64,000 bases of DNA. It comes from a virus. Taxonomy: Duplodnaviria; Heunggongvirae; Uroviricota; Caudoviricetes. This document shows, piece after piece, positions 1 to 64,000 of this stretch. How positions within the stretch are numbered: the first letter of the stretch is position 1; the number at the start of each line of letters is the position of its first letter. Below the pieces are notes generated by a model that saw only the letters and a program-made list of their open reading frames with translations, did not search any database and was not told where the DNA came from. Position numbers and translations under genes: made by a program. The stretch lies in the IMG/VR virus record IMGVR_UViG_3300043568_002650, positions 512-64,511 of that record. One strand, 5' to 3'.

Positions 1-130
1 TAATTAAATACATTAATACGTTAGGACAGGAGGTCGATGCGACGACTAAAGGGTTATTAATAAAAGTATATGAGGATGGCAGTCTAGAAAAAATATACAA
101 TTAAGATAAATAATAAAAAAGACTTAGTTT

Positions 131-1954
131 ATGTCGAGTTTAACACTAAACGAGAGTCAGATTCAGCAATTAGACGCATTAAATTCAGTATTTGAAGCAG
201 CTGAGCCTAGACTTTCTAAGATTCTTACCTTTGATAACTTAGTAAATGAGGCACATGCCTTAAGAGTAATTGAATCAAATATTCCAGAAAGTTTACGATT
301 TGACCTTCATCTAGATATGATATTAGGTGAAAGTAGTTATAATATTGCTGATTACTATCGATCACTCTCTAATGGGACAAACTATATTTTAGAGGCAGCT
401 CGAAAAGTATTACCTGATTCTCCATCAATCACTGAATCTATTGAGAGTCTTAAAGAGTACTTAGGTTCTTTACTAAATGAGGAGTCATTAACTTTAGGTA
501 TGCCAACCGATGTTATGTCAATGGCCGCTCCATTAAAGCCACGAAGTGGAGGTTTTTGGGGAACACTTAAAAGCCTATGGAATGCCGTTACTGAAGGAGG
601 ATCAGTTATAGGAATTATTCATTTTATAATCGATATTATTGGTTTAGTTGGTGACTTTATCTTTCCGGGAGTAGGTGTAGTTGCCGACATTATCAATGCA
701 ATTATTTATGCTATTCGTGGAGAATGGTTAATGTGTGCAATCTCAGTTATTGCAGCAGTAGTTATTGGAGCCGGCGATGCTCTAAAACTCGTTAGATTTG
801 CGGCTAAGCCTGGACAAAAAGTATTAACTACTCTTGCAAAAGAAGGAGGATCTAAACAGGCAGCAGAGATGTTGGCAAAAATGCCAGCCAAAGAAAAAGG
901 AGGAGTTATTAAACTTCTTACTGGAATTTTTGGAAATCTTGGTGGAGCTCTAGGAAAAGCTACTTCTCTATTTGGCCAGTTTGTTTCAGCATTCGGTAAA
1001 GTCACAAGCTACATTCCTGGATTAGGCGGAGCTTTAAAATGGATATTTGATGGGCTTGGTAAAACGTTAACTAGTTTTGGAAAAAAAATGTCACTATGTA
1101 GTGCTAACTTTAAATTAGCAACATCTGCTTCTAAAAAAGCGGCAGCTACCGCCGTTGATGCTACACTTAAGGGCGGAGGAGACTTTGTATTTGATGGTCC
1201 TTGGGTAAAAGTATTTAATAAAGAGGGAAAACAGGTAGGTAAGTATCCTGCTAAACAGTTTGAAAAGATCTCAGGTGAAGCTCTTGCTGAAATAACAGCT
1301 AAAAAGGCTGGTTCAAAGGAAGCATCTAAGATTCTATATAAGAATGGTGATGATGTTGCTAAAGTGACTAAGACTTTAGAAAGTCCAGCAGTTCAAGCAT
1401 CTATGAGAAAGAGAGCATATGCTTTCTTTGATACTACGTCATTTTGGAAAGGATCTAAAAGACTATTCAACATAAAAAATCTTTCATTCTTTATTGGTAA
1501 ACAAATCTATAAAATAATTCATAAAACTGATTGGACTGATGGTAAAAAAAATAAGTGGTCTAAGCGAGAAGTTGAAGGTCACGGCAACGGCGCAATGAAT
1601 GATTGGATTGGCGATAAGATAAAGGAAGAAGGAAAACAGGATAAAATATTAATACTTGATTCATCTGATCAAGAAGTAGTAGACCGTGTAACAGATTACC
1701 AAAATCATTTTGCTAAGCTCAATAACGAGCGTAGTGTAATGCAGGTAGTCACTAAACAGTATGACAAGAATGGTCCAGGTGCAGAATTTGCAGATTTCTT
1801 TGATCAAGTCGCAAAAGGTGAAGTTACACGAGGTGGAGCCGGTGATATGGTCGATCATACTATAGCAGATGAACTAAACGTCAAATCTAAACTTACTGAG
1901 AGTGTCGCTACGCTAGTTAGAAAAGTATCAAATTTTTCAGATTTTAATAGATGA
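131..1954 (+). CDS. hypothetical late protein, Gly/Ala-rich hydrophobic segments (possible virion/membrane-active protein)
   Basis: 607 aa ORF after ATAAATA at 106-112; hydrophobic stretch IIGIIHFIIDIIGLVG...VIAAVVIGAG. Confidence 0.7.
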   Translation: MSSLTLNESQIQQLDALNSVFEAAEPRLSKILTFDNLVNEAHALRVIESNIPESLRFDLHLDMILGESSYNIADYYRSLSNGTNYILEAARKVLPDSPSITESIESLKEYLGSLLNEESLTLGMPTDVMSMAAPLKPRSGGFWGTLKSLWNAVTEGGSVIGIIHFIIDIIGLVGDFIFPGVGVVADIINAIIYAIRGEWLMCAISVIAAVVIGAGDALKLVRFAAKPGQKVLTTLAKEGGSKQAAEMLAKMPAKEKGGVIKLLTGIFGNLGGALGKATSLFGQFVSAFGKVTSYIPGLGGALKWIFDGLGKTLTSFGKKMSLCSANFKLATSASKKAAATAVDATLKGGGDFVFDGPWVKVFNKEGKQVGKYPAKQFEKISGEALAEITAKKAGSKEASKILYKNGDDVAKVTKTLESPAVQASMRKRAYAFFDTTSFWKGSKRLFNIKNLSFFIGKQIYKIIHKTDWTDGKKNKWSKREVEGHGNGAMNDWIGDKIKEEGKQDKILILDSSDQEVVDRVTDYQNHFAKLNNERSVMQVVTKQYDKNGPGAEFADFFDQVAKGEVTRGGAGDMVDHTIADELNVKSKLTESVATLVRKVSNFSDFNR

Positions 1955-2799
1955 AATTAAAAAATTTTAAAAGTTACTCAAGTCACTATTCAAAGGATCC
2001 AAAAAACTTTGAAAAAAGGATTGCTCTTGCCTCAACTGGTGGGGAGTCTCCATTATTTGATAACTATTCAACCTTTGAGGATACTCTAAGTATCGAAAAA
2101 TCAGTTCCTGTCATAATTTGGGGTAATTTTAAATTTTCAAATATTAATGAAAATTTCTGTAGCGTAGTATATAACCAAAAAAATATTCCAACTAGAGACG
2201 AAATATCATCTGCTTTTCAAGAAGAGGACTTTATTCCAAATATAGTAAAGGATCGATCTTCAATAAAGAAGATGAAATTTCCAATCGTTGGGGTTTCCGG
2301 TGAAGACGAAGAGGAATTTAAAACATACGGACAATTTAAGAAATCTGAGAAATTCTTCAATCACTTTAGAGAAAAATTAACACCTACTTCTAGATTTGAA
2401 ATATTAGTAGTGGATGATACACCAGTTCATGCACAAAAGAAGATTGCTAATACTCCATTTGATATTGACTTAAGTCGATGGAAACACCTAGGTGAAGCTG
2501 AGTCAATCTGTAAAAAGATTCACTCTAAATATTCTCCTGAATTCTATATCGTAACTGTTCTTGAAGCTAATGGAAAAATCTATCTTGATTCAATTACTAG
2601 AAATGTAAATCTTACACCAGTGCAGAGCGTAAAATTATATGAATCTGCATATCAAAAATATTATGAAACTAGTCTACCTTCGTGGTTTAGAAAAAAGACA
2701 TTTGACGATCATATAAAACCATACTATACTAAAAAGTATTATGATACTCTGCTATTTAAACCTACTGGAGTAATCGATTACCAGAAATACTTAGATTAA
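1951..2799 (+). CDS. hypothetical protein, weak ATP-grasp-like resemblance
   Basis: 282 aa ORF overlapping upstream stop (ATGA); KMKFPIVG...FREK...RFEILVVDD loosely RimK-like. Confidence 0.55.
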   Translation: MKLKNFKSYSSHYSKDPKNFEKRIALASTGGESPLFDNYSTFEDTLSIEKSVPVIIWGNFKFSNINENFCSVVYNQKNIPTRDEISSAFQEEDFIPNIVKDRSSIKKMKFPIVGVSGEDEEEFKTYGQFKKSEKFFNHFREKLTPTSRFEILVVDDTPVHAQKKIANTPFDIDLSRWKHLGEAESICKKIHSKYSPEFYIVTVLEANGKIYLDSITRNVNLTPVQSVKLYESAYQKYYETSLPSWFRKKTFDDHIKPYYTKKYYDTLLFKPTGVIDYQKYLD

Positions 2800-2829
2800 T
2801 AATTATCAAACATAACTCTAAAGATAACA

Positions 2830-3324
2830 ATGTTAAGTTTTAACGACTTTTTAAACGAAAAATGGGGAGAGGACATTCAATTAAAAGAGCGTCGTGCCGT
2901 CGGTATTGTAGTGTTATGGAATAACCGAATACTCTTGATCCATCCAACTAATTCATCGTGGAAGAAATCTACATGTGGAATACCTAAAGGTAAGCTTGAA
3001 CAGGGCGAAGATTTTTTAGCTGGCGCTCTTAGAGAACTTGAAGAAGAGACTGGAATAAGATTAGACGCGTCTCAATTGGATCCAGAGCAACACAAAATTG
3101 ATTTCTATAATCACAAGAATGAAGTCGATGGTCACTTAATATATTTTGTTTGCGAGATTATGGACCTCTCAGAAATAGGCCTGGTATCTGACCGACTACC
3201 TAAAAGTCAACTTCAATTAGAAGAGGTAGATTGGGGTAAATTTGTCACCGCGGAAGAAGCATATCCAATTATTTCTAGAAATCAAATGATCATTCTAGAT
3301 AGACATCTTACTCTAAATAAATAA
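2830..3324 (+). CDS. NUDIX hydrolase
   Basis: Nudix box GKLEQGEDFLAGALRELEEETGI; N-terminus MLSFNDFLNE. Confidence 0.92.
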   Translation: MLSFNDFLNEKWGEDIQLKERRAVGIVVLWNNRILLIHPTNSSWKKSTCGIPKGKLEQGEDFLAGALRELEEETGIRLDASQLDPEQHKIDFYNHKNEVDGHLIYFVCEIMDLSEIGLVSDRLPKSQLQLEEVDWGKFVTAEEAYPIISRNQMIILDRHLTLNK

Positions 3325-3342
3325 CTAAAATACTTTAATTTT

Positions 3343-4722
3343 GTGAGTTTACTTAATTTCAATACATGGCATAGTTTAAATGAAGCAGTTACATTTGATA
3401 AGAGTGCAAATTATGCAGATAAAACATTTGGTTATCCAGTAGGAGCAGTAGATACAACTAAAGTTTTTCTAGGCGGGACTGGTAGTGATTGGGGCGGTAG
3501 CATGCAACGAGCTCTATGGTTTGCGAGAACAGCAGACGATTGGGCAAAGTCAAATGGAAAAAATGGAAGTCTAATCAGCTCTCAAAAAAGATCTAGGGTC
3601 TTGACTGCTTCCGGTAATACCTCAGACCACTATAAAGGAAACAATAATACATATGCAGTAGATATTGCTGCTTCTGGAACAGAAGGTGATACTTTGCTTG
3701 CATACATAATGGAAAAGTTTGGGCATCCTGAATATAAAGGAGGTTCATGGTTTAATATCACAATTGATGGCTATCGATATCAAGTAGGATGGAAAGTAAA
3801 AAACCATTTTGACCACATTCATGTTGGTGTAAAGAGGACAGTCGGTGAAAGAATAGAATCAGCAGTTAATAAAGTAAAGGAGTCGCTAGGTGCAAAGCTA
3901 GTAAAAAATCCAAAGATTGCCGAATGGTTAAAGAAAAACATACCTAATGCAGTGACTAGTGAAAAACTTGATAGTATTTTAGCGGCTGATCCTAAGACAT
4001 TTGAATGGTTCAAAAGGACCTTTAACTTAAATGATGCTGGTGATTCACTAGTCTCGACTGACCTGACTACTGCAAATATAAAATCTAATTATACTGGAGA
4101 AAAAGCAACCAACATTAATTTATTAGTTAATGAAATAACTGCTCTTGGCGTCACCAATAAATATGCAATAGTCGGTATGTTATCTACTATAGGCAAGGAG
4201 AGCGGATTTGTTCCTAAGAATGAGATCCCATATAAGTCAACCAGTAATGCACGAATTCGAAAAATATTTGGATCCAGAGTAAAAGGATTAACTGACGATG
4301 AGTTAACTGCCCTAAAAAACAATGATATTAAGTTTTGGGATCGAGTATATGGATCAGATGATCCTACTGGAAAGTCACAACAGTATGGAAATAATAATCC
4401 TGGAGATGGAGCCAAATACTTAGGTCGAGGTTTTAATGGAATTACATTTAAAAGTAACTATAAAAAATATGGTGATGCAATCGGAATGGATCTTGTCGCT
4501 AATCCTGAATCTCTAAATGATCCAGCAGTTGCAGCAAAGGCTGCCGTAAAATTCTTGTTAAATGGACTAAAAACCAAAGGTATTGACCCAAATAGTTTTA
4601 CTGATAAAAAAGATGCTATTCATGCATTCGTACAAGTAAACGCTGGGCTTGGTTCAAATATCGAAGGTTCTGAGACTCTTGCAAATGCAATAAAAGTATC
4701 AGATAATTTTAATCTAGCCTAA
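3343..4722 (+). CDS. two-domain peptidoglycan hydrolase (M15-like peptidase plus GH19-like glycosidase)
   Basis: SDHYKG..AVDIA..HFDHIHVG metal motif; YLGRGFNGITFKSNYKKYG...DLVANPE GH19-like motif; GTG start. Confidence 0.75.
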   Translation: MSLLNFNTWHSLNEAVTFDKSANYADKTFGYPVGAVDTTKVFLGGTGSDWGGSMQRALWFARTADDWAKSNGKNGSLISSQKRSRVLTASGNTSDHYKGNNNTYAVDIAASGTEGDTLLAYIMEKFGHPEYKGGSWFNITIDGYRYQVGWKVKNHFDHIHVGVKRTVGERIESAVNKVKESLGAKLVKNPKIAEWLKKNIPNAVTSEKLDSILAADPKTFEWFKRTFNLNDAGDSLVSTDLTTANIKSNYTGEKATNINLLVNEITALGVTNKYAIVGMLSTIGKESGFVPKNEIPYKSTSNARIRKIFGSRVKGLTDDELTALKNNDIKFWDRVYGSDDPTGKSQQYGNNNPGDGAKYLGRGFNGITFKSNYKKYGDAIGMDLVANPESLNDPAVAAKAAVKFLLNGLKTKGIDPNSFTDKKDAIHAFVQVNAGLGSNIEGSETLANAIKVSDNFNLA

Positions 4723-4767
4723 AACCTGAACAGATTATTTAGTTTAATACTCTAAAATATTAAACAT

Positions 4768-5259
4768 ATGTCTGAAGAAACAATCAACATCGAAGAACAA
4801 GAAGTATTAATCGAAGATACTCAATCTGAAACTATGCCAGAATCTGAAGGAGTGGTAGAAGAACCTCAAGCCGAACTTAGTGAATTAGATAAAGCCATTC
4901 AAGCTAGAATGGGTCATTTTGCTATCAATATTTCACCAGCTGACCTGAAATATATTAAGAACTTGCTAAATAACAAGATCGAATGGAAAGGTCCAAATGA
5001 GGCTTATTTAATGCTAATGGCTCTTCTCTCTATCTCTAGCGAGCTTAAGGAGAGAGATTCATCATCAAATGAAAGATTACAAGTACAGTTGCCTTCAACT
5101 ACCTTAGAATCAATCAACTTCTTCTTAAATCGTGTTACTGGTAAAGGCGAAGAATCTGCACATAGACTGTTCGCAGTGTCAATGTTACTTCGACCATCAA
5201 TGGAAGAAATTAAAAAACTTGACGAAACTATCGAAAAGTTACAATCTGAGGAAAAATAA
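4768..5259 (+). CDS. hypothetical protein
   Basis: 163 aa ORF, acidic N-terminus. Confidence 0.75.
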   Translation: MSEETINIEEQEVLIEDTQSETMPESEGVVEEPQAELSELDKAIQARMGHFAINISPADLKYIKNLLNNKIEWKGPNEAYLMLMALLSISSELKERDSSSNERLQVQLPSTTLESINFFLNRVTGKGEESAHRLFAVSMLLRPSMEEIKKLDETIEKLQSEEK

Positions 5260-5297
5260 ATCTATCCTTAGATAAATAATAAAAAAGTTTATTAAAG

Positions 5298-5642
5298 ATG
5301 AAAGTAAAGAACTTTGCAGGATTTATGAAAACGCGCAAAATGAATGAGAACGAGGAATATTCAGAAAACCAATATGGTACTGATGAATATGGCGATGGCG
5401 AGTTCGAAGCAGGTATGTATGGAGCTAATCCAGAAGACGAAGAAGAGCCAGAAGAGGGTGCTGAAGAAGGTGCTGAAGAAGGTGAAGAAGAGTTGACAAT
5501 GGAAGATCTTAAAGCGATGATTGACGATCTTACTGAAAGAGTTAAGAAACTTGAGCCAGAAGAGGAAGAAGAACCTGAAGAAGGAGAAGAGGGAGCTGAA
5601 GGCGAAGAAGATGCTGAAGGCGAAGCTGAACCTGCCGTATAA
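5298..5642 (+). CDS. very acidic late protein (candidate head internal/core protein)
   Basis: ATAAATA at 5272; MKVKNFAGFMKTRKMNE then Glu-rich repeats. Confidence 0.75.
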   Translation: MKVKNFAGFMKTRKMNENEEYSENQYGTDEYGDGEFEAGMYGANPEDEEEPEEGAEEGAEEGEEELTMEDLKAMIDDLTERVKKLEPEEEEEPEEGEEGAEGEEDAEGEAEPAV

Positions 5643-5738
5643 TTCATAAATCACTTAATTAAGAAACTAAAGCGAATGGAAACATTCGCTTTTTTAGTTT
5701 ATCCAAATAAGATAAATAATAAAAACATTCTAAATAGA

Positions 5739-6056
5739 ATGAAAGTACATAATTTTACTCAATTTATAACTTCTCGTAAAACTAACGAAAACTCAGATCT
5801 TGACTGGAGTGATAAAAATTGGAGCGACCGAGATATTGAAGGAGTAAATCCACCTAACTCTGGTTTTGAAGGAACCAGTGCAGAAAAAATGGACTATACT
5901 GCAGGTGATTATGGTGAAACTGGCGAGAAAGATGCACTATTCGATGAAGAAGAGGATCCAATTAAAATTAAAGAGGGCATGGAAAATATGAAAGCCTTAA
6001 TTGATGATCTTACTGAAAGAATCAATATGCTAACCAAGAATAAAACTACTAAATAA
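5739..6056 (+). CDS. acidic late protein, paralog of 5298-5642
   Basis: ATAAATA at 5712 favours ATG 5739; shares MKV.NF..F...RK.NEN and KA.IDDLTER. Confidence 0.75.
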   Translation: MKVHNFTQFITSRKTNENSDLDWSDKNWSDRDIEGVNPPNSGFEGTSAEKMDYTAGDYGETGEKDALFDEEEDPIKIKEGMENMKALIDDLTERINMLTKNKTTK

Positions 6057-6493
6057 TGAGCCAGTTTGTAAGAAATAAAAGAGTATTACTATTCGAAGAG
6101 CACTGTAGAAAGAATGACATTGATGGTAAAGAGGTAGACGCTAAGATCTCAGGTGTACCACTAAAGTTAGTAGTTGCTTCAACTCCTCAAAGTCAAATGA
6201 AGGGATATAGCGATTCTAAAGCATCTCCCAGTGGAGATAATGGCATGCTCTTTGTATACGATGATGATCAGCCGCTCTCTTTTTGGATGAAGGGAGTAAA
6301 ATTTGGACTTGATATTATCTTTTTTGATACTAATATGCAATATATTGATCACCATGCCATGGAACCTGGACATGAAGTAGAAGAGAGGAATCTTCCTAAA
6401 TATCAGTCAAAGCAACCTGCCAGATTTGCAGTTGAGCTTCCTTCAGGTTGGTGTGAAAAAAACATGGACTCTGATTGTAAACTTTCTTTTTAA
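6056..6493 (+). CDS. DUF192 family protein
   Basis: ASTPQSQMKG...GMLFVY...SFWMKGVKFGLDIIFFD...FAVELPSG. Confidence 0.85.
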   Translation: MSQFVRNKRVLLFEEHCRKNDIDGKEVDAKISGVPLKLVVASTPQSQMKGYSDSKASPSGDNGMLFVYDDDQPLSFWMKGVKFGLDIIFFDTNMQYIDHHAMEPGHEVEERNLPKYQSKQPARFAVELPSGWCEKNMDSDCKLSF

Positions 6494-6521
6494 TTTAGTA
6501 CTTTAACTAAAAGGAAAAACT

Positions 6522-7826
6522 ATGCTCCATACAGAAGACTTTCGAGAACTCCGAGAATTTGTCAATGAGATGAATTCGTCTAATTCTACTAATCATAAAG
6601 TAGAAGTCCTTACGAAATACCAATATCATCCATTTATTAAACGAGTCCTATTCTATACGTATCATCCGTATTGGAATTTTGGATTAACCTCAGCCAATCT
6701 TAAAAAGCGCGAAGATCTTATTGCACCATCTGAAGTGTATGATGATCTCTTCTTAATGCTTGATGATTTTAATGAGCGGCATATGACTGGTCACTCTGCA
6801 ATTGAGGCAATGAATCGCTTTATTAAAGATTATGAAGCATGGTCTGACCTAATTTATCAAATAATTGATCGTAACCTTGAGACCCGAGCAACAGTTACCT
6901 TAATCAATCGAGTTAATCCCAAGTTTATTCCAACTTTTGATGTTGCCTTGGCTCATGATGCAGCTAAAGTAAAAGGTGTCAATATTTTTGATGGTACCTG
7001 GTTTGTTTCCAGAAAATTGGATGGAGTGCGATGTATCTGCTTTGTTCATGGTGATGATGTGAGATTCTTTTCACGTAATGGTAAAGAGTTCCTGACCTTA
7101 GGAAAGGTAGCAGAGGAAATTAGACGCTTAGGGATCACTGACCTAGTATTGGATGGTGAATTATGTCTCATGAATGAAGATGGCTCAGATGACTTCCAGG
7201 GAATCCTGAAACAAATACAACGTAAGGACCATACTATTGAGAATCCAAGATACCAAATCTTTGATATCCTGCAGGCTGGCGAATTTGCAGGTGATGATGA
7301 GTCTCCTCTATTTTCTACCCGAATCGATTGTAGAGAACACTGGTTAGGCGACTTAAAATCATCAACTATCTTGGAGATGCTGCCTCAAGTCAGAATTAAA
7401 GATGAGGATGCTCTAGAGGAATTAAAAGCTCAATCTAAAGATTCTAATTGGGAAGGACTAATTGCTCGACGAGATACCAACTATTCTTCAGGTCGGTCAA
7501 AACACATGCTTAAGATCAAAGAGTTTTTTGATGCTGAATATGTTGTTACTGGCTTGATTATGGGACCACAAAGGGTGATCGTTAATGGTAAAGAGGTTGA
7601 GGAGGACATGTTAAGTGCAGTCACAATAGATCATAAAGGTTCTCAAGTTCAAGTAGGAAGTGGTTTCACCATAGAACAACGTCGTCACTATTACCGAAAT
7701 ATTGGAGAGATTATGGGAGCAACGATTACAGTTCAATACTTCGAGGAAACAACTGATCAGCATGGCAATAATTCCCTAAGATTTCCAGTATTTAAAGGGA
7801 ACCATGGAAAAACTCGTAGTATATAA
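6522..7826 (+). CDS. lig: ATP-dependent DNA ligase
   Basis: KLDGVR adenylation motif, LDGEL, EGLIAR, LKIKEFFDAE, VGSGFT, LRFPVF. Confidence 0.95.
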   Translation: MLHTEDFRELREFVNEMNSSNSTNHKVEVLTKYQYHPFIKRVLFYTYHPYWNFGLTSANLKKREDLIAPSEVYDDLFLMLDDFNERHMTGHSAIEAMNRFIKDYEAWSDLIYQIIDRNLETRATVTLINRVNPKFIPTFDVALAHDAAKVKGVNIFDGTWFVSRKLDGVRCICFVHGDDVRFFSRNGKEFLTLGKVAEEIRRLGITDLVLDGELCLMNEDGSDDFQGILKQIQRKDHTIENPRYQIFDILQAGEFAGDDESPLFSTRIDCREHWLGDLKSSTILEMLPQVRIKDEDALEELKAQSKDSNWEGLIARRDTNYSSGRSKHMLKIKEFFDAEYVVTGLIMGPQRVIVNGKEVEEDMLSAVTIDHKGSQVQVGSGFTIEQRRHYYRNIGEIMGATITVQYFEETTDQHGNNSLRFPVFKGNHGKTRSI

Positions 7827-7830
7827 TACT

Positions 7831-8124
7831 ATGTCATTCAATAAGAAAAGAATACCTGAATTAGCTGAATTAAAACAAAATCACTCAGTATTAGGAGATA
7901 GTTATCTTGAGCAATTTAGATCATGTGATGCCCTAATCGGCCCAATTGATTCTGGAAAATATTTAGATGAATTTTTTAAATCTAAAAATCCTGACTCTAT
8001 TTCACAAGTACTCTCTCTTCTTATTGAGGCAAAGGAATTACTTCTTAATCGAGGAAGTTCAAAATACATGGATGATTTTAATAATCTACAGGAAGTAATT
8101 AATTCAATAACAAATAAACAATAA
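7831..8124 (+). CDS. hypothetical protein
   Basis: ORF in operon; ATG 7831 avoids overlap with ligase. Confidence 0.65.
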   Translation: MSFNKKRIPELAELKQNHSVLGDSYLEQFRSCDALIGPIDSGKYLDEFFKSKNPDSISQVLSLLIEAKELLLNRGSSKYMDDFNNLQEVINSITNKQ

Positions 8125-8127
8125 ATT

Positions 8128-8328
8128 ATGTATTACATCGCAAAAGTAAAGTTTGAGACAATTGATGATCAAACCGGAAGACCAAAAAAGATTTACGAAC
8201 AATATCTAGTAGATGCTGGATCGATCTCGGAAGCCGAAGAGCTACTAAAAGAAAGATTTAAAGATTCTATTGCTGAGTTTTCAGTAGTGAGTGTAGTTGA
8301 GTCCAAAATCATGGGAATCGTTAAGTAA
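8128..8328 (+). CDS. DUF4494-like protein (Bacteroidota-type)
   Basis: YIAKVKFE...KKIYEQYLVDAGSISEAE. Confidence 0.7.
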   Translation: MYYIAKVKFETIDDQTGRPKKIYEQYLVDAGSISEAEELLKERFKDSIAEFSVVSVVESKIMGIVK

Positions 8329-8330
8329 GT

Positions 8331-8636
8331 ATGAAAAAGATGCCAACCAAAGTCGCAGAACGTGTCTATGATGTGTTGTGCAAGTTTGCAGAAGCGAATC
8401 CGAATCACTATGAAAAGGAGACTTTCATTTTTCACTTCGGTGTCTTAAGTACAACGTCGTCAACCTATAAACTTAACTGCATGGATGATGCTCAACGAAC
8501 ATTCCATTGTAGTTCTACTGGAAAAATGAGAGTTGATGGAACCAATTCAGGTAAAGTCAATGGAATACTATGGAAAATGTCCGAAGAGCTAATGTCAAAA
8601 AACATTGAACCTGATGCAATTTCAAGTACCGATTGA
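8331..8636 (+). CDS. hypothetical protein
   Basis: ORF in tightly packed operon. Confidence 0.7.
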   Translation: MKKMPTKVAERVYDVLCKFAEANPNHYEKETFIFHFGVLSTTSSTYKLNCMDDAQRTFHCSSTGKMRVDGTNSGKVNGILWKMSEELMSKNIEPDAISSTD

Positions 8637-9042
8637 GAAAGATTTAGCCTTTACTCAGGATCTATTTTCCTTGATTTCAAAAAATATTTCTGACCTTGCC
8701 GGAGAATACGAAAAACTTCCTAGTAAAATAATCTTTATGGGAAACATTGGAGAGGAGCTATTAGCTTTTATCCAAGAGAAGGAATGGAATTTTAAAGGAT
8801 TTGAACTTGAGAGCGCTAGTAGTATATTAGACGCTCTCATTTTTAAATATAGTGCTCCACTTACCCAAGTGGATGGGCGAATGGGTACTCTATTTGATGG
8901 AGGTACTCTACACGGAAAGGAGATAAATGGAATCCCTGGACCAGAAACAGCACAAAAAATTATCTCAACGTATGCCTCTCCGAGTTTTATATTAGAGAGA
9001 ACAGTGAGACCGGAAAAACGAATATTATTAGTTAGAAAATGA
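8605..9042 (+). CDS. hypothetical protein
   Basis: ORF in operon; start uncertain (ATG 8614 possible). Confidence 0.65.
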   Translation: MNLMQFQVPIEKDLAFTQDLFSLISKNISDLAGEYEKLPSKIIFMGNIGEELLAFIQEKEWNFKGFELESASSILDALIFKYSAPLTQVDGRMGTLFDGGTLHGKEINGIPGPETAQKIISTYASPSFILERTVRPEKRILLVRK

Positions 9043-9560
9043 GTATAGTTCGATTTATTGCAGATCCTCATCTAGGTCACTTAAATATGGCAAAGCGTCG
9101 TGGGTTTAATTCTTTTGAAGAACATGATGAATACTTTATTAAGCAGTGGAACTCAGTAGTTGGTAAACGAGATCTTACCTATATCCTAGGAGACATTACA
9201 ATGGAATCCTCCAAATACTATCATCTATTAGATAGGTTAAATGGTCGAAAAATTGTAGTTGGCGGAAATCATGATAAACCAGGACATACTAAAGAACTGT
9301 TAAAATATGTAGAGTCAATTGTTGGAATGATTCAATATAAAGGTATCTTCTTGACCCACTGTCCAGTTCATCCACGAGAAATGGAATATCGAATTAAACA
9401 TAATATCCACGGACACATTCATGAAAATCGAATAGAATACAGCATACGATTTCTTGGTATCAAATTATTTTCTCGAGTAGATCGTCGATATCACTGTGTT
9501 TCATGTGAACATGTTAATTATACTCCAAAGACTCTAAAAGAATTGGGAATCACTCGATGA
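9039..9560 (+). CDS. calcineurin-like metallophosphoesterase
   Basis: ADPHLGH, LGD, GNHD, LTHCP, IHGHIH motifs. Confidence 0.9.
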   Translation: MSIVRFIADPHLGHLNMAKRRGFNSFEEHDEYFIKQWNSVVGKRDLTYILGDITMESSKYYHLLDRLNGRKIVVGGNHDKPGHTKELLKYVESIVGMIQYKGIFLTHCPVHPREMEYRIKHNIHGHIHENRIEYSIRFLGIKLFSRVDRRYHCVSCEHVNYTPKTLKELGITR

Positions 9561-9844
9561 TTAGATCAATAATTAATTGGGAACTTTGGCATAAACTTAA
9601 AGGAAAAGATCGCAAGATCGATACTGAATACGCATTTAAAAAAGAAAAAAGAATGGGACATAAGACTATTGAAGTTTGTTTAGGTGTTGGAATGAATCAA
9701 ATCTTTCCAGAATACACTAAGATTGAGATTCATCAGCTATCTAAAAAGGAGGAATATACTGAACGAGAAAGAAGATTAGCTGAGATGATGAAGCTTGATC
9801 AGGATCTTGGATTATATGACGAACTTCCACATGGAGAAAAATAA
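9557..9844 (+). CDS. hypothetical protein
   Basis: ATGA overlap with upstream stop. Confidence 0.65.
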   Translation: MIRSIINWELWHKLKGKDRKIDTEYAFKKEKRMGHKTIEVCLGVGMNQIFPEYTKIEIHQLSKKEEYTERERRLAEMMKLDQDLGLYDELPHGEK

Positions 9845-10004
9845 AAAGCCTCTTCCTTGTAATTTTGATCACAATGGGGAGTGTCTCATTTGCGATTGCT
9901 GGCCTGAAAACTGTGCATACACCAGATATTTGCAGGAAGACTATAAGTGGGAAACTAAAGAAGAACTAGAAGAAATGTTTAAGGACTATGAACAACCTCG
10001 ATAA
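9795..10004 (+). CDS. small Cys-rich hypothetical protein
   Basis: C..H..ECLICDCWPENC; true start probably downstream. Confidence 0.5.
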   Translation: MIRILDYMTNFHMEKNKKPLPCNFDHNGECLICDCWPENCAYTRYLQEDYKWETKEELEEMFKDYEQPR

Positions 10005-11322
10005 ACAATATCAAACACTACTCCAAACAATACTTGATTATGGTATTGAAAAAGGAGATAGAACAGGCACCGGAACCAAATCTATTTTTGGTTATACGAT
10101 TCGCCATAATATGAAGGAGGGATTCCCTCTTATCACAACTAAGAAGATGCCATTCCGTCTTATAGCAACCGAACTGATATGGTTCCTACGTGGTGATACA
10201 AACATTAAATTTCTTGTTGATAATGATTGTCATATTTGGGATGGTGATGCGTATAAGAACTATCTTAAAAATTGGAAACCCCAACCAATTATAGAAACAC
10301 AATCCTATTTGATAGAACAGGAGTATGTGAATGATAGACCACTACCAAAAGATATGTTTATTCATTGTATCAAAACAGATGATGAGTTTGCTAAGAAATG
10401 GGGTGATTTAGGTCCTGTGTATGGAGCACAATGGAGAGCTTGGGGAGGATATGATAGGATTCCATCTGGATATAATCATGGTTCAATAACCCATTTCAAA
10501 GAAGTACCTAAACATGACCAACTCGCAAACCTAATCAGTGACCTTAAGACAAACCCAGACTCAAGACGTTTGATGGTTACTGCTTGGAATCCTGCAGAAT
10601 TAGACCAAATGGTATTACCACCTTGTCATTATGGATTTCAAGTTTATACAAGAGAGTTGAGTTTGAAAGAGAGAATGAATTTATGTAAAGAACGATGGGA
10701 GGATATTGATGATGGACAACCTATGTTACCATCTGATATTGAATATTTTATGAATAATGAATGGAATATCCCAACCAGAGCAATCTCTTTAATGTGGAAT
10801 CAACGCTCAGTAGATACATTCTTAGGTTTACCATTCAACATTGCATCTTATGGATTGTTATTAGAAATCATTGCTAAATCAGTTAATATGGTTCCTGATG
10901 AATTGATTGGTAACTTAGGTGATACACATTTATATTCAAATCATATTGAACAAGCAAAAGAACAGATTGGTAGAGAGTTAACACACGAAGAGAGGCATGA
11001 AATGTTAAAAGTTGCAATGGGACCTTTAAGATACCAATCTGCAGTAGACGAACAAATGCCATTTGGTGGAGGTCTCTCTGAATACTATGAGTCTTATAAG
11101 ATTCCATATTACAGCAGAGAACCATATCCACTACCAACCTTAAACATCAACACTGAGTTTTGGCCAACAGAATCTGGAGAATGTGGAGAAGGACCGATTG
11201 ATGCTACTGCAGTATTTAATGGGTTTAGCAATGAACACTTCTGTAAATGTTTACTTGAAGAAGATTTACAATTAGGTAACTATCAATCACACGCACATAT
11301 TAAAGCTCCACTATCAAATTAA
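9988..11322 (+). CDS. thyA: thymidylate synthase ThyA with insertions
   Basis: DRTGTGT, ELIWFLRG, LGPVYGAQWR, LPPCH, QRSVDTFLGLPFNIASY, GDTHLYSNH. Confidence 0.97.
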   Translation: MNNLDKQYQTLLQTILDYGIEKGDRTGTGTKSIFGYTIRHNMKEGFPLITTKKMPFRLIATELIWFLRGDTNIKFLVDNDCHIWDGDAYKNYLKNWKPQPIIETQSYLIEQEYVNDRPLPKDMFIHCIKTDDEFAKKWGDLGPVYGAQWRAWGGYDRIPSGYNHGSITHFKEVPKHDQLANLISDLKTNPDSRRLMVTAWNPAELDQMVLPPCHYGFQVYTRELSLKERMNLCKERWEDIDDGQPMLPSDIEYFMNNEWNIPTRAISLMWNQRSVDTFLGLPFNIASYGLLLEIIAKSVNMVPDELIGNLGDTHLYSNHIEQAKEQIGRELTHEERHEMLKVAMGPLRYQSAVDEQMPFGGGLSEYYESYKIPYYSREPYPLPTLNINTEFWPTESGECGEGPIDATAVFNGFSNEHFCKCLLEEDLQLGNYQSHAHIKAPLSN

Positions 11323-11326
11323 ATAT

Positions 11327-11650
11327 ATGACAAGTATAGAAATTCAAAAATTTGGAGAAATCCAATACCTTAAAGGTAGACTCGATGAATTACACAAGGC
11401 TCTGCATAATGTGACTAGCATGGAAAAGAGCAGAAGACTTGATCAGCGAGTTGAAAAATACTTTAATAAGCTTCGCGAAGTAGATGAAGTTGCATATCAC
11501 CTCTATCAAGTTGAGCTTCGAAACAGACTCAGGGCTAAAGAAAAATCCAAAGAGGAGATGAAAGCTCTACTAGAGGAAATTATCAGTTCTGACAATCTAC
11601 AGGAATCTGAGTTAAAGGACAGAATACTTCACAAAATAAACACATATTAA
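11327..11650 (+). CDS. hypothetical coiled-coil protein
   Basis: ORF in operon. Confidence 0.7.
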   Translation: MTSIEIQKFGEIQYLKGRLDELHKALHNVTSMEKSRRLDQRVEKYFNKLREVDEVAYHLYQVELRNRLRAKEKSKEEMKALLEEIISSDNLQESELKDRILHKINTY

Positions 11651-11651
11651 T

Positions 11652-11924
11652 ATGAACTACACAAATCCAAATGATCTTGATCGTCATGACAAGCCAGAAG
11701 ACTGGTTAAACTCTTCCCTAATCTTTGCAAGAACACTAAGTCTAATCCTAAGAGAGGGAGAAGGTCTAGTTGTTGATATCGTAGGTGATGCAAAGTTTCA
11801 ACTAGATGAATCAGTACAGAAAGTAATAGTATTTAGTAGAGAAGGCCAAATCGTAGTGACTGAGTGTGAGGAAGACTTAGAGGAAGGTCAATTTGTAATG
11901 GTACATAACGAAAATCCAAACTAG
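11652..11924 (+). CDS. hypothetical protein
   Basis: ORF in operon. Confidence 0.7.
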   Translation: MNYTNPNDLDRHDKPEDWLNSSLIFARTLSLILREGEGLVVDIVGDAKFQLDESVQKVIVFSREGQIVVTECEEDLEEGQFVMVHNENPN

Positions 11925-11925
11925 A

Positions 11926-12117
11926 ATGAGTATGACTATAATAGGATTTGTAGATACCAATCCAGACACTGGAGAAGAGTATCCATTTGTTAAGATGTGC
12001 GAGTGTGAACATGAGTGGGCCGTAACCTGGATAGTTAGCGTATTAAAAAGAGATTTATCAGAAAACGCAGATGAGCCAAATCGAGAAATAAAAATAAAAA
12101 CTGATGAAAATACTTAG
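11926..12117 (+). CDS. hypothetical protein
   Basis: ORF in operon. Confidence 0.6.
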   Translation: MSMTIIGFVDTNPDTGEEYPFVKMCECEHEWAVTWIVSVLKRDLSENADEPNREIKIKTDENT

Positions 12118-12370
12118 ACCTGAAGTTGAAGCATGTATCGTAAATGGAGGAGGAATCCAGGACATGTTCGATAATGTAATAAAAGTCCTGTTTAATATTA
12201 CAGATGACGAATATGATTTTATTGCAGAAAGTGCAAGCGATGACGAGTTAAACATATTCTTAGCTGCACTTGGAGACATGGAAAAAGGTTCAAGCTTTAC
12301 TGAAAGACGTAAAGCATTGGAACTTCGAAACACGATATTAGCAAAATTTAACACTGAGGAAAAAGAATAA
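12104..12370 (+). CDS. hypothetical protein
   Basis: ORF in operon. Confidence 0.7.
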   Translation: MKILRPEVEACIVNGGGIQDMFDNVIKVLFNITDDEYDFIAESASDDELNIFLAALGDMEKGSSFTERRKALELRNTILAKFNTEEKE

Positions 12371-12801
12371 TGGAATTCTTAAACTCACACCCAATTAAAA
12401 AGTCAGACCTTGGATTTCATGGGAATCTATTCGGTGGAAAACTTCTTGCCTGGATTGATGCCTCCGCTGCTGGTTATGCAATGCAATTGTGTGATACTCC
12501 TCGTATGGTTACAGTAAGCATAGATAAGTGTAATTTTGAAAAACCTGCAAGGGAGGGTCAACTTATAAAAATCTATGGTTTTCCGCAAGCCATCGGTAAT
12601 AGCTCAGTTAACCTGTATATGGAAGCTAGAGCGCATAGCGTGTACACAGGCAAGCAGGCTATTGTGTTAAAAACACATATCCGGTTTGTACATATTGATG
12701 AGGATGGAAATCCTATTCCAATTGGTGAAAAAGGTAGAACCCGAATCCAACGATTAATTGAATCTGAATATGCGACGAGCGATGTTGATCTTACGAAGTA
12801 G
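12370..12801 (+). CDS. acyl-CoA thioesterase (hotdog fold)
   Basis: HGNLFGGKLLAWIDASA...VTVSID..NFEKP...FVHIDEDGNP. Confidence 0.9.
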   Translation: MEFLNSHPIKKSDLGFHGNLFGGKLLAWIDASAAGYAMQLCDTPRMVTVSIDKCNFEKPAREGQLIKIYGFPQAIGNSSVNLYMEARAHSVYTGKQAIVLKTHIRFVHIDEDGNPIPIGEKGRTRIQRLIESEYATSDVDLTK

Positions 12802-13177
12802 AGCAGACTTTCCTCAAAAGATTGAGGAGATGCAAGTAATGTATCCATCTAAGGCAGAAGCAATGATGGAAGTAGACCATGCGATTGACTACTTGCATAA
12901 AGTCAGAATATACCGACAGTATACTGAGTCTGATGACATGTTTCATTATCAAGTAGTACTTCACATGCAACTTAAGAACTACTTAGAAAATGTGCCAGAC
13001 TGGAAGATAGAACCTGAAGTGAAACCTTCCTTCTTTTCAAAAGCCTTTCATTTAATAACTACATGGCATGTACAAGTGTTAGTATGGATGGTTAAAAACT
13101 TTCCTAAACTCTTTGCTAAACTACGAAAAAGAGTACTGGTAAAACATGCTGAGTTAAAAAAGAAGAATTTAATTTAA
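12758..13177 (+). CDS. hypothetical protein
   Basis: ORF; start uncertain. Confidence 0.6.
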   Translation: MNLNMRRAMLILRSRADFPQKIEEMQVMYPSKAEAMMEVDHAIDYLHKVRIYRQYTESDDMFHYQVVLHMQLKNYLENVPDWKIEPEVKPSFFSKAFHLITTWHVQVLVWMVKNFPKLFAKLRKRVLVKHAELKKKNLI

Positions 13178-13227
13178 AACTTACTTTAAAAAGAGTATTA
13201 TAATTAAAACCTTTTAAATTTAACCAA

Positions 13228-13470
13228 ATGGCATTACGCACTTACATCATCGGTACCGAGAATGTTGGACTAACAACTCACAGAGAAGCAGCTGACTCTA
13301 ATCTTCTTAAAATGAAGGCAAAAAGCGTTGAACACGTACTTCAAACACTTAAAGAAGATTACGATTGGGGCGAATACGAAAAGGGAGGAACCTTCTTCGA
13401 CAAATGGTATTTTCCAAAGGATCAAGTAATAGTTTGCATTGACACACTAGCAAATCTTGATGAATTGTAA
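13228..13470 (+). CDS. hypothetical protein
   Basis: own TTTAAA-N20-TATAAT promoter at 13173-13204. Confidence 0.7.
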   Translation: MALRTYIIGTENVGLTTHREAADSNLLKMKAKSVEHVLQTLKEDYDWGEYEKGGTFFDKWYFPKDQVIVCIDTLANLDEL

Positions 13471-13548
13471 AATAAATTTTTCAACAATTGAAACTTTTTA
13501 TATTTTTGCAGTATAAATAATACAACAAAATAACTATTGATACTTTCA

Positions 13549-13632
13549 ATGAAACAATTAACAAATATCTCAATCCTTAGAACGGCCCTTCTGATAGAAG
13601 CAGGCGAGGGAAGAGTACGGTTAATAAGTTGA
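13549..13632 (+). CDS. putative leader peptide 1 (27 aa, MKQLTNISILRTALLIEAGEGRVRLIS)
   Basis: lies between TATAAATA (13512) and terminator 13654-13684. Confidence 0.55.
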   Translation: MKQLTNISILRTALLIEAGEGRVRLIS

Positions 13633-13653
13633 GTCAAAAATATAAGAATATTT

Positions 13654-13684
13654 AAACCTCAACCCAAAAAGTTGAGGTTTTTTT
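13654..13684 (+). terminator. intrinsic terminator/attenuator
   Basis: AAACCTCAAC/GTTGAGGTTT stem followed by U tract. Confidence 0.85.
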
Positions 13685-13724
13685 GTTTTAATGTGATTGT
13701 AAAAAGAGTATTATAACATTATAT

Positions 13725-13797
13725 CGCGGAGTAGAGAAGTTGGTATCTCGCAAGGCTCATAACCTTGAGGTCGTTCGTTCGAGTCGGACCTCCGCTA
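13725..13797 (+). tRNA. trnM: tRNA-Met(CAT), initiator-like
   Basis: cloverleaf, loop CTCATAA, C1:U72 mismatch. Confidence 0.9.
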
Positions 13798-13811
13798 CTA
13801 AAAAAGAAAAC

Positions 13812-13820
13812 GTTCTTTGA
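13812..13820 (+). promoter_or_regulatory. boxA-like antitermination site (also at 14444-14460, 16709-16725, 19740-19749)
   Basis: GTTCTTTGA(C/A)A repeated four times near starts of RNA blocks. Confidence 0.6.
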
Positions 13821-13827
13821 AAAAATT

Positions 13828-14096
13828 AAGAGTGCTGAGATTACAGGACGAATGTGAAAAACGGAACTTGTTCCAACCACACGGCAGAAGATGCCCTTAA
13901 TAATATTGCAAAAAGTTCGATAGATCTATATTAAGACCCAGGGCACAAATCCGTGTGAGGGAGGCTGAGTAGAAGAAGAACCTGCTATAGAATAATGTAC
14001 GTACACGTACTAATATATAAAGTCCTGAATGTGAGTATGGCAAGGGAGTTGATAATACCGGTTAAAAACAACTTTATTCTATAGATAGCAATACTT
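13828..14096 (+). ncRNA. candidate structured ncRNA (~270 nt, pseudoknotted)
   Basis: CAGGAC/GTCCTG, CACACGG/CCGTGTG, GCCCT/AGGGC, 11-bp CTATAGAATAA/TTATTCTATAG; no ORF. Confidence 0.55.
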
Positions 14097-14168
14097 GTTC
14101 CCATCGTCTAACGGTTAGGACGTTAGGTTTTCATCCTAGAAATCGGAGTTCGATTCTCCGTGGGAATA
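14097..14168 (+). tRNA. trnE: tRNA-Glu(TTC)
   Basis: cloverleaf, loop TTTTCAT. Confidence 0.93.
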
Positions 14169-14174
14169 CAAAAT

Positions 14175-14315
14175 GGTTCCGAATGGATATACTCATAAAC
14201 GTAATGAGTCACTACCGAACGGTGGGTATTAGAAAAATTAAGGCAGTATCTGACGGGGTACTAGTGCTAAGATTGGATGAATATCATGCAGGTTCGACCC
14301 CTGCCGGAATCACCA
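14175..14315 (+). ncRNA. oversized tRNA-like RNA with encoded CCA
   Basis: acceptor GGTTCCG/CGGAATC-A-CCA and T arm GCAGGTTCGACCCCTGC; non-tRNA interior. Confidence 0.65.
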
Positions 14316-14321
14316 AATTAT

Positions 14322-14394
14322 TGTGGAGTAGAGAAGTTGGTATCTCGTTGGGCTCATAACCCAAAGATCGGCAGTTCGAGTCTGTCCTCCGCTA
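14322..14394 (+). tRNA. trnfM: tRNA-fMet(CAT)
   Basis: anticodon stem with GGG/CCC, 1:72 mismatch. Confidence 0.92.
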
Positions 14395-14470
14395 CAACCA
14401 GTATCTGGTAGATAATTAATTTTATCTAACAGATCTAACAAATGTTCTTTGACATATTGGATCTAAAAAC

Positions 14471-14544
14471 GGTTCCGTAGCTCAGCCGGATAGAGCAACG
14501 CCCTTCTAAGGCGAAGGTCGCACGTTCGAATCGTGCCGGGATCA
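14471..14544 (+). tRNA. trnR: tRNA-Arg(TCT)
   Basis: cloverleaf, loop CTTCTAA. Confidence 0.95.
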
Positions 14545-14603
14545 CGGGAGTGTATGCAGTAGAGTTCAGCTTATGAGCAGATGTAACACGCACTTAAAGA
14601 TGG

Positions 14604-14756
14604 GGTTACAAGGTGATAGGCCGTTTGTTCAGCTTTGGCGATAAAAGCTGTCGATTTAAGTCACAAGTTTATCGTAAAAACATATGTTGACCGTGATGTT
14701 ATTGGGTCTGATCACCCGTTTCACGTTAACGGCGAAACCCTCCCAAGGGAGTAGCC
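14604..14756 (+). ncRNA. candidate structured spacer ncRNA
   Basis: GGTTAC/GTAGCC closing stem; GCCGTT/AACGGC, CAGCTTT/AAAGCTG, CTCCC/GGGAG. Confidence 0.4.
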
Positions 14757-14761
14757 AACTT

Positions 14762-14835
14762 GCAGGTATAGCTCAATTGGCTAGAGCGTCGCCCTTCCAA
14801 GGCGAGGGTTGTCGGTTCGAGTCCGACTACCTGCT
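14762..14835 (+). tRNA. trnG: tRNA-Gly(TCC)
   Basis: cloverleaf, loop CTTCCAA. Confidence 0.95.
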
Positions 14836-14840
14836 CTATT

Positions 14841-14915
14841 GGGTTGTTAGCTCAGATTGGCTAGAGCACTGCACTTGCACTGCAGGGGTCAAGGGTTCGA
14901 GTCCCTTACGATCCA
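14841..14915 (+). tRNA. trnA: tRNA-Ala(TGC)
   Basis: cloverleaf, G3:U70, loop CTTGCAC. Confidence 0.95.
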
Positions 14916-14975
14916 CAAAAAGCCTTAACGATTATTTGTACAGTAATCACCGACGGTTAGGCTGCCGTCTCATTT

Positions 14976-15128
14976 GGTTCTATAGCATAACGTGGGTAGC
15001 TCCCAGCAGTCGCGAGTGGGTAAATGATGATAGATTGTCAGTAACACTCCTTAATACTAGGATCGGAGTAAAAGGTTAGGGCATTCTATATGTAGTTTAC
15101 AAGGTGGGTTCGATTCCTACTAGAGCCA
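14976..15128 (+). ncRNA. oversized tRNA-like RNA
   Basis: acceptor GGTTCTA/TAGAGCC-A and T arm GTGGGTTCGATTCCTAC. Confidence 0.55.
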
Positions 15129-15288
15129 CAAAGTGTTGTTCCCTTGAGAAAGGAATATTTTTAGATGATACCTTACTATGCACCTAATCAGTGATTAGGT
15201 AAGGAGTGATAAGGCTGAACGTAACTTAATGCCAAACCATAGTTGAAAATGGTAGATAAAGACAACACAGAGGTTCTCAACCTCAACT

Positions 15289-15370
15289 GCACGAGTGGTG
15301 GAATTGGTAGTCACGCTGGTCTTAGGAACCAGTGCCGTAAGGTGTGAGGGTTCGAGTCCCTCCTTGTGTA
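15289..15370 (+). tRNA. trnL: tRNA-Leu(TAG)
   Basis: cloverleaf with variable arm, loop CTTAGGA. Confidence 0.93.
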
Positions 15371-15447
15371 CGATGTTGGGTAATTCCCAAATGAACTTAG
15401 GGCGGTATCGGGCTAGCCTAAGAGAGATCGACAAAAAGCCCGTCCAT

Positions 15448-15551
15448 AGTCAGGTGGCGGAACGGTAGACGCTAAAATAATGGGTGGATAGCGTGCCATT
15501 GGGGTAGAACCAAGAAAGTTACGCATACAGGTTCGAATCCTGTCCTGACTA
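15448..15551 (+). ncRNA. AGTCAGG-family tRNA-like RNA A (pseudoknot in place of anticodon arm)
   Basis: acceptor AGTCAGG/CCTGACT, Leu-like D arm, T arm; near-copy at 19572. Confidence 0.7.
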
Positions 15552-15717
15552 CAGGTAGCCCTCTGCCTAGCGCTGGGTATGGATCGAAGATGGGGATAGC
15601 CTCTTGAACGTTAGTTAGAATACTTCGGTATCCTTTAATCAATGCGCACTACTCCTTCCGAATCGTGTGTCGGCACAGTTTGTACGTTCTGGGGATAATC
15701 CAAAAACGTGCATTTTT

Positions 15718-15832
15718 AGTCAGGTGGTGGAATGGTAAAGCACCTGGTGAGCGGTAAATGGTAGGGAGTCATGACCTGAGAGTATACGTTAAGTCTTGCC
15801 ATGAGATGCAGGTTCGACCCCTGTCCTGACTA
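15718..15832 (+). ncRNA. AGTCAGG-family tRNA-like RNA C
   Basis: same acceptor, D and T arms; 115 nt, no canonical anticodon arm. Confidence 0.65.
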
Positions 15833-15894
15833 CGCAAAAAACACTGGGCTAAGTTTCCTTACCTCGCGAGAGACGGGTTTTATATGCCTAACAT

Positions 15895-16016
15895 AGTTAG
15901 GTGGTGAAATGGTAGACCGCCCCTTCTCATCAAAGGGGAGATGGAGTTCGAATCTCTGAAGTTGAGTAAAATCAACGAGTATAGTACTATTACAGGTTCG
16001 AATCCTGTCCTGACTA
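15895..16016 (+). ncRNA. AGTCAGG-family tRNA-like RNA D (CAT loop, multi-arm variable region)
   Basis: CCCCTT-CTCATCA-AAGGGG arm, second TTCGAAT loop, canonical T arm. Confidence 0.65.
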
Positions 16017-16177
16017 CAAACTTTTACTTGACTCCGATAGGATAGTAAAGCTCATTGGGAATTCGGAAATACCGTGAATGAGGGCGCAAGTAACGGAAAC
16101 TTGCAATGGCGGAGTGCCAAATACACTAGAAACGAGTCCTTGGGTGATCAATGGATGGTCTGAAATCTCCGCTAACT

Positions 16178-16251
16178 GGTCCTTTAACTCAGTCTGGTAG
16201 AGTGCCGCGCTCATAACGCGAGAGTCGTAGGTTCAAATCCTGCATGGACCA
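16178..16251 (+). tRNA. tRNA-Met/Ile2(CAT)
   Basis: cloverleaf, loop CTCATAA; elongator-like. Confidence 0.88.
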
Positions 16252-16382
16252 CTGGAAAATATTTTAAATAAAAATGAAAAAATATTTTACTTATTAAAAT
16301 AAAAGGTGTATATTAGCAACCTCAAACGATCAAATAGATCCAATACGTTAAAAATTAGAAATTGATAAGATAAATAAACACG

Positions 16383-16538
16383 ATGAAAAACATTAACAAC
16401 ATATTAAACACGTCATATCAGACTTTACCTAGTTCGCCGATGAGCTGGAGTTCGATCTGTGACTTTAATGTTGTGCGTTTAAATAACACGTTTATTGATC
16501 CTAAACAACACTTAAAAAATACTCGGGAATTGATGTAA
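16383..16538 (+). CDS. putative leader peptide 2 (51 aa, MKNINNILNTSYQ...)
   Basis: lies between ATAAATA (16370) and terminator 16564-16594. Confidence 0.55.
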   Translation: MKNINNILNTSYQTLPSSPMSWSSICDFNVVRLNNTFIDPKQHLKNTRELM

Positions 16539-16563
16539 ATCTTTAATTATATCAAACTAAAAT

Positions 16564-16594
16564 AAACCCGAGTCCAAAAGATTCGGGTTTTTTT
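16564..16594 (+). terminator. intrinsic terminator/attenuator
   Basis: AAACCCGAGTC/GATTCGGGTTT stem followed by U tract. Confidence 0.85.
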
Positions 16595-16602
16595 GTTTTA
16601 TT

Positions 16603-16675
16603 GCTTTCGTAGCTCAGTCGGTAGAGTGCCTCACTTGTAATGAGGATGTCATCGGTTCGAACCCGGTCGAAAGCT
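16603..16675 (+). tRNA. trnT: tRNA-Thr(TGT)
   Basis: cloverleaf, loop CTTGTAA. Confidence 0.95.
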
Positions 16676-16733
16676 CAAAAGATTGTTGAACTTCAATCTA
16701 AAAAAAATGTTCTTTGACATATTGGCTTTAAAT

Positions 16734-16804
16734 TTTCCCCTCGTCTAACGGCAGGACACGTGGTTTTGGTCCACGGAATCGAGGTTCGAATCCTTGGGGG
16801 AAAA
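16734..16804 (+). tRNA. trnQ: tRNA-Gln(TTG)
   Basis: cloverleaf, loop TTTTGGT. Confidence 0.93.
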
Positions 16805-16810
16805 CAATAA

Positions 16811-16896
16811 GGAAGTTTAATTAAGCTGGCGCTTAACCTAGTCTTGAAAACTAGTGGTACTGAAATATGTATGGGGATCGATACCTCAGGCTTCCT
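16811..16896 (+). tRNA. trnS: tRNA-Ser(TGA)
   Basis: long variable arm, loop CTTGAAA. Confidence 0.88.
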
Positions 16897-16958
16897 CAAA
16901 AGCGATCCACTGTGCGCTATATAAAAAGTCTTGCTTCGGCATGCTACACAGTGGACAA

Positions 16959-17031
16959 CTAGGCATGGGAAAGTTGGTAATCCGCGTGGTTTGGGACCAC
17001 GAGACCGCAGGTTCGAGCCCTGCTGCTTAGA
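16959..17031 (+). tRNA. trnP: tRNA-Pro(TGG)
   Basis: cloverleaf, loop TTTGGGA. Confidence 0.93.
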
Positions 17032-17127
17032 CGATATGGCTCATTTAGAAGTATTTTATGGATCAAATACTAGTCTAAATGAGCCATAAGTAGAAACAAG
17101 ATGATCCACAAATAAAAAATTAAACTC

Positions 17128-17346
17128 ATGGAGACAACCGTAATTAAAAAAGAGCTTTATAAACAAAAGCCTATTGCAAAATTAAAATTCATCAGATTAG
17201 GAGTAGCTTATTATTCAGCCCCAATTGAACATGAAAGTAAAACAGTAGATATTGAATTTCAAGTTCCAATTACAGACATGGGAGATACTGATTTTTATCC
17301 ATTAATGGATGCAAAATTATTAAACAGATACATCACAAACCTTTAA
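17128..17346 (+). CDS. hypothetical protein inside tRNA array
   Basis: 72 aa ORF with A-rich leader. Confidence 0.7.
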   Translation: METTVIKKELYKQKPIAKLKFIRLGVAYYSAPIEHESKTVDIEFQVPITDMGDTDFYPLMDAKLLNRYITNL

Positions 17347-17399
17347 AAAAATCCAAAGATTATGGAAAGTGACAAGAGCGACAAGAGTCGCAAACGAGA

Positions 17400-17474
17400 G
17401 ATCTCGTAGCTCAGTTGGTTTAGAGCACCTCACTTTTAATGAGGGAGTCGTGGGTTCGAGCCCCACCGGGATCA
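17400..17474 (+). tRNA. trnK: tRNA-Lys(TTT)
   Basis: cloverleaf, loop CTTTTAA. Confidence 0.95.
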
Positions 17475-17478
17475 CACA

Positions 17479-17600
17479 TGGGGAAGAATGCAAAACAATT
17501 CGCTCTTTTGCCGTTCTTCAGCAATGATAGTAATTAAAGAGTTTCATCGCAATTAAACAGTAAATTTAATGATTTGGCCCTAAGAAGCCCTTCCCCACCA
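17479..17600 (+). ncRNA. candidate CCA-ending structured RNA upstream of TROVE gene
   Basis: TGGGGAAG/CTTCCCCA stem then CCA; AATGCAAAA shared with the 19759 RNA. Confidence 0.5.
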
Positions 17601-17667
17601 ATTCAATAAACACAAATTTGTATCAATAAACTAGTCCTGTTTATTGTAACAAAAATGAGTTTATTAT

Positions 17668-17740
17668 GCACCTTTAGCTCAGCTGGTAGAGCGCTTGTTT
17701 TACATGCAAGATGTCACAGGTTCGATCCCTGTAGGGTGTA
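17668..17740 (+). tRNA. trnV: tRNA-Val(TAC)
   Basis: cloverleaf, loop TTTACAT. Confidence 0.95.
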
Positions 17741-17839
17741 CAAAACCTTTTTCGAAAAAAGTTTAAGCAAAAAGTGAAACTATCAGTTTTTATATTGTAT
17801 AGTATTAATCACAAAACAAAAAATTAATTCCTTGTACTA

Positions 17840-19468
17840 ATGACAAAGTTTAGAAACGACAAACTTCGTTCGACGCTAGCTGGAATGCAGCCTCAAGCGA
17901 ATCTGGTAGAAGCGGTGAAAATCCCAAAACCAGACACTAAGAATCGTCAAGGACATGCAGCTTATTCACAAGATAAGTGGCTTAGACTCTTGACGATGTT
18001 AAACACACTAAAGCTAGAAAATCAATTCTATCGTTCTGAGACAGAAACGATGAGGGAGTTGAAAGGACTAGTCGATGAGTGTGCAAAAGAAGACGCTTAC
18101 TTCGTAGCTCAATCTATCGTGTATTCACGATGTGTTGGTGAAGGAATGAGATCAATTAACCACCTTGCGGCAAGCTACCTAGCTCCACACTGTGCGGGTC
18201 AAGAATGGGCAAAACGTTTCTATTCCCTATGGAACAAACGTACTCAATCCGGAGGAACATTATTTCGTCCAGATGATATGGCTGAAATCGTTGCATGCTT
18301 CTCAGCATTAAACGGGACTAAAGTCACAAATGCAATGAAAAAAGGATTTGCTGATGCTCTTGAAAACTTAGATGCTTATGCATTACTAAAATACAAGAGC
18401 TCTCTAGTTGACGTAATCAACTTAGTTCACCCAAATCCATCAGCGTCTAGTGCAGTAGCAGAGGTAAATGGAGAAAAAGTTCCAGTTCTTTCGGCTATCA
18501 TGAAAGGCTTATCAGTATCTGCGGATACTTGGGAAGTTGCTCAGTCTGATGCAGGTCAAGAAGTTGCGAAAGCAGTTAAAGAAGGTAAAATCGACAAGTC
18601 AGAAGCTGAAACTATCCTAAAGGAAGCTAAGGCTGAAAACTGGGATGCTCTTTTAACTGACGGTAAACTTGGAATCCTAGCTGCTCTTCGAAATATTAGA
18701 AATGTATTGAAGACAGTTAACAAAGGAGACACGGTTACTAAATTGACTGCTCTTTTATCTAGTCCAGATGCAATCCGAAAAGGAAAGATTATGCCATACC
18801 AAATTGACCTAGCTCACGAGGTAACGATCTCAGAATTCTCTGATTCTAATGCTAGAGCGATTGCACAAGCATTACTTAAAGGATATGAAGCAGCTGTGCC
18901 AAACCTTTCAGAGATGCTTCCTGGTAAGACTCTAGTAATGGTGGATTTCTCTGGATCAATGGGTACACCAATGACGGATGGCGCAAGAAGCGGAAAACGT
19001 TATACTAGTCGATGCATGGATAAAGCGGCTTTGATCGCAGCAACCATTGCAAAGGCAACAAATGGAGATGTAATCCGATTTGGTTCAAGTGCTGAATACG
19101 TAAAATGGAACGCTAACTCTGATGTATTCTCTATTGCTAGCGCAATGAAGAGAGATATGGGAGGAACTAACTTATCAGCAGCATGGGCAGTAGCTCAAAT
19201 GTCTGGACGTCAGTACGACCGAGTGTTCATCTTATCTGATAATGAGTGTAACCGTGGAAACTCTTACAAAGCATACGAGACATACACAAAAGCATGCGGA
19301 AGCCCATACGTTTACTCGGTGGATCTAGCAGCTTACGGAACGACTCAACTTGCTGGAGATAAAGTTCGTTTCTACTATGGATACGGATACTCAATGTTCG
19401 ATGATATCGCAAAAAGCGAGTTCAATCCAAATTATCACTTAGAGAAAGTTCGCAAGATCAAAATCTAA
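17840..19468 (+). CDS. rsr: TROVE/vWA RNA-binding protein (Ro60/Rsr family)
   Basis: helical TROVE-like region (LKYKSSLVDVINLVHP, ALRNIRN, IMPYQI) and vWA MIDAS VDFSGSM...GGTNL...FILSDNE. Confidence 0.85.
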   Translation: MTKFRNDKLRSTLAGMQPQANLVEAVKIPKPDTKNRQGHAAYSQDKWLRLLTMLNTLKLENQFYRSETETMRELKGLVDECAKEDAYFVAQSIVYSRCVGEGMRSINHLAASYLAPHCAGQEWAKRFYSLWNKRTQSGGTLFRPDDMAEIVACFSALNGTKVTNAMKKGFADALENLDAYALLKYKSSLVDVINLVHPNPSASSAVAEVNGEKVPVLSAIMKGLSVSADTWEVAQSDAGQEVAKAVKEGKIDKSEAETILKEAKAENWDALLTDGKLGILAALRNIRNVLKTVNKGDTVTKLTALLSSPDAIRKGKIMPYQIDLAHEVTISEFSDSNARAIAQALLKGYEAAVPNLSEMLPGKTLVMVDFSGSMGTPMTDGARSGKRYTSRCMDKAALIAATIAKATNGDVIRFGSSAEYVKWNANSDVFSIASAMKRDMGGTNLSAAWAVAQMSGRQYDRVFILSDNECNRGNSYKAYETYTKACGSPYVYSVDLAAYGTTQLAGDKVRFYYGYGYSMFDDIAKSEFNPNYHLEKVRKIKI

Positions 19469-19480
19469 ATAAAAAATAAG

Positions 19481-19564
19481 ATTGCTGGGTGGCAAGTTAC
19501 AGAGTTACTTCTTTATATCTGAAACATAAAACCAAAATACTCTCGACAGTATTCCCCCAGCAAT
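19481..19564 (+). ncRNA. Y-RNA-like RNA 1 (minimal)
   Basis: 9-bp ATTGCTGGG/CCCAGCAAT stem, interrupted helix, TTACTTC motif, 13 nt after TROVE stop. Confidence 0.6.
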
Positions 19565-19571
19565 TTTTTAT

Positions 19572-19675
19572 AGTCAGGTGGCGGAATGGTAGACGCTACA
19601 TTAATGGGTGGATAGTGTGCCATTGGGGAAGAACCATAAAAGTTACACATATGGGTTCGATTCCTGTCCTGACTA
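19572..19675 (+). ncRNA. AGTCAGG-family tRNA-like RNA B
   Basis: near-copy of 15448-15551 with compensatory GCGT/ACGC to GTGT/ACAC change. Confidence 0.7.
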
Positions 19676-19696
19676 CAAAAAAATATTAAGAATAAT

Positions 19697-19728
19697 TTTA
19701 AACGTAAAAGGATTCTTAGTATTATAAT
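19697..19728 (+). promoter_or_regulatory. middle-class promoter TTTAA(A/T)-N19-20-TATAAT (also 13173, 13687, 59434, 60679)
   Basis: five + strand copies with AGTATTATA(A/G) core and near-constant spacing. Confidence 0.6.
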
Positions 19729-19758
19729 CAAGTAAACAAGTTCTTTGAAAAAAATTAA

Positions 19759-19889
19759 TTATCGGGTAGTAATGCAAAAGGTTACTTCTTAGCTCAGCGG
19801 TTGAGCAATTTTCTTAAACAAAATAGGCCGCGGGTTCAATTCCCGCAGAAGCGCGAAAGCGTTACACCTTTGCAACTTTCTCCTGATAA
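19759..19889 (+). ncRNA. Y-RNA-like RNA 2 with embedded tRNA-like cloverleaf
   Basis: TTATCGGG/CCTGATAA stem, bulged TGCAAAAGGT/ACCTTTGCA helix, D arm, CTTAAAC loop, T arm. Confidence 0.7.
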
Positions 19890-19895
19890 ACTTAT

Positions 19896-20034
19896 TAAAG
19901 GTAATAGTAATCTAAACCGTTACTTCGTCTGTTAAACGAGAGGTCGTTGGTTCGAATCCAACATGGGGAGTAATCTTCATTAGCTCAGCTGGCTAGAGCG
20001 CTAAAATCTCGGTTGGAAACTTTCTTTACCTTTA
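19896..20034 (+). ncRNA. Y-RNA-like RNA 3 with circularly permuted tRNA-Asn(GTT)
   Basis: TAAAGGTAA/TTACCTTTA stem; order: anticodon arm, T arm, ATGGGGA-GTAA-TCTTCAT closed acceptor, D arm. Confidence 0.75.
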
Positions 20035-20040
20035 TCATTT

Positions 20041-20245
20041 GGAAGATATTCCCTCAGTTATGAGCTAATAGCAGTTTATTCTAGTTTCCTATAAAACTAG
20101 AGGTGCTGTTGACTGGGGCCAGAATCAGTTAATGCCTTTTTAGAGAGCGAAGAGTTTGGAAGCGAAGCTCTACCTTTGATCAGATGCTAGCATGAAGATC
20201 AAGCATAAGAGGCCGGAAGATGGAATGTAAGCCGGCCTCTTTTTT
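20041..20245 (+). ncRNA. candidate structured ncRNA ending in a GC hairpin plus U tract
   Basis: TCTAGTTT/AAACTAGA, TTGACTG/CAGTTAA, TTGATC/GATCAA, AAGAGGCCGG/CCGGCCTCTT. Confidence 0.4.
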
Positions 20246-20259
20246 AAAATCAATTTATT

Positions 20260-20338
20260 GGAGTGTTGAGCATTTGGCTGGCTCGCTTGACTGTAAATCA
20301 AGTCCTAACGGCATGGGGGTTCGAATCCCTTCACTCCA
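20260..20338 (+). tRNA. trnY: tRNA-Tyr(GTA)
   Basis: variable arm, loop CTGTAAA. Confidence 0.92.
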
Positions 20339-20341
20339 ACG

Positions 20342-20478
20342 AAAGATAGTGGCCTTCTCTGTCGATGCTGTCGACAAGCTAAGCAGATCAAAGAATTTCA
20401 TCACCCTTTGCTGAGGCCTCATTAAAACTCAGGAAGCAATTAAGATTGGAGCGAGACGGGTACTCCATCACTATCTTT
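20342..20478 (+). ncRNA. candidate structured spacer ncRNA
   Basis: perfect 10-bp AAAGATAGTG/CACTATCTTT closing stem with internal hairpins. Confidence 0.55.
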
Positions 20479-20487
20479 TATTTTTTC

Positions 20488-20561
20488 GGTCTGTCAGTCC
20501 AGTTGGAGTGGACGCCTGCCTGTCACGTAGGAGATCACGGGTTCGAGTCCCGTACGGACCG
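20488..20561 (+). tRNA. trnD: tRNA-Asp(GTC)
   Basis: cloverleaf, loop CTGTCAC. Confidence 0.95.
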
Positions 20562-20614
20562 CCGGGAATATTTTGTACCTTCATTGAGATAAATAATCAA
20601 AATGAAGGTACACT

Positions 20615-21271
20615 ATGGCAAGAAAGGAACATCAATATCATTACATTTACAAGACTACTTGTAATGTTACTGGAAGATATTACATCGGGATGCACTCGAC
20701 TTCTAACTTAGAAGATAGATATATTGGAAGCGGGACTAGATTATGGAAGTCACTCAATAAACATGGAAAGGAGAATCATTCAATTGAAATATTAGAATGG
20801 TATTCAGATAGAAATTCATTGAAACTAAGAGAAAAAGAATTAGTTAATGAGGAAACTCTTAATGATCCAATGTGTATGAATTTAATGATTGGTGGAGGAG
20901 GTGGAAAAATATCAGACGAGCAACAAAGGTCTAGATCAATCACTGGAGGTCGTGCATTTGCTAATAAATTAAAAAGTGATCCTGAGTTATTAAAACACGT
21001 TCAAATGATTGCATCAAATAACTTGAAAAAATTACATGAGAAAGGAGATTTCAATTATAATACTTTTCAAGGAAAGACGCATTCCGATGAGACTAAAAAT
21101 AAAATTGGAGCAGCAAATTCAATTAAGCAGAGTGGATATAATAATTCACAATATGGAACTTGTTGGATAACTAATGAAATTGATTCTAAGAAAATTCATA
21201 AGGGCGATCTTATCCCAAGTGGATGGAGATTAGGTCGAAAAGCCCTCAAAATAAGAAGTCGTAACTCCTAG
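20615..21271 (+). CDS. GIY-YIG homing endonuclease with NUMOD3-like motif (Seg-like)
   Basis: YIYKTTCNVTGRYYIGMHST...YIGSG; GKTHSDETKNKIG. Confidence 0.88.
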   Translation: MARKEHQYHYIYKTTCNVTGRYYIGMHSTSNLEDRYIGSGTRLWKSLNKHGKENHSIEILEWYSDRNSLKLREKELVNEETLNDPMCMNLMIGGGGGKISDEQQRSRSITGGRAFANKLKSDPELLKHVQMIASNNLKKLHEKGDFNYNTFQGKTHSDETKNKIGAANSIKQSGYNNSQYGTCWITNEIDSKKIHKGDLIPSGWRLGRKALKIRSRNS

Positions 21272-21301
21272 TAAAAACCTAGGCTAATTTCTTGTTTATC
21301 T

Positions 21302-21377
21302 GGACTCATAGCTCAATTGGTAGAGCATCGCACTGTTAATGCGAGGGTTGTAGGATCGTGCCCTGCTGAGTCCGCCA
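21302..21377 (+). tRNA. trnN: tRNA-Asn(GTT)
   Basis: cloverleaf, encoded CCA, atypical T loop ATCGTGC. Confidence 0.9.
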
Positions 21378-21389
21378 AAAATTGAATAT

Positions 21390-21463
21390 ATCCATGTATT
21401 TCAGCTGGTTAGAATATCACCCTGATAAGGTGAAGGTCGAAGGTTCAAGTCCTTCCATGGATA
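21390..21463 (+). tRNA. trnI: tRNA-Ile(GAT)
   Basis: cloverleaf, loop CTGATAA. Confidence 0.93.
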
Positions 21464-21519
21464 CAAAGGGGAGTAACTTGCGTGGGTGCCCCAAGTGCTG
21501 CAGCATTACCACGCTCTAC

Positions 21520-21611
21520 GGAAATGTGTCAGAGTGGTTTATTGTACTTCCCTGCTAAGGAAGTGGTCGCTGCAAAGAGGCCCGTTGGTTCGAATCCAGC
21601 CATTTCCGCCA
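21520..21611 (+). tRNA. trnS: tRNA-Ser(GCT)
   Basis: long variable arm, loop CTGCTAA, encoded CCA. Confidence 0.95.
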
Positions 21612-21614
21612 AAC

Positions 21615-21684
21615 ATCGTGACTTAGTGGAAAAGAACGAGCTCTCATAAGGCACGTCAAGTGAGTTCGAACCTCACGCACGATA
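21615..21684 (+). tRNA. degenerate tRNA(CAT)
   Basis: good T arm and CTCATAA loop; weak D and anticodon stems. Confidence 0.55.
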
Positions 21685-21702
21685 CTAAAAAATAAAAAAA
21701 TT

Positions 21703-21858
21703 ATGAAAGTAATAATGACAGGAAATTTCGAATCATCTAAATTGATGCTTCGAGGAAGAGACCCATCGCCCAAAGGACGAAAGGGATGGCGTAGTCGGGC
21801 CGCACAAGTCTGCATCAAGTTTACGAATAAATTGACGAAGGCCAAGTCAATGGTGTAA
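21703..21858 (+). CDS. small basic hypothetical protein (51 aa)
   Basis: A-rich leader; below the ORF-track size cutoff. Confidence 0.45.
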   Translation: MKVIMTGNFESSKLMLRGRDPSPKGRKGWRSRAAQVCIKFTNKLTKAKSMV

Positions 21859-21891
21859 ATCGACTCTCCCCACTTACGGAGTGGGGTTTAT

Positions 21892-21966
21892 GGTGGTTGT
21901 AGCTCAGTTGGTTAGAGCGCTGGTTTGTGGTACCAGAGGTGGTGGGTTCGAGACCCATCTTCCACC
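21892..21966 (+). tRNA. trnH: tRNA-His(GTG)
   Basis: G-1:C73, loop TTGTGGT. Confidence 0.9.
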
Positions 21967-21979
21967 CAAAAAACAAAAT

Positions 21980-22062
21980 GCCTCGATGGTGGAATTGGTA
22001 GTCACGTCGTGTTTAAGCCGCGATATCTTTAAGGTGTGAGGGTTCGACTCCCTCTCGAGGTA
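21980..22062 (+). tRNA. trnL: tRNA-Leu(TAA)
   Basis: variable arm, loop TTTAAGC. Confidence 0.9.
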
Positions 22063-22064
22063 CT

Positions 22065-22183
22065 AAAGGAATGGTAAGTGAAGCTGTTAGGTACGATAAG
22101 GTTTAATCACCCAAAGCATTAAAAAAAGGGTTTGGAGTAAACGTACAAACCAGAAACCCCGAGAGACCCGAGGCCATTCCTTT
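22065..22183 (+). ncRNA. candidate structured spacer ncRNA
   Basis: perfect 10-bp AAAGGAATGG/CCATTCCTTT closing stem. Confidence 0.5.
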
Positions 22184-22188
22184 TCTTT

Positions 22189-22262
22189 ACACCTTTAGCT
22201 CAGCTGGATAGAGTCTCTGATTACGGATCAGATGGTCGGGAGTTCGAATCTCTCAAGGTGTA
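22189..22262 (+). tRNA. trnR: tRNA-Arg(ACG)
   Basis: cloverleaf, loop TTACGGA. Confidence 0.93.
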
Positions 22263-22308
22263 CTCTTATAGAATCCGATGTCGGTCCCGATCTAGGTCGG
22301 GCAAATAC

Positions 22309-22381
22309 ACAGACATAGCTCAGTTGGTAGAGCACTGGTCTCCAAAACCAGGTGTCGGGAGTTCGAGCCTCTCTGTCTGTG
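22309..22381 (+). tRNA. trnW: tRNA-Trp(CCA)
   Basis: cloverleaf, loop CTCCAAA. Confidence 0.95.
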
Positions 22382-22388
22382 CTCAATT

Positions 22389-22464
22389 GGTGAAGTAGCA
22401 AAGCTGGTCTATGCAGCGGACTGAAAATCCGATGATGGCGGTTCGACTCCGTCCTTCACCACCA
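22389..22464 (+). tRNA. trnF: tRNA-Phe(GAA)
   Basis: cloverleaf, loop CTGAAAA, encoded CCA. Confidence 0.93.
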
Positions 22465-22482
22465 AAAGCCAATATGTTTCAT

Positions 22483-22552
22483 GGTCAGGCTAGTCGCGGC
22501 GGCTAGTTGGTCTGCAAAACCACCGGAGTGAGTTCGACTCTCACCCTGACCT
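22483..22552 (+). tRNA. trnC: tRNA-Cys(GCA)
   Basis: loop CTGCAAA, U73; atypical D arm. Confidence 0.88.
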
Positions 22553-22573
22553 CTTTTTAATATGTCTCCTCAG

Positions 22574-22580
22574 ATAAATA
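22574..22580 (+). promoter_or_regulatory. T4-like late promoter (G/T)ATAAATA (also 106, 3317, 5272, 5712, 13513, 16370, 20589, 28586; - strand near 32225, 34140, 36418, 38320, 39310, 42958, 63323)
   Basis: recurrent ATAAATA 10-40 nt before starts; resembles the T4 late promoter TATAAATA. Confidence 0.7.
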
Positions 22581-22598
22581 ATAAAAAGTCTTATTGGG

Positions 22599-24278
22599 TT
22601 GGCACCTTTTCATATATTTGCAAAGAAAAATGCAAAGAAACTTTCAAATTTTAAAGTAGGAGTTAGCCTACGAATAAAGATAAAATTAGCAATTGCTGCA
22701 ATTCTAATGATTGCATATATGTGCGTTAAAATTTCAATTCTTGCTGGATTGCGTGAGTCTACTGAGGTTACTCGATGGATAGAATTTGTTGGTGTTATTT
22801 CATATATTCTAATATCAATCCTATTAATTAAAGACTTTATCAATTTAACTAAACATTCAGTATCTAAGGAATCTATTGATAAGATGAGTGAGTTAGAAAA
22901 TTTCTTAGACTCTTCGTCAATTATATCTAAGGCTGATGCTAAAGGTAAAATTACTTATGTAAATGATAAATTCACTAAGGTTTCTGGTTACTCACTAGAA
23001 GAAGTGCTTGGAAAAGATCACTCTATTGTAAATTCAGGAGATCAACCTGATGGATATTGGGGAAAAATGTATGCTCAAGTTCTTACTGGAAAAATATGGA
23101 ATGATGTAGTCACAAATAGAGCAAAGGATGGCTCTCTATATTATGTAGATACTTATATCAAAGCTCAATTTAATCAGCATGGTAAGCTTGAAGGATTTAT
23201 GTCGATTCGCCAAGATGTTACTGAGCTACGAAGAAGGGAGGCTGAGATATCTAATAGAATGAATGCAATTAATAGATCAAATGCTGTTATTGAATTTGAC
23301 CTAGATGGAAATATTAAATTTGCAAACGATTTATTTTTAAAAACATTAGGCTACTCCTTAAATAGTGAAATTATAGGAAAACACCATAGTTTATTTGTTG
23401 AAGATGAAGTAATAGATACTGATGAATATCGAGACTTTTGGAAAACATTGGGCACTGGCAAATTCTTTATGGGAGAGATCACTCGAAAGAAGAAAGACGG
23501 ATCACTAATCTATCTTCAAGCAACATATAATCCTATTATAGGCACTGATGGAAAGCCATATCGAGTAATGAAAATCGCTACTGATATTACTCAAAGTTTT
23601 AATCAACAAGCTGAAATTGAAAAGAAGAATACTTATCTTGAGCATGCGGCAAAGATTCTACGGCATGATATGCATAGTGGAATCAATACCTATATGCCTC
23701 GAGGATTATCATCACTAGAACGAAGACTTTCAGATGACCAGATAAAAGAGCTTAAGATTGAAGCTCCACTAAAAATGATTAAAGAAGGATTACGACACAC
23801 TCAAAAAGTATATAAAGGAGTTTACGAATTTACTAATCTAGTAAAAAAGGATGTTGTTCTTACTCGCGAAGACTTAAATCTCAAAGACATACTCGAGGAC
23901 TATTTGTCCTCGACTGCATATAGACCGCAAGTAATAATCTCAGATCTAGGTCAGTCTAGTGTTAATGAAGCATTATTTTGTACTTCATTAGATAATCTTA
24001 TTCGTAATGGTTTAAAGTATAATGACAGTCCTAGTAAACTAGTTAAGATATACCGTATTGATGATATTCTTTATGTTGAAGACAATGGACGCGGTTTAAG
24101 CCAAGAAGATTTTAACCATCTTTCCAAACCATATACACGAAAAGAAGGACAGCAGGAATCAGGAACTGGTCTTGGGCTTAATATCTGTATTGCAATTCTT
24201 GAAGAACATGGATTCTCTATTACTTGTTCTAAACTTTCACAAGTTGGAACGCAAATGAAAATACGACTAAGCAGATAA
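22599..24278 (+). CDS. PAS/PAC sensor histidine kinase
   Basis: 2 TM helices, two PAS-PAC units, H box RHDMHSG, N box DNLIRNGLKY, G1 EDNGRG, G2 GTGLGL. Confidence 0.92.
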   Translation: MAPFHIFAKKNAKKLSNFKVGVSLRIKIKLAIAAILMIAYMCVKISILAGLRESTEVTRWIEFVGVISYILISILLIKDFINLTKHSVSKESIDKMSELENFLDSSSIISKADAKGKITYVNDKFTKVSGYSLEEVLGKDHSIVNSGDQPDGYWGKMYAQVLTGKIWNDVVTNRAKDGSLYYVDTYIKAQFNQHGKLEGFMSIRQDVTELRRREAEISNRMNAINRSNAVIEFDLDGNIKFANDLFLKTLGYSLNSEIIGKHHSLFVEDEVIDTDEYRDFWKTLGTGKFFMGEITRKKKDGSLIYLQATYNPIIGTDGKPYRVMKIATDITQSFNQQAEIEKKNTYLEHAAKILRHDMHSGINTYMPRGLSSLERRLSDDQIKELKIEAPLKMIKEGLRHTQKVYKGVYEFTNLVKKDVVLTREDLNLKDILEDYLSSTAYRPQVIISDLGQSSVNEALFCTSLDNLIRNGLKYNDSPSKLVKIYRIDDILYVEDNGRGLSQEDFNHLSKPYTRKEGQQESGTGLGLNICIAILEEHGFSITCSKLSQVGTQMKIRLSR

Positions 24279-24886
24279 TGACAAAAATCCTTCACTTATT
24301 CTTCTTTCTTTTTTTATCATTTTTATCATACACACAAAATGACTACCCAGTTCAAACTGTTTTGAAAGGTGATTCTGTGGTAATCTATACAGTTGAGCAA
24401 AATAATGATATAGAGTTTCTTTTAGCAAACCAGAGAAACCGTGTAAACTATTTTAAAAATAATATTGCTAGACAAGAAGAGATTATTGATAGTCTAAATC
24501 GGCTAGTACAAAAGCAAAAACTTTTTGCTGACAGTTTACAGCTGATCCTAAACACAAATTCTAGTGATTATGATAGTTTATATGCAAAGTATCGCAATAC
24601 AGAAAAATGGCTTTATAATACAGCAGTTGACAATGCATTTATTTATTATTCATTTGAAAACTCTGCAGTCATGGCTATTGATTTAACCTCATATGTTTTA
24701 GTAGGTTATAAAAGATCTGGTAATTTTTTATTAGCACGCAGAGGACCAGTGTATGATGATCTGTACTGGAAAGAGTATAATCGAAACTACCCAAGTGAGC
24801 CTAACAACGATTGGCTTACCTTTTACAAAATACGTTGGAGGCCTTCGTTAGTGCAGTTTCCTTATCGAATAAACCCACAGCCATGA
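24278..24886 (+). CDS. exported hypothetical protein with coiled coil
   Basis: signal-peptide-like N-terminus MTKILHLFFFLFLSFLSYTQ. Confidence 0.75.
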   Translation: MTKILHLFFFLFLSFLSYTQNDYPVQTVLKGDSVVIYTVEQNNDIEFLLANQRNRVNYFKNNIARQEEIIDSLNRLVQKQKLFADSLQLILNTNSSDYDSLYAKYRNTEKWLYNTAVDNAFIYYSFENSAVMAIDLTSYVLVGYKRSGNFLLARRGPVYDDLYWKEYNRNYPSEPNNDWLTFYKIRWRPSLVQFPYRINPQP

Positions 24887-26331
24887 AAAAACTACTTATC
24901 ACAGCAATATTAATACTATTTGGTATTAGTTTTACAAGCGCTCAATACTCTGTAAAAGATCAAGAGAAAAAAATTGTTTGGGTTAGCGGCATACCTACCT
25001 GTCCAAGTGATCCACAAATAACGGCCTTAATCGAAAAAGCTGGACTTGAAAACTTAAAAAAGCCTAAAAAAGGAATTACTAGAGCTGAATCTAATACTTG
25101 TCGGGAACTCGGTAAAGTGTTTAACCAAAGGGAAATGTATGAAGGTGCAGATTGGTATCTAGAGAGAGTGAAAGGTTATGTTGAAGTTATTAATTTAGCA
25201 CCTGATGCAGTATTTGAAATGCCAAAGGAAATTGAGGAAATGCCATTATCCGAAGATAATGTAAAATCATTAGAGTCAGATAAAGCATTCTTAGAAAATC
25301 TCCCACAAAGCTACGATGACGTTTCCCCTAATGACATGAAAAAACTTGCTAGTGAAATTGGAAATAAACTAAAAGCTCTAATTGCAGAAAAGGAAGCTCT
25401 ACTCACAAGTCATGCTCCGCAAGAAGTAATCGACGTAAAGGACGCTACTATTGGAACTCTTGGAAAAGAGAAAAAAATTATCGATCTATCAATTAAAAAA
25501 GATGGATTGGAAGTTGAAGTTGATGACTTAGAAGTTGAAAAGAAAACTTTGACCAAATGGTTATGGTTGTCATGTGCAAGTATATTAGTCGCTTTCTTAG
25601 GGATCATTGCACTACTTCAAAGAAAAACAATTAAAGTAAAAGACGGTGAGATTGAAAGACAGCTGGCAGATATTAATAAAAAGAATACTTATTTAGAATA
25701 TGCGGCACGAATCATTCGTCATGATATGCATAGCGGAATCAATACTTATATGCCTCGAGGATTAAGTGGTTTACAAAAGCGAATTACTCCAGAGATTATT
25801 GCCGAACTTAAAATTGGATCCTCTATACAAATGATACAAGAAGGTCTTTTACATACACAAAAAGTTTATAAAAATGTTTATGAATTTACTAATCTTGTAA
25901 AGGTGAAATCTGAGTTTAATAAAGTGGAAATTGATGCTAAAATCTCATTAGAAAAGTACTTATCAAGCACATCGTATAGTAAACAAGTAAAGATTTTAGA
26001 TCTCGGTACACTATTAGCAAATGAACAATTGTTATGTAATGCTATAGATAATTTAATTAAGAATGGACTTAAATATAATGACCACACGATCAGAACAATC
26101 AAAATATATAAATTAAAAGATTTTATTATTGTTGAAGATAACGGCAAAGGTCTTACCTCTCAAAAATTTGAAGAGTACGTGAAAAGAGGAGTAGATATTG
26201 AAGCTGAAACAGGATTAGGTTTAGGGATTGCGAAAGCAATTATTGAAGAGCATGGATTTAAGCTATCCTGTGAAGAAATACCTTCAGGTGGAACAAAAAT
26301 GAAAATTAAAATAACAAATAATAATGATTGA
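24883..26331 (+). CDS. membrane sensor histidine kinase
   Basis: start MKKLLITAIL (signal peptide), one TM helix, RHDMHSG H box, DNLIKNGLKY, EDNGKG, GLGLGI. Confidence 0.9.
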   Translation: MKKLLITAILILFGISFTSAQYSVKDQEKKIVWVSGIPTCPSDPQITALIEKAGLENLKKPKKGITRAESNTCRELGKVFNQREMYEGADWYLERVKGYVEVINLAPDAVFEMPKEIEEMPLSEDNVKSLESDKAFLENLPQSYDDVSPNDMKKLASEIGNKLKALIAEKEALLTSHAPQEVIDVKDATIGTLGKEKKIIDLSIKKDGLEVEVDDLEVEKKTLTKWLWLSCASILVAFLGIIALLQRKTIKVKDGEIERQLADINKKNTYLEYAARIIRHDMHSGINTYMPRGLSGLQKRITPEIIAELKIGSSIQMIQEGLLHTQKVYKNVYEFTNLVKVKSEFNKVEIDAKISLEKYLSSTSYSKQVKILDLGTLLANEQLLCNAIDNLIKNGLKYNDHTIRTIKIYKLKDFIIVEDNGKGLTSQKFEEYVKRGVDIEAETGLGLGIAKAIIEEHGFKLSCEEIPSGGTKMKIKITNNND

Positions 26332-26755
26332 TTCAATTTTACTAGTGGATGACGAAAGTTTATTTCACCTAGTTTTCGAGGATGCATGTAGTCTCCTTGA
26401 TATCTCTCTTACTTTAGAGAGCATTGACAGTTCAGACGAAGCTGCGAAGCTGTTTGAAGGATGGCAAAAAGATTCAGACGGTAAACCCGAATGCGTATTT
26501 GTGGACCTAAATATTATAGGTTCATCATATGATGGAATTGAACTTATTCGTAAGATTAATTTTGAATACGGTAATAACGTAGTAATTGGAATTATCTCTT
26601 CTTCTGATGAACCGGAAGAGCAGGCAAAAGCAGTTCAATCTGGAGCACAGTTTTGGATTATTAAATCTGACGAAATAGAACCTAGATTAGAAGAGTTTAG
26701 AAATGACTATGAATCATACCGAAATAGAACAGCTCCATTTAAAATATACAGATAA
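26324..26755 (+). CDS. single-domain response regulator (receiver)
   Basis: ILLVDD, phospho-acceptor FVDLN, IISSS, IIKS. Confidence 0.92.
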   Translation: MIDSILLVDDESLFHLVFEDACSLLDISLTLESIDSSDEAAKLFEGWQKDSDGKPECVFVDLNIIGSSYDGIELIRKINFEYGNNVVIGIISSSDEPEEQAKAVQSGAQFWIIKSDEIEPRLEEFRNDYESYRNRTAPFKIYR

Positions 26756-27408
26756 TGAAGTTTAGTAGAGAAGCTATTGATTCAATTATTGCTCTAAAAA
26801 AGAGAAACATCTATTTAGAAGGAAATATTATCAAGCTCATTGAGTCAGATGATGAAGATTTCACTCAATATTTAGCTGAAGCTTTGGCTAAGGATAAAGA
26901 GAATCGTAAGCGCCGCCTTGATGTTACTAAACAAATACAGGGACAAAATTCTGAACTACTTAAAAAGAGAGCAGAAAACGAAAATCTTATGCTTGAACTT
27001 AGAGAAACTTTAGCTGAGATGGAGGAATCTAAATCTCAAATAGAATTTCAAAATACTGAACTTGTTCAGTGGAAAGAAAAGAATGAAATTATTGGAGAAG
27101 AGCTAAAGGCCGCACTAGAGCATGCAGAAAAAGCAAAAGATCTTGCTGAAACAGATTTAGACATGCTACAAAAAAGAACTCAATTTGAATTGATTGGGAC
27201 AATTGTCAAAGTTGCCTTATACGTTATTATAGGAGTCGGTGCCGTGACTACTGTCATGTATAGTATCGCTCTTTTTGCAGATAAGGACACTCAAATTATT
27301 GGATCTACGTGGAGTAACATGTTTGGGATATTATTAACTAACGCATTTTCTATAATCGGTACGATTATGGGTGTAAAATACGCTAGTGAAAAACCCAAAA
27401 AAGAATAA
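26755..27408 (+). CDS. coiled-coil protein with two C-terminal TM helices
   Basis: long heptads then IVKVALYVIIGVGAVTTVMYSIALF and MFGILLTNAFSIIGTIMGV. Confidence 0.8.
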   Translation: MKFSREAIDSIIALKKRNIYLEGNIIKLIESDDEDFTQYLAEALAKDKENRKRRLDVTKQIQGQNSELLKKRAENENLMLELRETLAEMEESKSQIEFQNTELVQWKEKNEIIGEELKAALEHAEKAKDLAETDLDMLQKRTQFELIGTIVKVALYVIIGVGAVTTVMYSIALFADKDTQIIGSTWSNMFGILLTNAFSIIGTIMGVKYASEKPKKE

Positions 27409-27422
27409 AAAAATAAATTAAA

Positions 27423-27731
27423 ATGGCTGAGAAAAAACAAACAAAGGGAAACTTATTTTTCGGATGGGAAAATATTAAGTGGTTTATTAAAGAAATTAGA
27501 GAAATGTATTCATCAAGTAATTCATATTTTTCTAAAAAGAGAATTGAATCAGGCGTAGCATTTGCAGTAGCTCAATGGGGAATGATTTTCTTCCTACTTG
27601 AGAAGCACACTGAAATGACATCTTCTGATCTTGCAATTTGGGCAGGTATTGAGTTTGCTGTATCTGGATATATCGTTAATCAGATCCAAAAGGAGAAGAA
27701 AGGGTCTTCAGATGAGTCTGAGAACTCATAA
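27423..27731 (+). CDS. small two-TM protein, holin candidate
   Basis: 102 aa, two hydrophobic helices, charged tail, directly before the endolysin. Confidence 0.55.
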   Translation: MAEKKQTKGNLFFGWENIKWFIKEIREMYSSSNSYFSKKRIESGVAFAVAQWGMIFFLLEKHTEMTSSDLAIWAGIEFAVSGYIVNQIQKEKKGSSDESENS

Positions 27732-27751
27732 TAAAAATAATACAATAACTT

Positions 27752-28579
27752 ATGTTACTAAAGAAAGGATCCTCTGGAGAGGACGTAAAAAGACTTCAGA
27801 TAAAATTAGGCCTTACTCCAGATGCGGGTGTTGCACAGTTTGGTCCAAAGACGGAATCCGCTGTTAAATCATGGCAAAAAGCAAATGGTTTAGAAGATGA
27901 TGGTATAGTAGGTGATACTACTTGGGGAAAACTATTTGGTGTAACTGATCAGATCACAGATGCAGTTACTCAAGTTCAAGGTCTTGCTCTAGATAAACTA
28001 AAGGGGCATATTGCAGAGGTAGTATTTCAACAAATCGCAGGAGTATGTAAGGCATTTAATATTACAAATAATTTAAGACTAGCTCATTTTCTTGCACAGT
28101 GTTCACATGAATCAGGTGGATTTAAAGCAGTGAGTGAAAACTTAAATTACTCAGCAGATGGACTAAAGAAAATATTTCCAAAATATTTTCCAGGAAACCT
28201 AAATGAGTCATATGCAAGACAACCTGAAAAGATTGCAAGCAGAGTCTATGGCGGTCGTATGGGAAATGGTGATGAGTCAACTAAGGAAGGTTACAAGTTT
28301 AGAGGTCGCGGATATATCCAATTAACTGGTAAAAGCAATTATGAAACATTTACTAAATTTATTGGCGAAGACTGTATTGCTAATCCTGACCTAGTTGCAA
28401 CAAAATATCCATTAGCATCAGCTGCATTCTTCTTTAATAAAAATGGACTATGGTCAATTTGTGATAAAGGAGCAGATGACACGACTGTTACTGCTGTGAC
28501 TAAAAGAGTAAACGGTGGAACGATTGGATTAGCGGATCGTATTAAACACTTTAAGGAATATTATAATCTACTTAAGTAA
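27752..28579 (+). CDS. endolysin: PG-binding domain plus GH19 glycosidase
   Basis: LKKGSSGEDVKRLQ..FGPKTESAVKSWQ..DGIVG; AHFLAQCSHESGGF; FRGRGYIQLTG; VTKRVNGG. Confidence 0.93.
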   Translation: MLLKKGSSGEDVKRLQIKLGLTPDAGVAQFGPKTESAVKSWQKANGLEDDGIVGDTTWGKLFGVTDQITDAVTQVQGLALDKLKGHIAEVVFQQIAGVCKAFNITNNLRLAHFLAQCSHESGGFKAVSENLNYSADGLKKIFPKYFPGNLNESYARQPEKIASRVYGGRMGNGDESTKEGYKFRGRGYIQLTGKSNYETFTKFIGEDCIANPDLVATKYPLASAAFFFNKNGLWSICDKGADDTTVTAVTKRVNGGTIGLADRIKHFKEYYNLLK

Positions 28580-28633
28580 AGAGGTATAAATAACAAAGGG
28601 AGAACTGGTCTCCCTTTAAAATAATTCACACCT

Positions 28634-28864
28634 ATGAATAAAGGAGAGCGCTTCATATTCTATGGCAAATCAGGTGTGGTTAAAGGTATTGTTGCTAACT
28701 CTTTTGAAAAAGTGACATATGATCTTAAACACGGAGTAAAAGTCATAACACCCTATATTGTTTCGACTGACGATGAAACATATAATGAAAAATTGTGTTT
28801 AAAAATTGATTCAGAGATAGGACCAACTTTTTTAAAGAAGTTATTAAACTTCTTTAGTCGGTAA
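28634..28864 (+). CDS. hypothetical protein
   Basis: TATAAATA at 28585 upstream. Confidence 0.65.
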   Translation: MNKGERFIFYGKSGVVKGIVANSFEKVTYDLKHGVKVITPYIVSTDDETYNEKLCLKIDSEIGPTFLKKLLNFFSR

Positions 28865-29750
28865 TTTGATCGAGCGCCTTTTTTATCTCCTTAACTCCAC
28901 CTACCTCCTTAAGTAGGATTCTAAAATTATCAATTAGAGAATCTGCAGTCAAGTTAGATTCAATATCTTGAGTAGAGGATTTAGAAAGAAGATCCTTTTG
29001 AAAAGCTAATACTTCTCTTAACTTCTCAGATTTTTCAGTATCTTGTAGAGAACTGAATCCGATTGATTTTACACGTTCACGTTTTCCTTTTATATCAGCA
29101 GATATCTCTTCAATATTTGGAGTAACTTCAGATACCATAAATCTCTTTAGACTTTCTTTAACTGCAGAATATCGTAAGTATTGATTTAAGTTATTTGTAA
29201 ATTCTTGTTGCTTTTTCTCAATATTTGTAGATTCATCATAGAGAAGATCTAAAAAATCAGATGCATCAATTGTTGGAGCATCATCTCCATTTGGTGTAAT
29301 TCTATTTGTTGCAGCAGTAAGTAGTCCAGTAAGTTCATTTGGTAAAATTGTAAATCGAATAATTTTTGATTCGTTTCGATCAATGATCTTCTTAGAATGA
29401 TGCACGATAGATAGTCGGTCAGCTACTATTTTATTAGAAATGTTTGCGTATCGTCCATAAGAGTAATTAGATGATCCTGGGGAAGTAAGATATATTTTTA
29501 AGTCCTTTGAATCTCCGTATATTGATGATAATAATTCATTTTGAACTGGGCGTAGTGTTAACTCGATTGAGCCTTGTGAAGAAGTGGATATGATATACAT
29601 TGACTCTGGAAAAGATGACATAAGAGTAGTCAGAGCATTCATATATTCTTCATCAAGTTCAGTAAGCTGACGTTCTGGAATCTCAAAAGAATAATAAGTC
29701 TTTTGAGATTCATTTAAAGAGATCCAATATTTAAAGTCAAGTAAATTCAT
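28854..29750 (-). CDS. hypothetical late protein with capsid-targeting-like N-terminus
   Basis: MNLLDFKYWISLNE. Confidence 0.75.
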   Translation of the reverse strand: MNLLDFKYWISLNESQKTYYSFEIPERQLTELDEEYMNALTTLMSSFPESMYIISTSSQGSIELTLRPVQNELLSSIYGDSKDLKIYLTSPGSSNYSYGRYANISNKIVADRLSIVHHSKKIIDRNESKIIRFTILPNELTGLLTAATNRITPNGDDAPTIDASDFLDLLYDESTNIEKKQQEFTNNLNQYLRYSAVKESLKRFMVSEVTPNIEEISADIKGKRERVKSIGFSSLQDTEKSEKLREVLAFQKDLLSKSSTQDIESNLTADSLIDNFRILLKEVGGVKEIKKALDQITD

Positions 29751-30109
29751 TAGTAGTTTAAAAAGTCTAATCCGTTTGCCGCAATGAGATCAAAGAAGGA
29801 ATCTGCTGAGTCCTCATATACAAGTATTTCACCTAAGCTAAGGAGTGCACGATTTTCATCTATATTAAGTTCAAGTAGATATTTGGAACCACTATAGTTA
29901 AACTTGATCTCAATAATTCCATCGCCTACCATTCCTCTCACATTTGATGCACCCGACTCTTCTAAGTATTCTTGAATTCGATGAGAGTGATCTAATAATT
30001 GGAACTCAGATCCATCTTCATTAGGAGCTTCAAAATCACGAAGCTCACCCGAATCATCGATGTAAGCTTCGTTAATAAATTGTTGATATGTCTTTGCTCT
30101 TCCTATCAT
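29750..30109 (-). CDS. hypothetical late protein with capsid-targeting-like N-terminus
   Basis: MIGRAKTYQQFINE. Confidence 0.75.
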   Translation of the reverse strand: MIGRAKTYQQFINEAYIDDSGELRDFEAPNEDGSEFQLLDHSHRIQEYLEESGASNVRGMVGDGIIEIKFNYSGSKYLLELNIDENRALLSLGEILVYEDSADSFFDLIAANGLDFLNY

Positions 30110-30122
30110 TGTACCAAGAGAC

Positions 30123-32201
30123 TTATTTTTTTACACTCTTTATTGCTCGTTTGTATATTGCAAGGTATGTATTAAAATATACTGTTGCTGGGTTGTCGCT
30201 ACCTATTACATATTTTAGTTCAACTGCAGCTAATGAATCAATTAACCCATTAGCCTTAATGACTGCAAATACTTTACTCCATTCTTCTGAATCAAGATCG
30301 TCTCTAAGCCAATAACTTAAAGCTATGTCCTGATTTGCAGAGTCTTTCTTAAATGCTGTATGCAAGGCAACAAGATCGGCTTTTGTCTTTATTTTCTTGT
30401 ATACACGAACGATTTCAGTAATAACTGTACCTGCGTCATCCATTGCAAGAATTAAATTATGTGCTAGACCAGCCATTGCGTCCTTACTGATAGTTCCGCC
30501 AGCTGAACTAGAAGAAGTTACTCCGCCAATACCATATGTATCAATTAATGGTTTCGGATCATTTACTTTTTCCCAAGCTCCAACTCCATTTAAACTGACG
30601 TTCCATACTTTATTGACTACTTTATATAGGTGCTTGTCTGCTCTAGATGGAACACCACCAGTATTTACGATTTTAATAAAATGACCATCAGCAGATGGTG
30701 CTTTTTCAATTAATGTTTTTATTGAAGACGGATTAAGAAGTATCGTTAGAGGTCCTTTATCTTTTTTAGAATACCATACTTTATCTTTTACGAAATAACT
30801 ATAATCGTTCTTTCCTTGTAAAAAGTAAGCGTTTGAATCTACTTTATTACTATTATTATTTTGAGTATTTAGGTTACGTGTTGAAGTAGTAGTCGATTTG
30901 CTCGGAGCAACTGTCTCTGCGTTTGCAAAATTAAATTCAGATTCAATGATTAGACTCATTCCATCTAATCCAATATAGTTAGAAACTGACTCATTAACTT
31001 TTTGAACCATGTTAACAAATTCAGGTTCAATAACTGAACCATTATTATTAGGATATTTTGGATTCTCTGCAATAATTTTTAAAAGTTTAACCAGTGCACT
31101 AGTTAATGAGCCATAATTTCCAAGGTAACCCTTTGCCCCAGCTTTCTTAAACGCTTGATACGTTGAATGGTTTGCAAGGTGTCTTGCAAATTTCTTAGCT
31201 AATAAATCTTGGAATTTCTTTAATTCTGGATTATTTTGCATACCTTCAATAAATCCAGTAGCCGGAACTTTAATATCTCCGGTATTTGCTTGTGAACTAT
31301 TTGCAATACCTAAGAATTCGCCTACATCAAATCCTCTAATTACATCTGACTCTGACTCTACAATTCGAGTAGCAGAAAGATCTAAATAAAATTCTTTAGA
31401 TTCTGCAGTATACGAGATCATATCAACTAGTTTTTGAGTAATCTCGTCGGCTTCAATTTCTCCAGCAAATTCACTATCTGGAATAGCGAATCCTGCATTT
31501 ATAGCTTTAATAAATAGCTGTGATGATTGTCCTAATTTCTTAGCACCAGCTTCTGCTCTTACGTTAGCCATAATAGGGGCAGCCTTTGCTCTAGGCTCAG
31601 TTAATATTTTATTGTATGCAAGAATAACAAAACTAATTAATTTAGGATCAGTTGAGTCCATCATTGCAGCAATAGGATAAGGTAATTTAAAACCAGTAGT
31701 ACTAGTATTAGATCCTTTTGTTTGACCAGATACAATATTTGAAATTGCTTTAGTATTTAATATTGCTCCGCCTAGTGCTTGAGCTAATTCGGTTGAGCTA
31801 ACAAATCTAACTTGTGAATTAATTCCAGGCTGCGTTGGGTCCTGCATCTTAAGAGCATTCTTATTATAGATCTTAAAGATAACTACCTGTTTTCTATCAT
31901 TGTCTTTACCTACTTCGTATACAACAACATTATTTGTGAGATCTTTTAATGCAGAATAGTAACTAATTATTTCACCTTGACTTTGTATCCAAGCTAGGAG
32001 AGCATCGAAGCCATCGATTGTCATTCTACCGTTACCGTCAATAATATCTGCATCATTAACAATCTTTAGCTTTAACGTGCTTTTATCAATAGGTATCGCA
32101 ACGATCTTATTATTTTTATCTCCACTTTCTCTTTCTCTTCCTGGAAGGTCAGCTTCATTTATTTTCTTCCAGTCTCCGAATTTTTGAATGATATGGCTCA
32201 T
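30123..32201 (-). CDS. large hypothetical virion-associated protein
   Basis: 692 aa; MSHIIQKFGDWKKINE; internal RIVESE and LIIESE repeats. Confidence 0.75.
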   Translation of the reverse strand: MSHIIQKFGDWKKINEADLPGRERESGDKNNKIVAIPIDKSTLKLKIVNDADIIDGNGRMTIDGFDALLAWIQSQGEIISYYSALKDLTNNVVVYEVGKDNDRKQVVIFKIYNKNALKMQDPTQPGINSQVRFVSSTELAQALGGAILNTKAISNIVSGQTKGSNTSTTGFKLPYPIAAMMDSTDPKLISFVILAYNKILTEPRAKAAPIMANVRAEAGAKKLGQSSQLFIKAINAGFAIPDSEFAGEIEADEITQKLVDMISYTAESKEFYLDLSATRIVESESDVIRGFDVGEFLGIANSSQANTGDIKVPATGFIEGMQNNPELKKFQDLLAKKFARHLANHSTYQAFKKAGAKGYLGNYGSLTSALVKLLKIIAENPKYPNNNGSVIEPEFVNMVQKVNESVSNYIGLDGMSLIIESEFNFANAETVAPSKSTTTSTRNLNTQNNNSNKVDSNAYFLQGKNDYSYFVKDKVWYSKKDKGPLTILLNPSSIKTLIEKAPSADGHFIKIVNTGGVPSRADKHLYKVVNKVWNVSLNGVGAWEKVNDPKPLIDTYGIGGVTSSSSAGGTISKDAMAGLAHNLILAMDDAGTVITEIVRVYKKIKTKADLVALHTAFKKDSANQDIALSYWLRDDLDSEEWSKVFAVIKANGLIDSLAAVELKYVIGSDNPATVYFNTYLAIYKRAIKSVKK

Positions 32202-32223
32202 AGTTATGGGCTTATTATTTTTA

Positions 32224-32571
32224 TTATTTATCTGAGTTACCCTCTTCAGTTTGATGTAATTCTTCCCAATATTTATCGGATTCTTCCTGTAGAGTTAGCT
32301 TTTCCTCATCTGTCAATGGACGTGATTCTTTTTCCCAAATCGATGCTACCATTTCTTGTAGATGATGTGGTAAAAAGTGCCATGCCATGACGTCTAGTCC
32401 ATTCTGGTCTAACATGGATTCTAAATATATTCCGGTGTCACAAAACTCCCTTAGTGTCTTGCAAGTATCTCTTCTTACATGCTGAGTAAGAATAGTAAAT
32501 CGTGAATTGTCGTGAATCGAGACTTCCCATTTTTCAAGAAAATCTAGTCTTTTTGAGTCTGTAATTTGCAT
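32224..32571 (-). CDS. hypothetical protein
   Basis: 115 aa ORF. Confidence 0.65.
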   Translation of the reverse strand: MQITDSKRLDFLEKWEVSIHDNSRFTILTQHVRRDTCKTLREFCDTGIYLESMLDQNGLDVMAWHFLPHHLQEMVASIWEKESRPLTDEEKLTLQEESDKYWEELHQTEEGNSDK

Positions 32572-32672
32572 ATTTTTCTTTAATTTATTTAAACTCTTAA
32601 TTTTTTTTTAGTTCTTTAATCAAACTAACAACGTTTAATTATTTAAAAAAGTAAACATTAATTTAAGAAATT

Positions 32673-33557
32673 GTGAGACAATTAAAAATTACACCAAACA
32701 ACTTGACCGGCCGAACTGATAATATCTCAAGATATTTCACAGACGTTTCAAGCTGCACAATGCTTGGTCCAGAAGAAGAATTTAGTATTGGACTACGAGC
32801 TCAACAGGGTGATGAAGAAGCCATTGAAAAATTAATTTCATCAAACTTAAGATTTGTAGTTTCTGTGGCAAAGCAGTATGCATCATCTGGTGTCCTATTA
32901 GAAGACCTAATCTGTCAGGGAAATATTGGTTTGTGTGACGCAGCTAGAATGTTTGACCCGACTCGAGGATTCAAGTTTATTTCATTTGCCGTATGGCATA
33001 TCAGAAAAGAGATCTTGTCCTACCTAAATTCAGATCACCGAACGGTTAGGATTCCTCAAAATGTACTAAATGATTTAACTAAGGTTAGACGAGCGGATGA
33101 GGTTATTCTTCAGGAAGAGGGCCGATATGGCACAGCTGATGAATTGCAAGAAACTATTTCTAAGACGGGAAAAGATTTTACAGTCGATCATATTAAAAGG
33201 ATTACTAATGCAGACACTCGATCAGTTCCACTAGAATCTGATAAACCGGATGAATATAGCGGACCGCTAGATTGGTTAAGTAGTGGAAGCACCGCTACTC
33301 AATTTACGGATGAATCTGACATGAGTGAGATGGCAAAAATTGTCCTTGCTAAATTAACAAATATTCAAAAGGATATTGTTACTCGAAGACTTGGAATAGA
33401 TGGCTGTGAACCTGAAACCTTTTCAACGATTGCAGGTAGATATGAAAGAACTCCTGAATGGGCACGAGCAATCTATGTTAAATCAATTAGAGGTATGCGA
33501 AGTAGACTAAACAGATCTCACATCACTCGAGATAGAGTAATAAATTGCGAGATTTAA
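32673..33557 (+). CDS. RNA polymerase sigma70 factor (RpoD/RpoS-like) 1
   Basis: SNLRFVVSVAKQY, DLICQGNIGL..AARMFDPTRGFKFISFAVWHIR, region 4 HTH. Confidence 0.93.
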   Translation: MRQLKITPNNLTGRTDNISRYFTDVSSCTMLGPEEEFSIGLRAQQGDEEAIEKLISSNLRFVVSVAKQYASSGVLLEDLICQGNIGLCDAARMFDPTRGFKFISFAVWHIRKEILSYLNSDHRTVRIPQNVLNDLTKVRRADEVILQEEGRYGTADELQETISKTGKDFTVDHIKRITNADTRSVPLESDKPDEYSGPLDWLSSGSTATQFTDESDMSEMAKIVLAKLTNIQKDIVTRRLGIDGCEPETFSTIAGRYERTPEWARAIYVKSIRGMRSRLNRSHITRDRVINCEI

Positions 33558-34123
33558 TCCTGATCAAAGTATCCCTTACGAGTCTTATGTTTAACTGAGA
33601 ATTCTGGATCTTCTAAATCGACATGATCAAGTATCCATCGCATAGCAACTCGATAAAATTGATCTTCTGGTGTAGAACGAAGGTCTATAATTCTAATATC
33701 CATTGATCCATATCCATATGGCCTTCTACCTCGTACTCCAGTCCATATTCCTTTTGGAGTCATTCGACGAATCACCTTTGGTCCAGGAAAAAGACCAATT
33801 GCATATTTATCATGTGGACGATATCCAGGAAAACCGAAAAGTATTGATCCATTTAATAATTGAGTCTTAGAAGAGACTAATTCAAGTCCATGGGATTGAA
33901 GTTCAGCATATTCTGGACTGCTTACGATAGCTTGAATCTCCGGAACGTTGTCTATAATTGAAGGGACTCCTCTCTTTCTTAGAAAAGCCGTGATTTCACG
34001 GTCATCGATCATTCCAAGATAAACAAGTTGGCGCAAATCTTCTATTTTTTGGTTTATGTCCTCTTCTGACTCGTTTTCAAATACTCTTGACCACTTTCCA
34101 AAACCTGTTACAAAATTCTCCAT
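33554..34123 (-). CDS. hypothetical late protein (targeting-like plus SHOCT-like motif)
   Basis: FGKWSRVFENE; KIEDLRQLVYLGMID. Confidence 0.7.
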   Translation of the reverse strand: MENFVTGFGKWSRVFENESEEDINQKIEDLRQLVYLGMIDDREITAFLRKRGVPSIIDNVPEIQAIVSSPEYAELQSHGLELVSSKTQLLNGSILFGFPGYRPHDKYAIGLFPGPKVIRRMTPKGIWTGVRGRRPYGYGSMDIRIIDLRSTPEDQFYRVAMRWILDHVDLEDPEFSVKHKTRKGYFDQD

Positions 34124-34207
34124 CGCGGTAGTTTTTATTATTTATTCAAAAAGAAAGCCCGAACTCTCGCTCGGGCCAACCGTAAATCGCCTAGGGTAGC
34201 AGACGAT

Positions 34208-34606
34208 TTATAATAATCCTAATTCTTTAAGTAGATCATCAGCACTTCTTTCTTGACGAGTTTCATCATTTGAAAGTTGCTTATACCTCTTAATTTGCAT
34301 AATATCATTTTTAGTAAGCTCCCTATTATCCATATTAAGTATAGGATAAATTGATCTAAAATATTTAGCCCATATCATTTTCATCTTTTTAAAGATTAAA
34401 CCCTTTAGTGTAGAGTTATCATAAAGATCCATCATGCCATGAAACCAAATCATTAGGTCAGCAGTCTTAAGTTGACCTTGGGAAGCAGCCTCCTCAAATT
34501 CTCTATTTAGGGTGTCAGCGCGATCAGTGATTTGCTGTTCATCCTCATTATTCTCATTTAGTCTAACCCAGTTTCTAAATGTTGTTACATACATATGTTG
34601 AGCCAT
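34208..34606 (-). CDS. hypothetical late protein
   Basis: FRNWVRLNE. Confidence 0.7.
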   Translation of the reverse strand: MAQHMYVTTFRNWVRLNENNEDEQQITDRADTLNREFEEAASQGQLKTADLMIWFHGMMDLYDNSTLKGLIFKKMKMIWAKYFRSIYPILNMDNRELTKNDIMQIKRYKQLSNDETRQERSADDLLKELGLL

Positions 34607-34625
34607 CAGTATCCTAATTTTATTT

Positions 34626-34988
34626 TTATTTATTTGCGTAACGTATTAGTAATTCGCCAATCACCTCAATCTTGCCAACAAGCCTTTGAAACTCGACCTG
34701 TTCCAACTTAATCTTACTAGAAGTTCCGCGAGCAAGTTCTTTTACGAGTGAACTTAATTCAGATTGTAGAGATTTAGTATCTATCTTGCCAGAGGCTGCC
34801 CTCTTGTAATACGGAAGTTTTACAACAAAGTGTTGATACGTAAGTAGAGCAGATCCGCCTTTCTCCTTAGCTGCATTTGAAATTTTAGTTGCTCCTTCTA
34901 GACGAGCTTTTGAAAACTCCTCAAAGGTTAGGTCTTGTGTTTTAGCTTCATTAATGAATAGTGAATACGCTTTAATTAGGTCTTCCAT
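34626..34988 (-). CDS. hypothetical late protein
   Basis: MEDLIKAYSLFINE. Confidence 0.7.
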   Translation of the reverse strand: MEDLIKAYSLFINEAKTQDLTFEEFSKARLEGATKISNAAKEKGGSALLTYQHFVVKLPYYKRAASGKIDTKSLQSELSSLVKELARGTSSKIKLEQVEFQRLVGKIEVIGELLIRYANK

Positions 34989-35002
34989 TGATACAAATTA
35001 TT

Positions 35003-35200
35003 TTAACTTCCTAGGAATTGGATATTTTCAGGTCGCCATTCAACTACTCCATTTGCCTCGTAAGGGAATGAACCCATGGTTGCTTTAGCTAACTTATCTA
35101 GAGGATCCTCGATCTTAGGAGTAGGCAGGGGCCCATATTGAACTTCACTTTTAGGTGAATCAATATTCTTAATTATCTTACCGTTGAATAGTCCGTCCAT
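35003..35200 (-). CDS. hypothetical protein
   Basis: 65 aa ORF in operon. Confidence 0.6.
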   Translation of the reverse strand: MDGLFNGKIIKNIDSPKSEVQYGPLPTPKIEDPLDKLAKATMGSFPYEANGVVEWRPENIQFLGS

Positions 35201-35203
35201 TTT

Positions 35204-35776
35204 CTAATTGTCATTATTTGTCAAGTCACTAACTAGCTCTTGGATAGATTCAGTAATATACCCATTGGATATTTCTATGTGGCCTAGTACTTCATTTGGG
35301 TTAAGTTGCCTCATAATAGGTTCTTTATAATAGTCAAGAATATCTCTATTTCTCGTGGTACCGTCTGACTCTTCCCAAGTGAGTCTCTGTTCAGGGCCTA
35401 GGTCTGGATAGAACATACTCACATCAATCGTGCCATTTAGATATACTTGCCACATAAGTTCAACATTAAATGATTGTGTTATATAATCATCAAACGCTTC
35501 CTCCTCATTGGGTGAGTCAAATACATATTGAAAGTCTAGTGCTTCATCCTTGACCCATTCTTCAATCTCCTCTTCCAGCTCTAAATCAAGTAGTGAGATT
35601 TCTGACTTACTTAATTTTGTGAGTTTTCCGAGAGATGCCTGAATCTTAATACGATCACGTATCAAATCCTCTGCACTAATCATACCAATATCATATAAGT
35701 GTTCAATATCTGCAAGTTGACTCTCCCCAGAATATTCAGAGTTTTCATTAATCCATTGAGTAAAGTTTAGTATCAC
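35204..35776 (-). CDS. acidic late protein (targeting-like plus SHOCT-like motif)
   Basis: MILNFTQWINE; QLADIEHLYDIGMISAED. Confidence 0.7.
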   Translation of the reverse strand: MILNFTQWINENSEYSGESQLADIEHLYDIGMISAEDLIRDRIKIQASLGKLTKLSKSEISLLDLELEEEIEEWVKDEALDFQYVFDSPNEEEAFDDYITQSFNVELMWQVYLNGTIDVSMFYPDLGPEQRLTWEESDGTTRNRDILDYYKEPIMRQLNPNEVLGHIEISNGYITESIQELVSDLTNNDN

Positions 35777-35792
35777 TAGATAAATCGTCTTT

Positions 35793-36398
35793 TTATACTT
35801 CTTTTCCTCCTCCTAGAGTGGGAGCACTAGTTGATGTCATACTGCTTGCGAGTGAAGCAATACCATTTGAGAGTTCAGGATTTTTAAAGTGATCTACGAA
35901 ACCTAACATATTGGCAATCTTGTAACGATTTAGTTTTACCTGATCTGATGAGTTACCGTCGACCGAGACAAAGGAGTCTCCCTCAACCTTAACTACAATA
36001 CCGGTGTGTCCACCGCCAATACGCGACTTGATAAAGATTTGTCCAGGTTTTACTAGTGAAGGGTCAGCCATTGCTGCTTTAGCATCGATACAACTATCTG
36101 GACTCTTCTTTTTGGATTCATTCCAAAAGTTAAGTACTGCTCCTGTCTTATATAGTGGAGTTGCAAGCCCCTTACCTTTACAAAATTCTTCAAATATCGC
36201 ATAGACAAATGCCATACACCAAGGATTACCAGTTCCGAGTCCAATTGACTTAAGAAAACCTTTGACCATCTCACCAGCGTTATTACCCTCTTCCCGCTTA
36301 CCAACATACTTTTTAAGTATGCCGACTAGATTACCAGCATCTGCTGGACCGACTGCAATCGTGTCTTCATTGATAAATTCGCGAAATGATTTTAGCAT
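35793..36398 (-). CDS. CHAP-domain amidase/peptidase
   Basis: GNPWCMAFV...GHTGIV...DGNS; MLKSFREFINE. Confidence 0.88.
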   Translation of the reverse strand: MLKSFREFINEDTIAVGPADAGNLVGILKKYVGKREEGNNAGEMVKGFLKSIGLGTGNPWCMAFVYAIFEEFCKGKGLATPLYKTGAVLNFWNESKKKSPDSCIDAKAAMADPSLVKPGQIFIKSRIGGGHTGIVVKVEGDSFVSVDGNSSDQVKLNRYKIANMLGFVDHFKNPELSNGIASLASSMTSTSAPTLGGGKEV

Positions 36399-36421
36399 CA
36401 GGGTTGGGTAATTTTTATTAT

Positions 36422-37042
36422 TTATTTCTGAAAATGCTTGGCTATTCGATTGCTTAGTCGAACTCTAGGATCTTCCGGATCTCTTGATAACACCGCGTAT
36501 GGTAACATAAAACCAAAACTAAGTAGTATTCTCCTTGACCTAAATGGAGCTGGCGTCCAGTGTTTGTAGAGGCTGGCCTCAAAACAATACATGTCAGACT
36601 GATTGATAGTTAAAGTGTCGGGGTCAATACAAAAATCATAGGGTTCTGCAAGCACACTGATATTACACTTATAGTTGATATGACCCTCTACTGCAGCATC
36701 ATAGTGTTTCTGTACCTCTCCTCCGGTAGACATGTCAATCACTTGTAAAAAACTATTGTCTACTGGTATATTAAGTTGAGAACTGATCTTTTCCCTAATC
36801 GAGTAGATAAATTGAGGTACCTCACTCTGTACTACACTAGATATTGACTGAAACTCGGTGATGTAATTAGTTAGTTCAGTATTTGAGAGATCAAACATTG
36901 CACTAGTGCCACTTAGAGACTTTGATAATTTATCTAGGTGGTGATTGGGTTTACCTGTACGTGTGACTAGACCCGATGCCCAATCAACTATTTTAGCGCT
37001 CTCCTCCTCATCTATAAAATTTTTAAAGTGCCGGTAACTCAT
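36422..37042 (-). CDS. 2OG-Fe(II) oxygenase-like protein
   Basis: GGEVQKHYD...KCNISV...YKHWT..RILLSFGF. Confidence 0.7.
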   Translation of the reverse strand: MSYRHFKNFIDEEESAKIVDWASGLVTRTGKPNHHLDKLSKSLSGTSAMFDLSNTELTNYITEFQSISSVVQSEVPQFIYSIREKISSQLNIPVDNSFLQVIDMSTGGEVQKHYDAAVEGHINYKCNISVLAEPYDFCIDPDTLTINQSDMYCFEASLYKHWTPAPFRSRRILLSFGFMLPYAVLSRDPEDPRVRLSNRIAKHFQK

Positions 37043-37371
37043 TTTCCCCAGCTAGATTTAATTCTCTTTAATCCGTGCTCTGCTAAGAACTCACTAGGTA
37101 CCCGATCCTCCCCAATAATAGTATGCATTTGAGAAGCTAGCATGTTTTGGTGCATTGCCTCATTTACGTTAATAAAGCAGAACCAGTGAGTTGCTGGTAA
37201 TTCTCCAGTTGAGGAAAGAGGTATTTTTAGGTGATCTAGTGAAATATCTTCACCCTTTTTCTTTTTTAATTCAAGTAACCCTTCAGTTAATTTAAGTTGC
37301 GGTAAAACAGTAGTTGCTCTTTCACGAGCATCGGTGATGTTTGAGTCTTCACATAGTATACATAATCTCAT
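37039..37371 (-). CDS. hypothetical protein
   Basis: 110 aa ORF in operon. Confidence 0.7.
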   Translation of the reverse strand: MRLCILCEDSNITDARERATTVLPQLKLTEGLLELKKKKGEDISLDHLKIPLSSTGELPATHWFCFINVNEAMHQNMLASQMHTIIGEDRVPSEFLAEHGLKRIKSSWGK

Positions 37372-37385
37372 ATAATTAAATTTTT

Positions 37386-38300
37386 TTAGAAACTGGTGAT
37401 TGAAAGTATGGCAACATTCTCGGCTGACTCAATAAGTAAATCTTTAACGAAAGTCAAATAATATGGGGTGACAGCTCCGCCAGTGTCAGTGTCCATTTTA
37501 AATAGCCCAATGCTCGAATTATCTTCAGGATCTAACCATGATGCGTCTACATATACTACACCTTTGTGCTCAACTGCTCCAAATACAGTATCGATTGACT
37601 GAATATTTGGTTCGCTTGGTGAAGGCAACAGTACATTACTATAGGTAAACTCGCCAGTCTCAATATTGAATGGGCCAGTAATAAATTGTGGTAGCGCATT
37701 ATCTATTGCAATTGCCCAGGTAGCTCCTTCATACAGGAATAGGTTCCTAAGTAAGTATCCAGTCTCCTCTGGGTCCACTTCTGAAACTACAGTTGCCGTT
37801 GCTTCTGGTAAAAGAGGATCAAGCTCAATTCGAATAATACTACTAATCGCTTTTTTAAAGAAGTTATCCAGGTAGATAAAGTTTCCTTCCCCTTCATAAT
37901 AGAGAGAAGAGGCGCCTTTTGCAGCATAGTCTGAAATATCGTTCTCGATAAATTCAAGTTCTCTTGTAGTACGATCAATCCTTACAAAGGAAACCTCACC
38001 TTCAACATCAACAGTCGCATATACTAATCCATCGTCTGTGTTTAGGGTGGCCTGTGTAATATCAGGAAACGGTGCATAATTAAAGGACCAGTTTGCCTCG
38101 CCTCTACCTAGGCTATATGCAAGACCAGTTGCGGCTACTCCATATAGACCAGCCAATGGATCTAGTCCGCCGGAACCGGCGGCTGCAGCGGCAGCTACTG
38201 CCGCGCTGTATGACATCTGTTCAAACATCATCTGCTCTTCCATCTCTCGACGAATTTTAAGCTGTTCTGGACTCTCTGAGCCCCAATTGATAAATGACAT
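37386..38300 (-). CDS. hypothetical beta-rich protein with poly-Ala/Gly linker
   Basis: 304 aa; SAAVAAAAAAGSGG then acidic beta-repeat-like region. Confidence 0.7.
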   Translation of the reverse strand: MSFINWGSESPEQLKIRREMEEQMMFEQMSYSAAVAAAAAAGSGGLDPLAGLYGVAATGLAYSLGRGEANWSFNYAPFPDITQATLNTDDGLVYATVDVEGEVSFVRIDRTTRELEFIENDISDYAAKGASSLYYEGEGNFIYLDNFFKKAISSIIRIELDPLLPEATATVVSEVDPEETGYLLRNLFLYEGATWAIAIDNALPQFITGPFNIETGEFTYSNVLLPSPSEPNIQSIDTVFGAVEHKGVVYVDASWLDPEDNSSIGLFKMDTDTGGAVTPYYLTFVKDLLIESAENVAILSITSF

Positions 38301-38328
38301 ACTAAAAAGTTATTTTAATTATTTATCT

Positions 38329-38856
38329 CTAGTATGAAGTATGTAGAGTTAAGTTAAAAAGATCGTGTATAAATGTCTCCTCATCATCCGTTGCCTCGTA
38401 TTTATCAAAAATCACATTAACATCCTTAACTGCTGGATTGAAAGACGTACCATTGACTGTAATGCTTGACCAGTGACCATCAACCCAACTGTATTCAAAG
38501 ATTAGGGTGTCACCAGTTGAAAGTAGTATATTTGCTTGGTAACCATCGTTCCATGCAGTACCGAATACATACAAGGCGACTTCTCCTCGAGGACCAGTCC
38601 AATTCCTAATCCACTCTCCAACTCGACCATCCACTTCCCAATCACCAGTCTCTTCAATCTCAAAATAATAATCATCAGGTCGAATCATTGACTCAATTGG
38701 GGTGTCAGTCTCTACTGATATCTTAATAATCGCCTCAATTAATTCCTTTTTATCAATTATGCTAAGATCAAATAGGTAACGTACATCCTCTAATTTAGAG
38801 ACGGGTGCAGACTCTGACTCGTGAAGTACTCCTCGATATTTAATGATATGCTTCAT
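38329..38856 (-). CDS. acidic late protein (SHOCT-like motif)
   Basis: YRGVLHESE; KLEDVRYLFDLSIIDKKE. Confidence 0.7.
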   Translation of the reverse strand: MKHIIKYRGVLHESESAPVSKLEDVRYLFDLSIIDKKELIEAIIKISVETDTPIESMIRPDDYYFEIEETGDWEVDGRVGEWIRNWTGPRGEVALYVFGTAWNDGYQANILLSTGDTLIFEYSWVDGHWSSITVNGTSFNPAVKDVNVIFDKYEATDDEETFIHDLFNLTLHTSY

Positions 38857-38862
38857 ATAGAT

Positions 38863-39204
38863 TTATTTACGACGAATTGACCAGCCACTTTGTGAAGCTC
38901 GTTCCTCCGCCTTTTCCTCTGCTGACATTGCGTTGTATTCTTCCCACTTGCTTTTCATCTCCTTAACCGCTTCCTTCATTGCCTTTTTAACTTCAGCAAT
39001 TGTTTTGTATTTAGAGAGACCTGTTTTAAATCTGGATAATATATTAAGCTCATCTAATTCTTTTGCTAAATCCTGAATCTCGTCCTGGTCCTTTGTTGAA
39101 AGTTCTCGATATTGATCGCGTAAACGAGTACTACCTTGAGGTAGTGCATGATAGAATTTCGCCTCATTAATAAATTGACCAAAGTTTTTTACTACTTGTT
39201 TCAT
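38863..39204 (-). CDS. hypothetical late protein
   Basis: MKQVVKNFGQFINE. Confidence 0.7.
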   Translation of the reverse strand: MKQVVKNFGQFINEAKFYHALPQGSTRLRDQYRELSTKDQDEIQDLAKELDELNILSRFKTGLSKYKTIAEVKKAMKEAVKEMKSKWEEYNAMSAEEKAEERASQSGWSIRRK

Positions 39205-39367
39205 TGTTAAATTATTTTTTTATTTATTTCTATTATATGTATGTAGACCAGTCCAAGCGTGAGCATCTAGAGCAAGTTGATAAATGACATACTAAAAAGT
39301 TATTTAGGTTATTTATACGAAAAAAGGCTCCATGAAAGGAGCCTCTATCTAATTTAAAGATCTTGGA

Positions 39368-39691
39368 TTAGTAACGACTCTCACGTGAACGAAAGATCTC
39401 GTCCATGTCACTAGGATCGTCGTACTTGTAGCTGTCAGCCGTCTCTCTTTCCAGTGCCTCGATTTGATCTGCAGGTCCGTGAAGTGTAAAGAATGCCGGT
39501 TCGTTTGCATTGCCATTATTCTCTGTTTGGATATCCATGATAATACAGTCAGGCGCAGTCTTGGCGATAATCATTAGGTATTCAGCCATCTCAGCTGCAC
39601 CTATTCCCAATACCATCTCAAGGTGGATCTCCTTGTCAAAGCGTGACCCTTCATTTAAGAACTGACCAAAGTTTTTTACTTGAGTTTTCAT
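39368..39691 (-). CDS. hypothetical late protein
   Basis: MKTQVKNFGQFLNE. Confidence 0.7.
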   Translation of the reverse strand: MKTQVKNFGQFLNEGSRFDKEIHLEMVLGIGAAEMAEYLMIIAKTAPDCIIMDIQTENNGNANEPAFFTLHGPADQIEALERETADSYKYDDPSDMDEIFRSRESRY

Positions 39692-39709
39692 ATTATTCTA
39701 CGTTTTTAG

Positions 39710-39901
39710 TTATTTATCAAGGGGGAAATCCTCTGGGTGCTGCTGAACCCTCTCAACCATACGATCAAGCTCTTCGGAGATCTCCTGTAAGAGAATATTA
39801 TGAACGGCTACTCCCCGCTCTTCCCAGCTAATAAAACCCAATTCATGAAGCTGGTTAAGATCCTCCAGCCGGGTATCAAATGTATCACTCCACTCCTTCA
39901 T
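39710..39901 (-). CDS. small SHOCT-like protein
   Basis: RLEDLNQLHELGFISWEE. Confidence 0.6.
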   Translation of the reverse strand: MKEWSDTFDTRLEDLNQLHELGFISWEERGVAVHNILLQEISEELDRMVERVQQHPEDFPLDK

Positions 39902-39939
39902 TAGATACTATTATACATAATAGCCTGGAGCCAATTAAA

Positions 39940-40860
39940 AATTCCTGGGGGATTTTTTCCCGGTGGAGAGGGGACACTTATCCAAGGGGGCGAGGTCACA
40001 AAACTCTTGGTACTCTATAATTATAAGGGGTACACGGGCAGGCATACACGGGGAGATACTTGGGGAGTATACCTGGGGGAGAGAAACAAGAAACCCTGAG
40101 TTAAACTAACCCAGGGTACCTTCTTACCTAAAACCTTTAATAAAAATGAAAAACAGAGGAATTCAAGCTCCGTTATATTGTTATTATACATAGAGTCTTG
40201 GCTGGATTAAAATAGGAGGAGGAAAAAAGGCCAGGAAAGGGCTCCTAGCCATGGGGGATTCTCGGGGCCCGGTGAGGGGACGGATTTTCGGGGCCAGGGC
40301 GGCCTATAGTCACAAAATTTAACTCGAAATTGCTAGCTAGTCTATCTAGCCTATCTAGTCTATCCTGATAGGCGCTCGGCCAGGGGCTCCTGGGGGCCTG
40401 CCAGGCGGTAAAATGTACCCCTGGGGCTGTCTCCTGGCCGACTGGTCCATGCCTACTGGCCAGACCGGCTCCTGGAGCTGATTCCTGCTAGTCTAGCCAG
40501 CTAGCTATCGAATAGTCCGGTCTCAGGCGCTCGGCCAGGCGCGGTTCTGGTTCCTAGCTAGGCGAATTATTAATCCAATAGCGTCTCTGGCTAGGCGAGC
40601 TTGACAGGTCTGCCGGTTGTGTCGGCTTGGCTTAATCCATTCGTGTCTCTGCTCGACTCTTGACCTGTGCTAAACCCTAAGCTAGACTGTTGCTTAGCGT
40701 CTCTGTTCGAAAAAGATCTATGCACTCGTGTCTCTAGTAATTTTTAGAGACCGCTTGATCTAGCACAGATCCTGGAAGAAAACGCTTCTTCTGCGGGTGC
40801 TAACACCTTTTCCGGTCTCCCGACTTTTATGCTTGGAAGATTGTCAGGGTTAATATAGAT
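39940..40860. other. GC-rich non-coding strand-switch region (candidate genome end, origin or packaging region)
   Basis: no ORF in the track; G runs, CCWGG and CTAG clusters, GGCGCTCGGCCAGG twice; divergent gene blocks either side. Confidence 0.6.
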
Positions 40861-41012
40861 TGGTTATATTTACTATCAGGCTCGGTCCATGGGGAATGAG
40901 ACTTTTTGCTAAGCTAAATACAACTTGTACTCTCTTGATATTTAATCTAGTAAACGCATTACCGATTGGAACTAATTGGTTATATTTACTATATAACTTA
41001 AAACATGAAAGT

Positions 41013-41192
41013 ATGACAACATCAGACATTAGAGCAGAGATCGTAGAGTTAATTAATTCAGGAATCTTAAACGTTCCTAAGATAGTAAAATACTTTCGTC
41101 AGTATCGACCTGAAGCGGATCTAGAGAAGGTCAAGGAAGAGGCAAAAGAATTAGTTGCGCAGGCGAGAGAAACTATTAAGCGTGGATATTAA
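41013..41192 (+). CDS. early hypothetical protein
   Basis: ATG after early promoter; terminator 41199-41222. Confidence 0.7.
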   Translation: MTTSDIRAEIVELINSGILNVPKIVKYFRQYRPEADLEKVKEEAKELVAQARETIKRGY

Positions 41193-41321
41193 GTTTAGAA
41201 CCCGAGCAATCGGGTTTTTTAGTGCAGACTGGCCATGGGTCTCCAGCTTTTTATTATCCTAATTTCTACCGAGGTTAATAAAAAAGTATTATATTTACTA
41301 TATAACTTAATAACAAAGAAG

Positions 41322-41474
41322 ATGAAGATAGTATTATTGTTTATCGCAGTATGTGCAGGTGTATGGACATGGAATCATCCTTTCCCGCCGAGAGTAAACG
41401 ACTTTAGCATAGCAGTTTTAGTAACGTTCGGCATTTACAGAGAATTGAGAAAATTAGTAGAAAACGAAAAATAG
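41322..41474 (+). CDS. early small membrane protein
   Basis: two hydrophobic segments after promoter. Confidence 0.65.
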   Translation: MKIVLLFIAVCAGVWTWNHPFPPRVNDFSIAVLVTFGIYRELRKLVENEK

Positions 41475-41482
41475 AGTAATAT

Positions 41483-41719
41483 ATGAAACGAGTAAGTAAG
41501 CGTATTGAGTTCGGGAATACCGCGTGTCATGGTCTATTACTACCAGTTAAATGGTTTTTAGATGAGGTAGAGGTAACCGAAATGGAATACTATGGTATTA
41601 CACTCCAAACTACGATTGAGGATATAGGCAAGGAGCCTGCAGACATGTTGGACTATCAAGAGTGGCTGATGAAGAGGAGTCTAATTAGGCATAGAGACGG
41701 AGTAGACTTCTTATTTTAG
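41483..41719 (+). CDS. early hypothetical protein
   Basis: 78 aa ORF. Confidence 0.7.
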   Translation: MKRVSKRIEFGNTACHGLLLPVKWFLDEVEVTEMEYYGITLQTTIEDIGKEPADMLDYQEWLMKRSLIRHRDGVDFLF

Positions 41720-41847
41720 GCGAGGTCAAGGCGAGCACAGCGGTTCGCCTTTTTCATGCAGACAGGCGGAGTGTCTCCCGACTTTTATTATTAGAAACGC
41801 ATTACCGATTAGAATAGATTGGTTATATTTAACCATAACTTAAAAAC

Positions 41848-41997
41848 ATGAAGATTATGAAAAGTTTATTAAATGTAGTATTGCTTAGTGTTGGACTTAT
41901 CCTAGTTGCTTTTGGAAATGATTGGGGATTATTAGGCATGGTGCCAGCCTTCTTTCAGATGTTAAAAGAGGATGTTAAAGAGGAGATAGAATTCTAG
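41848..41997 (+). CDS. early small membrane protein (49 aa)
   Basis: ATG directly after promoter module. Confidence 0.6.
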   Translation: MKIMKSLLNVVLLSVGLILVAFGNDWGLLGMVPAFFQMLKEDVKEEIEF

Positions 41998-41999
41998 TC

Positions 42000-42152
42000 A
42001 TGGAAGTATTAAACCTGATTACCGTTGAGCTGGCTAGGCTCGCTCTTCGGCTCGTACCTGGGAGGGTAGAGACACGTGGATACCTGTTGACTGTTCGTAA
42101 GTCGGAACATCGATGCCAAAGAGTCGCCTACAACCGGACACAGAAGAAATAA
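42000..42152 (+). CDS. early small basic protein (50 aa)
   Basis: follows previous stop by 2 nt; terminator at 42156. Confidence 0.45.
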   Translation: MEVLNLITVELARLALRLVPGRVETRGYLLTVRKSEHRCQRVAYNRTQKK

Positions 42153-42207
42153 CGAAGGCGGGAAATTACTCCCGCCTTTTATTGGTCTAGTATGTTCAGG
42201 TCTCTAC

Positions 42208-42939
42208 TTATGCAAGCAGTGTAATCGCGTAGTCAAGTCCGATAGAGACTGGCTGGATCTCATAGATCACGTGTGGAAGAATAGTCATAGTGCTTAGGAA
42301 ACCCGACTTATCTGTCCATGTAAATGGAATCGATCCTCCGTTGATTGCTGCTCCACGTGCTGGCGAGTAAAGGATAGCTGTAATTGGAGTGTCTCCCTTG
42401 GTCGGTACTTCAGGAGAAGAGAAGGTAATCCTAATACTTTCAAGTCCTAAAGCTCGAAAGAAGTCAGCTCGTAAATATATTGTCTCTTCTGTAATCTTAT
42501 CGATAAACTCGCTGAAGTCACCCTCAGTTACAGCCTTAATAATCTCCATTTCCCAATATTTCCTAATCTTGGCTAGTTTAGTATCGTCTCCACCTGCATC
42601 TTCAATAAACTTTTTAACAGTATCTGCATTGGGTACTAGATTCGATGCAACTGCTCTAACACTAAATAGCTCTGCTCGAGTCTGCATATCACTAAATCTT
42701 TGATATAGAGAAGCGCGTTTAGTCCTTTCGATAGGGAGAAATTCAATAGTCGTAGTTACACCATCCGTTTCTACTTCTTCTGATACAATATCTAGTGCAT
42801 AGAAAGTCTCTTGAATCCAGTTGGAAGAAGGAGTAATATTTAACATAGGTTTAAGTCTTGTTGGAGTCTCCTCAGCAGTCAGTTGGGGATCAGCCGCTGC
42901 AATGGGTGAAGGTAATTGGTAAGCTCTAGTATATGGCAT
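42208..42939 (-). CDS. hypothetical late-promoter gene inserted in early region
   Basis: 243 aa; GATAAATA upstream on - strand. Confidence 0.75.
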   Translation of the reverse strand: MPYTRAYQLPSPIAAADPQLTAEETPTRLKPMLNITPSSNWIQETFYALDIVSEEVETDGVTTTIEFLPIERTKRASLYQRFSDMQTRAELFSVRAVASNLVPNADTVKKFIEDAGGDDTKLAKIRKYWEMEIIKAVTEGDFSEFIDKITEETIYLRADFFRALGLESIRITFSSPEVPTKGDTPITAILYSPARGAAINGGSIPFTWTDKSGFLSTMTILPHVIYEIQPVSIGLDYAITLLA

Positions 42940-43069
42940 TCAGTAATAATTTTTTATTATTTATCGGATCTAGTAGATCAATCGGGTCTCCCGCTATTTT
43001 TATTTAGAAACGCATTACCGATTAGAGTAAATTGGTTATATTTACTATATAACTTAAAAACAACGAGAT

Positions 43070-43213
43070 ATGAAAAGATTAGAGTTAATTACATTAAGAG
43101 CTATGCAAGGATTAACTATTACATTGGGAACAATGGTAGTAATTGCAATTGGTTACGCATTCATTCAGGTTGCAACTGGTAATATCCACAGTAGCGCAAG
43201 TTTCGAGTTTTAG
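43070..43213 (+). CDS. early small membrane protein (47 aa)
   Basis: ATG after promoter; TM helix. Confidence 0.6.
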   Translation: MKRLELITLRAMQGLTITLGTMVVIAIGYAFIQVATGNIHSSASFEF

Positions 43214-43430
43214 CGACACCAATCTTCTTGGAAATAGATTACTGGCGGGCCTCAAAGCTCGCCTTTCTTGTTTCCATTTATTGTAGATAGGTGGAGCGTC
43301 TCCTATTTCTACCCACAAAAAAGATGTTACTAAAATTTAGTAACACCGATCTCTTGATAATTATTATTGGAAACGCATTACCAGATTGTATAAATTGATT
43401 ATATTTACTTATAACTTAAAACACAAGACT

Positions 43431-43631
43431 ATGAATCAGATTATTAAAATGGCACTAGAAAATGTTGTACTTTGCAGAGGTACAAACACAGCGAGTGAAT
43501 CTTATGATTACGCTAAGCGAATGGAGCGAGTAATTAAAGATAACCTTGTTGAGAGACTTAAAGAGATTGCCCTAAATCCTGGAACGGCATTGGAAGAACT
43601 TGATAATTTTATTACCCAACTAGAAAAATAA
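43431..43631 (+). CDS. early hypothetical protein
   Basis: ATG after promoter. Confidence 0.7.
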   Translation: MNQIIKMALENVVLCRGTNTASESYDYAKRMERVIKDNLVERLKEIALNPGTALEELDNFITQLEK

Positions 43632-43637
43632 GAGGAG

Positions 43638-43943
43638 ATGATAAGAAAGAAGAGAGAACAGAAGGAACTAGTAATCGATCTTACTGGACCAGACGGAAAT
43701 GTATTTGTGCTAATGGGATACGCTCGTACGCTGAGTCGTCAAATACGAGAGCTGTATGAGGACGAGATGACAACTAATCGTGAACATAATCAGATTCTAC
43801 TAAAGCTAGGCATGGCAGATGCTAAAGCTTTTCCTGAAAACTTGGCTGATCGGATCATTGCAGAGATGACATCATCAGACTACGAGAACGCGGTGGAAGT
43901 ATTCGACCGATATTTTGGGAGCTTCGTGATATTGGACCGATAG
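43638..43943 (+). CDS. early hypothetical protein
   Basis: IDLTGPDGNVFVLMG motif. Confidence 0.75.
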   Translation: MIRKKREQKELVIDLTGPDGNVFVLMGYARTLSRQIRELYEDEMTTNREHNQILLKLGMADAKAFPENLADRIIAEMTSSDYENAVEVFDRYFGSFVILDR

Positions 43944-44229
43944 AAGGTGTTTGTTTTAAGTTGGAGACTTGGGGTTGGCTTGTGCCAGCCCTTTGTTGTT
44001 TACTCCGTAGTGACAGTTTTAGATCAAGACCTGATCGGGCTGTCTCTAGGAATTCTTGGAGACGGGCTAGCCTGCACAATTGCTGTGTACATGACCTGTT
44101 GATGACAACTCTTTAAACGGTTGCAAACAACTTTTGTGTCTCCCGCATTTTATTACTTTTTATTTTCGAAAACGCATTACCCATCCAAAGATTATAGTTA
44201 TATTTACTTATAACTTAAAAACAAAAGAT

Positions 44230-44442
44230 ATGAAAGCTAATGTAAAAGAATTAATGATGAATGCTAAAGAGGCCCTATCTAAAGGTAATCAAATGGTTGC
44301 AAGCGATCACTTAAATAAGGGAATAATCGTCCTCGCTCGATTAACACAAGAGGGAGTGGTAAATACCGAAGGTGCGTCAGTTGACCGATGGAAAGAGAGA
44401 TTTTGGTTTGAGTTAGAAGTCAACGATCTCATCGAAGATTAG
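44230..44442 (+). CDS. early hypothetical protein
   Basis: ATG after promoter; terminator 44462. Confidence 0.7.
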   Translation: MKANVKELMMNAKEALSKGNQMVASDHLNKGIIVLARLTQEGVVNTEGASVDRWKERFWFELEVNDLIED

Positions 44443-44534
44443 AGACACTCAAGATCCTTCTAAACCCGGTTAATCCGGGTTTTTTTATGGAACCTACCCT
44501 CGATTTGGAGTATATAATAAAAAGGAGACCCGCT

Positions 44535-44726
44535 ATGGAAGAACAAATCGAACGTACCCTAGACCAATATTACGACTGGAACAGACCCGAGATAAAAGAT
44601 CTGCAGATACTTGAAGAGTCTCCTGACTTGGGAATCCTGTGTATCCGATGGAGACACCGTGACAAGACCATTACAGTAAAGTCGATATTACAAGATACTA
44701 CACTATTATTAACTGTGTTGAGATGA
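44535..44726 (+). CDS. hypothetical protein
   Basis: ORF; start 44487 or 44535. Confidence 0.55.
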   Translation: MEEQIERTLDQYYDWNRPEIKDLQILEESPDLGILCIRWRHRDKTITVKSILQDTTLLLTVLR

Positions 44727-45022
44727 TGAAGAAACCTTTTAGAGAATGGGCACGCGATCTAGAAGTGGAGATAATATTGGACCGTGATGGAATCAATTTC
44801 TTCCAATGGACTCTCGAAGACGAGTACGAGTCTAGACTGAGTGAAGCTCTGGAATATTTCAGTCAGCGCCCCGACTACTTGAGACAAGAGTGTCAGGAAC
44901 ATCTAATCGAATTAGACCACTTAGAGACTCGCTTTGTCGAGATCGAAGAGTACGAGAAATGTGCCGCCATCCGAGACTTACGTATCGATCTCCAATCTAG
45001 ATATAAGGAATTCTTGGATTAG
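44723..45022 (+). CDS. UVR-motif protein
   Basis: FVEIEEYEKCAAIRDL. Confidence 0.65.
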   Translation: MMKKPFREWARDLEVEIILDRDGINFFQWTLEDEYESRLSEALEYFSQRPDYLRQECQEHLIELDHLETRFVEIEEYEKCAAIRDLRIDLQSRYKEFLD

Positions 45023-45138
45023 CAAGTATCCAAACGTCTCTTGACAAATCTGAAATTATTTAGAAAAAAAGTGTTAAAAAGTTTTTCCCGTTAAAATAAA
45101 ATAGTTATATTTACTTATAACTTAAAAACAAGCACAAC

Positions 45139-45360
45139 ATGAAAAACAAACTAGATATTAAAAGTGATGCTGCTGACATAGTAGAGATGACTCGACCTTA
45201 TCTTGAGATCCCTACCAGCATGATTATAACTATTAAAAAGAATCTTAACTCACTTCTTAAAGAGGAGGCAGAGGGCGACCCAATGGCGATCGCTGCTATT
45301 CGTGCCGCATGGCATATGGAGATATTTGATGCGGATGTTGAACTTGTAAAAAGAAATTAA
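45139..45360 (+). CDS. early hypothetical protein
   Basis: ATG after promoter. Confidence 0.7.
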   Translation: MKNKLDIKSDAADIVEMTRPYLEIPTSMIITIKKNLNSLLKEEAEGDPMAIAAIRAAWHMEIFDADVELVKRN

Positions 45361-45452
45361 GATGTATAGAAGAAAAAGAGCAATACTGAAGGACTACGTC
45401 TCCTTAATTGTAAAGAGACGTGCACAGTACAGAACAATCCAGACTGTTAACA

Positions 45453-45614
45453 ATGAAGAAGGTTGTTAGAGACCCGCACAAGATCAGGCTCACAGCTAGT
45501 CGCGAGTCGCAGAAGAGTCAAGGATTCTTCGATGGTAGATTCGTAGCGAGAGCAGAGGAGTCGAAGAAGAGTTATAAACGTAAACCCAAACACCCAAACG
45601 GAGATGAGGACTAA
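45453..45614 (+). CDS. small basic protein, ArfA-like C-terminus
   Basis: GRFVARAEESKKSYKRKPKH. Confidence 0.5.
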   Translation: MKKVVRDPHKIRLTASRESQKSQGFFDGRFVARAEESKKSYKRKPKHPNGDED

Positions 45615-45834
45615 AGAGTTATTTGCAGAAGACCTAGGTAATGGTAAGACGAGAGTATTTGGACCGTGTGTCTTTACTGGAGAAGAATACAGTTGTGAAG
45701 TACCTACGCAAGGTCTCGAGAGACACCTAGCAGGGGAGCATGCACAGACCGCAATGCCGTCGGTTAGCGCCGATGACAGAGAGTTCCTGATCTCGGGAAT
45801 CTCGCCAGCTGGCTGGAAAAAAACTTTCGGCTAG
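45604..45834 (+). CDS. early hypothetical protein
   Basis: C..TG...C; SADDREFLISGISP..W. Confidence 0.7.
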   Translation: MRTKELFAEDLGNGKTRVFGPCVFTGEEYSCEVPTQGLERHLAGEHAQTAMPSVSADDREFLISGISPAGWKKTFG

Positions 45835-46010
45835 TCAAGTTTTTAAGTTATCGAAGAAGGGGAGCTCGCAAGGCTCCCTTTCCGGTTTACTCCGTAGTGG
45901 CTATTTTAGATCAAGACCCGATCAAGGTGTCTCTAGTCTTTTATTACCCAGTATTCTACCAGTGTATAATAAAAATTATTATATTTACTTATAACTTAAA
46001 ACTAAAGAGT

Positions 46011-46166
46011 ATGACAAAAGGATTTAAAGAGTTACTAAAATTAGCTAAGTCTGCAAAGGTAACAACGTATGATGAATTACAAAACTTGGTCTATGAGTGT
46101 ACCAACGAGATTACTGGAGCCGATTTCGAATGCGTTAGGCAACAGTTAAAGATTAGAATGTTTTAG
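46011..46166 (+). CDS. early hypothetical protein
   Basis: ATG after promoter. Confidence 0.65.
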   Translation: MTKGFKELLKLAKSAKVTTYDELQNLVYECTNEITGADFECVRQQLKIRMF

Positions 46167-46385
46167 ATAATCTTTAAACCCGAGCAATCGGGTTTTTTCA
46201 TGCAGCTTGCTCGCGGGTCTCTGGGAATTCTTAGAGACGAGCCTGATCGGGCAGATGTCTTAGGGGTCCGCGAGTTGTTAACGTCGGCTGGCAACTAAAT
46301 TAGTCTCTTGCTATTTAATTACCCAATCCCTACCAACGTATATAAGAAATTATTATATTTACTATATAACTTAATCCACTAGACC

Positions 46386-46691
46386 ATGACAAAGAAGATA
46401 AACTGCACAGACGTGTATCAAGCTATTCAGGACTTTCTCGGCGGAGAGAACGGTAGTCCACTAATGAACGAACCTTATCGTGACTCGGACGGAGACATAG
46501 TATTTGCAGATTACAATGGAGTAGAGTTTTACGAGCACGCTCTACTTGATTGGTATCGTTCTCTAGTTGAGGATAAGCTTATTGCTGACTCTTTGGAGAC
46601 AGCCGGTGTCAGCATTGAATTGGTTGACGATTATGATTGGCTGGAATCAGACGACCAATTGGATGACGATGAGGATGAAGAAGATTATTAA
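46386..46691 (+). CDS. early highly acidic protein
   Basis: D/E-rich tail. Confidence 0.7.
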   Translation: MTKKINCTDVYQAIQDFLGGENGSPLMNEPYRDSDGDIVFADYNGVEFYEHALLDWYRSLVEDKLIADSLETAGVSIELVDDYDWLESDDQLDDDEDEEDY

Positions 46692-46861
46692 AGTATTGTT
46701 TTAAGTTAAGAATCAGCTCGAGTAATCGGGCTTTTTCTTTTTTGGTTGGATTAGGATCAGGCTGGCGAGTCTCTAGACTTTTATGTAAAAATAGTTACTC
46801 AAGAAGTGTACTAATTAATAAATTATAGTTATATTTACTATATAACTTAAAAACAAAAAGG

Positions 46862-47017
46862 ATGTACAGTTTAAAATGTGATTACTACACAAAGGAGTTC
46901 CCAACGCTAGAGGAGCTCATCGATGATGTTATGGCCAGCGGAATGGACCCCAACCATGAGGTGACAAGAGACGGTCGAGGTACTGGCGAAGATGCCATTG
47001 ATTTTATCATGTTCTAA
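46862..47017 (+). CDS. early small protein (51 aa)
   Basis: ATG after promoter. Confidence 0.65.
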   Translation: MYSLKCDYYTKEFPTLEELIDDVMASGMDPNHEVTRDGRGTGEDAIDFIMF

Positions 47018-47019
47018 TT

Positions 47020-47220
47020 ATGGAGACGTCACTACTTAGCATGTTCCACGAGTTGAATTCATTCGTGCCATGCGCTCAGTACTTCAAATCGGCCAGCGAC
47101 TCTGGAATCACGGTCAGTAATAATAGAAAATTCGCAGGTCTCGTAAGGGAGTGGTCCGCTGGAGACTACGACGAGTGTCCAGACTTGCTAGTACAGAGAT
47201 TAACCAACTTAATCCATTAA
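47020..47220 (+). CDS. early hypothetical protein
   Basis: ORF in operon. Confidence 0.65.
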   Translation: METSLLSMFHELNSFVPCAQYFKSASDSGITVSNNRKFAGLVREWSAGDYDECPDLLVQRLTNLIH

Positions 47221-47223
47221 GCC

Positions 47224-47400
47224 ATGTCAACAAGTGTAAAGTTAATTAGAGGAAATGCAATAGAGATTGAGGTAGGAACCCGTGTAGAGTTCACAGTCGG
47301 CGACGAAGTATTAAGTGATACTATAACCTTTATTGGAGACGACACAATAGAAGGCGAGAAGTTTGACCTAACCCATACTCGATTCCGAGTAGTAGAGTAA
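47224..47400 (+). CDS. early small protein (58 aa)
   Basis: ORF in operon. Confidence 0.6.
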   Translation: MSTSVKLIRGNAIEIEVGTRVEFTVGDEVLSDTITFIGDDTIEGEKFDLTHTRFRVVE

Positions 47401-47620
47401 CAAAGAGCAGCCTAAGCGAGTGTCTCGGCCGGGTAAAGGTGCCGCCGCCAAGAAAGAGACAGGACAGGGGTCAGCGAGAGCTGGCCCTTTCCGGTTTACT
47501 CCGTAGTAACCGTTTTAGATCAAGGCTGGATCCGAGTGTCTCTAGACTTTTATTTCTGCAGGATTTTTTTATTTAAAAGATTATAGTTATATTTACTATA
47601 TAACTTAAAAACAAAAAGAA

Positions 47621-48034
47621 ATGAAAGCAGGAAAGTATTTTATTGGTGACCTATGCTATGTATTAGGAGACCGTTGGGATGAGGTATGCAGCCTCATTAT
47701 TATTGACCATAGTTGTTTGGACGGAGAGTTCGAGCTTAGTGATGGGACCAAATTTGCGATCTATGGCACCGCACATGGAGATGGCGTATATCCTGATCAG
47801 AGAGGCAATGGGTATCCAGTAGATTCGGGTTCGATTGGTTGTGTACTAGTTGATGATATAACAGAGGGAGAATTGGATGAATCCCTAGGAAATATCCATG
47901 ATTTTGAGGAGGACTTTAAGACCGGTGAGGAGAATGGAATAATTAGGATCGGTGATGTTGATATCGATACTCGAGGAGAGTGTGATGACGAGGACCTAGA
48001 TGAATATTTTGAGGACGAAGATGAAGATTACTAG
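47621..48034 (+). CDS. early acidic protein
   Basis: YFIGDLCYVL...TAHGDGVY..VDSGSIG. Confidence 0.75.
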   Translation: MKAGKYFIGDLCYVLGDRWDEVCSLIIIDHSCLDGEFELSDGTKFAIYGTAHGDGVYPDQRGNGYPVDSGSIGCVLVDDITEGELDESLGNIHDFEEDFKTGEENGIIRIGDVDIDTRGECDDEDLDEYFEDEDEDY

Positions 48035-48190
48035 AGTATTGTTTTAAGTTAAGGGTTGGCTCGAGTGATCGGGCCTTTTCTTTGTTTAATCCACGAGTGT
48101 CTCTAGACTTTTGTGCCCAAAAGTTTCTGCAAGATTTTTTTATTTAAAAGATTATTGTTATATTTACTATATAACTTAATAACATAACCT

Positions 48191-48427
48191 ATGTCAGTAG
48201 CAAAAAACAAAGAAGAATGGTGGAGCCTAGTAAGAAGGGACCTCGCTAAGTGGAATGCAGAGAACCATCCAGAAGATCGCATGGGTATTCAAGACTGGAT
48301 CGGCGAAGTTGGACCTAAGATTCATGGATGGATCGCTTTCAGAGATGATGATGGCGATTGGGATGCTTCGTTGAGCGGATTTCCAGAGTACGACGATGAG
48401 GACGAGGATGATGATTACAATTACTAA
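48191..48427 (+). CDS. early acidic protein
   Basis: ATG after promoter. Confidence 0.7.
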   Translation: MSVAKNKEEWWSLVRRDLAKWNAENHPEDRMGIQDWIGEVGPKIHGWIAFRDDDGDWDASLSGFPEYDDEDEDDDYNY

Positions 48428-48438
48428 AAAATAAGAGT

Positions 48439-48660
48439 ATGAAAGTATATCAATTACAGCTATGGGCAACTATCTCATACACACCAGGAGGAGTGTGTCT
48501 AGAGGTAGGTAAGACTTTTGCCAACCGGGAAGATGCCGACAAGGAACTCGATAAGCTCAATAAGAAACTATCCAGAGAATACGACGAGGACGAGGAATTC
48601 CGAGGATTCGAATTGGATTGCGAACCGAACTGGTATATTGAAGAAATAAAAATAAAGTAG
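48439..48660 (+). CDS. early hypothetical protein
   Basis: ORF in operon. Confidence 0.7.
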   Translation: MKVYQLQLWATISYTPGGVCLEVGKTFANREDADKELDKLNKKLSREYDEDEEFRGFELDCEPNWYIEEIKIK

Positions 48661-48771
48661 CCAAGCCCGCGGCCCGCGTCTCTTGTAAAACTTTCAAAAA
48701 AGTTTCCGCAGAATTGTCAAGATTAAAAGATTATGGTTATATTTACTATATAACTTAAAAACATAAAGAGT

Positions 48772-49017
48772 ATGGTATTAGAACCAATTGCACCAGAAAC
48801 GTTACGCGCTCGCCTAAGAGAGGGAGTCGTACAGTTCGCTTTCAAGAAAGTGGACGGAACATTGAGAACCGCTGTAGGCACCACAAACCTTGCCACGATT
48901 CCTGTAGAGAATCATCCAAAGGGCACAGGAACACCTTCCGACAAGTCGGTAAGATTCTTCGACGTGGAGAAGAGAGAGTGGAGAAGTGTGAGTATCCTAC
49001 GTGAAATCTATCTATAA
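48772..49017 (+). CDS. SH3-like beta-barrel (WYL_2/DUF2693-like) protein
   Basis: LREGVVQFAFKKVDGTLRTAVGTTN...FFDVEKREWRS. Confidence 0.75.
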   Translation: MVLEPIAPETLRARLREGVVQFAFKKVDGTLRTAVGTTNLATIPVENHPKGTGTPSDKSVRFFDVEKREWRSVSILREIYL

Positions 49018-49018
49018 G

Positions 49019-49234
49019 ATGAGCACACTAAAGGTAGGAGACACAGTAATGTGGCGTGGCGGATTCGGGAGTGAACCGCCGCGCAAAGCAAAAGTGATTG
49101 GACTAGAGGTATGCCCAGCCGGAGAAAAGTATGGGGAGAGCAGAGACCATGTTGAGTGGAGCAAGATTCACTCCGTAGTGGTAGACCTCGATAATGGTCA
49201 CTGGGCGAAGGGTCATCAAATCTCTCCGCTATGA
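49019..49234 (+). CDS. early hypothetical protein
   Basis: LKVGDTVMWRGGFG. Confidence 0.7.
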   Translation: MSTLKVGDTVMWRGGFGSEPPRKAKVIGLEVCPAGEKYGESRDHVEWSKIHSVVVDLDNGHWAKGHQISPL

Positions 49235-49392
49235 GTATCCTAAGGTTTACAGATGGTGAGAGCTTTGATACTTCAGGGCCCATCAGAAAGGAGGAACGTT
49301 ACGATGGATGGTACGTATTAGGAGACGGGAAGATGATTCCTGTAAGGGACGAGGAAGAAGCAGATAAGGTAATCGAGAGATTAACTAGATAG
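49231..49392 (+). CDS. early small protein (53 aa)
   Basis: ATGA overlap with upstream stop. Confidence 0.6.
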   Translation: MSILRFTDGESFDTSGPIRKEERYDGWYVLGDGKMIPVRDEEEADKVIERLTR

Positions 49393-49770
49393 GAAGTTGT
49401 TTTAAGTTAGGGAGACGATGGGTCAGCGAGAGCTGGCCCTTTGTTGTTCCTATAGGTTTACTCCGTAGTCCGGTTACCCTGCCCGTTGAGACCGGTAGAG
49501 ACCCTCGCTGCCATGGGTGTCGGAGCCCAATCTTAAATCCTACCTTTTTTGAATCACGACCAGTCTAAAGAGTCTCTACAACTATTTTTTCTACACGAGT
49601 GTCAAGTGTCAATTATTATAGTTATATTTACTATAGGGCGTCGTCCTGGAAAAGTACGCAAAATAAGTTAGGCTAAAAATAAAAAGTAGTCTCTGCAACT
49701 ATTTTTTCTACATGATTGTCAAGTGTCAATTATTATAGTTATATTTACTTATAACTTAAAAACAAAAGAG

Positions 49771-50070
49771 ATGAAAACTGTAGTAGAATTAATTATCCCA
49801 ATTGAATCTCAAAATCGTCACACGGGATATGATGAACCTCGTAAAGCAGAATACTTGGCATGTGATATTCAGTCGATGTTCGGAATCAAGCCGACATGCC
49901 TCTTCTTTACTGGAGAACTTAGGATTCAATTTGACCTTAACCAGTTCGAAAAAATTAAATGGTTTCATGGACGCAAGTGGAGGTCTAACGTCACTCACGA
50001 AGTAAAGAGACACGGTAAGATGAATGGATACTCTCCTAACTTAAGAGGCATGAAAATAATTGAAATTTAA
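49771..50070 (+). CDS. early hypothetical protein
   Basis: ATG after promoter. Confidence 0.7.
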   Translation: MKTVVELIIPIESQNRHTGYDEPRKAEYLACDIQSMFGIKPTCLFFTGELRIQFDLNQFEKIKWFHGRKWRSNVTHEVKRHGKMNGYSPNLRGMKIIEI

Positions 50071-50082
50071 TAAGATATAACT

Positions 50083-50382
50083 ATGGAGTGTTGGATAGAA
50101 AGAGGAGACCTTGTATCCTGGATGGATGCACGTAGGATTCAAACAAGAGTGGTCTCTCGAGACGCAGTTGATGGAGACCTGAATCAACAGACTGGCGAGT
50201 GGTTAGTGGTAAAGAGTGACGGAAGAGTCCAGTCCCTTGATGGGCGACTCTGTATTGTAATAAGAGTATTCTCTCACAGTGGACTCCGCGCTCGCTGGAT
50301 TGGAGACCAGGTGCAGGTGCAAGAAAGGGATGGGCGGACCAGAATTTACGATTCCCGCGGATTCTTGCAAAGAGTCTGCTAG
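50083..50382 (+). CDS. early hypothetical protein
   Basis: 99 aa ORF, GAGAC-rich. Confidence 0.5.
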   Translation: MECWIERGDLVSWMDARRIQTRVVSRDAVDGDLNQQTGEWLVVKSDGRVQSLDGRLCIVIRVFSHSGLRARWIGDQVQVQERDGRTRIYDSRGFLQRVC

Positions 50383-50470
50383 GCCGTGTCTCCATACTTT
50401 TATTACCCAATAATTGTCAAGTGTCAATTATTATAGTTATATTTACTTATAACCTAAAAACCTAAACACC

Positions 50471-50680
50471 ATGACAAAAATCAAGTATGACCTTAGCGTG
50501 GACAATCGCTACTTACGAAGAGTAAAAAGTTCCCTTAAAAACGATGAAATAAAGATCCTTGAGAAACACGATCTTCCGGATTGTGGGACCTTGCTCGTTA
50601 TCGAAGGGCCCATTGAAGATATCAAGCATTGGTGTCTATGGAACGAGTTTGACTTTAGTGAAACTAACATTATTCAATAG
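50471..50680 (+). CDS. early hypothetical protein
   Basis: ATG after promoter. Confidence 0.7.
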   Translation: MTKIKYDLSVDNRYLRRVKSSLKNDEIKILEKHDLPDCGTLLVIEGPIEDIKHWCLWNEFDFSETNIIQ

Positions 50681-50685
50681 TGATT

Positions 50686-50928
50686 ATGAAACTAAAGGAA
50701 TTAAAGAAGGAAAATCTCACTGCACACGATGCTTTGATAGAGATGTGGAGCGAGCTCTCACTGTGTTCGCTAGCGACCGCTCGACGATACTTGGTAGCGG
50801 ACATAGGAGACCGCTACCGTTTGGAAAAGACCCTCGATGGTGTCTTTATATTTCATGACTCGGAAGCAGGAGATACGTGGAAGTATTCCGAGAAATTAAA
50901 TGGCTGGACCTGGTTGATAAGCTTTTAA
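50686..50928 (+). CDS. early hypothetical protein
   Basis: ORF in operon. Confidence 0.6.
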   Translation: MKLKELKKENLTAHDALIEMWSELSLCSLATARRYLVADIGDRYRLEKTLDGVFIFHDSEAGDTWKYSEKLNGWTWLISF

Positions 50929-51024
50929 AGCAGGTCACCGAGTCTCTTGACTTTCTTTTTGGCAGGATTGTACTTATTCAAAGATTATTGTTATATTTAC
51001 TATATAAACTTAAAAACAAACAAG

Positions 51025-51249
51025 ATGAAAAAATTATTTTGCGCAGTAGTGTCTGACCCAGACGACGTTTATGGATTAGTGAGTCCAATCATTTACCATA
51101 TTAAGGGTAATAACTCGACTCAAGTAGAGGATGCGGTTCGAGAGATGTTGGAAGACGAATATGATTACGAACCGAAATGGATTGAACAATTAGATATTTT
51201 TACGTTTGAGGTGACTGACGTGGAGATTATTGAATTAGATACACTATAA
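51025..51249 (+). CDS. early acidic protein
   Basis: ATG after promoter; terminator 51255. Confidence 0.7.
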   Translation: MKKLFCAVVSDPDDVYGLVSPIIYHIKGNNSTQVEDAVREMLEDEYDYEPKWIEQLDIFTFEVTDVEIIELDTL

Positions 51250-51375
51250 GATTAAACCCGAGAGATCGGGTTTTTTCATGCACTAGATCTAAGTGTCTCT
51301 TGACTTTTGTTACCGGAAAATTGTACTATGTCAATTATTATAGTTATATTTACTTATAACTTAAAAACAAACAGG

Positions 51376-51741
51376 ATGAATTTAAACGTAACATTAATAG
51401 AGCCTCAAAAGAAAGATTATGAAAGAGTAATCAATTTTGATTGGGACACTACATTCGGTAAGGCAAGTTTCTATGGAAGCGGTGCTCCTTTCTCTCATAA
51501 CGCAGAGAAGATGTCTAAGCTCATCAAAGACCCCGTTAAATTAGTACGTAGAGCTAAGGCAGTTGCGGCTGTATGGGGATTGAACGACTATCATGGAGGT
51601 GTAGGCGGTGGTAATTGGAAAGTCGAGAATGTTTGGACTCCATTTGAGAGAGCTCTACGTTCGATGGGATTTACCCATTCCCAAATTGCAGAGATCGGTC
51701 GTCATGATGTTGATCGAGAATTTATAAGAAGTTTACGCTAG
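51376..51741 (+). CDS. early hypothetical protein
   Basis: ATG after promoter. Confidence 0.7.
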   Translation: MNLNVTLIEPQKKDYERVINFDWDTTFGKASFYGSGAPFSHNAEKMSKLIKDPVKLVRRAKAVAAVWGLNDYHGGVGGGNWKVENVWTPFERALRSMGFTHSQIAEIGRHDVDREFIRSLR

Positions 51742-51797
51742 GATTGTCAAGTATCAAGAATTCTTTGTATATTTAACCATAACTTAAAACTAAAAAG

Positions 51798-52112
51798 ATG
51801 CCAGCATTCACAGAAGGACAAGAGGAGAGAATCCAGCAAGCAGTAAGAACACGGGTTGAAGAATATGTGTCACAGGGCAGAGACGTTGCGTTCAGCCTAG
51901 TAGCATCGACCCATGATAACAGTGACCATATCGTTAGGATCGGCACAAGTATCCTATGTACTCGATGGGGAGTCGGTTATCCAGGCGGAAGCTTTGCACA
52001 GGCAATCGTTGATAACAACTTGAGCGAGGCATTTGGCCGAGCAGATAGTATTAATGTAAATGCTATCCGATTTTATGTAACATTATTATACAATCAAAGT
52101 TACGTATCATGA
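51798..52112 (+). CDS. early hypothetical protein
   Basis: PGGSFAQAIVDNNLSEAFGRAD. Confidence 0.7.
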   Translation: MPAFTEGQEERIQQAVRTRVEEYVSQGRDVAFSLVASTHDNSDHIVRIGTSILCTRWGVGYPGGSFAQAIVDNNLSEAFGRADSINVNAIRFYVTLLYNQSYVS

Positions 52113-52360
52113 GAGCACAGCAAATACACGCACTAATTAATATGGGAGCTGGCGATAGAGTTCGTCAGTATCTCAAGAAGCTGAGTCTAAAGGATCGCCT
52201 ACCTGCTCTGCATGACCTTATTCCTTATGTAGACCAGACTCCGGAGAATTTAAAATTCTTTAGAGACCATTTTTCACAGGAGATCGGCGCCCTGATCTCG
52301 GCTAAATACGATTACGTAAAGGCAGAGAAGTTGTATAACACAGCCAAGTTATTAAAATAG
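52109..52360 (+). CDS. early hypothetical protein
   Basis: ATGA overlap. Confidence 0.65.
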   Translation: MRAQQIHALINMGAGDRVRQYLKKLSLKDRLPALHDLIPYVDQTPENLKFFRDHFSQEIGALISAKYDYVKAEKLYNTAKLLK

Positions 52361-52527
52361 TTTACTCCGTAGTAATAAGATGTTTTGTTTTAAGTTGTAT
52401 AGGATTGGGCTGGAGAAATCTAGCCCTTCTTTTTGTCTGTATCCACCGAGTCTCTAGCTATTTTTATTCCACCCGATTTTTTATATTCAAAGATTATTGT
52501 TATATTTACTATATAAACTTAAAGACC

Positions 52528-53094
52528 ATGGGATTAGATATTAGCGCATTGAGTAATATTAAACGTTCTGAAGTACAGGACCCAGAAGATTACGATAGTA
52601 TTCGTATCTGGAAACAGACCAACTTTCCTGACCACTGTGAATTGGAAGAGGGTTCATATGAAGAGACCGCTGACACTCGCGGCCACCAGTTCAGAGCTGG
52701 TTCCTATTCAGGACATAATACATTTAGAAACGTCCTGGCTCTGTGTACTCTTGGAGTAAAGGCTGAGACTGTTTGGGAAGCTGATGATATTTTTATGAGT
52801 CGACCATTCTTTAACCTAATTAATTTCTCAGACTGTGAGGGTATAATTGGACCTGATTATAGTGCTGCACTATTCGAAGACTTTAGAGACAATCGAGAAA
52901 GATTCATACGTAACCTTAAGCAAGAAATAGATTTTACTAAGGAGACCGACGACCCGTTATCACTAGAGCCTGAATTTATCCTTGATGATTTTAACTTGAG
53001 TGATATGGATATCGAATATTATATTGAATTATACGACGATTGGACCTTGGCTTTTGAATTGGCAAAGGATGGTGGAATAGTTCAGTTCCGCTAG
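52528..53094 (+). CDS. early hypothetical protein
   Basis: MGLDI start; FRAGSYSG, LINFSDCEG. Confidence 0.75.
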   Translation: MGLDISALSNIKRSEVQDPEDYDSIRIWKQTNFPDHCELEEGSYEETADTRGHQFRAGSYSGHNTFRNVLALCTLGVKAETVWEADDIFMSRPFFNLINFSDCEGIIGPDYSAALFEDFRDNRERFIRNLKQEIDFTKETDDPLSLEPEFILDDFNLSDMDIEYYIELYDDWTLAFELAKDGGIVQFR

Positions 53095-53195
53095 GCAAGA
53101 CCAGGCTGGCGAGTCTCTTGACTTTCTTCACCCAAGAATTGTTAAGTGTCAAAAATTATAGTTATATTTACTTATAACTTAAAAACATAAAGTAT

Positions 53196-53660
53196 ATGAA
53201 AACAGTACACAGCATTTGGAACGTATTAGACGGAGATGGTCCGCTAAAAGGGGTTAAGACAAGTATCGGTAATAACTGTATCTTATTTGAAGTATCCTGT
53301 GATACAGATGATGGTACATATCCAACAGTCGCTTCCTATACTAGAGATGCGAATGCATTGGACAACGAAGGGGCAAGTCACTTCCTAAATAGATTGACTA
53401 GAAAAAAGGACAAGACTCAACTTGACTATGATGGAGTAAAGATTATCCGAGACTCTAAGTGGGACAGCGAAGCTACACTTGAGTTTAAGGAGCCAATTGA
53501 CGTGGTACTTGGATTTGATGGAGACCGTCCTATGATGGTAAAGGTAAAGAAGATTAGAGGCGAGTTTCATCACGAATTTTTCTGGACCAAGAATGGAAGA
53601 CAGAATAGGATCGCTAATGGTTATGAGATATGGTTTATAATATCTGAATATTCAGCATAA
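53196..53660 (+). CDS. early hypothetical protein
   Basis: ATG after promoter. Confidence 0.7.
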   Translation: MKTVHSIWNVLDGDGPLKGVKTSIGNNCILFEVSCDTDDGTYPTVASYTRDANALDNEGASHFLNRLTRKKDKTQLDYDGVKIIRDSKWDSEATLEFKEPIDVVLGFDGDRPMMVKVKKIRGEFHHEFFWTKNGRQNRIANGYEIWFIISEYSA

Positions 53661-53995
53661 TGGCAAAGGTGAGACTGTTTCATGCGACCTCAGCAAGGAA
53701 TGCGGAGAGCATTAGAGAAAAAGGACTCCTTTCCAAATGGGAAGGAGTATACCTTACTGACTCGGCAGAGAGTGCAGCACGTTGGATAGGTTTTAGATTG
53801 GCTGCGATGGGAGAACCGCAAATGATCGTAGTTGAGGTAGAGGTAGAGGAGAAGGGATTAGTTGAAGGTTGCGATCACAGTCCGCTAATGGTGCAGATAT
53901 TTGGAGTCGGTAAGAGCCTCGTCTCGCCCAAGACGATTCCTCCCAGCAAGATTAAAGGAATAGAGTATTACCAATTAAATGAACCGCATAGCTAG
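53660..53995 (+). CDS. ADP-ribosyltransferase-fold-like protein
   Basis: LFHAT...SIREKGL...GVYLTDS..A..W...IPPSKI. Confidence 0.55.
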   Translation: MAKVRLFHATSARNAESIREKGLLSKWEGVYLTDSAESAARWIGFRLAAMGEPQMIVVEVEVEEKGLVEGCDHSPLMVQIFGVGKSLVSPKTIPPSKIKGIEYYQLNEPHS

Positions 53996-54114
53996 CGGTT
54001 CATTTTTGGATCCTATGCCAAGTGTCTCCAGTCTTTTGTGCGGAAAAGTTTCAATAAGATTGTACTAATTCAAACTTTATAGTTATATTTACTTATAACT
54101 TAAAAACAAACAGG

Positions 54115-54240
54115 ATGGACAAGACAAAAGAAAAACAGGTTAAGAAGCCTAGGTGCCAGCACACAAGAACCTATGTGGCAGTGCGTCACCTATCTGGAAT
54201 ATCCCTAGTTAAATGCAGTGAATGCGGACAAGCGATATGA
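54115..54240 (+). CDS. small Zn-ribbon-like protein (41 aa)
   Basis: C.H...CSEC; ATG after promoter. Confidence 0.55.
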   Translation: MDKTKEKQVKKPRCQHTRTYVAVRHLSGISLVKCSECGQAI

Positions 54241-54491
54241 ATTGGGGACCAATCAAAGACCGAGTAGTAGAAGCCAAGAACGAGAGAGCTCGGTGCTGGA
54301 TTAAGCTGGACAGGGAGGGTAAGGTCGTATCTCTTTACGTAAAGACCAGGCCTGAATCAATCTCAAAGTTCTTTCCCGACGACGCGTTTGAAGAGACACT
54401 GGATGGAGCCAAGCTAAGAGCCGAGATTGAGGTAGAGAGATACTACATGGCTGACGAAATTGCTAAACTTAATAGTAAAAGGAGAGTATAA
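54237..54491 (+). CDS. early hypothetical protein
   Basis: ATGA overlap. Confidence 0.65.
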   Translation: MNWGPIKDRVVEAKNERARCWIKLDREGKVVSLYVKTRPESISKFFPDDAFEETLDGAKLRAEIEVERYYMADEIAKLNSKRRV

Positions 54492-54494
54492 GAT

Positions 54495-54827
54495 ATGATG
54501 AAGTTTATTGAAGAATATGATGAAGTGTCGGGAACAACATTTATCATTCCAGAGTTTGAGATTGAGATTGAGGATGCAACGGATCTTCAAGGATACGTAG
54601 ATTCTAACCGGGATCTAGTCACTAAAGCAATTGCTGCAGCGGCTGACCTGATGGTGGAGTTTGAGCTAGACGAGATTCCGTGCTTTGTAATCAAGAATAT
54701 TAATACTATATTTAAACTAAATAGAGCTGAGGCGGTTTACTCCGTAGACCAGTGTATACAATATTTCTTGGAGATAGAGGACTACGAGAAATGCGCAAGA
54801 TTAACTAACGTAAAATCAAGATTATGA
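54495..54827 (+). CDS. UVR-motif protein
   Basis: YFLEIEDYEKCARL. Confidence 0.65.
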   Translation: MMKFIEEYDEVSGTTFIIPEFEIEIEDATDLQGYVDSNRDLVTKAIAAAADLMVEFELDEIPCFVIKNINTIFKLNRAEAVYSVDQCIQYFLEIEDYEKCARLTNVKSRL

Positions 54828-55036
54828 GCAAACAAAGAGCATTAGGCTTTAAGCAATTGGCCTGCAAACTGTGCGGTGAGATCGTACACAAAGTAGATAT
54901 TAACGCGGATGCAATTACCTGTTCTGACTGTGTACAGAAGGAATTGAATGGCGGATTCTCCATGACGGAGGACCAGTATTGGGAAGCGGTAAGAGCAGGC
55001 AGAGTAGTCTCTTGCAAAAGTGACGAGGAGGAGTAA
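54824..55036 (+). CDS. small zinc-finger protein
   Basis: CKLC...CSDC. Confidence 0.7.
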   Translation: MSKQRALGFKQLACKLCGEIVHKVDINADAITCSDCVQKELNGGFSMTEDQYWEAVRAGRVVSCKSDEEE

Positions 55037-55111
55037 AAATATTTTTGCCAGGATTGTACACTGTCAAGAATTATTGTTACATTTACTATATAACTTAAAA
55101 ACTAAAAGATT

Positions 55112-55831
55112 ATGAGATTCGAAACATCAGAAAATTTGCCGAAGTATTTTAAGACAATTCAAAAAAGCAAACCATTAACAGTTGCTGAAGAGGGTCAATT
55201 AGTATTAGATATCCAGACTGGAGACTCGCAAGCAGTTGCGGCACTGGTGCAGGCAAACTTAAAGTTTGTAGTAAAAGTAGCTAATCGACATATGGGACAA
55301 GGCGTGCCAATTGATGACCTAATCCAGGAAGGGAACATAGGTTTGATAGAGGCTGCTCAAGCGTTCAAGCCGCGTGAAGGACAGAGATTTATTAACTATG
55401 CTCAACTGTGGATCAGGAAACGTATCAACGAGTCAGTCGCTAAGACTGGCCGAATCGTTCGCTTACCTCACAACCAAGAGTACGAGATCTTTAAGTCTAA
55501 AAGAAAAGGAGAAGAGGTTGAGGCGCCAACTCGAGTAAGCATTGACAAGAAGATTGGAGATGAGGGCGAGAACACGCTAGGAGATATTATCCTTAAAACT
55601 GGATCTGAAGTAGAGTTTGCAATGGAGATGGACTCAATCAAGTTCAGAGTAAAGCAGGCTCTTAGTGTTCTTAAAGAACGTGATCGTGGAATTATCATGG
55701 ACTACTTTGGTATTGAGAGAGAGTACGAGGTGCCAACTGACATGATCGCCGAGAAATACTCAATGACTAATGTTCGAGTGTGCCAAATCGTAAAGGCATC
55801 AGTTGAAAAGATGAAATTAACAATTATATAA
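55112..55831 (+). CDS. RNA polymerase sigma70 factor (RpoD/RpoS-like) 2, early
   Basis: ANLKFVVKVANRH, DLIQEGNIGLIEAA..F..RFINYAQLWIR, region 4 HTH. Confidence 0.93.
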   Translation: MRFETSENLPKYFKTIQKSKPLTVAEEGQLVLDIQTGDSQAVAALVQANLKFVVKVANRHMGQGVPIDDLIQEGNIGLIEAAQAFKPREGQRFINYAQLWIRKRINESVAKTGRIVRLPHNQEYEIFKSKRKGEEVEAPTRVSIDKKIGDEGENTLGDIILKTGSEVEFAMEMDSIKFRVKQALSVLKERDRGIIMDYFGIEREYEVPTDMIAEKYSMTNVRVCQIVKASVEKMKLTII

Positions 55832-55847
55832 TTTACTCCGTAGTAAG

Positions 55848-56183
55848 ATGAAGAAGGTAATATTATTCAACGGTGAGGACGAAGTAATCGTAACTCCCGA
55901 AGAGATTAAAGAGATGGGGAAATGTGCACCAAAAGAATTAGTATCCTACTTCCAGGCAACTACGATCTATAGAGACGTGATGAAGGATCTCATCAAGGAC
56001 TTGGGCAAGGCAGTGTTAAGTGTTAACGATGAAGAGTTAACTGATCTACGTATCCGGATGGTAGAGTCAGGATATCAAACTATCGCGGCCGAACTGATTG
56101 AAGTATTTGGTGAAGACACTGCTGCCATGATCATGGCTCAAACATATAACGCTATAAACCTAGAGAAAGATGGAAGCATTTGA
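55848..56183 (+). CDS. hypothetical protein
   Basis: ORF in operon. Confidence 0.7.
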   Translation: MKKVILFNGEDEVIVTPEEIKEMGKCAPKELVSYFQATTIYRDVMKDLIKDLGKAVLSVNDEELTDLRIRMVESGYQTIAAELIEVFGEDTAAMIMAQTYNAINLEKDGSI

Positions 56184-56427
56184 TGATCAAGAATTTATCG
56201 CTAAATTAGAAGAGTTAAAGGAGAAAGATATCGACGGATTCATGGGTCTAGTTCTTCTTTCTCTAAAAACCCATCCCGATGTCGCAGTACAAGCTAATAC
56301 ACCCATTGAGAACAAGGTCACGGCCATGAAGAGGGTACTAAAACATTTCGAAGAGAGGGAGGACTATGAGGACTGTGCCTTTCTTCGAGACCTACAAAAA
56401 AGGATTGAAGATGCAGAGGAGAGATAA
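56170..56427 (+). CDS. UVR-motif protein
   Basis: HFEEREDYEDCAFLRDL. Confidence 0.65.
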   Translation: MEAFDDQEFIAKLEELKEKDIDGFMGLVLLSLKTHPDVAVQANTPIENKVTAMKRVLKHFEEREDYEDCAFLRDLQKRIEDAEER

Positions 56428-56668
56428 GTATCTTGTAATGAGTAATAAAGATTTAGACCTTGATTGGGAGCAAGCGCTGAGAGAGACACTCGGCGTTTGT
56501 CATACAGTAAAGCAAGCATATCAAATCGCTCTTTTTCTTGGAGAGATAAGCAAGCCTGATTCAAGTTATCGTAAAGTACTAGAAACTATTAAAGTAAAGG
56601 GTGCTTATACTATTCACCAAAAGGGAGGAGATCAGGCTGCGACAATCGTACAAATAAAACACTATTAA
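56411..56668 (+). CDS. hypothetical protein
   Basis: ORF in operon; start uncertain. Confidence 0.6.
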   Translation: MQRRDKYLVMSNKDLDLDWEQALRETLGVCHTVKQAYQIALFLGEISKPDSSYRKVLETIKVKGAYTIHQKGGDQAATIVQIKHY

Positions 56669-56669
56669 C

Positions 56670-56864
56670 ATGGCAAAGAAAGAAACACCTGAATTACTAG
56701 CTCAAGAGAAGCTAGAGCGCGTCTCTACTTTTGTAGAGGACCGCAAAGAGATTTATTTACAAGAACACAGAGACGCAAGTACCGATGTCGAGAAATTTAT
56801 TTGGTCGGAAATGATTGGATTACTTGATGAAATCTCGATGATTACCGAAGCCGAGAGTCTCTAG
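56670..56864 (+). CDS. hypothetical protein
   Basis: ORF in operon. Confidence 0.65.
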   Translation: MAKKETPELLAQEKLERVSTFVEDRKEIYLQEHRDASTDVEKFIWSEMIGLLDEISMITEAESL

Positions 56865-56938
56865 CTTTTTATTTCTGCCGGATTGTCATGGTTAGGATTA
56901 ATTGGTTATATTTACTTATAACTTAAAAACTAAAGCAG

Positions 56939-57181
56939 ATGACTAAAGAAGAATTTAAAGCTGGCGTTCTATTTCTACACAACGTAAAGAACGATTATCA
57001 ATTTAATCCTAATGATCCAGGATATTTAGGCTTCCTCAACTGTGGAGAGGATATTACAGACGATCCAGGATTTATGATAGTCGTCGATAATCAGGAAGAG
57101 TTCGAGCCAATCATGGAGGAATTAGGACTTACCACCGAACAAGGCATCCATGCTGAAGAGACAGTATTCACCCTAATCTAA
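56939..57181 (+). CDS. early hypothetical protein
   Basis: ATG after promoter. Confidence 0.7.
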   Translation: MTKEEFKAGVLFLHNVKNDYQFNPNDPGYLGFLNCGEDITDDPGFMIVVDNQEEFEPIMEELGLTTEQGIHAEETVFTLI

Positions 57182-57187
57182 GACGAC

Positions 57188-57343
57188 ATGGACTTTTACA
57201 AATGTAAACAATCAGGAGACATATTCACTGAGAACGAGATGTTAGACGAAGTAGATGAGGATGATAACTTAGATTCTTTCTACCACATCGGAGATTTTAA
57301 GACACAGGAAGAAGCAGAACAATTTCTAAAAACACTAAGATGA
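57188..57343 (+). CDS. early small acidic protein (51 aa)
   Basis: fills operon gap; stop overlaps next ATG. Confidence 0.6.
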   Translation: MDFYKCKQSGDIFTENEMLDEVDEDDNLDSFYHIGDFKTQEEAEQFLKTLR

Positions 57344-57609
57344 CACAAGAACAAGCGCAAGTAGTAGCACAAATCCTAGAGAGATTTGATTTTGAGAAAG
57401 TACTCAAGCACATGCAATCAGTAGATTGGAAGTGGTTCGATGAGGTGCCTGATATGGATGATATTAAAGGTACTGCCACTCGTCTCCTAGTCGAAGCTCA
57501 AATGGATCCGCAAGAGGTGGTATCAATGGGAACAGGAGGATTCAGAGTTTACAAACTTCCTTGGGGAATCGAACTTATCTTCTCAATCGAAAGAGGAGGA
57601 AGCTTCTAG
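57340..57609 (+). CDS. early hypothetical protein
   Basis: FDFEKVLKHMQSVDWKW...GTGGF. Confidence 0.7.
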   Translation: MTQEQAQVVAQILERFDFEKVLKHMQSVDWKWFDEVPDMDDIKGTATRLLVEAQMDPQEVVSMGTGGFRVYKLPWGIELIFSIERGGSF

Positions 57610-57711
57610 TCTGGCAGCGGGCCGAGTCTCTTGACTTTTGTTCGAGCCCGATTGTCAAGATTAAAAGGAAATTATTATATTTACTTAAGTCAAATCACTA
57701 AAAATAAAATT

Positions 57712-58092
57712 ATGGCAACTAGAAGCAGAATTGGAGTAGAATTAAAAGGAGGCAAAGTTATTTCAGTGTATTGTCACCACGATGGATACATTACCGGAGT
57801 CGGTTTAGATCTCATAAAGAAGTTCCCACTCATGACCGATCCAAAAATCGTAGAGGCCTTTATCAGGGAGGGCGATCGTTCATCAATCGACCTGTCTTAT
57901 AAAGAATGGAGAGACGAGAAGTGTCCGCCACAAAAACGTGCATCAGTACCACTATTTTTCAATGGAGATATTGAGGCGTATGGATACCTTTACACGGCAG
58001 AGGGAGAATGGTTGGTAAAGAAGGCGGGTTCACAAGTAGAACCGGACCCTGTCCCACTAGATTATGTATTAACTGGAATCATAAACCTGTAA
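57712..58092 (+). CDS. early hypothetical protein
   Basis: MATRSRIG...SVYCHHDGY. Confidence 0.75.
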   Translation: MATRSRIGVELKGGKVISVYCHHDGYITGVGLDLIKKFPLMTDPKIVEAFIREGDRSSIDLSYKEWRDEKCPPQKRASVPLFFNGDIEAYGYLYTAEGEWLVKKAGSQVEPDPVPLDYVLTGIINL

Positions 58093-58095
58093 GCT

Positions 58096-58281
58096 ATGTG
58101 GTATGAAATCAATGTAAGTAAAGATGGGAAGCACTACTTTGCCACCGATGAGAGATCAATCAGTACAATTGATAAGGCGACTGAAATTAGAGACCGACTT
58201 AGACTGGCCATGCCAGAAGACGAAGGATTTATGTATACAATTACACAGTGGCAAACATCCGGTGTACAGTTAGAGAATTAG
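58096..58281 (+). CDS. early hypothetical protein
   Basis: YEINVSKDGKHYFAT. Confidence 0.7.
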   Translation: MWYEINVSKDGKHYFATDERSISTIDKATEIRDRLRLAMPEDEGFMYTITQWQTSGVQLEN

Positions 58282-58464
58282 ACCAAGGTTCCTGCATTTC
58301 CTGGTCGGGTCAGCTTCTTAAGGGGCTGGCCTTTTTTGGGTCCACTCCGTAGTAAAGTTTCTAATTCCTACAGCACAGCGTCTCTAGCTTTTTTATTCTG
58401 CAGGATTGTCATGGTTAGGATTAATTGGTTATATTTACTATATAAACTAATAAACACGATACCG

Positions 58465-58902
58465 ATGAAATTAAAAATCTGTAATAATCTTCACCTCATC
58501 GATGGAAAGATCATAAGCTATTCAACTACGGTAGGTCGAGTGACTCCAACTGGAATAAAAGTAAATGGTAAATATAGCAGGTCTACCACTAAGCATGTTG
58601 AGAAAATCGCTGGAATATTAGGTATTCCAATAGAGTATATTAGCAAGGAAAACCAATGGTTTGATTGGTACGAACTTGGAGCTAACGTCGAATACGATGG
58701 AGCGATTAGTCAAAAATCAACACTAGTTATCTTATCAAAAATACGAGAGACTGGTTGCAGTCTAGTCAATGCGGCAGTACTTGCCTTATCTGAAATAAAA
58801 GGAAAGGACCAGCTTAACTGTATAAACCAACTACTTAAAAAAGGAGTTGATCGTCAGAGAATAGATGACATTCTTACGCTAAGCCAACTTGGATTAATAT
58901 GA
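58465..58902 (+). CDS. early hypothetical protein
   Basis: ATG after promoter; KYSRSTTKH. Confidence 0.7.
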   Translation: MKLKICNNLHLIDGKIISYSTTVGRVTPTGIKVNGKYSRSTTKHVEKIAGILGIPIEYISKENQWFDWYELGANVEYDGAISQKSTLVILSKIRETGCSLVNAAVLALSEIKGKDQLNCINQLLKKGVDRQRIDDILTLSQLGLI

Positions 58903-59000
58903 TCGTTCAGGCACCAGTGTCTCTTGACTTTCTTCACCATATAATTGTCAAGGTTAAAAGATAATGGTTATATTTACTCTATAACTAATATAAAAAGCAG

Positions 59001-59432
59001 ATGAAAAAGAAACTAATTATTTTTAGATTTGGCTCAGCGATGCCGACCCAAAAAGAGCATGCGATTATTAGCAAAATCACAGGCGGTACCGGCGAGGCAG
59101 TCGGGTGCTCAACTACGTTTGGTGTATTGTCAATCGTCAACACGAGCATGGCACCCGCTGAGGTGACCGGATTATTTAATCGAGTGGCTACCGAAACTGA
59201 TGATGCCTTACCGACCATCGTCTTTGAAGCGGATGGGCCAGTGGGCTTCAACTTTCACCCAGAATTCTTTGAGCACTTCGCACAGCTTAACCAGGCATTC
59301 GATGAAGAGTACGGCACGCCGATCAATCGATGTGTACTAAGCTTAGACGAGTTACTCGACTTGGTGAAGTCAAAGGGTCTCGACAATTTCACTGAAGTAG
59401 AACTGACAAGACTAAAAGAATTGTCAAGATAG
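59001..59432 (+). CDS. early hypothetical protein
   Basis: ATG after promoter. Confidence 0.7.
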   Translation: MKKKLIIFRFGSAMPTQKEHAIISKITGGTGEAVGCSTTFGVLSIVNTSMAPAEVTGLFNRVATETDDALPTIVFEADGPVGFNFHPEFFEHFAQLNQAFDEEYGTPINRCVLSLDELLDLVKSKGLDNFTEVELTRLKELSR

Positions 59433-59493
59433 TTTTAATAGTTCTTCAGTTTTTAGTATTATAATCTAGTCAAACCAATAAAATATAAGCAGT

Positions 59494-60642
59494 ATGATCG
59501 AAATCAAAGGAGGTAGAAAAGAACAGGTAGTTCGACAGTGGTTTAACGACACCCATGATGGGATCGTACCACGAGCAAAGGTATTAGATATGTTCAACGA
59601 GTTTGAGCTAGTACCTAAAGACGAGGATATCTCGTACGGGCTCTTCAATGGAGTAATTAAAAAGATACAGGCAGAGGGCCATGGCGCGAGCTCAGCCCAG
59701 GCTCAAGAGTCAAGTGGCCCTCGCCTAATTCACTCCGTAGTAGACTGTGAGCCTAATATTATTAACGTGGAGGACATGGAGTTTCCAAGCTTTGGACTCT
59801 TTCCTACTGGCAAGAAGATCGACGATCTCTTCTCAGACCATGAAGCGGGTGGTGGACTCTACGGCGGCACTGTGAATATCGTAATTGGAGAGTCAGGTGT
59901 CGGCAAGAGTACCGTGATGCTGGACCTCTTAGCCTCTATTGTGGACCAGAATCCAGAAGCTAAGATACTCTATATCTCCAGCGAGATGACTCGTAACGAT
60001 ATCATGTTCTACTATAGAAAGACACCTGCTATTGGCAAGGTGCCTACCCTACTCCTAATGGACTATGTTAAGAACGGTCAATTGGCCCAAGTCTTGGAGA
60101 AGAGTTTCAATGGGGAGCACGACGTTATCTTATTAGACTCTTATCAAGATGTCTTGGTAAAATTGAAGGAGGTACATGGTTGGAAGTCAACTAAAGCAGA
60201 AAGCTGGTTAACTAACATGATGATTGATGCTGCAGAGAAATGTGGTAATGCCGTCTTGGCAATTCAGCACATGACTAAAGGTGGTCAGTATGTTGGTTCT
60301 ACTTATCTTAAGCATGCCACTACCGCGATGTTAGAGATACGTTTCGACTTGACAGGTCAGCGTTATATCGAGTTCTCAAAGAACAGACGAGGCGGTAGCG
60401 GTACTGGTAAGAGACTCTACTACAAGCTTGACGAGACCGGTGCAGTAGTATACGATACCGCTCGCTTTACTGAGACAGAGGAGATGCGTAACTTTGAGAA
60501 CGTGGAAACCCTACGCCAACAGGACTTGACAGCCCAGTTCGAGAATATCTTTCTAGGCGGTAATCGACACCTAGACGAGGACTCCGTAGAAGAGGAGTCG
60601 GGCGAAGTCAAATCGTCAGAGTTCTGGCCAGTTGAAGAATAA
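59494..60642 (+). CDS. RadA/Sms-like RecA-family ATPase
   Basis: Walker A GESGVGKST, LYISSEM, Walker B LLDSYQ, HMTKGG..GSTYLKH. Confidence 0.85.
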   Translation: MIEIKGGRKEQVVRQWFNDTHDGIVPRAKVLDMFNEFELVPKDEDISYGLFNGVIKKIQAEGHGASSAQAQESSGPRLIHSVVDCEPNIINVEDMEFPSFGLFPTGKKIDDLFSDHEAGGGLYGGTVNIVIGESGVGKSTVMLDLLASIVDQNPEAKILYISSEMTRNDIMFYYRKTPAIGKVPTLLLMDYVKNGQLAQVLEKSFNGEHDVILLDSYQDVLVKLKEVHGWKSTKAESWLTNMMIDAAEKCGNAVLAIQHMTKGGQYVGSTYLKHATTAMLEIRFDLTGQRYIEFSKNRRGGSGTGKRLYYKLDETGAVVYDTARFTETEEMRNFENVETLRQQDLTAQFENIFLGGNRHLDEDSVEEESGEVKSSEFWPVEE

Positions 60643-60741
60643 AATATTACTGGGGAGTTGAAATATTACTCCCCAAATTTTAAAGCTTAGTGCATAAATA
60701 GTATTATAGTATTAGTCAAAACAACTTAAAAAATTTTAACC

Positions 60742-61917
60742 ATGAGAGAAGTATCAAATCAACAGTTCGACCTAATTCGAGAAACAATGACCGCTAACGA
60801 GCATGCTACAAAGCAGGTTCCAATCACGGCAATCAAACTTACCGAGCACTCGTTTGCTAGAAATCAAATCGAGATCGGTGGTCAACCAGTAAAGGTATCC
60901 AATGGATTCTTCTTACGAATGGCAAGTATGCTAAAGATGAATGCATCCTTGACCCGAGAGTTTATCAAGAACGACAATTCAAAAGTTGCTGCGGCAATGA
61001 TGAATGCTCTAAACGAGTATCGCCGTTCACAAGGAGGTAAGGACGTCCTAGTCATCGCCAACCCTGAGACCAGAGAGGTGATTGATATCTGTGACCCTAA
61101 ACGTTACAGACGCTTGACTAACGAGTCCTTATTCGACATGACCTCAAAAATCATGAATGAACACCCGTCCCTAATTATAGAGACAGTAGACCACAGTCCA
61201 AGTGGAGGTAATACTTCTATCAACTTCTTGAATTCAGAGGAGGTAGGATTTCCAGGAGCAGGCAATGACGAGTTCTTTAAGTTCGGCTTCTCCATCACAC
61301 AGACTTCTAAAGACACTATCGTCGAGACCTACAATACTCGATTGGTATGTTCCAATGGAATGCGTGTAAGCTTTGGAAGTGGTTCAATCGGTGGTAATCG
61401 TGACATACACTTCGAGGAGAGATTTAAACTAGGAGGAACGGAAGCTGATGATATTAGAACCTTCCTTAACCGAGTGGATGCCATGAAGAAGGCTGGCTTT
61501 GTACCTGGAGGATTCCAACACGCTATCCAATCTGCAGTCGGCACTAAGGCAAGTCTAGCCGAGGTCGAGAACGCAATGATGTTGGCTCAACGTAAAGTTA
61601 GAGAGGACGATCCTCAATTCAAGAAAGGATTTATTGATGCAATCGAACGTAACTACTTCGGCGGTCACCAAGATACCTTAGCACGTATTATGCAAAAGGG
61701 ACAAGACCCATACAAATTGAACGACAAGCAGAAAGGATTTATCAAGACAGGCATGTCAGTATGGGACGTAATCAACTCGCTTACCTACTTAGGTTCAAAT
61801 AACTCAGGCATTGAGTTGGCTGACAAGTACGAGTTGAAAGCACAGGCAGGAGACTTATTCGCCAAAGGATCGAACTCAGGTTTTGACCTACAATTCGCTC
61901 AGTACGCGCAATTATAA
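60742..61917 (+). CDS. DUF932-like protein
   Basis: TYNTRLVCSNG motif; 391 aa. Confidence 0.7.
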   Translation: MREVSNQQFDLIRETMTANEHATKQVPITAIKLTEHSFARNQIEIGGQPVKVSNGFFLRMASMLKMNASLTREFIKNDNSKVAAAMMNALNEYRRSQGGKDVLVIANPETREVIDICDPKRYRRLTNESLFDMTSKIMNEHPSLIIETVDHSPSGGNTSINFLNSEEVGFPGAGNDEFFKFGFSITQTSKDTIVETYNTRLVCSNGMRVSFGSGSIGGNRDIHFEERFKLGGTEADDIRTFLNRVDAMKKAGFVPGGFQHAIQSAVGTKASLAEVENAMMLAQRKVREDDPQFKKGFIDAIERNYFGGHQDTLARIMQKGQDPYKLNDKQKGFIKTGMSVWDVINSLTYLGSNNSGIELADKYELKAQAGDLFAKGSNSGFDLQFAQYAQL

Positions 61918-61935
61918 GTTGGTTTGACGACGGGA

Positions 61936-61960
61936 AAGGGAGCTTCGGCTCCCTTTTTTT
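61936..61960 (+). terminator. intrinsic terminator
   Basis: AAAGGGAGC-TTCG-GCTCCCTTT followed by U tract. Confidence 0.85.
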
Positions 61961-62225
61961 GTGCCTAATATTTTACTCCGTAGTCCGGGTCTCTGCTATC
62001 GCGCGTCGTAACACGCCCGCCCGTACACGGGAGCAGGCCCGGGTCTCTGGTTTTCCCTGCCCGCCGGGGCTCATGACAGCCTAGTCTACCATGGAGCTCG
62101 AGGCCCAATCTAAGGAGGCACAGTTTCCCTTGGCGAGGCTTTGTCACATGACCGGTAAGTTTCTATATAGACGAGAAGAGGGTCCCTTAGAGAGAGCCTG
62201 TTAGACTGATGTCATGAAGTAACTA

Positions 62226-62600
62226 TTAGAAGCCTTTGAATAGACGGTGATGTATGAGTCTATCCATACCTCCTTCACGTAGAGACTGGAGATCCTGTAA
62301 ATTAATTAGGATTACCTGGGCAGGAGAGCTACCACCGCCATCGTCAGTATCGTCCATGATCCAGACAGCATTTACCCCAGGCAGGAGCTCATGCACGCTA
62401 CTCTCTACCTCGCCACTCTTAGTCAGCGGTAAGATATTATTAAAGGTAGTAAGCATCCCATCAAGCTCGGCCCAGATAGGATCCTTCTCGGTGACGGTCA
62501 CGATTGGAGACTCTATCCGCTTTAAGATCGCGGCACGTTGCCAGTCATAGAGTATCTCGTCTATCTCTTCGGGCAGGTTAGGTATAGTATAGTGCTTCAT
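62226..62600 (-). CDS. hypothetical protein
   Basis: 124 aa; C-terminal LFKGF resembles its neighbours. Confidence 0.65.
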   Translation of the reverse strand: MKHYTIPNLPEEIDEILYDWQRAAILKRIESPIVTVTEKDPIWAELDGMLTTFNNILPLTKSGEVESSVHELLPGVNAVWIMDDTDDGGGSSPAQVILINLQDLQSLREGGMDRLIHHRLFKGF

Positions 62601-62603
62601 AAG

Positions 62604-62963
62604 TTAAAAATCTTTAAATAGGTAGGTTATCGCCGAATTCCCATTAAAGTCCCGAACAGCAAGTAAATAGCGTGGGGTCGTCTTAACGTAGGCGGGGATA
62701 TACGTTTCGCCGAAATTGAAGCAGTACATATTGTTGAGGTCATATTCAGTACTACTCCAATAGGATGCAAGTTGCCATTTGCTGGCTCTAACATTAGGAA
62801 TCTTTGAGACATTCGGCAGGAGGATCCTTTTAAATTCATCAAGTGTCGGTGCCCTCCAATTTGGACCTAGTGCAGCCATAGCATCTAGCGCTTCTCCCCA
62901 AGTCATCTTGCCAAAATCCTCTGGCCAAACCTGTAAATCCTCTATTATTATCACGTCTTCCAT
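62604..62963 (-). CDS. DUF1566 (C-lectin-fold) protein B
   Basis: MTWGEA..WRAPTLDEF..YWSSTE..AVR. Confidence 0.85.
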   Translation of the reverse strand: MEDVIIIEDLQVWPEDFGKMTWGEALDAMAALGPNWRAPTLDEFKRILLPNVSKIPNVRASKWQLASYWSSTEYDLNNMYCFNFGETYIPAYVKTTPRYLLAVRDFNGNSAITYLFKDF

Positions 62964-62966
62964 AAG

Positions 62967-63317
62967 TTAAAAGTTTTTTAGTAATAAGCCAATCGCAATC
63001 TCTCCAGTAATGTCCCGAACCGCACGCACATAAGATGTGGTGAGCTTAAAGTAGTCGTGAGCATTCCCATTGTAGACGTTGAAGAACCACGCGATGTTGG
63101 CGTCACGCTCTGTACTACTCCAATAGTAGGCGAAGGATATAGTTTTTCCAAACAGTTTCTCCCTATTTGGATAGAGTACCTCCCTAAATTCTTCAATGGT
63201 CGGCAGGCGCCAACCTGGACCTAGCTTAGCTACTTCAGCTGTAGCTTCGTCCCAAGTCATCTTACCAAGATCCTCGGGCCAAATTTCTAACTCCTCTATT
63301 ATTAGCGCGTCTCTCAT
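62967..63317 (-). CDS. DUF1566 (C-lectin-fold) protein A
   Basis: MTWDEA..GWRLPTIEEF..YWSSTE..AW.FN..G....YVRAVR. Confidence 0.88.
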   Translation of the reverse strand: MRDALIIEELEIWPEDLGKMTWDEATAEVAKLGPGWRLPTIEEFREVLYPNREKLFGKTISFAYYWSSTERDANIAWFFNVYNGNAHDYFKLTTSYVRAVRDITGEIAIGLLLKNF

Positions 63318-63328
63318 AAAGATATTTA

Positions 63329-64000
63329 TTACATTAAGTCGGAAAGATTCTCCTTGCTAGGAGTCTCTGGCTTGTCCTCCCAATTAGGTGTGATCTTGCC
63401 GGGGTGCTCGCGTCTCTGCTTTTTCCTTGGCACAGGTAAGACATCCCCGTCTAGCTTGTCTAACCTGTCTACCCCTGCTTTAAGTAGGAGATTCGTGAGA
63501 TCCTTCTCCTGTTCTAACCTATACTCTGGCACCGTGATGGCCGAGTTGATTACCACCACCTCTACCCCATAATATCGGAACCAGGCCGGAAAGATCTCCC
63601 AGCCTACTCGAGCCAGTCTGTCCGGCGTCTCTACTATAATCACCGACACCTTCTTTTTAATTACATCTTGGATTAGCTCATGCAGACCGGGTCTCCAGTC
63701 CAGAGAGAAGTCAGTAGCCGGGCACCAGTCGTCGTAGAGCTTTTCCAGAGAGATACCCCGCTGTGCTGACCAGTTTCGGACTAGTTGTTGTTGTCTCTGC
63801 ATGAGGGCTCGGTCGGACTCCGTAGTCCCGGCTACCCTACAATAGGCTACAGCCCAGTTATCTCGCACAAGTCTCTTGCCGAGTAGAGCATAGATGTCGT
63901 CGTCCCAGTACATCTTACGACCTTTGGCGTCTTCGCTATACCTGATCCTACCTTTCTTGGTCCATGACTTTAGGGTGTTATAGCTACAGCTGAGTACCTC
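63329..64000 (-). CDS. tnpA: IS607-type serine recombinase (MerR-like HTH plus resolvase), 5' end outside the window
   Basis: frame open to the edge (CSYNTLKSWTKKGRI); AYCRVA, QRQQQ, ETPDRLARVG. Confidence 0.85.
   Translation of the reverse strand, partial: EVLSCSYNTLKSWTKKGRIRYSEDAKGRKMYWDDDIYALLGKRLVRDNWAVAYCRVAGTTESDRALMQRQQQLVRNWSAQRGISLEKLYDDWCPATDFSLDWRPGLHELIQDVIKKKVSVIIVETPDRLARVGWEIFPAWFRYYGVEVVVINSAITVPEYRLEQEKDLTNLLLKAGVDRLDKLDGDVLPVPRKKQRREHPGKITPNWEDKPETPSKENLSDLM

Follow-up and report, generated by a model that had tools for sequence, protein, structure and literature searches.

The window analyzed here, a stretch of 64,000 nucleotides with a G+C content of 37%, represents half of a 128.5-kb phage genome whose source is lake water, and 25 tRNA genes are located between its positions 13.7 and 22.6 kb. 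A gene for a hotdog-fold thioesterase was observed at 12370-12801, with more than 200 relatives among viral contigs. By this gene, the closest relative in culture is Flavobacterium phage vB_FspM_immuto_2-6A, whose thioesterase is 66% identical, and a Bacteroidota host is therefore indicated as probable. This assignment was inferred from the thioesterase relationship, and the coupling of transcription and translation in the host is not established. No attenuator-type module was seen upstream of the four tRNAs in vB_FspM_immuto_2-6A; therefore, no isolate is at hand for experiments.

The features of the locus are listed in Table 1. The first tRNA-Met of block 1 is an insertion specific to this genome and a near-copy of the tRNA at 14322-14395, while in the close copies of the locus described below (L001, L002, L005, and L006) the block opens with tRNA-Glu. 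Both Met-CAU tRNAs carry a mismatched 1:72 pair and are initiator-like, and the one at 14322-14395 also contains GGG:CCC in the anticodon stem.

Table 1. Features in front of tRNA block 1 and of the twin module, with positions counted from the first nucleotide of the window.
Feature	Position	Strand	Description
Promoter region P1	13489..13519	+	TTGAAA at 13489-94; TAnnTTTG-type box TATTTTTG at 13501-08; TATAAATA at 13512-19; promoter class inferred, not shown
Leader ORF	13549..13632	+	ATG at 13549, 27 sense codons, TGA at 13630-13632; peptide MKQLTNISILRTALLIEAGEGRVRLIS; translation not shown
Putative sensing stretch, codons 10-22	13576..13614	+	CTT AGA ACG GCC CTT CTG ATA GAA GCA GGC GAG GGA AGA = L R T A L L I E A G E G R
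Hypervariable codons 23-26	13615..13626	+	VRLI / ALFR / LLLR in three lineages
Anti strand GTTGAG	13628..13633	+	overlaps TGA at 13630-32; complementary to CTCAAC at 13658-63
Inner AU hairpin	13638..13653	+	AAAUAU / AUAUUU, loop AAGA; inside the antiterminator helix
Intrinsic terminator	13654..13689	+	AAACCTCAAC at 13654-63, loop CCAAAAA, GTTGAGGTTT at 13671-80, then TTTTGTTTT; 10-bp hairpin and T-run
Second promoter-like box P2	13684..13716	+	TTTTAA, 16 nt, AGTATTATAAC; between the terminator and the first tRNA; function inferred
tRNA block 1	13725..15371	+	Met-CAU (13725-98), Glu-UUC, Met-CAU, Arg-UCU, Gly-UCC, Ala-UGC, Leu-UAG
Twin module	16383-16590		ATAAATA box; 51-codon ORF MKNINNIL...TRELM; terminator at 16564, 13 nt before tRNA-Thr

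Close copies of the element formed by P1, the leader ORF, and the terminator were found in three further lineages, represented by L001/L002, L005, and L006. In exact-pattern scans of viral contigs and metagenome contigs, close copies were detected only in L001-L006, and a blastn search yielded none in 78 further thioesterase-anchored loci, most of which contained no tRNAs in the fetched stretch. In L005 and L006, the element was 88% identical to that of the window, compared with 70-77% for the neighbouring thioesterase gene, and it is therefore constrained at the nucleotide level.

Promoter region P1 was kept in all of these copies, although the DNA farther upstream diverges. Its 3′ part, TATAAATA, matches an ATAAATA motif that recurs upstream of genes of this phage; 73 copies are present in the genome, 36 of which sit 5-39 nt before an ORF of at least 60 aa, and the motif resembles the T4 late promoter. 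TAnnTTTG boxes, on the other side, are typical of Bacteroidota promoters. An earlier note on this locus had called P1 a late promoter, and this held only in part: TATAAATA fits the ATAAATA motif, but the TAnnTTTG and TTGAAA boxes just upstream leave the class unsettled, and either an ATAAATA (T4-late-like) or a Bacteroidota-type TAnnTTTG promoter remains possible. Judged from sequence alone, transcription from P1 would be expected to begin at about 13515-13526. A block similar to the upstream part of P1 (GAAACTTT..TAnnTTTGCA) was also present in modules of the related phage loci L088, L089, and L096.

Across four metatranscriptome runs, contigs over 13470-13620 were found in one run and none over 13623-13716, and contigs cannot show ends. 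The segment 13470-13620 was covered by one read-length RNA-library contig, and its beginning upstream of P1 points to read-in from upstream or to DNA carry-over.

The ends of the second box, P2, were conserved in L001, L005, and L006, with a variable spacer between them. Boxes of this type occur four times in the genome (13195, 13708, 19719, and 59456), each preceding a gene or a tRNA. As inferred from sequence, a second, unregulated promoter is probable for block 1, and it may belong to a different temporal class. Since P2 is located after the terminator, the attenuator proposed below is probably not the sole input to tRNA block 1, which corrects the simpler picture given in the earlier note. 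As a separate observation, all four P2-type boxes consist of TTTTAA, about 16 nt, and AGTATTATAA(T/C), with TATAAT perfect or near-perfect; two lie before protein genes (ATG at 13228 and 59494) and two before tRNAs (13725 and 19783).

A 27-codon open frame is by itself unremarkable in AT-rich DNA. The frame, length, and stop of the leader were all maintained in L001, L002, L005, and L006, and its N-terminus, MKxxxNIS, resembles that of most other leaders of the family described below. The leader ORF has no Shine-Dalgarno sequence, like most genes of this phage, in which such a sequence was found for 14 of 150 genes; initiation at the leader therefore cannot be judged from its absence.

Within codons 10-22, 11 of 13 consecutive codons are read by the downstream Glu-UUC, Arg-UCU, Gly-UCC, Ala-UGC, and Leu-UAG tRNAs, a match that was absent from the earlier note. 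In L005 and L006, 12 of the 13 codons were cognate, codon 12 being GCG. In leaders simulated with the codon usage of the phage, P was about 5e-4 for 11/13 and about 3e-5 for 12/13; the length of the tested stretch was picked post hoc. Over the whole target leader, the enrichment was modest (z about 2 at the amino-acid level and 0.75 under strict wobble rules). Decoding of ATA (codon 16) by a lysidine tRNA of the block was considered and dropped, the two CAU tRNAs of block 1 being initiator-like by their mismatched 1:72 pair.

Codons 1-22 were almost invariant at all three codon positions across the copies. Only one site in this part, position 13587, has several alleles (C, A, or T), all of which encode Ala (GCC, GCA, and GCT). 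Conservation of third positions is expected where particular codons, beyond amino acids, are sensed. Codons 23-26 were the sole freely varying codons, with 7 of 12 bases differing without an indel or a stop. Codon identity may be free there because a ribosome decoding codons 23-26 would already cover and mask the anti strand, which is an inference.

The fold of 13549-13653 was no better than that of shuffled sequences (z -0.55). A structured non-coding RNA inside the ORF was rejected on this value; AATTAAC/GTTAAT seemed to co-vary when L005 was compared with the window, but a hand analysis gave a mixed picture.

The region behind the leader is able to adopt two alternative folds that share CTCAAC (13658-13663), a part of the terminator 5′ arm. 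In nascent RNA comprising 13620-13666, the GUUGAG:CUCAAC helix closes the inner AU hairpin with -7.9 kcal/mol (z -4.9), a value matched by 0 of 200 shuffles, and the pair probabilities of this antiterminator were approximately 0.97-1.0 in nascent RNA without the 3′ arm. After addition of the 3′ arm, the terminator won with -15.5 kcal/mol (including flanks; z -3.6).

The positions given in the earlier note for the promoter motif, the 27-codon ORF, GTTGAG/CTCAAC, and the terminator held for every base, and the complementarity of the two hexamers held as a fact. Its significance from the 6-mer alone failed (shuffle p 0.07): in 6.9% of dinucleotide shuffles, the 5′ arm paired at least as well with the 45 nt that precede it, whereas the whole fold was significant.

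The sequence AGTTGAGTC at the anti strand was invariant in all copies, and the terminator was also invariant in the close copies. The antiterminator fold was kept or strengthened in L001, L005, and L006, the last two gaining two G-C pairs. In the same three loci, the inner hairpin was retained with altered sequences, and such a hairpin was present in nearly all modules of the related phages.

Several other designs were considered for this region. A region 1:2 protector hairpin was not met: pairing of CTCAAT (13569-74) with GTTGAG was rejected, its probability being at most 0.01. The 1:2 hairpin defines the trp-type subclass and not attenuation itself. Direct occlusion of the terminator by the ribosome, as in pyrBI, was also rejected: 22 nt separate the end of the stop codon from the 5′ arm, a distance beyond the reach of a terminating ribosome. 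Rfam searches returned only tRNA hits and a sub-threshold match to the L10 leader, and no T-box (RF00230) was hit in 13480-13730 at E up to 10, nor in 12000-24000 at E up to 1. The ribosomal protein L10 leader (RF00557) was rejected because it scored 26.4 bits against a threshold of 44, with 30 central model positions skipped and only the flanks and the terminator aligned.

For comparison within the genome, every predicted terminator was scored by the gain of its 5′ arm from pairing with the 45 nt upstream. The terminators located directly before tRNA blocks, at 13654 and 16564, ranked 1 and 2 of 20 in the 128.5-kb genome for antiterminator potential. The latter belongs to the twin module, in which ACTCGGG (16521-27) pairs with CCCGAGT (16567-73) around a hairpin containing the stop codon, with a nascent fold of -15.1 kcal/mol (z -4.9). 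The twin has the same anatomy as the target and an unrelated sequence. Its leader showed no enrichment for the amino acids served by the tRNAs that follow (Thr, Gln, Pro, Lys, and Val; z 0.4).

The analysis was extended to 33 loci of related phages, taken around a Ro60-like gene lying within the tRNA region. Terminators located at most 150 nt before a tRNA averaged -6.9, compared with -3.0 for the others (22 vs. 36; Mann-Whitney p 1.6e-6); this p value is indicative only, as the terminator rows are related and not independent. About 12 different terminator stems were found before tRNAs, each with its own matching upstream strand. When the upstream strands of 12 non-redundant modules were swapped, the mean with the module's own upstream sequence was -9.6, compared with -4.5 for foreign ones, and 0 of 18,398 derangements reached the observed sum. 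The anti helix of the target, only 6 bp long, ranked 5th of 12 in its own column of the swap matrix.

Co-variation was most readily followed in a sub-family with the frame AAACCTC...GAGGTTT, in which the stem centre varies (CAAC, GGT, GAAC, and GGAC) and the upstream strand varies in step. The terminator frame of the target recurs with co-varying stems in L088, L093, L113, and L095.

A leader ORF with ATG, 19-51 codons long, was present in all but two of the unique modules of the relatives, ending 19-35 nt before the terminator arm; in the 13 non-redundant modules of the relatives, the ORFs comprised 17-51 codons. Wherever a leader ORF was detected (16 of 16 modules), the first base of its stop codon lies -10 to +15 nt from the 3′ end of the anti strand, so that this strand would be covered each time a ribosome terminates. 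Most leader peptides begin with MKN(I/L)xNIS or a close variant, and many end with R-S-stop (L088, L089, L091, L096, L098, L118, L119, and the window). Given this common N-terminus, the modules likely form a family spread by duplication in which the sensing middle has been rewritten, as far as can be inferred from sequence alone.

The composition of the leaders was compared with the tRNA blocks behind them in 13 non-redundant modules, for whose definition no peptide motif was used. The sum of z for the leader amino acids was 23.4, and it was reached by 0 of 22,174 derangements (mean -3.5, maximum 11.5); codon-level tests with wobble rules agreed with this result. The match was uneven, being strong in about half of the modules and lacking in several, including the twin at 16383. 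A control using tRNAs upstream of the leaders was of limited use, just 2 of the 13 modules having any.

The clearest case was observed in L096, where the leader MKNLFHTTTSSSTSTSSCDEDTRALLRDR precedes Ser, Ser, Thr, Cys, His, Thr, Ser, Glu, and Asp tRNAs. Another leader of the same locus, MNNQFGNINKPFMPQGNIPF..., precedes Phe, Lys, Pro, Tyr, Ile, Trp, Gln, Asn, and Gly tRNAs, and in L091 the leader MINISNILPSSLRPSIRRS precedes Ser, Arg, Pro, Ile, Met, and Leu tRNAs. With respect to the earlier note, which had treated the arrangement in this phage only, the ORF and the antiterminator proved conserved in L001, L002, L005, and L006, and the design is not confined to this phage, the anatomy recurring with other sequences in related phages.

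Of the criteria of an attenuator that could be judged from sequence, a leader ORF upstream on the same strand, enrichment of cognate codons, an intrinsic terminator, and a mutually exclusive antiterminator were all found in the target, and only the 1:2 hairpin was lacking. The structure is more than chance, given the z of -4.9 of the nascent fold, the 88% identity of the element, the ranks 1-2 of 20, and the recurrence with different sequences in relatives. The two alternative folds, their conservation, the co-variation of the anti strand with the terminator, the geometry of the stop codon, and the match between leader codons and tRNAs are shown by computation. On this basis, the element is likely a ribosome-mediated transcription attenuator gating tRNA block 1, a reading that no experiment yet supports. 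The promoter, translation of the leader, its coupling to transcription, the response to stalling and its direction, and the trigger (loss of host tRNA, cleavage, or mismatch in codon usage) are all inferred.

In the proposed mechanism, transcription from P1 would produce the leader RNA, and in naked RNA GUUGAG (13628-33) would pair with CUCAAC (13658-63) around the AU hairpin before the 3′ arm of the terminator exists. The antiterminator would thus form by default, and RNA polymerase would continue into the tRNA genes. An undelayed ribosome would reach the last codons and the stop, cover or unwind GUUGAG, and free CUCAAC for the terminator, so that transcription would end at the T-run. With slow decoding at codons 10-22, the ribosome would be held back before it could mask the anti strand, and transcription would proceed into the tRNA genes. 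As these codons (Leu, Arg, Ala, Glu, and Gly) are read by the downstream tRNAs, the block would be made on demand.

Masking of the antiterminator by a ribosome at the stop codon had been taken from classical attenuation in the earlier note, and it is supported by the fold, by the stop-codon geometry, and by the co-variation of anti strand and arm, by computation only and without any experiment. The further proposal, that stalling under tRNA shortage leads to read-through into the tRNA array, is likewise supported by computation, its direction and trigger remaining inferred.

Three rival explanations were considered. According to the first, which is unlikely but survives best, the element is a self-contained transcription unit for a small gene or RNA of the ordinary kind, the tRNAs are transcribed from P2 behind the terminator of that unit, and the GTTGAG/CTCAAC complementarity has no regulatory role. 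In its favour, P2 (13684-13716) is one of a four-member class located before genes and tRNAs and might drive the tRNAs on its own, the 6-mer by itself lacks significance, and the element is conserved at the nucleotide level, as expected of a small RNA. However, this explanation does not account for the co-variation of anti strand and terminator arm over about 12 modules, for the difference between pre-tRNA terminators and the others, for the constant position of the stop codon at the anti strand, or for leader peptides that mirror the downstream tRNAs.

The second rival, considered very unlikely, is a translation-independent RNA switch, in which a protein, a tRNA (T-box-like), or a small ligand would bind the conserved segment 13569-13614 and the ORF would be incidental. 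The conservation of this core at all three codon positions and the lack of a Shine-Dalgarno sequence on the leader are in agreement with it, and the TRAP-controlled trp leader of Bacillus follows such a logic, with read-through as the default and a terminator induced by a factor. Against it, no Rfam family matched (the L10 leader only sub-threshold, and no T-box even at E 10), the ORF region has no significant fold, and third-position conservation is also expected under codon sensing. Moreover, ORFs with a common N-terminal motif, a stop at the anti strand, and a tRNA-matched composition recur across the modules.

The third rival, considered very unlikely, is a constitutive antiterminator or processing structure without sensing. 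The upstream strand would keep the hairpin from acting in the sense direction at all times, and the hairpin would instead stabilise the RNA, mark a site of processing, or terminate transcription in the antisense direction. This reading is suggested by the bidirectional appearance of many hairpins flanked by an A-run and a T-run and by a nascent fold favouring the antiterminator. Against it, the long T-run lies on the sense strand (TTTTTTTGTTTT) with just UUU in the antisense direction, and the ORFs, stop positions, and codon match are left unexplained.

The attenuator reading, being preferred over these rivals, can be compared with known systems. Leader-peptide attenuators of enterobacterial amino-acid operons include trpL, hisL, leuL, thrL, pheL, and ilvL/ivbL (PMC3082878 for pheL; the rest are textbook examples). 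The phage element shares with them a short ORF with sensing codons, an intrinsic terminator before the regulated genes, an antiterminator that uses the same 5′ arm, and a fold decided by the position of the ribosome; like the ilvGMEDA and thr leaders, the phage leader would sense several amino acids together. The order of events, with the antiterminator first and the terminator more stable, is also that of the trp attenuator.

Unlike the amino-acid operons, the phage module would regulate tRNA genes and not biosynthetic enzymes, and it would sense the products of its own operon. It also differs from the enterobacterial leaders in being phage-borne, in occurring as many paralogous modules per genome, and in residing in a probable Bacteroidota host with genes lacking Shine-Dalgarno sequences. 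The absence of region 1 (the 1:2 hairpin) separates it from trp and corrects the classical scheme adopted in the earlier note: untranslated RNA should read through instead of being super-attenuated, and abolishing leader translation is therefore predicted to give read-through.

Among the genes of the translation apparatus, the phenylalanyl-tRNA synthetase of E. coli is controlled by the pheST (pheM leader) attenuator. The phage module resembles it as leader-peptide attenuation of a translation-apparatus gene responding to the supply of charged tRNA, whereas the pheST attenuator is found in a cell, governs a synthetase, and responds to only one amino acid. T-box riboswitches (RF00230) similarly comprise a terminator/antiterminator switch tied to tRNA status in front of translation-related genes, but they bind uncharged tRNA directly and have no leader ORF. 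In the TRAP-controlled trp leader of Bacillus subtilis, the antiterminator forms by default and a factor on its 5′ strand permits the terminator; the default is the same in the phage module, the proposed factor being the translating ribosome and not an RNA-binding protein.

The tRNA genes of phages are commonly regarded as cargo with passive expression, adjusting codon usage or replacing tRNAs cleaved by host defences, and to our knowledge the control of their expression is essentially undescribed. No description of leader-peptide attenuation of phage tRNA genes was found in the literature searched (full text), and the statement of the earlier note that none was known for phage tRNA arrays thus held. 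The attenuator design itself is classical; tRNA genes as the regulated class, self-referential sensing, and many paralogous phage modules are new.

If the attenuator reading is true, tRNA supply would be subject to direct feedback in which the ribosome is the sensor and the output is the sensed molecule, a logic found described only for amino-acid and synthetase genes in the literature searched. Classical attenuation would then operate in phages of (probably) Bacteroidota whose genes lack Shine-Dalgarno sequences. The tRNAs that a phage treats as limiting could be predicted from its sequence, and the modules would provide compact natural parts reporting the decoding rate of chosen codons.

A bolder reading, toward which the present evidence does not quite tip the balance, would take the attenuators as demand sensors that double as a counter-defence switch. 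Each block would be autoregulated by the decoding speed of its own codons and would replace tRNAs that the host lacks or has lost to anticodon nucleases or infection-induced shutdown, only when needed, and leaders and blocks would co-evolve as units shuffled between phages.

Several minor observations concern the tRNA region itself. The motif (G)TTCTTTGA(A/C)A was found on the + strand at 13813, 14445, 16710, and 19741, only inside the tRNA region and 14-35 nt before tRNAs. It was also present after most attenuator terminators of the relatives and after the tRNA-Cys of Flavobacterium phage immuto (L120 6833-6842). Its distance from the tRNAs is too short for a sigma-70 -35 box, so the motif could possibly be a processing signal or another type of promoter. 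An assignment of TTCTTTGACA after the terminators as a sigma-70 -35 box was rejected because it lies too close to the tRNA, which begins just 14-16 nt later.

The spacer between tRNA-Met and tRNA-Glu (13812-13984) was found in contigs of two metatranscriptome studies (X16 and X17) with one mismatch. A stable non-coding RNA is conceivable here, and no Rfam family matched the spacer. Weak Rfam tRNA hits with long insertions (104-122 nt) were observed between annotated tRNAs at 15448-16016 and 19572-19675, and a YrlA-like hit was located at 19939-20002, beside the Ro60-like gene at 17840-19468.

Follow-up and report, generated by a model that had tools for sequence, protein, structure and literature searches.

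The two tRNA-like elements examined here lie on the plus strand of the window (the whole 64,000-nt stretch of phage DNA that was analysed) and are, on comparative sequence evidence, real and conserved small-RNA genes that have the body of a leucine tRNA and are unable to read codons. We call this body, comprising the acceptor stem, D arm and T arm, the chassis, and RNAs with the insert found in these two elements type A. The reading that we favour, at a probability of about 60%, is that type-A RNA is matured like a tRNA, can probably be charged with leucine, does not decode, and carries in its insert the working part, an effector, for which action as a decoy in a tRNA-centred conflict is our guess. 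Both copies lie exactly where the first-pass annotation had put them (starting at 15448 and 19572), and the acceptor, Leu-type D arm and T arm that it described are present in each, with a 7-bp acceptor stem and A73 (Table 1). Copy 2 matches copy 1 at 93 of 104 positions, and two of the 11 differences form a compensatory pair in helix S2 of the insert; copy 1 is 99% identical to a type-A copy at a metagenome locus, L280. This phage has four chassis paralogues, not two, and the 3′ chassis motif occurs four times in the window versus zero times in 100 shuffles.

Table 1. Positions of the chassis RNAs, of the parts of type A and of neighbouring features in the window.
Feature	Position	Strand	Remarks
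Type-A chassis RNA, copy 1	15448-15551	+	104 nt; Rfam tRNA model 36.5 bits
Acceptor stem 5′ strand, copy 1	15448-15454	+	Pairs with 15544-15550; A73 at 15551, then C
Leu-type D arm, copy 1	15457-15472	+	A14, A15, G18G19
J1 linker, copy 1	15473-15490	+	18 nt, purine-rich; replaces N26 and the 17-nt anticodon arm
Helix S2 5′ strand, copy 1	15491-15495	+	Partner strand 15520-15524
Invariant 12-nt block GUGCCAUUGGGG	15493-15504	+	Overlaps the 3′ end of the S2 5′ strand and CCAUU
Apical hairpin within S2	15499-15513	+	Short stem closed by GG/CC; register ambiguous
Apical loop	copy 1 15503-15509; copy 2 19627-19633	+	G G N A G R N
T arm, copy 1	15527-15543	+	5-bp stem, UUCGAAU loop
Third paralogue	15718-15832	+	115 nt; unrelated insert, same chassis; Rfam tRNA model 35.1 bits
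Fourth paralogue	15895-16016	+	122 nt; same chassis, extra T-arm-like hairpin in insert; 30.3 bits
Ro60/TROVE protein gene	17840-19468	+	Pfam TROVE and vWA_Ro60; context only
Type-A chassis RNA, copy 2	19572-19675	+	104 nt; Rfam tRNA model 31.9 bits
Helix S2, copy 2	19615-19619 with 19644-19648	+	
YrlA-like permuted tRNA-like domain	19939-20002	+	Rfam RF02553, 30 bits, below the gathering score of 69; context only

A search of other phage genomes, which the first-pass annotation had proposed as a check, recovered some 130 type-A copies from lake viromes and metagenomes (132 instances, 82 of them distinct), with invariant blocks and covarying helices. In an alignment of 66 distinct full-length copies, the acceptor, D and T helices are 99-100% paired with covariation: both-sided changes occur at five of the seven acceptor pairs and at three of the five T-stem pairs, while the D stem is paired in 100% of the homologues. 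U8, A14, A15, G18G19 and U54-C56 are present. Several blocks of type A are 99-100% invariant, and the insert matches the chassis in its degree of conservation; conservation ends at the tRNA boundaries, and the flanks differ between loci. The invariant block in particular is conserved at 99.8% over alignment columns 53-61, despite CCAUU having been left unconstrained in the metagenome search pattern, and a pattern with the whole insert centre unconstrained recovered just one variant type. These observations bear on the possibility that type A is a decaying tRNA-Leu pseudogene, or a neutral cassette spread by recombination between chassis repeats. Close relatives do gain, lose and replace inserts, and the insert alone is thermodynamically weak, folding no better than shuffled sequences (-9.3 kcal/mol, z = -0.7). 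Nine nucleotides held at 99.8%, compensatory changes in phages of 32 to 281 kb, conservation that halts at the tRNA ends between differing flanks, and the retention of type A by a primase-polymerase phage (32.7 kb, 95% complete) as its sole chassis RNA nevertheless make decay or neutrality very improbable.

The insert, as read from the alignment, is an 18-nt unpaired linker (J1) followed by an irregular hairpin with a covarying 5-bp closing helix (S2), which ends 2 nt short of the T stem. J1 contains AAUGG (15479-15483) and a near-invariant GUGGAYA, has a column conservation of 0.88 and forms no conserved helix in the 66-copy alignment. In S2, formed by GYGUG and YACRY, every cell is paired (100%) across the 66 distinct copies, with double changes at two pairs (G-C to A-U in three homologues and C-G to U-A in 14), G.U intermediates, and a third pair that goes from G.U to G-C. 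The first-pass annotation had combined S2 with an AAUGG/CCAUU stem into a covarying pseudoknot, and of this proposal the S2 part survives: the joint change from GCGU/ACGC to GUGU/ACAC between the two copies is real and is upheld in the 66 homologues. The other stem is perfect in both window copies, but homologues break three of its five pairs (in 30, 10 and 40 of 66); it is paired in 75.8% of cells with zero compensated breaks, and its 3′ arm is invariant, whereas the 5′ arm drifts to AACGA, AAUGA, AAUAG and AACAA, among others. Because these breaks are uncompensated and RNAalifold does not predict the stem, the pseudoknot as drawn is not a conserved feature; with S2 fully paired and AAUGG/CCAUU broken, we describe the structure as an irregular hairpin closed by a covarying helix, a pseudoknot being unproven. 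The strands of an alternative stem 1, GUGG/CCAU, are near-invariant; one C-to-U change leaves a G.U pair in place, and in one copy two of the pairs are lost.

The claim that the elements have no anticodon loop holds for the canonical position and needs amending for the top of the insert, where a 7-nt apical loop bears an NAG triplet. Among the 261 distinct RNAs counted with the AGTCAGG chassis, none has a canonical anticodon arm (5-bp stem, 7-nt loop, U33, purine 37). Type A might still be a structurally aberrant but decoding tRNA-Leu, its apical loop acting, on an extended arm, as an anticodon loop that reads CUN codons: 45 of 47 distinct copies have NAG (UAG, AAG, CAG or GAG) as the central triplet, which varies at the wobble-like position alone, a purine occupies '37', and leucine identity is intact. 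We regard decoding as extremely improbable, since G replaces the near-universal U33, A34 predominates, the stem has just 2-4 bp, AGG occurs in two copies and AAA in one variant, and ARAGORN rejects the elements. In addition, with an arm of about 12 layers, the 18-nt linker to the body and a 'variable loop' of 2 nt, the distance from anticodon to acceptor cannot be canonical. ARAGORN made no tRNA call on either type-A copy; both exceed the gathering score of the Rfam tRNA model (RF00005), which aligns about 45 nt as an insertion at the anticodon-arm site. For annotation this means that ARAGORN overlooks chassis genes and that the Rfam tRNA model gives over-long matches. Copy 1 was absent from a whole-window Rfam search at the gathering threshold.

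The ends of the chassis RNAs resemble those of tRNAs. All four have U at position -1, and C follows N73 in each of them as in 25 of 25 tRNAs of the window, so that their 5′ and 3′ context is the same as in the real tRNAs of this phage; neither a phage-encoded CCA-adding enzyme nor an RtcB was found. The E. coli LeuRS identity set consists of A73, A15-U48, G18G19, A20a and D/T-loop contacts, the anticodon and variable arms being dispensable, and E. coli tRNA-Leu that lacks both arms is still leucylated (PMC9976931). The sequence features of this set are all present in the chassis. Nucleotides 5-26 of the family consensus (22 nt) are 100% identical to E. coli tRNA-Leu genes, and the 66 copies show invariant A14, A15 and U48 and a nearly invariant G18G19, with A73 present in 58. 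Because all of the E. coli LeuRS elements are kept and LeuRS ignores the anticodon arm, type-A RNA can probably be charged with leucine. Leucylation is perhaps not universal, since A73 is missing from eight of the 66 copies and the D loop is extended by hairpins in about 10 of the 82 distinct copies, which is expected to hamper recognition by LeuRS. With some 130 conserved copies, no canonical anticodon arms, tRNA-like ends and intact leucine identity, the earlier description of the pair as a selected, non-decoding tRNA mimic appears well founded.

Type A belongs to a family of phage RNAs in which exchangeable inserts are carried by a near-constant Leu-type body and which is apparently unpublished; we found no publication describing it in the literature. 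A scan with the chassis pattern returned at least 120 loci, and the family, with upwards of 100 unrelated inserts, is spread across well over 100 contigs of uncultured viruses; the first 184 distinct chassis RNAs fell into 112 insert clusters. A genome can carry several insert types, the same type recurs in unrelated phages, and in the closest relatives other inserts stand between flanks that are at least 95% identical. Type A itself is found on at least five different acceptor stems, with or without D-loop inserts, and also in phages of 121 to 281 kb, and no neighbouring gene is conserved at its loci. Selection by a partner need not be the reason for the near-identity of the chassis, which could instead come from gene conversion or recent horizontal spread. 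Chassis elements stand within tRNA arrays at about half of their loci. This location, the large number of unrelated inserts on one chassis, and the tolerance of D-loop insertions and of variants without A73 would suit a chassis that is purely a handle for processing and stability, its insert acting as an ordinary regulatory or aptamer RNA with neither aminoacylation nor tRNA-binding proteins involved. We consider this unlikely, because any tRNA type would suffice for RNase P and 3′ processing, yet a single Leu-type body is used, with the full LeuRS identity set and the 22 nt shared with E. coli tRNA-Leu, and because no base-pairing target was found: E. coli 23S rRNA gave only a non-significant 10-nt match to type A, and five Bacteroidota MAGs contained no consistent complementary sites. 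The search for a partner likewise gave no Rfam match for type A at E up to 10.

The first-pass annotation also placed one copy inside a Ro60/Y-RNA cluster. Copy 2 does sit between the Ro60 gene and Y-RNA-like genes, but the functional tie that this implied is unsupported. Were type A a Ro60 ligand, a non-permuted Y RNA that partners the neighbouring Ro60 protein, one could point to the start of copy 2 at 104 nt past the Ro60 stop codon, amid Y-RNA-like genes, and to a chassis-like RNA just downstream at some other Ro60 loci. We give this next to no credence: none of the 30 type-A contigs, of which three are at least 95% complete, was found to encode a Ro60 homologue, with positive controls detected in 4 of 4 cases, and type A stands at 0 of 33 Ro60 loci. 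In the closest relative, locus L330, a 99% identical Ro60 gene is followed at the same site by a chassis with a different, short insert. The YrlA model (RF02553) does not match type-A elements at E up to 1, and their order of acceptor, D arm, insert and T arm is not permuted. The adjacency of copy 2 to Ro60 is incidental.

In the mechanism that we propose, type-A RNA would be transcribed together with the tRNA array, its ends would be cut as in a tRNA, given U at -1 and the encoded C74, and host enzymes would finish the CCA. Maturation, stability and a way to reach tRNA-binding proteins would come from the chassis; the effector, which would bind a conserved host factor, would be the invariant surface of the insert. 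tRNAs are cleaved in their variable and anticodon arms by defence nucleases, which phage tRNAs counteract (PMC13096335; PMC13056530). Our guess is that type A may be a decoy or competitor for a tRNA-directed host enzyme in such a conflict, while identical chassis halves could be recombination handles by which inserts are swapped between phages. More tentatively, and with considerable doubt, phages whose hosts are of a freshwater Bacteroidota type may keep a natural library of effector RNAs on a leucylatable tRNA-Leu body, with type A as a charged, non-decoding member whose invariant arm, capped by an NAG loop resembling a Leu anticodon, engages a host tRNA-directed enzyme, and with effectors swapped between unrelated phages through the identical chassis halves. 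Candidate enzymes in this scheme are a defence nuclease, LeuRS, EF-Tu and an aminoacyl-transferase.

Among known RNAs, class II tRNA-Leu (RF00005; E. coli tRNA-Leu(CAG) and tRNA-Leu(UAG) of this phage, 15289-15371) shares with type A the 7-bp acceptor, A73, C74, U8, A14, A15-U48, G18G19 and the 5-bp T stem with UUCGAAU. It has a canonical anticodon arm and is about 85 nt long, whereas in type A, at 104 nt, an 18-nt linker and a 34-nt irregular hairpin replace the anticodon and variable arms. The T4 RNAs rnaC (species 1, 139 nt) and rnaD (species 2) are likewise non-decoding and encoded in a phage tRNA cluster, with a GIY-YIG homing endonuclease alongside, and have a tRNA-like T arm and 3′ acceptor strand. 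They are, however, single genes and not a modular family, they lack the Leu-type D arm and the chassis sequence so that only a generic T arm is common, and neither is matched by the Rfam tRNA model at E up to 1, the top-scoring hit being tRNA-Sec on rnaC with 17.5 bits; the resemblance is analogy, not homology. YrlA Y RNAs (RF02553), one of which is encoded in YrlA-like form 260 nt downstream of copy 2, are also tRNA-derived and non-decoding, and YrlA is recognised by tRNA enzymes (Chen et al. 2014, PMC4201824). YrlA is circularly permuted, its two ends lie in a Ro60-binding stem placed where the anticodon would be, and its gene adjoins Ro60, whereas type A is unpermuted and Ro60-independent. 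The tRNA-like domain of tmRNA has an acceptor/T-arm body that is charged without an anticodon by AlaRS, a synthetase indifferent to the anticodon, a role proposed for LeuRS in type A, which differs from tmRNA in having no mRNA-like reading frame, a much smaller size, an intact D arm and no known SmpB-type partner. Engineered tRNA scaffolds, in which a constant tRNA body carries variable cargo at the anticodon position and exploits cellular tRNA maturation and stability, have the same design; type A is natural, phage-encoded and Leu-specific, with cargo types conserved across unrelated phages. T4 rnaC/rnaD, Y RNAs and tmRNA are isolated cases of tRNA-like non-coding RNAs, whereas a single tRNA body here serves over 100 conserved inserts and moves between unrelated phages, suggestive of a general phage route to stable, possibly aminoacylated effector RNAs by way of the host tRNA machinery. 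The choice of a leucine body is a testable clue, given that LeuRS disregards the anticodon arm, and type A offers a good starting point: it is short and very widespread, its invariant surfaces are sharply delimited, and it occurs by itself in a 33-kb phage.

The two tRNA-like elements located by the first-pass annotation are present in the window (see table), and they are selected, non-decoding, tRNA-Leu-bodied RNA genes with a conserved insert. The copies are identical at 93 of 104 positions. Both possess an acceptor stem of 7 bp, U8-G9, a D arm whose 3-bp stem carries a Leu-type loop, a T arm with a stem of 5 bp and the loop UUCGAAU, and A73 followed by C. The Rfam tRNA model (gathering score 29) passes both only by skipping approximately 45 nt at the place of the anticodon arm, and ARAGORN, which found 25 tRNAs in the array, called neither. 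The pair originally described carries the same insert (type A), but four genes with the near-constant acceptor, D and T body (the chassis) are found in the window and in the whole 128.5-kb contig. In the window the 3′ chassis motif was counted four times, as against none in 100 shuffles. A further 85-nt class II tRNA-like gene at 16811-16895, not called by ARAGORN, scored 42 bits on the Rfam tRNA-Sec model (below the gathering score of 47) and is probably tRNA-Ser(UGA), because its anticodon loop is UGA.

Chassis RNA genes of the window
Feature	Position	Strand	Description
Type-A chassis RNA, copy 1	15448-15551	+	104 nt; Rfam tRNA 36.5 bits
Type-A chassis RNA, copy 2	19572-19675	+	104 nt; Rfam tRNA 31.9 bits
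Third chassis paralogue	15718-15832		Same chassis, unrelated insert
Fourth chassis paralogue	15895-16016		Same chassis, unrelated insert

The chassis defines a large family in viral DNA. A pattern that combined 6 nt from the 5′ part of the chassis with 13 nt from its 3′ part, scanned against IMG/VR, matched at least 120 loci; among the matches listed, nearly all had the same chassis with a differing 45-80-nt insert, several per contig were frequent, and about half of the loci had no tRNA nearby. Over all loci retrieved, 261 distinct chassis RNAs were counted, and none of these (0/261) shows, at the canonical place, a stem of 5-6 bp topped by a 7-nt loop with U33 and R37, in line with the original observation of no anticodon loop in the two copies. 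The first 184 distinct chassis RNAs formed 112 insert clusters, in which GUGG/GGUGG was enriched (45 of 112 clusters versus 18.5 expected) and no larger common motif was found. A conserved protein partner was considered and rejected: the top neighbor cluster, terminase, was found at 13 of 115 loci, and no neighbor family was constant. At six loci of small phages, ARAGORN called a “tRNA-???” of approximately 69 nt on the 3′ side of the chassis RNA, spaced by 3 nt in most of them, and this unit lies beside terminase or packaging genes in the two loci with annotated neighbors. We found no description of the chassis family in the full-text literature and no chassis in GenBank phage records or isolate genomes. 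A search of the 185,579 species-representative genomes of GTDB gave 27 matches, all on MAG contigs and each of them a chassis RNA, none an ordinary tRNA-Leu gene, about half of them labelled Bacteroidota and several from lake projects. The contigs are 100-250 kb long and were binned to Bacteroidota, Peribacteria and other MAGs; they may be phage genomes placed in the wrong bin.

The finding of other chassis RNAs between near-identical flanks provides direct evidence of cassette replacement. L330, a locus from a 140-kb contig rated 100% complete, encodes a Ro60 that is 99% identical to that of the window, with flanks at least 95% identical, and its site orthologous to copy 2 (L330:6733-6806) contains the chassis with a different insert, in a 74-nt form. 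At the copy 1 site in L330 and a second locus, L357, there are two chassis RNAs with other inserts and identical or nearly identical flanks. It is plausible that recombination takes place in the constant halves of the chassis. One phage, 32.7 kb long, 95% complete and encoding a primase-polymerase and an SNF2 helicase, has type A as its sole chassis RNA; type A is also found in larger phages, of 121 kb and 281 kb. Its insert is carried by at least five acceptor stems, between which the changes are compensatory, and the D loop may or may not contain a hairpin. This spread over phages and acceptor stems, with no constant neighbor, indicates a self-sufficient, horizontally exchanged module. In eight type-A loci an extra D-loop hairpin of 20-65 nt lies immediately 5′ of G18G19, so that the chassis offers a second place for cargo. 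One other insert type, which contains the box C/D-like words UGAUGA and CUGA, is found in L359 (6640-6742) and in the fifth element of L012 on two chassis with different acceptor stems and D arms, one of which lies immediately downstream of a Ro60 gene; the exchange of inserts therefore extends to variants of the chassis.

The type-A insert pattern was found in 43 IMG/VR contigs, and a looser pattern, with both arms of stem 1 and both arms of stem 2 unconstrained, in 100 metagenome stretches, for a total of 132 instances and 82 distinct sequences, 3 of which are chance matches. Pair counts are based on an alignment of 66 distinct full-length copies. As a caveat, the search patterns fixed GGGG, CCA, AAAGU and GGUUCRA; with the central 19 nt unconstrained, only one extra variant type (L369/L370) appeared. 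The pseudoknot proposed initially consisted of stem 1 (AAUGG/CCAUU) and a covarying stem 2. The latter, a 5-bp helix of GYGUG with YACRY (columns 48-52 with 77-81; hereafter S2), is paired in 100% of cells, with G-C to A-U changes in 3 sequences, C-G to U-A changes in 14, G.U intermediates and one change of G.U to G-C. Because S2 is fully paired with double changes, the covariation noted earlier is real. Stem 1 (columns 36-40 with 53-57) is not conserved, with 75.8% of cells paired in the 66 copies, its three inner pairs broken in 30, 10 and 40 of them and never compensated, and its 3′ arm essentially invariant. An alternative stem 1, GUGG with CCAU, varies in neither strand. A nested model is 99.5% paired, and RNAalifold independently recovered the helices of the acceptor, D arm, S2 and T arm together with a small hairpin at the apex, with stem 1 absent. 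Thus, of the covarying pseudoknot, the covarying helix stands and the pseudoknot as a conserved feature does not; the S2 covariation supports a long-range helix that closes a hairpin of irregular form, and a pseudoknot is possible in the two window copies. Comparative analysis alone was informative, single-sequence folding having given unstable, non-tRNA folds with weak z-scores; the insert by itself folded no better than shuffles and matched no Rfam family at E-values up to 10.

In type A, the D stem is followed by an unpaired, purine-rich linker of 18 nt, which exactly matches N26 and an anticodon arm together in length. Next come the 34-nt hairpin closed by S2, A-U48 and the T stem. Conservation is 99.8% in columns 53-61 and 98.5% in columns 67-76, equal to or above that of the chassis, and it is against this conservation that the view of type A as a neutral cassette must be weighed. 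The apical 7-nt loop is GGNAGRN (15503-15509 and 19627-19633 in the window), with a central triplet of UAG in copy 1 and AAG in copy 2. Among 47 distinct copies, this triplet is UAG in 16, AAG in 27, CAG in 1, GAG in 1 and AGG in 2; 45 of the 47 are Leu CUN anticodons with wobble-like variation. This NAG triplet is intriguing on a Leu body and would suit an aberrant decoding tRNA, but three features speak against decoding: the G at position “33”, where U33 is expected, the shortness of the stem and the length of the arm.

Both the ends and the core of these non-decoding RNAs resemble those of tRNAs. All 25 window tRNAs have C after the discriminator, the full CCA being encoded in 3 only, and all four chassis RNAs have C after the discriminator and U at -1. 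Because no CCA-adding enzyme or RtcB was found in the window phage or four other chassis-bearing genomes, the ends must be finished by host enzymes; type-A RNA would be matured in the manner of a tRNA. E. coli LeuRS requires A73, A15-U48, G18G19, A20a and D/T-loop contacts, whereas the anticodon and variable arm are dispensable, a minimal tRNA-Leu without anticodon and variable arms is still charged, and the anticodon arm is required for editing only (PMC9976931). In type A, A73 is found in 58 of 66 copies, A14, A15 and U48 are invariant and G18G19 is present, and chassis nt 5-26 match tRNA-Leu genes of all 5426 complete E. coli genomes at 100% identity. Since the LeuRS requirements are present in the chassis, the family keeps precisely the leucylatable core, a property to be weighed against the alternative that the chassis is a pure scaffold. 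Judged from these identity elements, charging of type-A RNA with leucine is probable; the copies without A73 (8/66) and the D-loop insertions count against its being universal.

Copy 2 starts 104 nt past the stop codon of the TROVE/Ro60 gene, among Y-RNA-like genes, a location that had drawn attention to Ro60 and that would suit a Ro60 ligand. This association is absent in other genomes: a Ro60 homologue was found in 0 of 30 type-A contigs, including genomes rated 95-100% complete, by a search that recovered all four positive controls, the most divergent at 39% identity, and type A was found at 0 of 33 Ro60 loci. A Ro60 partnership is therefore rejected. Directly downstream of Ro60 and ahead of copy 2, a long imperfect stem (19478-19566), the 5′ strand of which includes UGGCAAG and GAGUUACUUC, recurs after Ro60 in many of the 33 loci and looks like a simple Y RNA.

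We favor a role for type A in a tRNA-centered arms race, in which the invariant surface of the insert would be the effector. Defense nucleases cut the variable and anticodon arms of tRNAs, and phage tRNAs counter them (PMC13096335, PMC13056530). No partner of type A was found by Rfam, by rRNA complementarity or in candidate-host genomes, and the reverse complements of two invariant blocks gave scattered matches only in five Bacteroidota MAGs. The invariant GUGCCAUUGG (15493-15502 in the window) has a perfect 10-nt Watson-Crick match to nt 2703-2712 of E. coli 23S rRNA, in the region of helix 96. The match came from one of six tests and was equalled in 1 of 60 shuffled sequences, and E. coli is not the host; it is probably due to chance, and an antisense target was rejected.

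Among known RNAs, rnaC and rnaD of T4 have a T arm and acceptor in common with type A but are without its Leu D arm, so that the likeness is in idea only, and YrlA differs from type A in its permuted order and its tie to Ro60. With tmRNA and with engineered tRNA scaffolds the analogy is a functional one.

Follow-up and report, generated by a model that had tools for sequence, protein, structure and literature searches.

A candidate leader-peptide attenuator in front of tRNA genes of an uncultured phage

The second block of tRNA genes in an uncultured phage of the class Caudoviricetes is preceded by a short reading frame, an intrinsic terminator and a segment that could pair with the 5' arm of that terminator, and this arrangement is probably a ribosome-mediated leader-peptide transcription attenuator that gates the tRNA genes. 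We infer the control of termination by translation, the codons that would be sensed and the extent of read-through from comparisons and folding of a 64,000-nucleotide stretch of phage DNA (positions 512 to 64,511 of IMG/VR record IMGVR_UViG_3300043568_002650; hereafter the window) and of related loci. An earlier note, made from the letters of the window, had already proposed a leader/attenuator before tRNA block 2, and the proposal is now supported by co-variation of the pairing segments, by their geometry relative to the leader stop codon, by a match between leader peptides and downstream tRNAs, and by a shift in leader composition in a lineage (P0006) in which a tRNA gene has moved.

The source virus record comprises 128.5 kb and is estimated to be 51% complete. 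Its DNA is AT-rich and carries at least 25 tRNA genes together with a Ro60/TROVE gene, and matching DNA occurs in many lake-water metagenomes. In the GenBank phage collection we found tRNA-sized matches only, with no close relative and no annotated homologue.

In the mechanism that we favour, transcription would start at a promoter-like site near 16286-16314, and a 51-codon leader would be translated while it is being made. During smooth translation, a ribosome at the leader stop codon (16536) would cover the segment ACUCGGG and melt a small hairpin, H1; with ACUCGGG covered, the segment CCCGAGU would pair with the terminator 3' arm, and polymerase would stop at the U-tract before tRNA-Thr(UGU). 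If the ribosome lagged, most likely at the Thr, Gln, Ser and Pro codons among codons 10-19 under a shortage of the matching tRNAs, ACUCGGG would stay free and could capture the newly made CCCGAGU, so that the terminator would be blocked and tRNA-Thr would be read, probably along with tRNA-Gln, tRNA-Ser and tRNA-Pro. Once the phage tRNAs had been made, the stall would be relieved and the switch would shut, resulting in a codon-specific negative feedback.

Layout of the module before tRNA block 2

All features described here lie on the plus strand, and coordinates are those of the window. The first is a promoter-like site at 16286-16319, recovered by a consensus scan (TTTACT-N17-TATATT), from which the leader transcript may begin. 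It contains the block GTGTATATTAGCAA, which is kept in 9/9 homologues while the flanks vary in the alignment, and it is placed analogously to the TTG..TAnnTTTG-type sites before other leaders. The leader ORF (16383-16538) consists of 51 codons and a TAA stop (16536-16538). Directly 5' of its start codon is an A-rich stretch, ATAAATAAACACG (16370-16382), which is near-invariant in nine homologues, with A/C variation at 2 of its 13 positions; stretches resembling ATATATAA(A) are found 5-10 nt 5' of the ATGs of other leaders. The earlier note had listed the letters ATAAATA within this stretch as part of its architecture. They are probably not the promoter: they end only 6 nt before the ATG, inside the near-invariant start region, and a conserved promoter-like site is available at 16286-16319. 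Judging from its position and conservation, ATAAATAAACACG is probably an initiation region that works without a Shine-Dalgarno sequence, rather than a promoter.

No Shine-Dalgarno sequence was found among the genes of this phage, and the other leaders are preceded by sites of the type TTG-N19-TAnnTTTG, which we take to be the Bacteroidota form of promoter. The promoter form and the lack of Shine-Dalgarno sequences together suggest a host among the Bacteroidota.

Within the leader, codons 10-19 (16410-16439) encode the putative regulatory run TSYQTLPSSP, in which 8 of the 10 residues are Thr, Gln, Ser or Pro. Folding predicts a 5' hairpin within the leader at about 16396-16474. Near the end of the frame lies the presumed 5' strand of the antiterminator, segment A (ACUCGGG, 16521-16527), formed by codons 47-49 (ACT CGG G) and located 9-15 nt before the stop. 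It is followed by H1 (16530-16555), a predicted hairpin of 9 bp that takes in the final two sense codons along with the stop codon and separates A from segment B. Next comes the intrinsic terminator (16564-16599), which a terminator scanner describes as a stem of 11 pairs at 16564-16590 followed by a U-rich tail. Its core stem joins 16567-16574 to 16580-16587, and its tail consists of seven U (16588-16594), a G and four U; segment B (CCCGAGU, 16567-16573) belongs to the 5' arm, and the 3' arm spans 16580-16590. The letters on which the earlier note had built its proposal are all in place, namely ATAAATA at 16370-16376, the 51-codon ORF, ACTCGGG at 16521-16527 and CCCGAGT at 16567-16573, and the G-U wobble that it had reported in the terminator stem is the pair G16572-U16582.

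Block 2 opens with tRNA-Thr(UGU) (16603-16676; 67.6 bits), which starts 12 nt after the terminator stem, a gap that leaves no space for a promoter. A tRNA-Thr(UGU) is called 7-12 nt after the terminator in 11 of 13 homologous loci; at loci L036 and L037 ARAGORN makes no tRNA-Thr call, and by eye a UGU anticodon loop is visible there within a different tRNA-like sequence. The rest of the block consists of tRNA-Gln(UUG) (16734-16805), a tRNA-Ser(UGA)-like gene (16811-16895) that ARAGORN misses and whose identity comes from alignment to ARAGORN-called homologues, and tRNA-Pro(UGG) (16959-17032).

After tRNA-Thr, and 8 nt before tRNA-Gln, lies the motif GTTCTTTGACATATTGG (16709-16725), a possible internal promoter or processing signal. 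It occurs twice without change in the window, each time a short distance ahead of a tRNA (the other copy precedes the tRNA-Arg at 14444), and in relatives it follows many terminators, often between the terminator and the first tRNA. Block 1 of the window likewise carries a conserved promoter-like sequence, AAGAGTATTATAA, after its terminator (site 13704-13716). Both this site and GTTCTTTGACATATTGG could drive tRNAs independently of the switch. As tRNA-Thr is the only tRNA between the terminator and GTTCTTTGACATATTGG, a promoter at GTTCTTTGACATATTGG would mean that the switch supplements tRNAs made at a basal level and strictly gates tRNA-Thr alone. Contigs from two metatranscriptome libraries span the leader, terminator and tRNAs (X17, 16350-17112; X18, 16458-16626), and are compatible with read-through transcripts; this is a weak hint, since the contigs come without levels, strand or transcript ends and may reflect DNA carry-over.

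The leader reading frame and the terminator switch

We compared the module with nine DNA homologues, giving ten distinct peptides (that of the window and nine variants); a scan of metagenomes added one further locus. The indels within the leader ORF are all multiples of three, and synonymous changes occur at the conserved residues S11, L15, S17, S18, D27, V31, R32, K41, H43 and L44, both of which indicate that the 51-codon leader is really read in frame. Variable alignment columns number 15, 20 and 29 at the first, second and third codon positions. From these comparisons, what stands upstream of the tRNA genes appears to be a short translated ORF, as is expected of a ribosome-dependent attenuator.

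A conserved frame of this kind could also be an ordinary gene for a 51-residue protein followed by a leaky terminator, in which case ACTCGGG would simply be conserved Thr-Arg-Glu codons and the tRNAs would be expressed through unregulated read-through or from other promoters. The protein-level purifying selection on the leader, with residues 38-49 (IDPKQHLKNTRE) invariant across three synonymous changes, fits such a gene, as does the possible internal promoter motif at 16709-16725. Small ORFs are, moreover, common between phage tRNA genes in clusters of the T4/T5 type, which is in keeping with this explanation. What it leaves unexplained is the fixation of a rare codon, as Arg48 is CGG in all homologues and CGG makes up only 1.8% of the Arg codons of the phage. 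It also sits poorly with a protein search among 1.84 billion representatives that recovered no homologue of the leader peptide outside this phage clade. Considering these points together with the results from related phages described below, we regard an ordinary gene as unlikely.

The invariant tail deserves attention in its own right, as residues 38-49 are not needed by a leader that purely senses codons. The last two or three residues of the leader and the length of its tail vary (LM, VLM, TFM, ILI, LHM). We considered whether codons 38-49 are under an extra constraint at the RNA level; synonymous variants were found at 3 of these 12 codons compared to 7 of 11 elsewhere, which by our estimate is not a significant difference, and the idea was set aside. 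Simple codon sensing does not account for the tail, and a contribution of the arrest type is possible.

In its strongest form, such a contribution would make the leader a nascent-peptide arrest sensor of the TnaC/ErmCL type, in which IDPKQHLKNTRE holds the ribosome near the stop on some signal, the hold decides whether ACUCGGG is covered, and the codons of the run are secondary. Between the twelve invariant residues and the stop there are 2-3 codons, and a peptide of this length would lie in the exit tunnel; the rare CGG lies three codons before the stop. Both observations favour this possibility. The other modules described below have much shorter leaders that lack the IDPKQHLKNTRE tail, an observation that bears on it in two ways: it marks module 2 as special, but it also shows that paralogous leaders without the motif keep the switch, so that arrest would at most be an add-on in module 2. 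The variation in the last two or three residues and in tail length also argues against an arrest sensor, and as the principal mechanism we find it improbable.

The proposed attenuator depends on the pairing between A and B, and here the complementarity of ACUCGGG and CCCGAGU is more than chance. The 5' arm of the terminator binds the upstream 94 nt with -12.7 kcal/mol (z = -4.5), and 0 of 200 dinucleotide shuffles did as well. Both ACTCGGG and CCCGAGT are unchanged across nine aligned homologues, and ACUCGGG is likewise unchanged at four loci of the P0006 lineage. At L039 and L071 the G-U pair of the terminator is replaced by G-C, which makes the 3' arm an exact repeat of ACTCGGG. The repeat of segment A in the 3' arm of these modules could be thought to originate as a target-site duplication; we rejected that origin, because the insert would have had to carry an end complementary to each of the different targets.

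The earlier note had suggested folding both conformers, and the predictions agree with its scheme. In the growing transcript up to 16585, ACUCGGG and CCCGAGU are paired in the minimum-energy fold, and their helix closes over H1; with the 3' arm added, the terminator conformer becomes the more stable one by 4.4 kcal/mol, its hairpin having an energy of -14.6 kcal/mol. The trp attenuator has the same energetic order of conformers. The A:B helix is present in the nascent-RNA minimum-energy fold of 9/9 variants. The spacer between stop and terminator is highly variable, yet a hairpin at the stop codon is predicted in 9/9 variants from different sequences (in L039, for example, its arms are UUUAUGUA and UACAUAAA). 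On these models, H1 may serve to join A and B, or as a pause. A tRNA-like reading of A, H1 and B together with the CCA that follows was also considered and rejected, because L039 does not keep the CCA.

Between the leader and the tRNA genes there is thus an intrinsic terminator, along with a predicted antiterminator that uses the terminator's 5' arm and is exclusive with it. Relative to the stop, segment A occupies -15 to -9 nt (-16 to -8 by the duplex call), a position within reach of a ribosome at the leader stop given the size of the ribosome footprint known generally. No segment pairing with A was seen in the folds, and no protector or pause (1:2) hairpin is evident; an untranslated RNA would therefore be expected to read through, and the default state of the switch would be open. 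Separately, we note that 82 nt separate the regulatory run from segment A, a longer distance than in textbook attenuators and an unfavourable feature for this kind of control.

The same hairpins might instead act without translation, as an RNA element that helps to process the leader transcript or to stabilise its 3' end, or does so for the tRNA precursor once RNase P has cut it, or as a T-box-like site to which a protein or tRNA binds directly. H1 and the terminator are mutually compatible and both are conserved, the hairpin is 12 nt from the RNase P site, and tRNA-proximal hairpins are common in the array, all of which is consistent with an RNA element. The conservation of the frame, with its in-frame indels, is not what such an element would lead one to expect, and an Rfam scan of 12500-23500 gave neither a leader family above its cut-off nor a T-box. 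Together with the position of segment A and the match to tRNAs in related modules (below), these results make an RNA element very improbable, and a translated attenuator remains the reading that we prefer.

Recurrence in related phages and the match between leaders and tRNAs

Using a Ro60 protein search, we gathered 33 related loci of uncultured phages, all of which have tRNA arrays in shuffled order, and we searched every locus for GC-rich hairpins that run into a T tail. The same design recurs before tRNA blocks of related phages in 14 sequence families. The recurrent module regularly has an ORF of 17-51 codons, often beginning MKNxxNI, with its stop 17-34 nt upstream of the terminator hairpin; the stretch between ORF and terminator contains a small hairpin rich in AT, and a copy of the terminator 3' arm is found at the end of the ORF. 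No two families have the same terminator stem, and the upstream copy changes along with it, as in the pairs GAUCGAAG/CUUCGAUC, CUAAGGGA/UCCCUUAG, UUCGAGGUUC/GAACCUCGAA, GUGUUCGGA/UCCGGACAC, GGCUUGAGC/GCUCAAGCC and AGAUCCGGA/UCCGGAUC. That the copy follows the stem in 14 families is left unexplained if the leader is an ordinary protein gene. Since A and B are invariant within their own family (T2), the evidence from co-variation comes from paralogous modules only.

Tested in the same manner as module 2, the tRNA-proximal terminators had z < 0 in 25/25 cases (11 independent families), and other hairpins in the same DNA centred on 0. Of the 17 modules measured, 15 have the end of segment A within -13 to +12 nt of the leader stop, a tie to the stop codon that an RNA element acting without translation would not call for. 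In the flanks of more distant Ro-phage clades (L044-L053) our detector found no module, which may reflect its demand for a strong T tail.

The window itself has another such module before block 1. Module 1 (13549-13680, plus strand) comprises a 27-codon leader (13549-13632), the anti-segment GUUGAG lying over the stop (13628-13633) and a terminator (13654-13680). The earlier note had considered the two modules to be independent occurrences of one architecture with unrelated sequence. Their stems do differ; they share, on the other hand, the tail TTTTTTTGTTTTA and a leader start of the form MK(N/Q)xxNI, and on this sequence evidence modules 1 and 2 are diverged paralogues and not independent inventions. 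Paralogy strengthens, rather than weakens, the argument from co-variation of the stem with the anti-segment. The window contains a third possible case, an ORF (21703-21858) and a hairpin (21868-21886) before tRNA-His, which we did not count because its T tail is weak and it lacks a clear anti-segment.

Leader peptides show an enrichment for the amino acids and codons that correspond to the tRNAs of the block behind them. When tRNA blocks were swapped among the 14 families in a permutation test, p was about 2e-6 at both the amino-acid and the codon level; an earlier permutation with 11 families had given p = 2e-5 to 2e-4. In module 1, the leader run EAGEGR precedes tRNAs for Glu, Arg, Gly and Ala, and in module 2 the run TSYQTLPSSP precedes tRNAs for Thr, Gln, Ser and Pro. 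Among relatives, the run TTTSSSTSTSSC of L012 is followed by Ser, Ser, Thr and Cys tRNAs, ILPSSLRPSIRRS of L007 by Ser, Arg, Pro, Ile, Met and Leu (16 of 18 residues in the set), and SLPRPSRRSLLS of L014 by Ser, Ser and Arg (then Pro and Leu). Three more modules, from the flanks of related contigs, were found after the hypothesis had been fixed. In L062, 16 of 21 residues fall in {Cys, Met, His, Ser, Leu}, the downstream set (binomial p = 4e-8); L065 has the run DKKWADEGK before Trp, Glu, Asp, Lys, Lys, Arg and Gly; and the 40-codon leader of L061 precedes a block that begins Phe, Lys, Lys, Lys, Pro, Tyr. The enrichment is absent from modules before Asp/Glu/Met blocks.

For module 2 taken singly, the run with its 8 of 10 residues in {T,Q,S,P} has an empirical p of 0.005 relative to equally long pieces of the phage's own proteins, and the whole peptide shows a modest excess (15 of 50 residues in the set, 9.7 expected; p = 0.047). 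Homologues interchange residues only among T, S, Q and P at positions 14, 16 and 19, and in 7/9 and 7/8 homologues at positions 10 and 24. Candidate regulatory codons cognate to the downstream genes are therefore found both at the family level and in the run of module 2.

The P0006 lineage (L071-L078), a more distant one, provides what amounts to a natural experiment. Its block 2 lacks tRNA-Ser(UGA), which is found instead in block 1, behind tRNA-Ala. In its leader 2, Ser falls from six residues to three and Val and Thr increase, and the best run is QVTVPTT, located three residues further on than TSYQTLPSSP; the downstream tRNAs are Thr, Gln, Pro, (Lys) and Val. Its leader 1 has three UCN Ser codons in place of one (NSISRSAL). 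Either version of leader 2 is a better match to the tRNAs behind it than to those behind the other version, and comparison of these sequences thus indicates that leader composition shifts where a tRNA gene has been relocated. Neither the tracking of the tRNA set nor its shift with tRNA-Ser is accounted for by an ordinary protein gene, and a match between amino acids and tRNAs needs translation to make sense, which speaks against a translation-independent RNA element as well.

Implications and comparison with known systems

Phage tRNA genes are usually viewed as constitutive helpers with codon usage, or as spares against tRNA-cleaving defences, and to our knowledge the control of their expression is largely unknown. 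If our interpretation is correct, classical attenuation has here been turned on tRNA genes, providing a direct and codon-specific read-out of decoding and a supply that limits itself. Small "hypothetical" ORFs before tRNA blocks would then be annotated as leaders, and the correspondence between leaders and tRNAs could help to assign odd tRNA genes and the extent of transcription units in uncultured phages. The modules would also offer compact, multi-input parts for sensing tRNA availability.

A more far-reaching reading, which we offer tentatively and consider rather doubtful, is that each tRNA block forms an autonomous, codon-specific feedback loop, in which the leader probes, as a trial message, the very tRNAs that the block encodes. 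A block would then be switched on when host tRNAs become scarce or are destroyed in infection, for example by anticodon nucleases, and would be an inducible counter-measure rather than a constitutive tRNA supply; in module 2, a further role of IDPKQHLKNTRE and the rare CGG would be to set the timing of the ribosome over the antiterminator.

The design of the attenuator proposed here is that of leader-peptide attenuation as known from amino-acid operons, for which a general model has been described (PMC1183508). A search of full-text literature and one survey of attenuation did not find leader-peptide attenuation of tRNA genes.

T-boxes resemble the module in that a decision between terminator and antiterminator reports tRNA status; they differ by binding uncharged tRNA directly and without an ORF, whereas the frame of the phage module is conserved. 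An Rfam scan of 12500-23500 at E <= 1 yielded no T-box and only tRNAs and a sub-threshold Thr_leader match (24.7 bits against a cut-off of 55), which covers only the terminator (16543-16597); no other leader families were matched. Another comparison is with the pheST operon of E. coli, in which the pheM leader attenuates the gene of phenylalanyl-tRNA synthetase. There too, leader-peptide attenuation acts on a gene of the translation apparatus and senses the supply of one charged tRNA, but the gene encodes a synthetase protein, a single amino acid is involved, and the target is neither a tRNA block nor part of a phage.

The design would work like the multivalent leader-peptide attenuators of enterobacterial amino-acid operons. 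The leader thrL contains Thr and Ile codons and the ilvGMEDA leader those for Ile, Val and Leu, and other examples are trpL, hisL, leuL and pheL. Like module 2, these attenuators have a short translated leader with regulatory codons for several amino acids, and the 5' arm of their terminator has an alternative pairing partner in the last part of the leader, which a ribosome at the stop covers. Module 2 has neither sequence nor Rfam similarity to them, and it differs in several further respects, as its run is 82 nt from the antiterminator, its C-terminal peptide is conserved, and with no 1:2 protector or pause hairpin detected its default would be read-through. A further difference lies in the target, which in the phage would be tRNA genes rather than biosynthetic enzymes, so that decoding capacity would serve as the signal and the feedback would close on tRNA itself.

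Conserved elements flanking the tRNA blocks

Module 1 (window 13549-13680), the leader ORF, anti-segment and intrinsic terminator that form a proposed ribosome-mediated attenuator ahead of the Glu/Arg/Gly/Ala tRNAs, is nearly invariant from promoter through leader to terminator among the three closest phages (window 13440-13695 and the related loci L003 and L030), with 4 changes in ~255 nt compared to 88-94% identity of the surrounding DNA. The DNA 3' of its promoter-like AAGAGTATTATAA is wholly different among the same three phages. Irrespective of stem sequence, many terminators of the family have in common the extended tail T(6-7)GTTTTA(T/A), which is found at window 13654-13693 and 16564-16602 and in L003, L004, L009, L011, L030, and L032.

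A further motif, GTTCTTTGACATATTGG, frequently occupies the gap that separates a terminator from the leading tRNA of the block behind it. Exact copies are present at window 14444-14460 and 16709-16725, the motif also lies 3' of terminators in L004, L007, L012, L014, and L034, and its exact form is confined to positions 8-40 nt upstream of tRNA genes. GTTCTTTGACATATTGG may serve as a processing signal or instead as an internal promoter, and the share of each tRNA block that falls under attenuator control depends on which of these roles it has.

Unusual tRNA genes and other occupants of the array

A homologue of tRNA-Ser(UGA) at window 16811-16895 received no ARAGORN call and matched Rfam only as tRNA-Sec-like (42 bits). 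This homologue may be impaired in the window phage, because its T-loop sequence AUCGAUA replaces UUCGAAU. In L036 and L037 (both at 1650-1800), the leader and terminator of module 2 (window 16383-16599) are followed by a sequence unlike that of the window; its D-arm is unusual and its anticodon loop contains UGU, but ARAGORN calls no tRNA in it. Nor did ARAGORN call any of four long tRNA-model matches with large insertions (window 15448-15551, 15718-15832, 15895-16016, and 19572-19675; 104-122 nt, 30-36 bits).

Ahead of tRNA-His, window 21703-21892 holds a second 51-codon ORF (start MKVIMTG) that ends 9 nt upstream of a hairpin, CCCCACT/AGTGGGG (21868-21886), itself 6 nt upstream of the tRNA gene. 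The T tail is weak and no clear anti-segment was found for this ORF and hairpin, which may represent a module that has degenerated or one of another kind.

The tRNA array also contains a Ro60/TROVE protein gene (window 17840-19468), which is kept in 33 of 33 related loci; just 3' of it is a weak match to YrlA-like Y RNA (19939-20002).

Promoter-like sites and the putative host

Shine-Dalgarno sequences were found at no gene of the window phage. Upstream of leaders, sites of the form TTG(AAAC)-N~19-TAnnTTTG(CA) occur at window 13488-13519 and in L004, L005, L012, L014, L061, L062, and L065, which is the form of Bacteroidota promoters. Taken together, these two features point to a probable Bacteroidota host.
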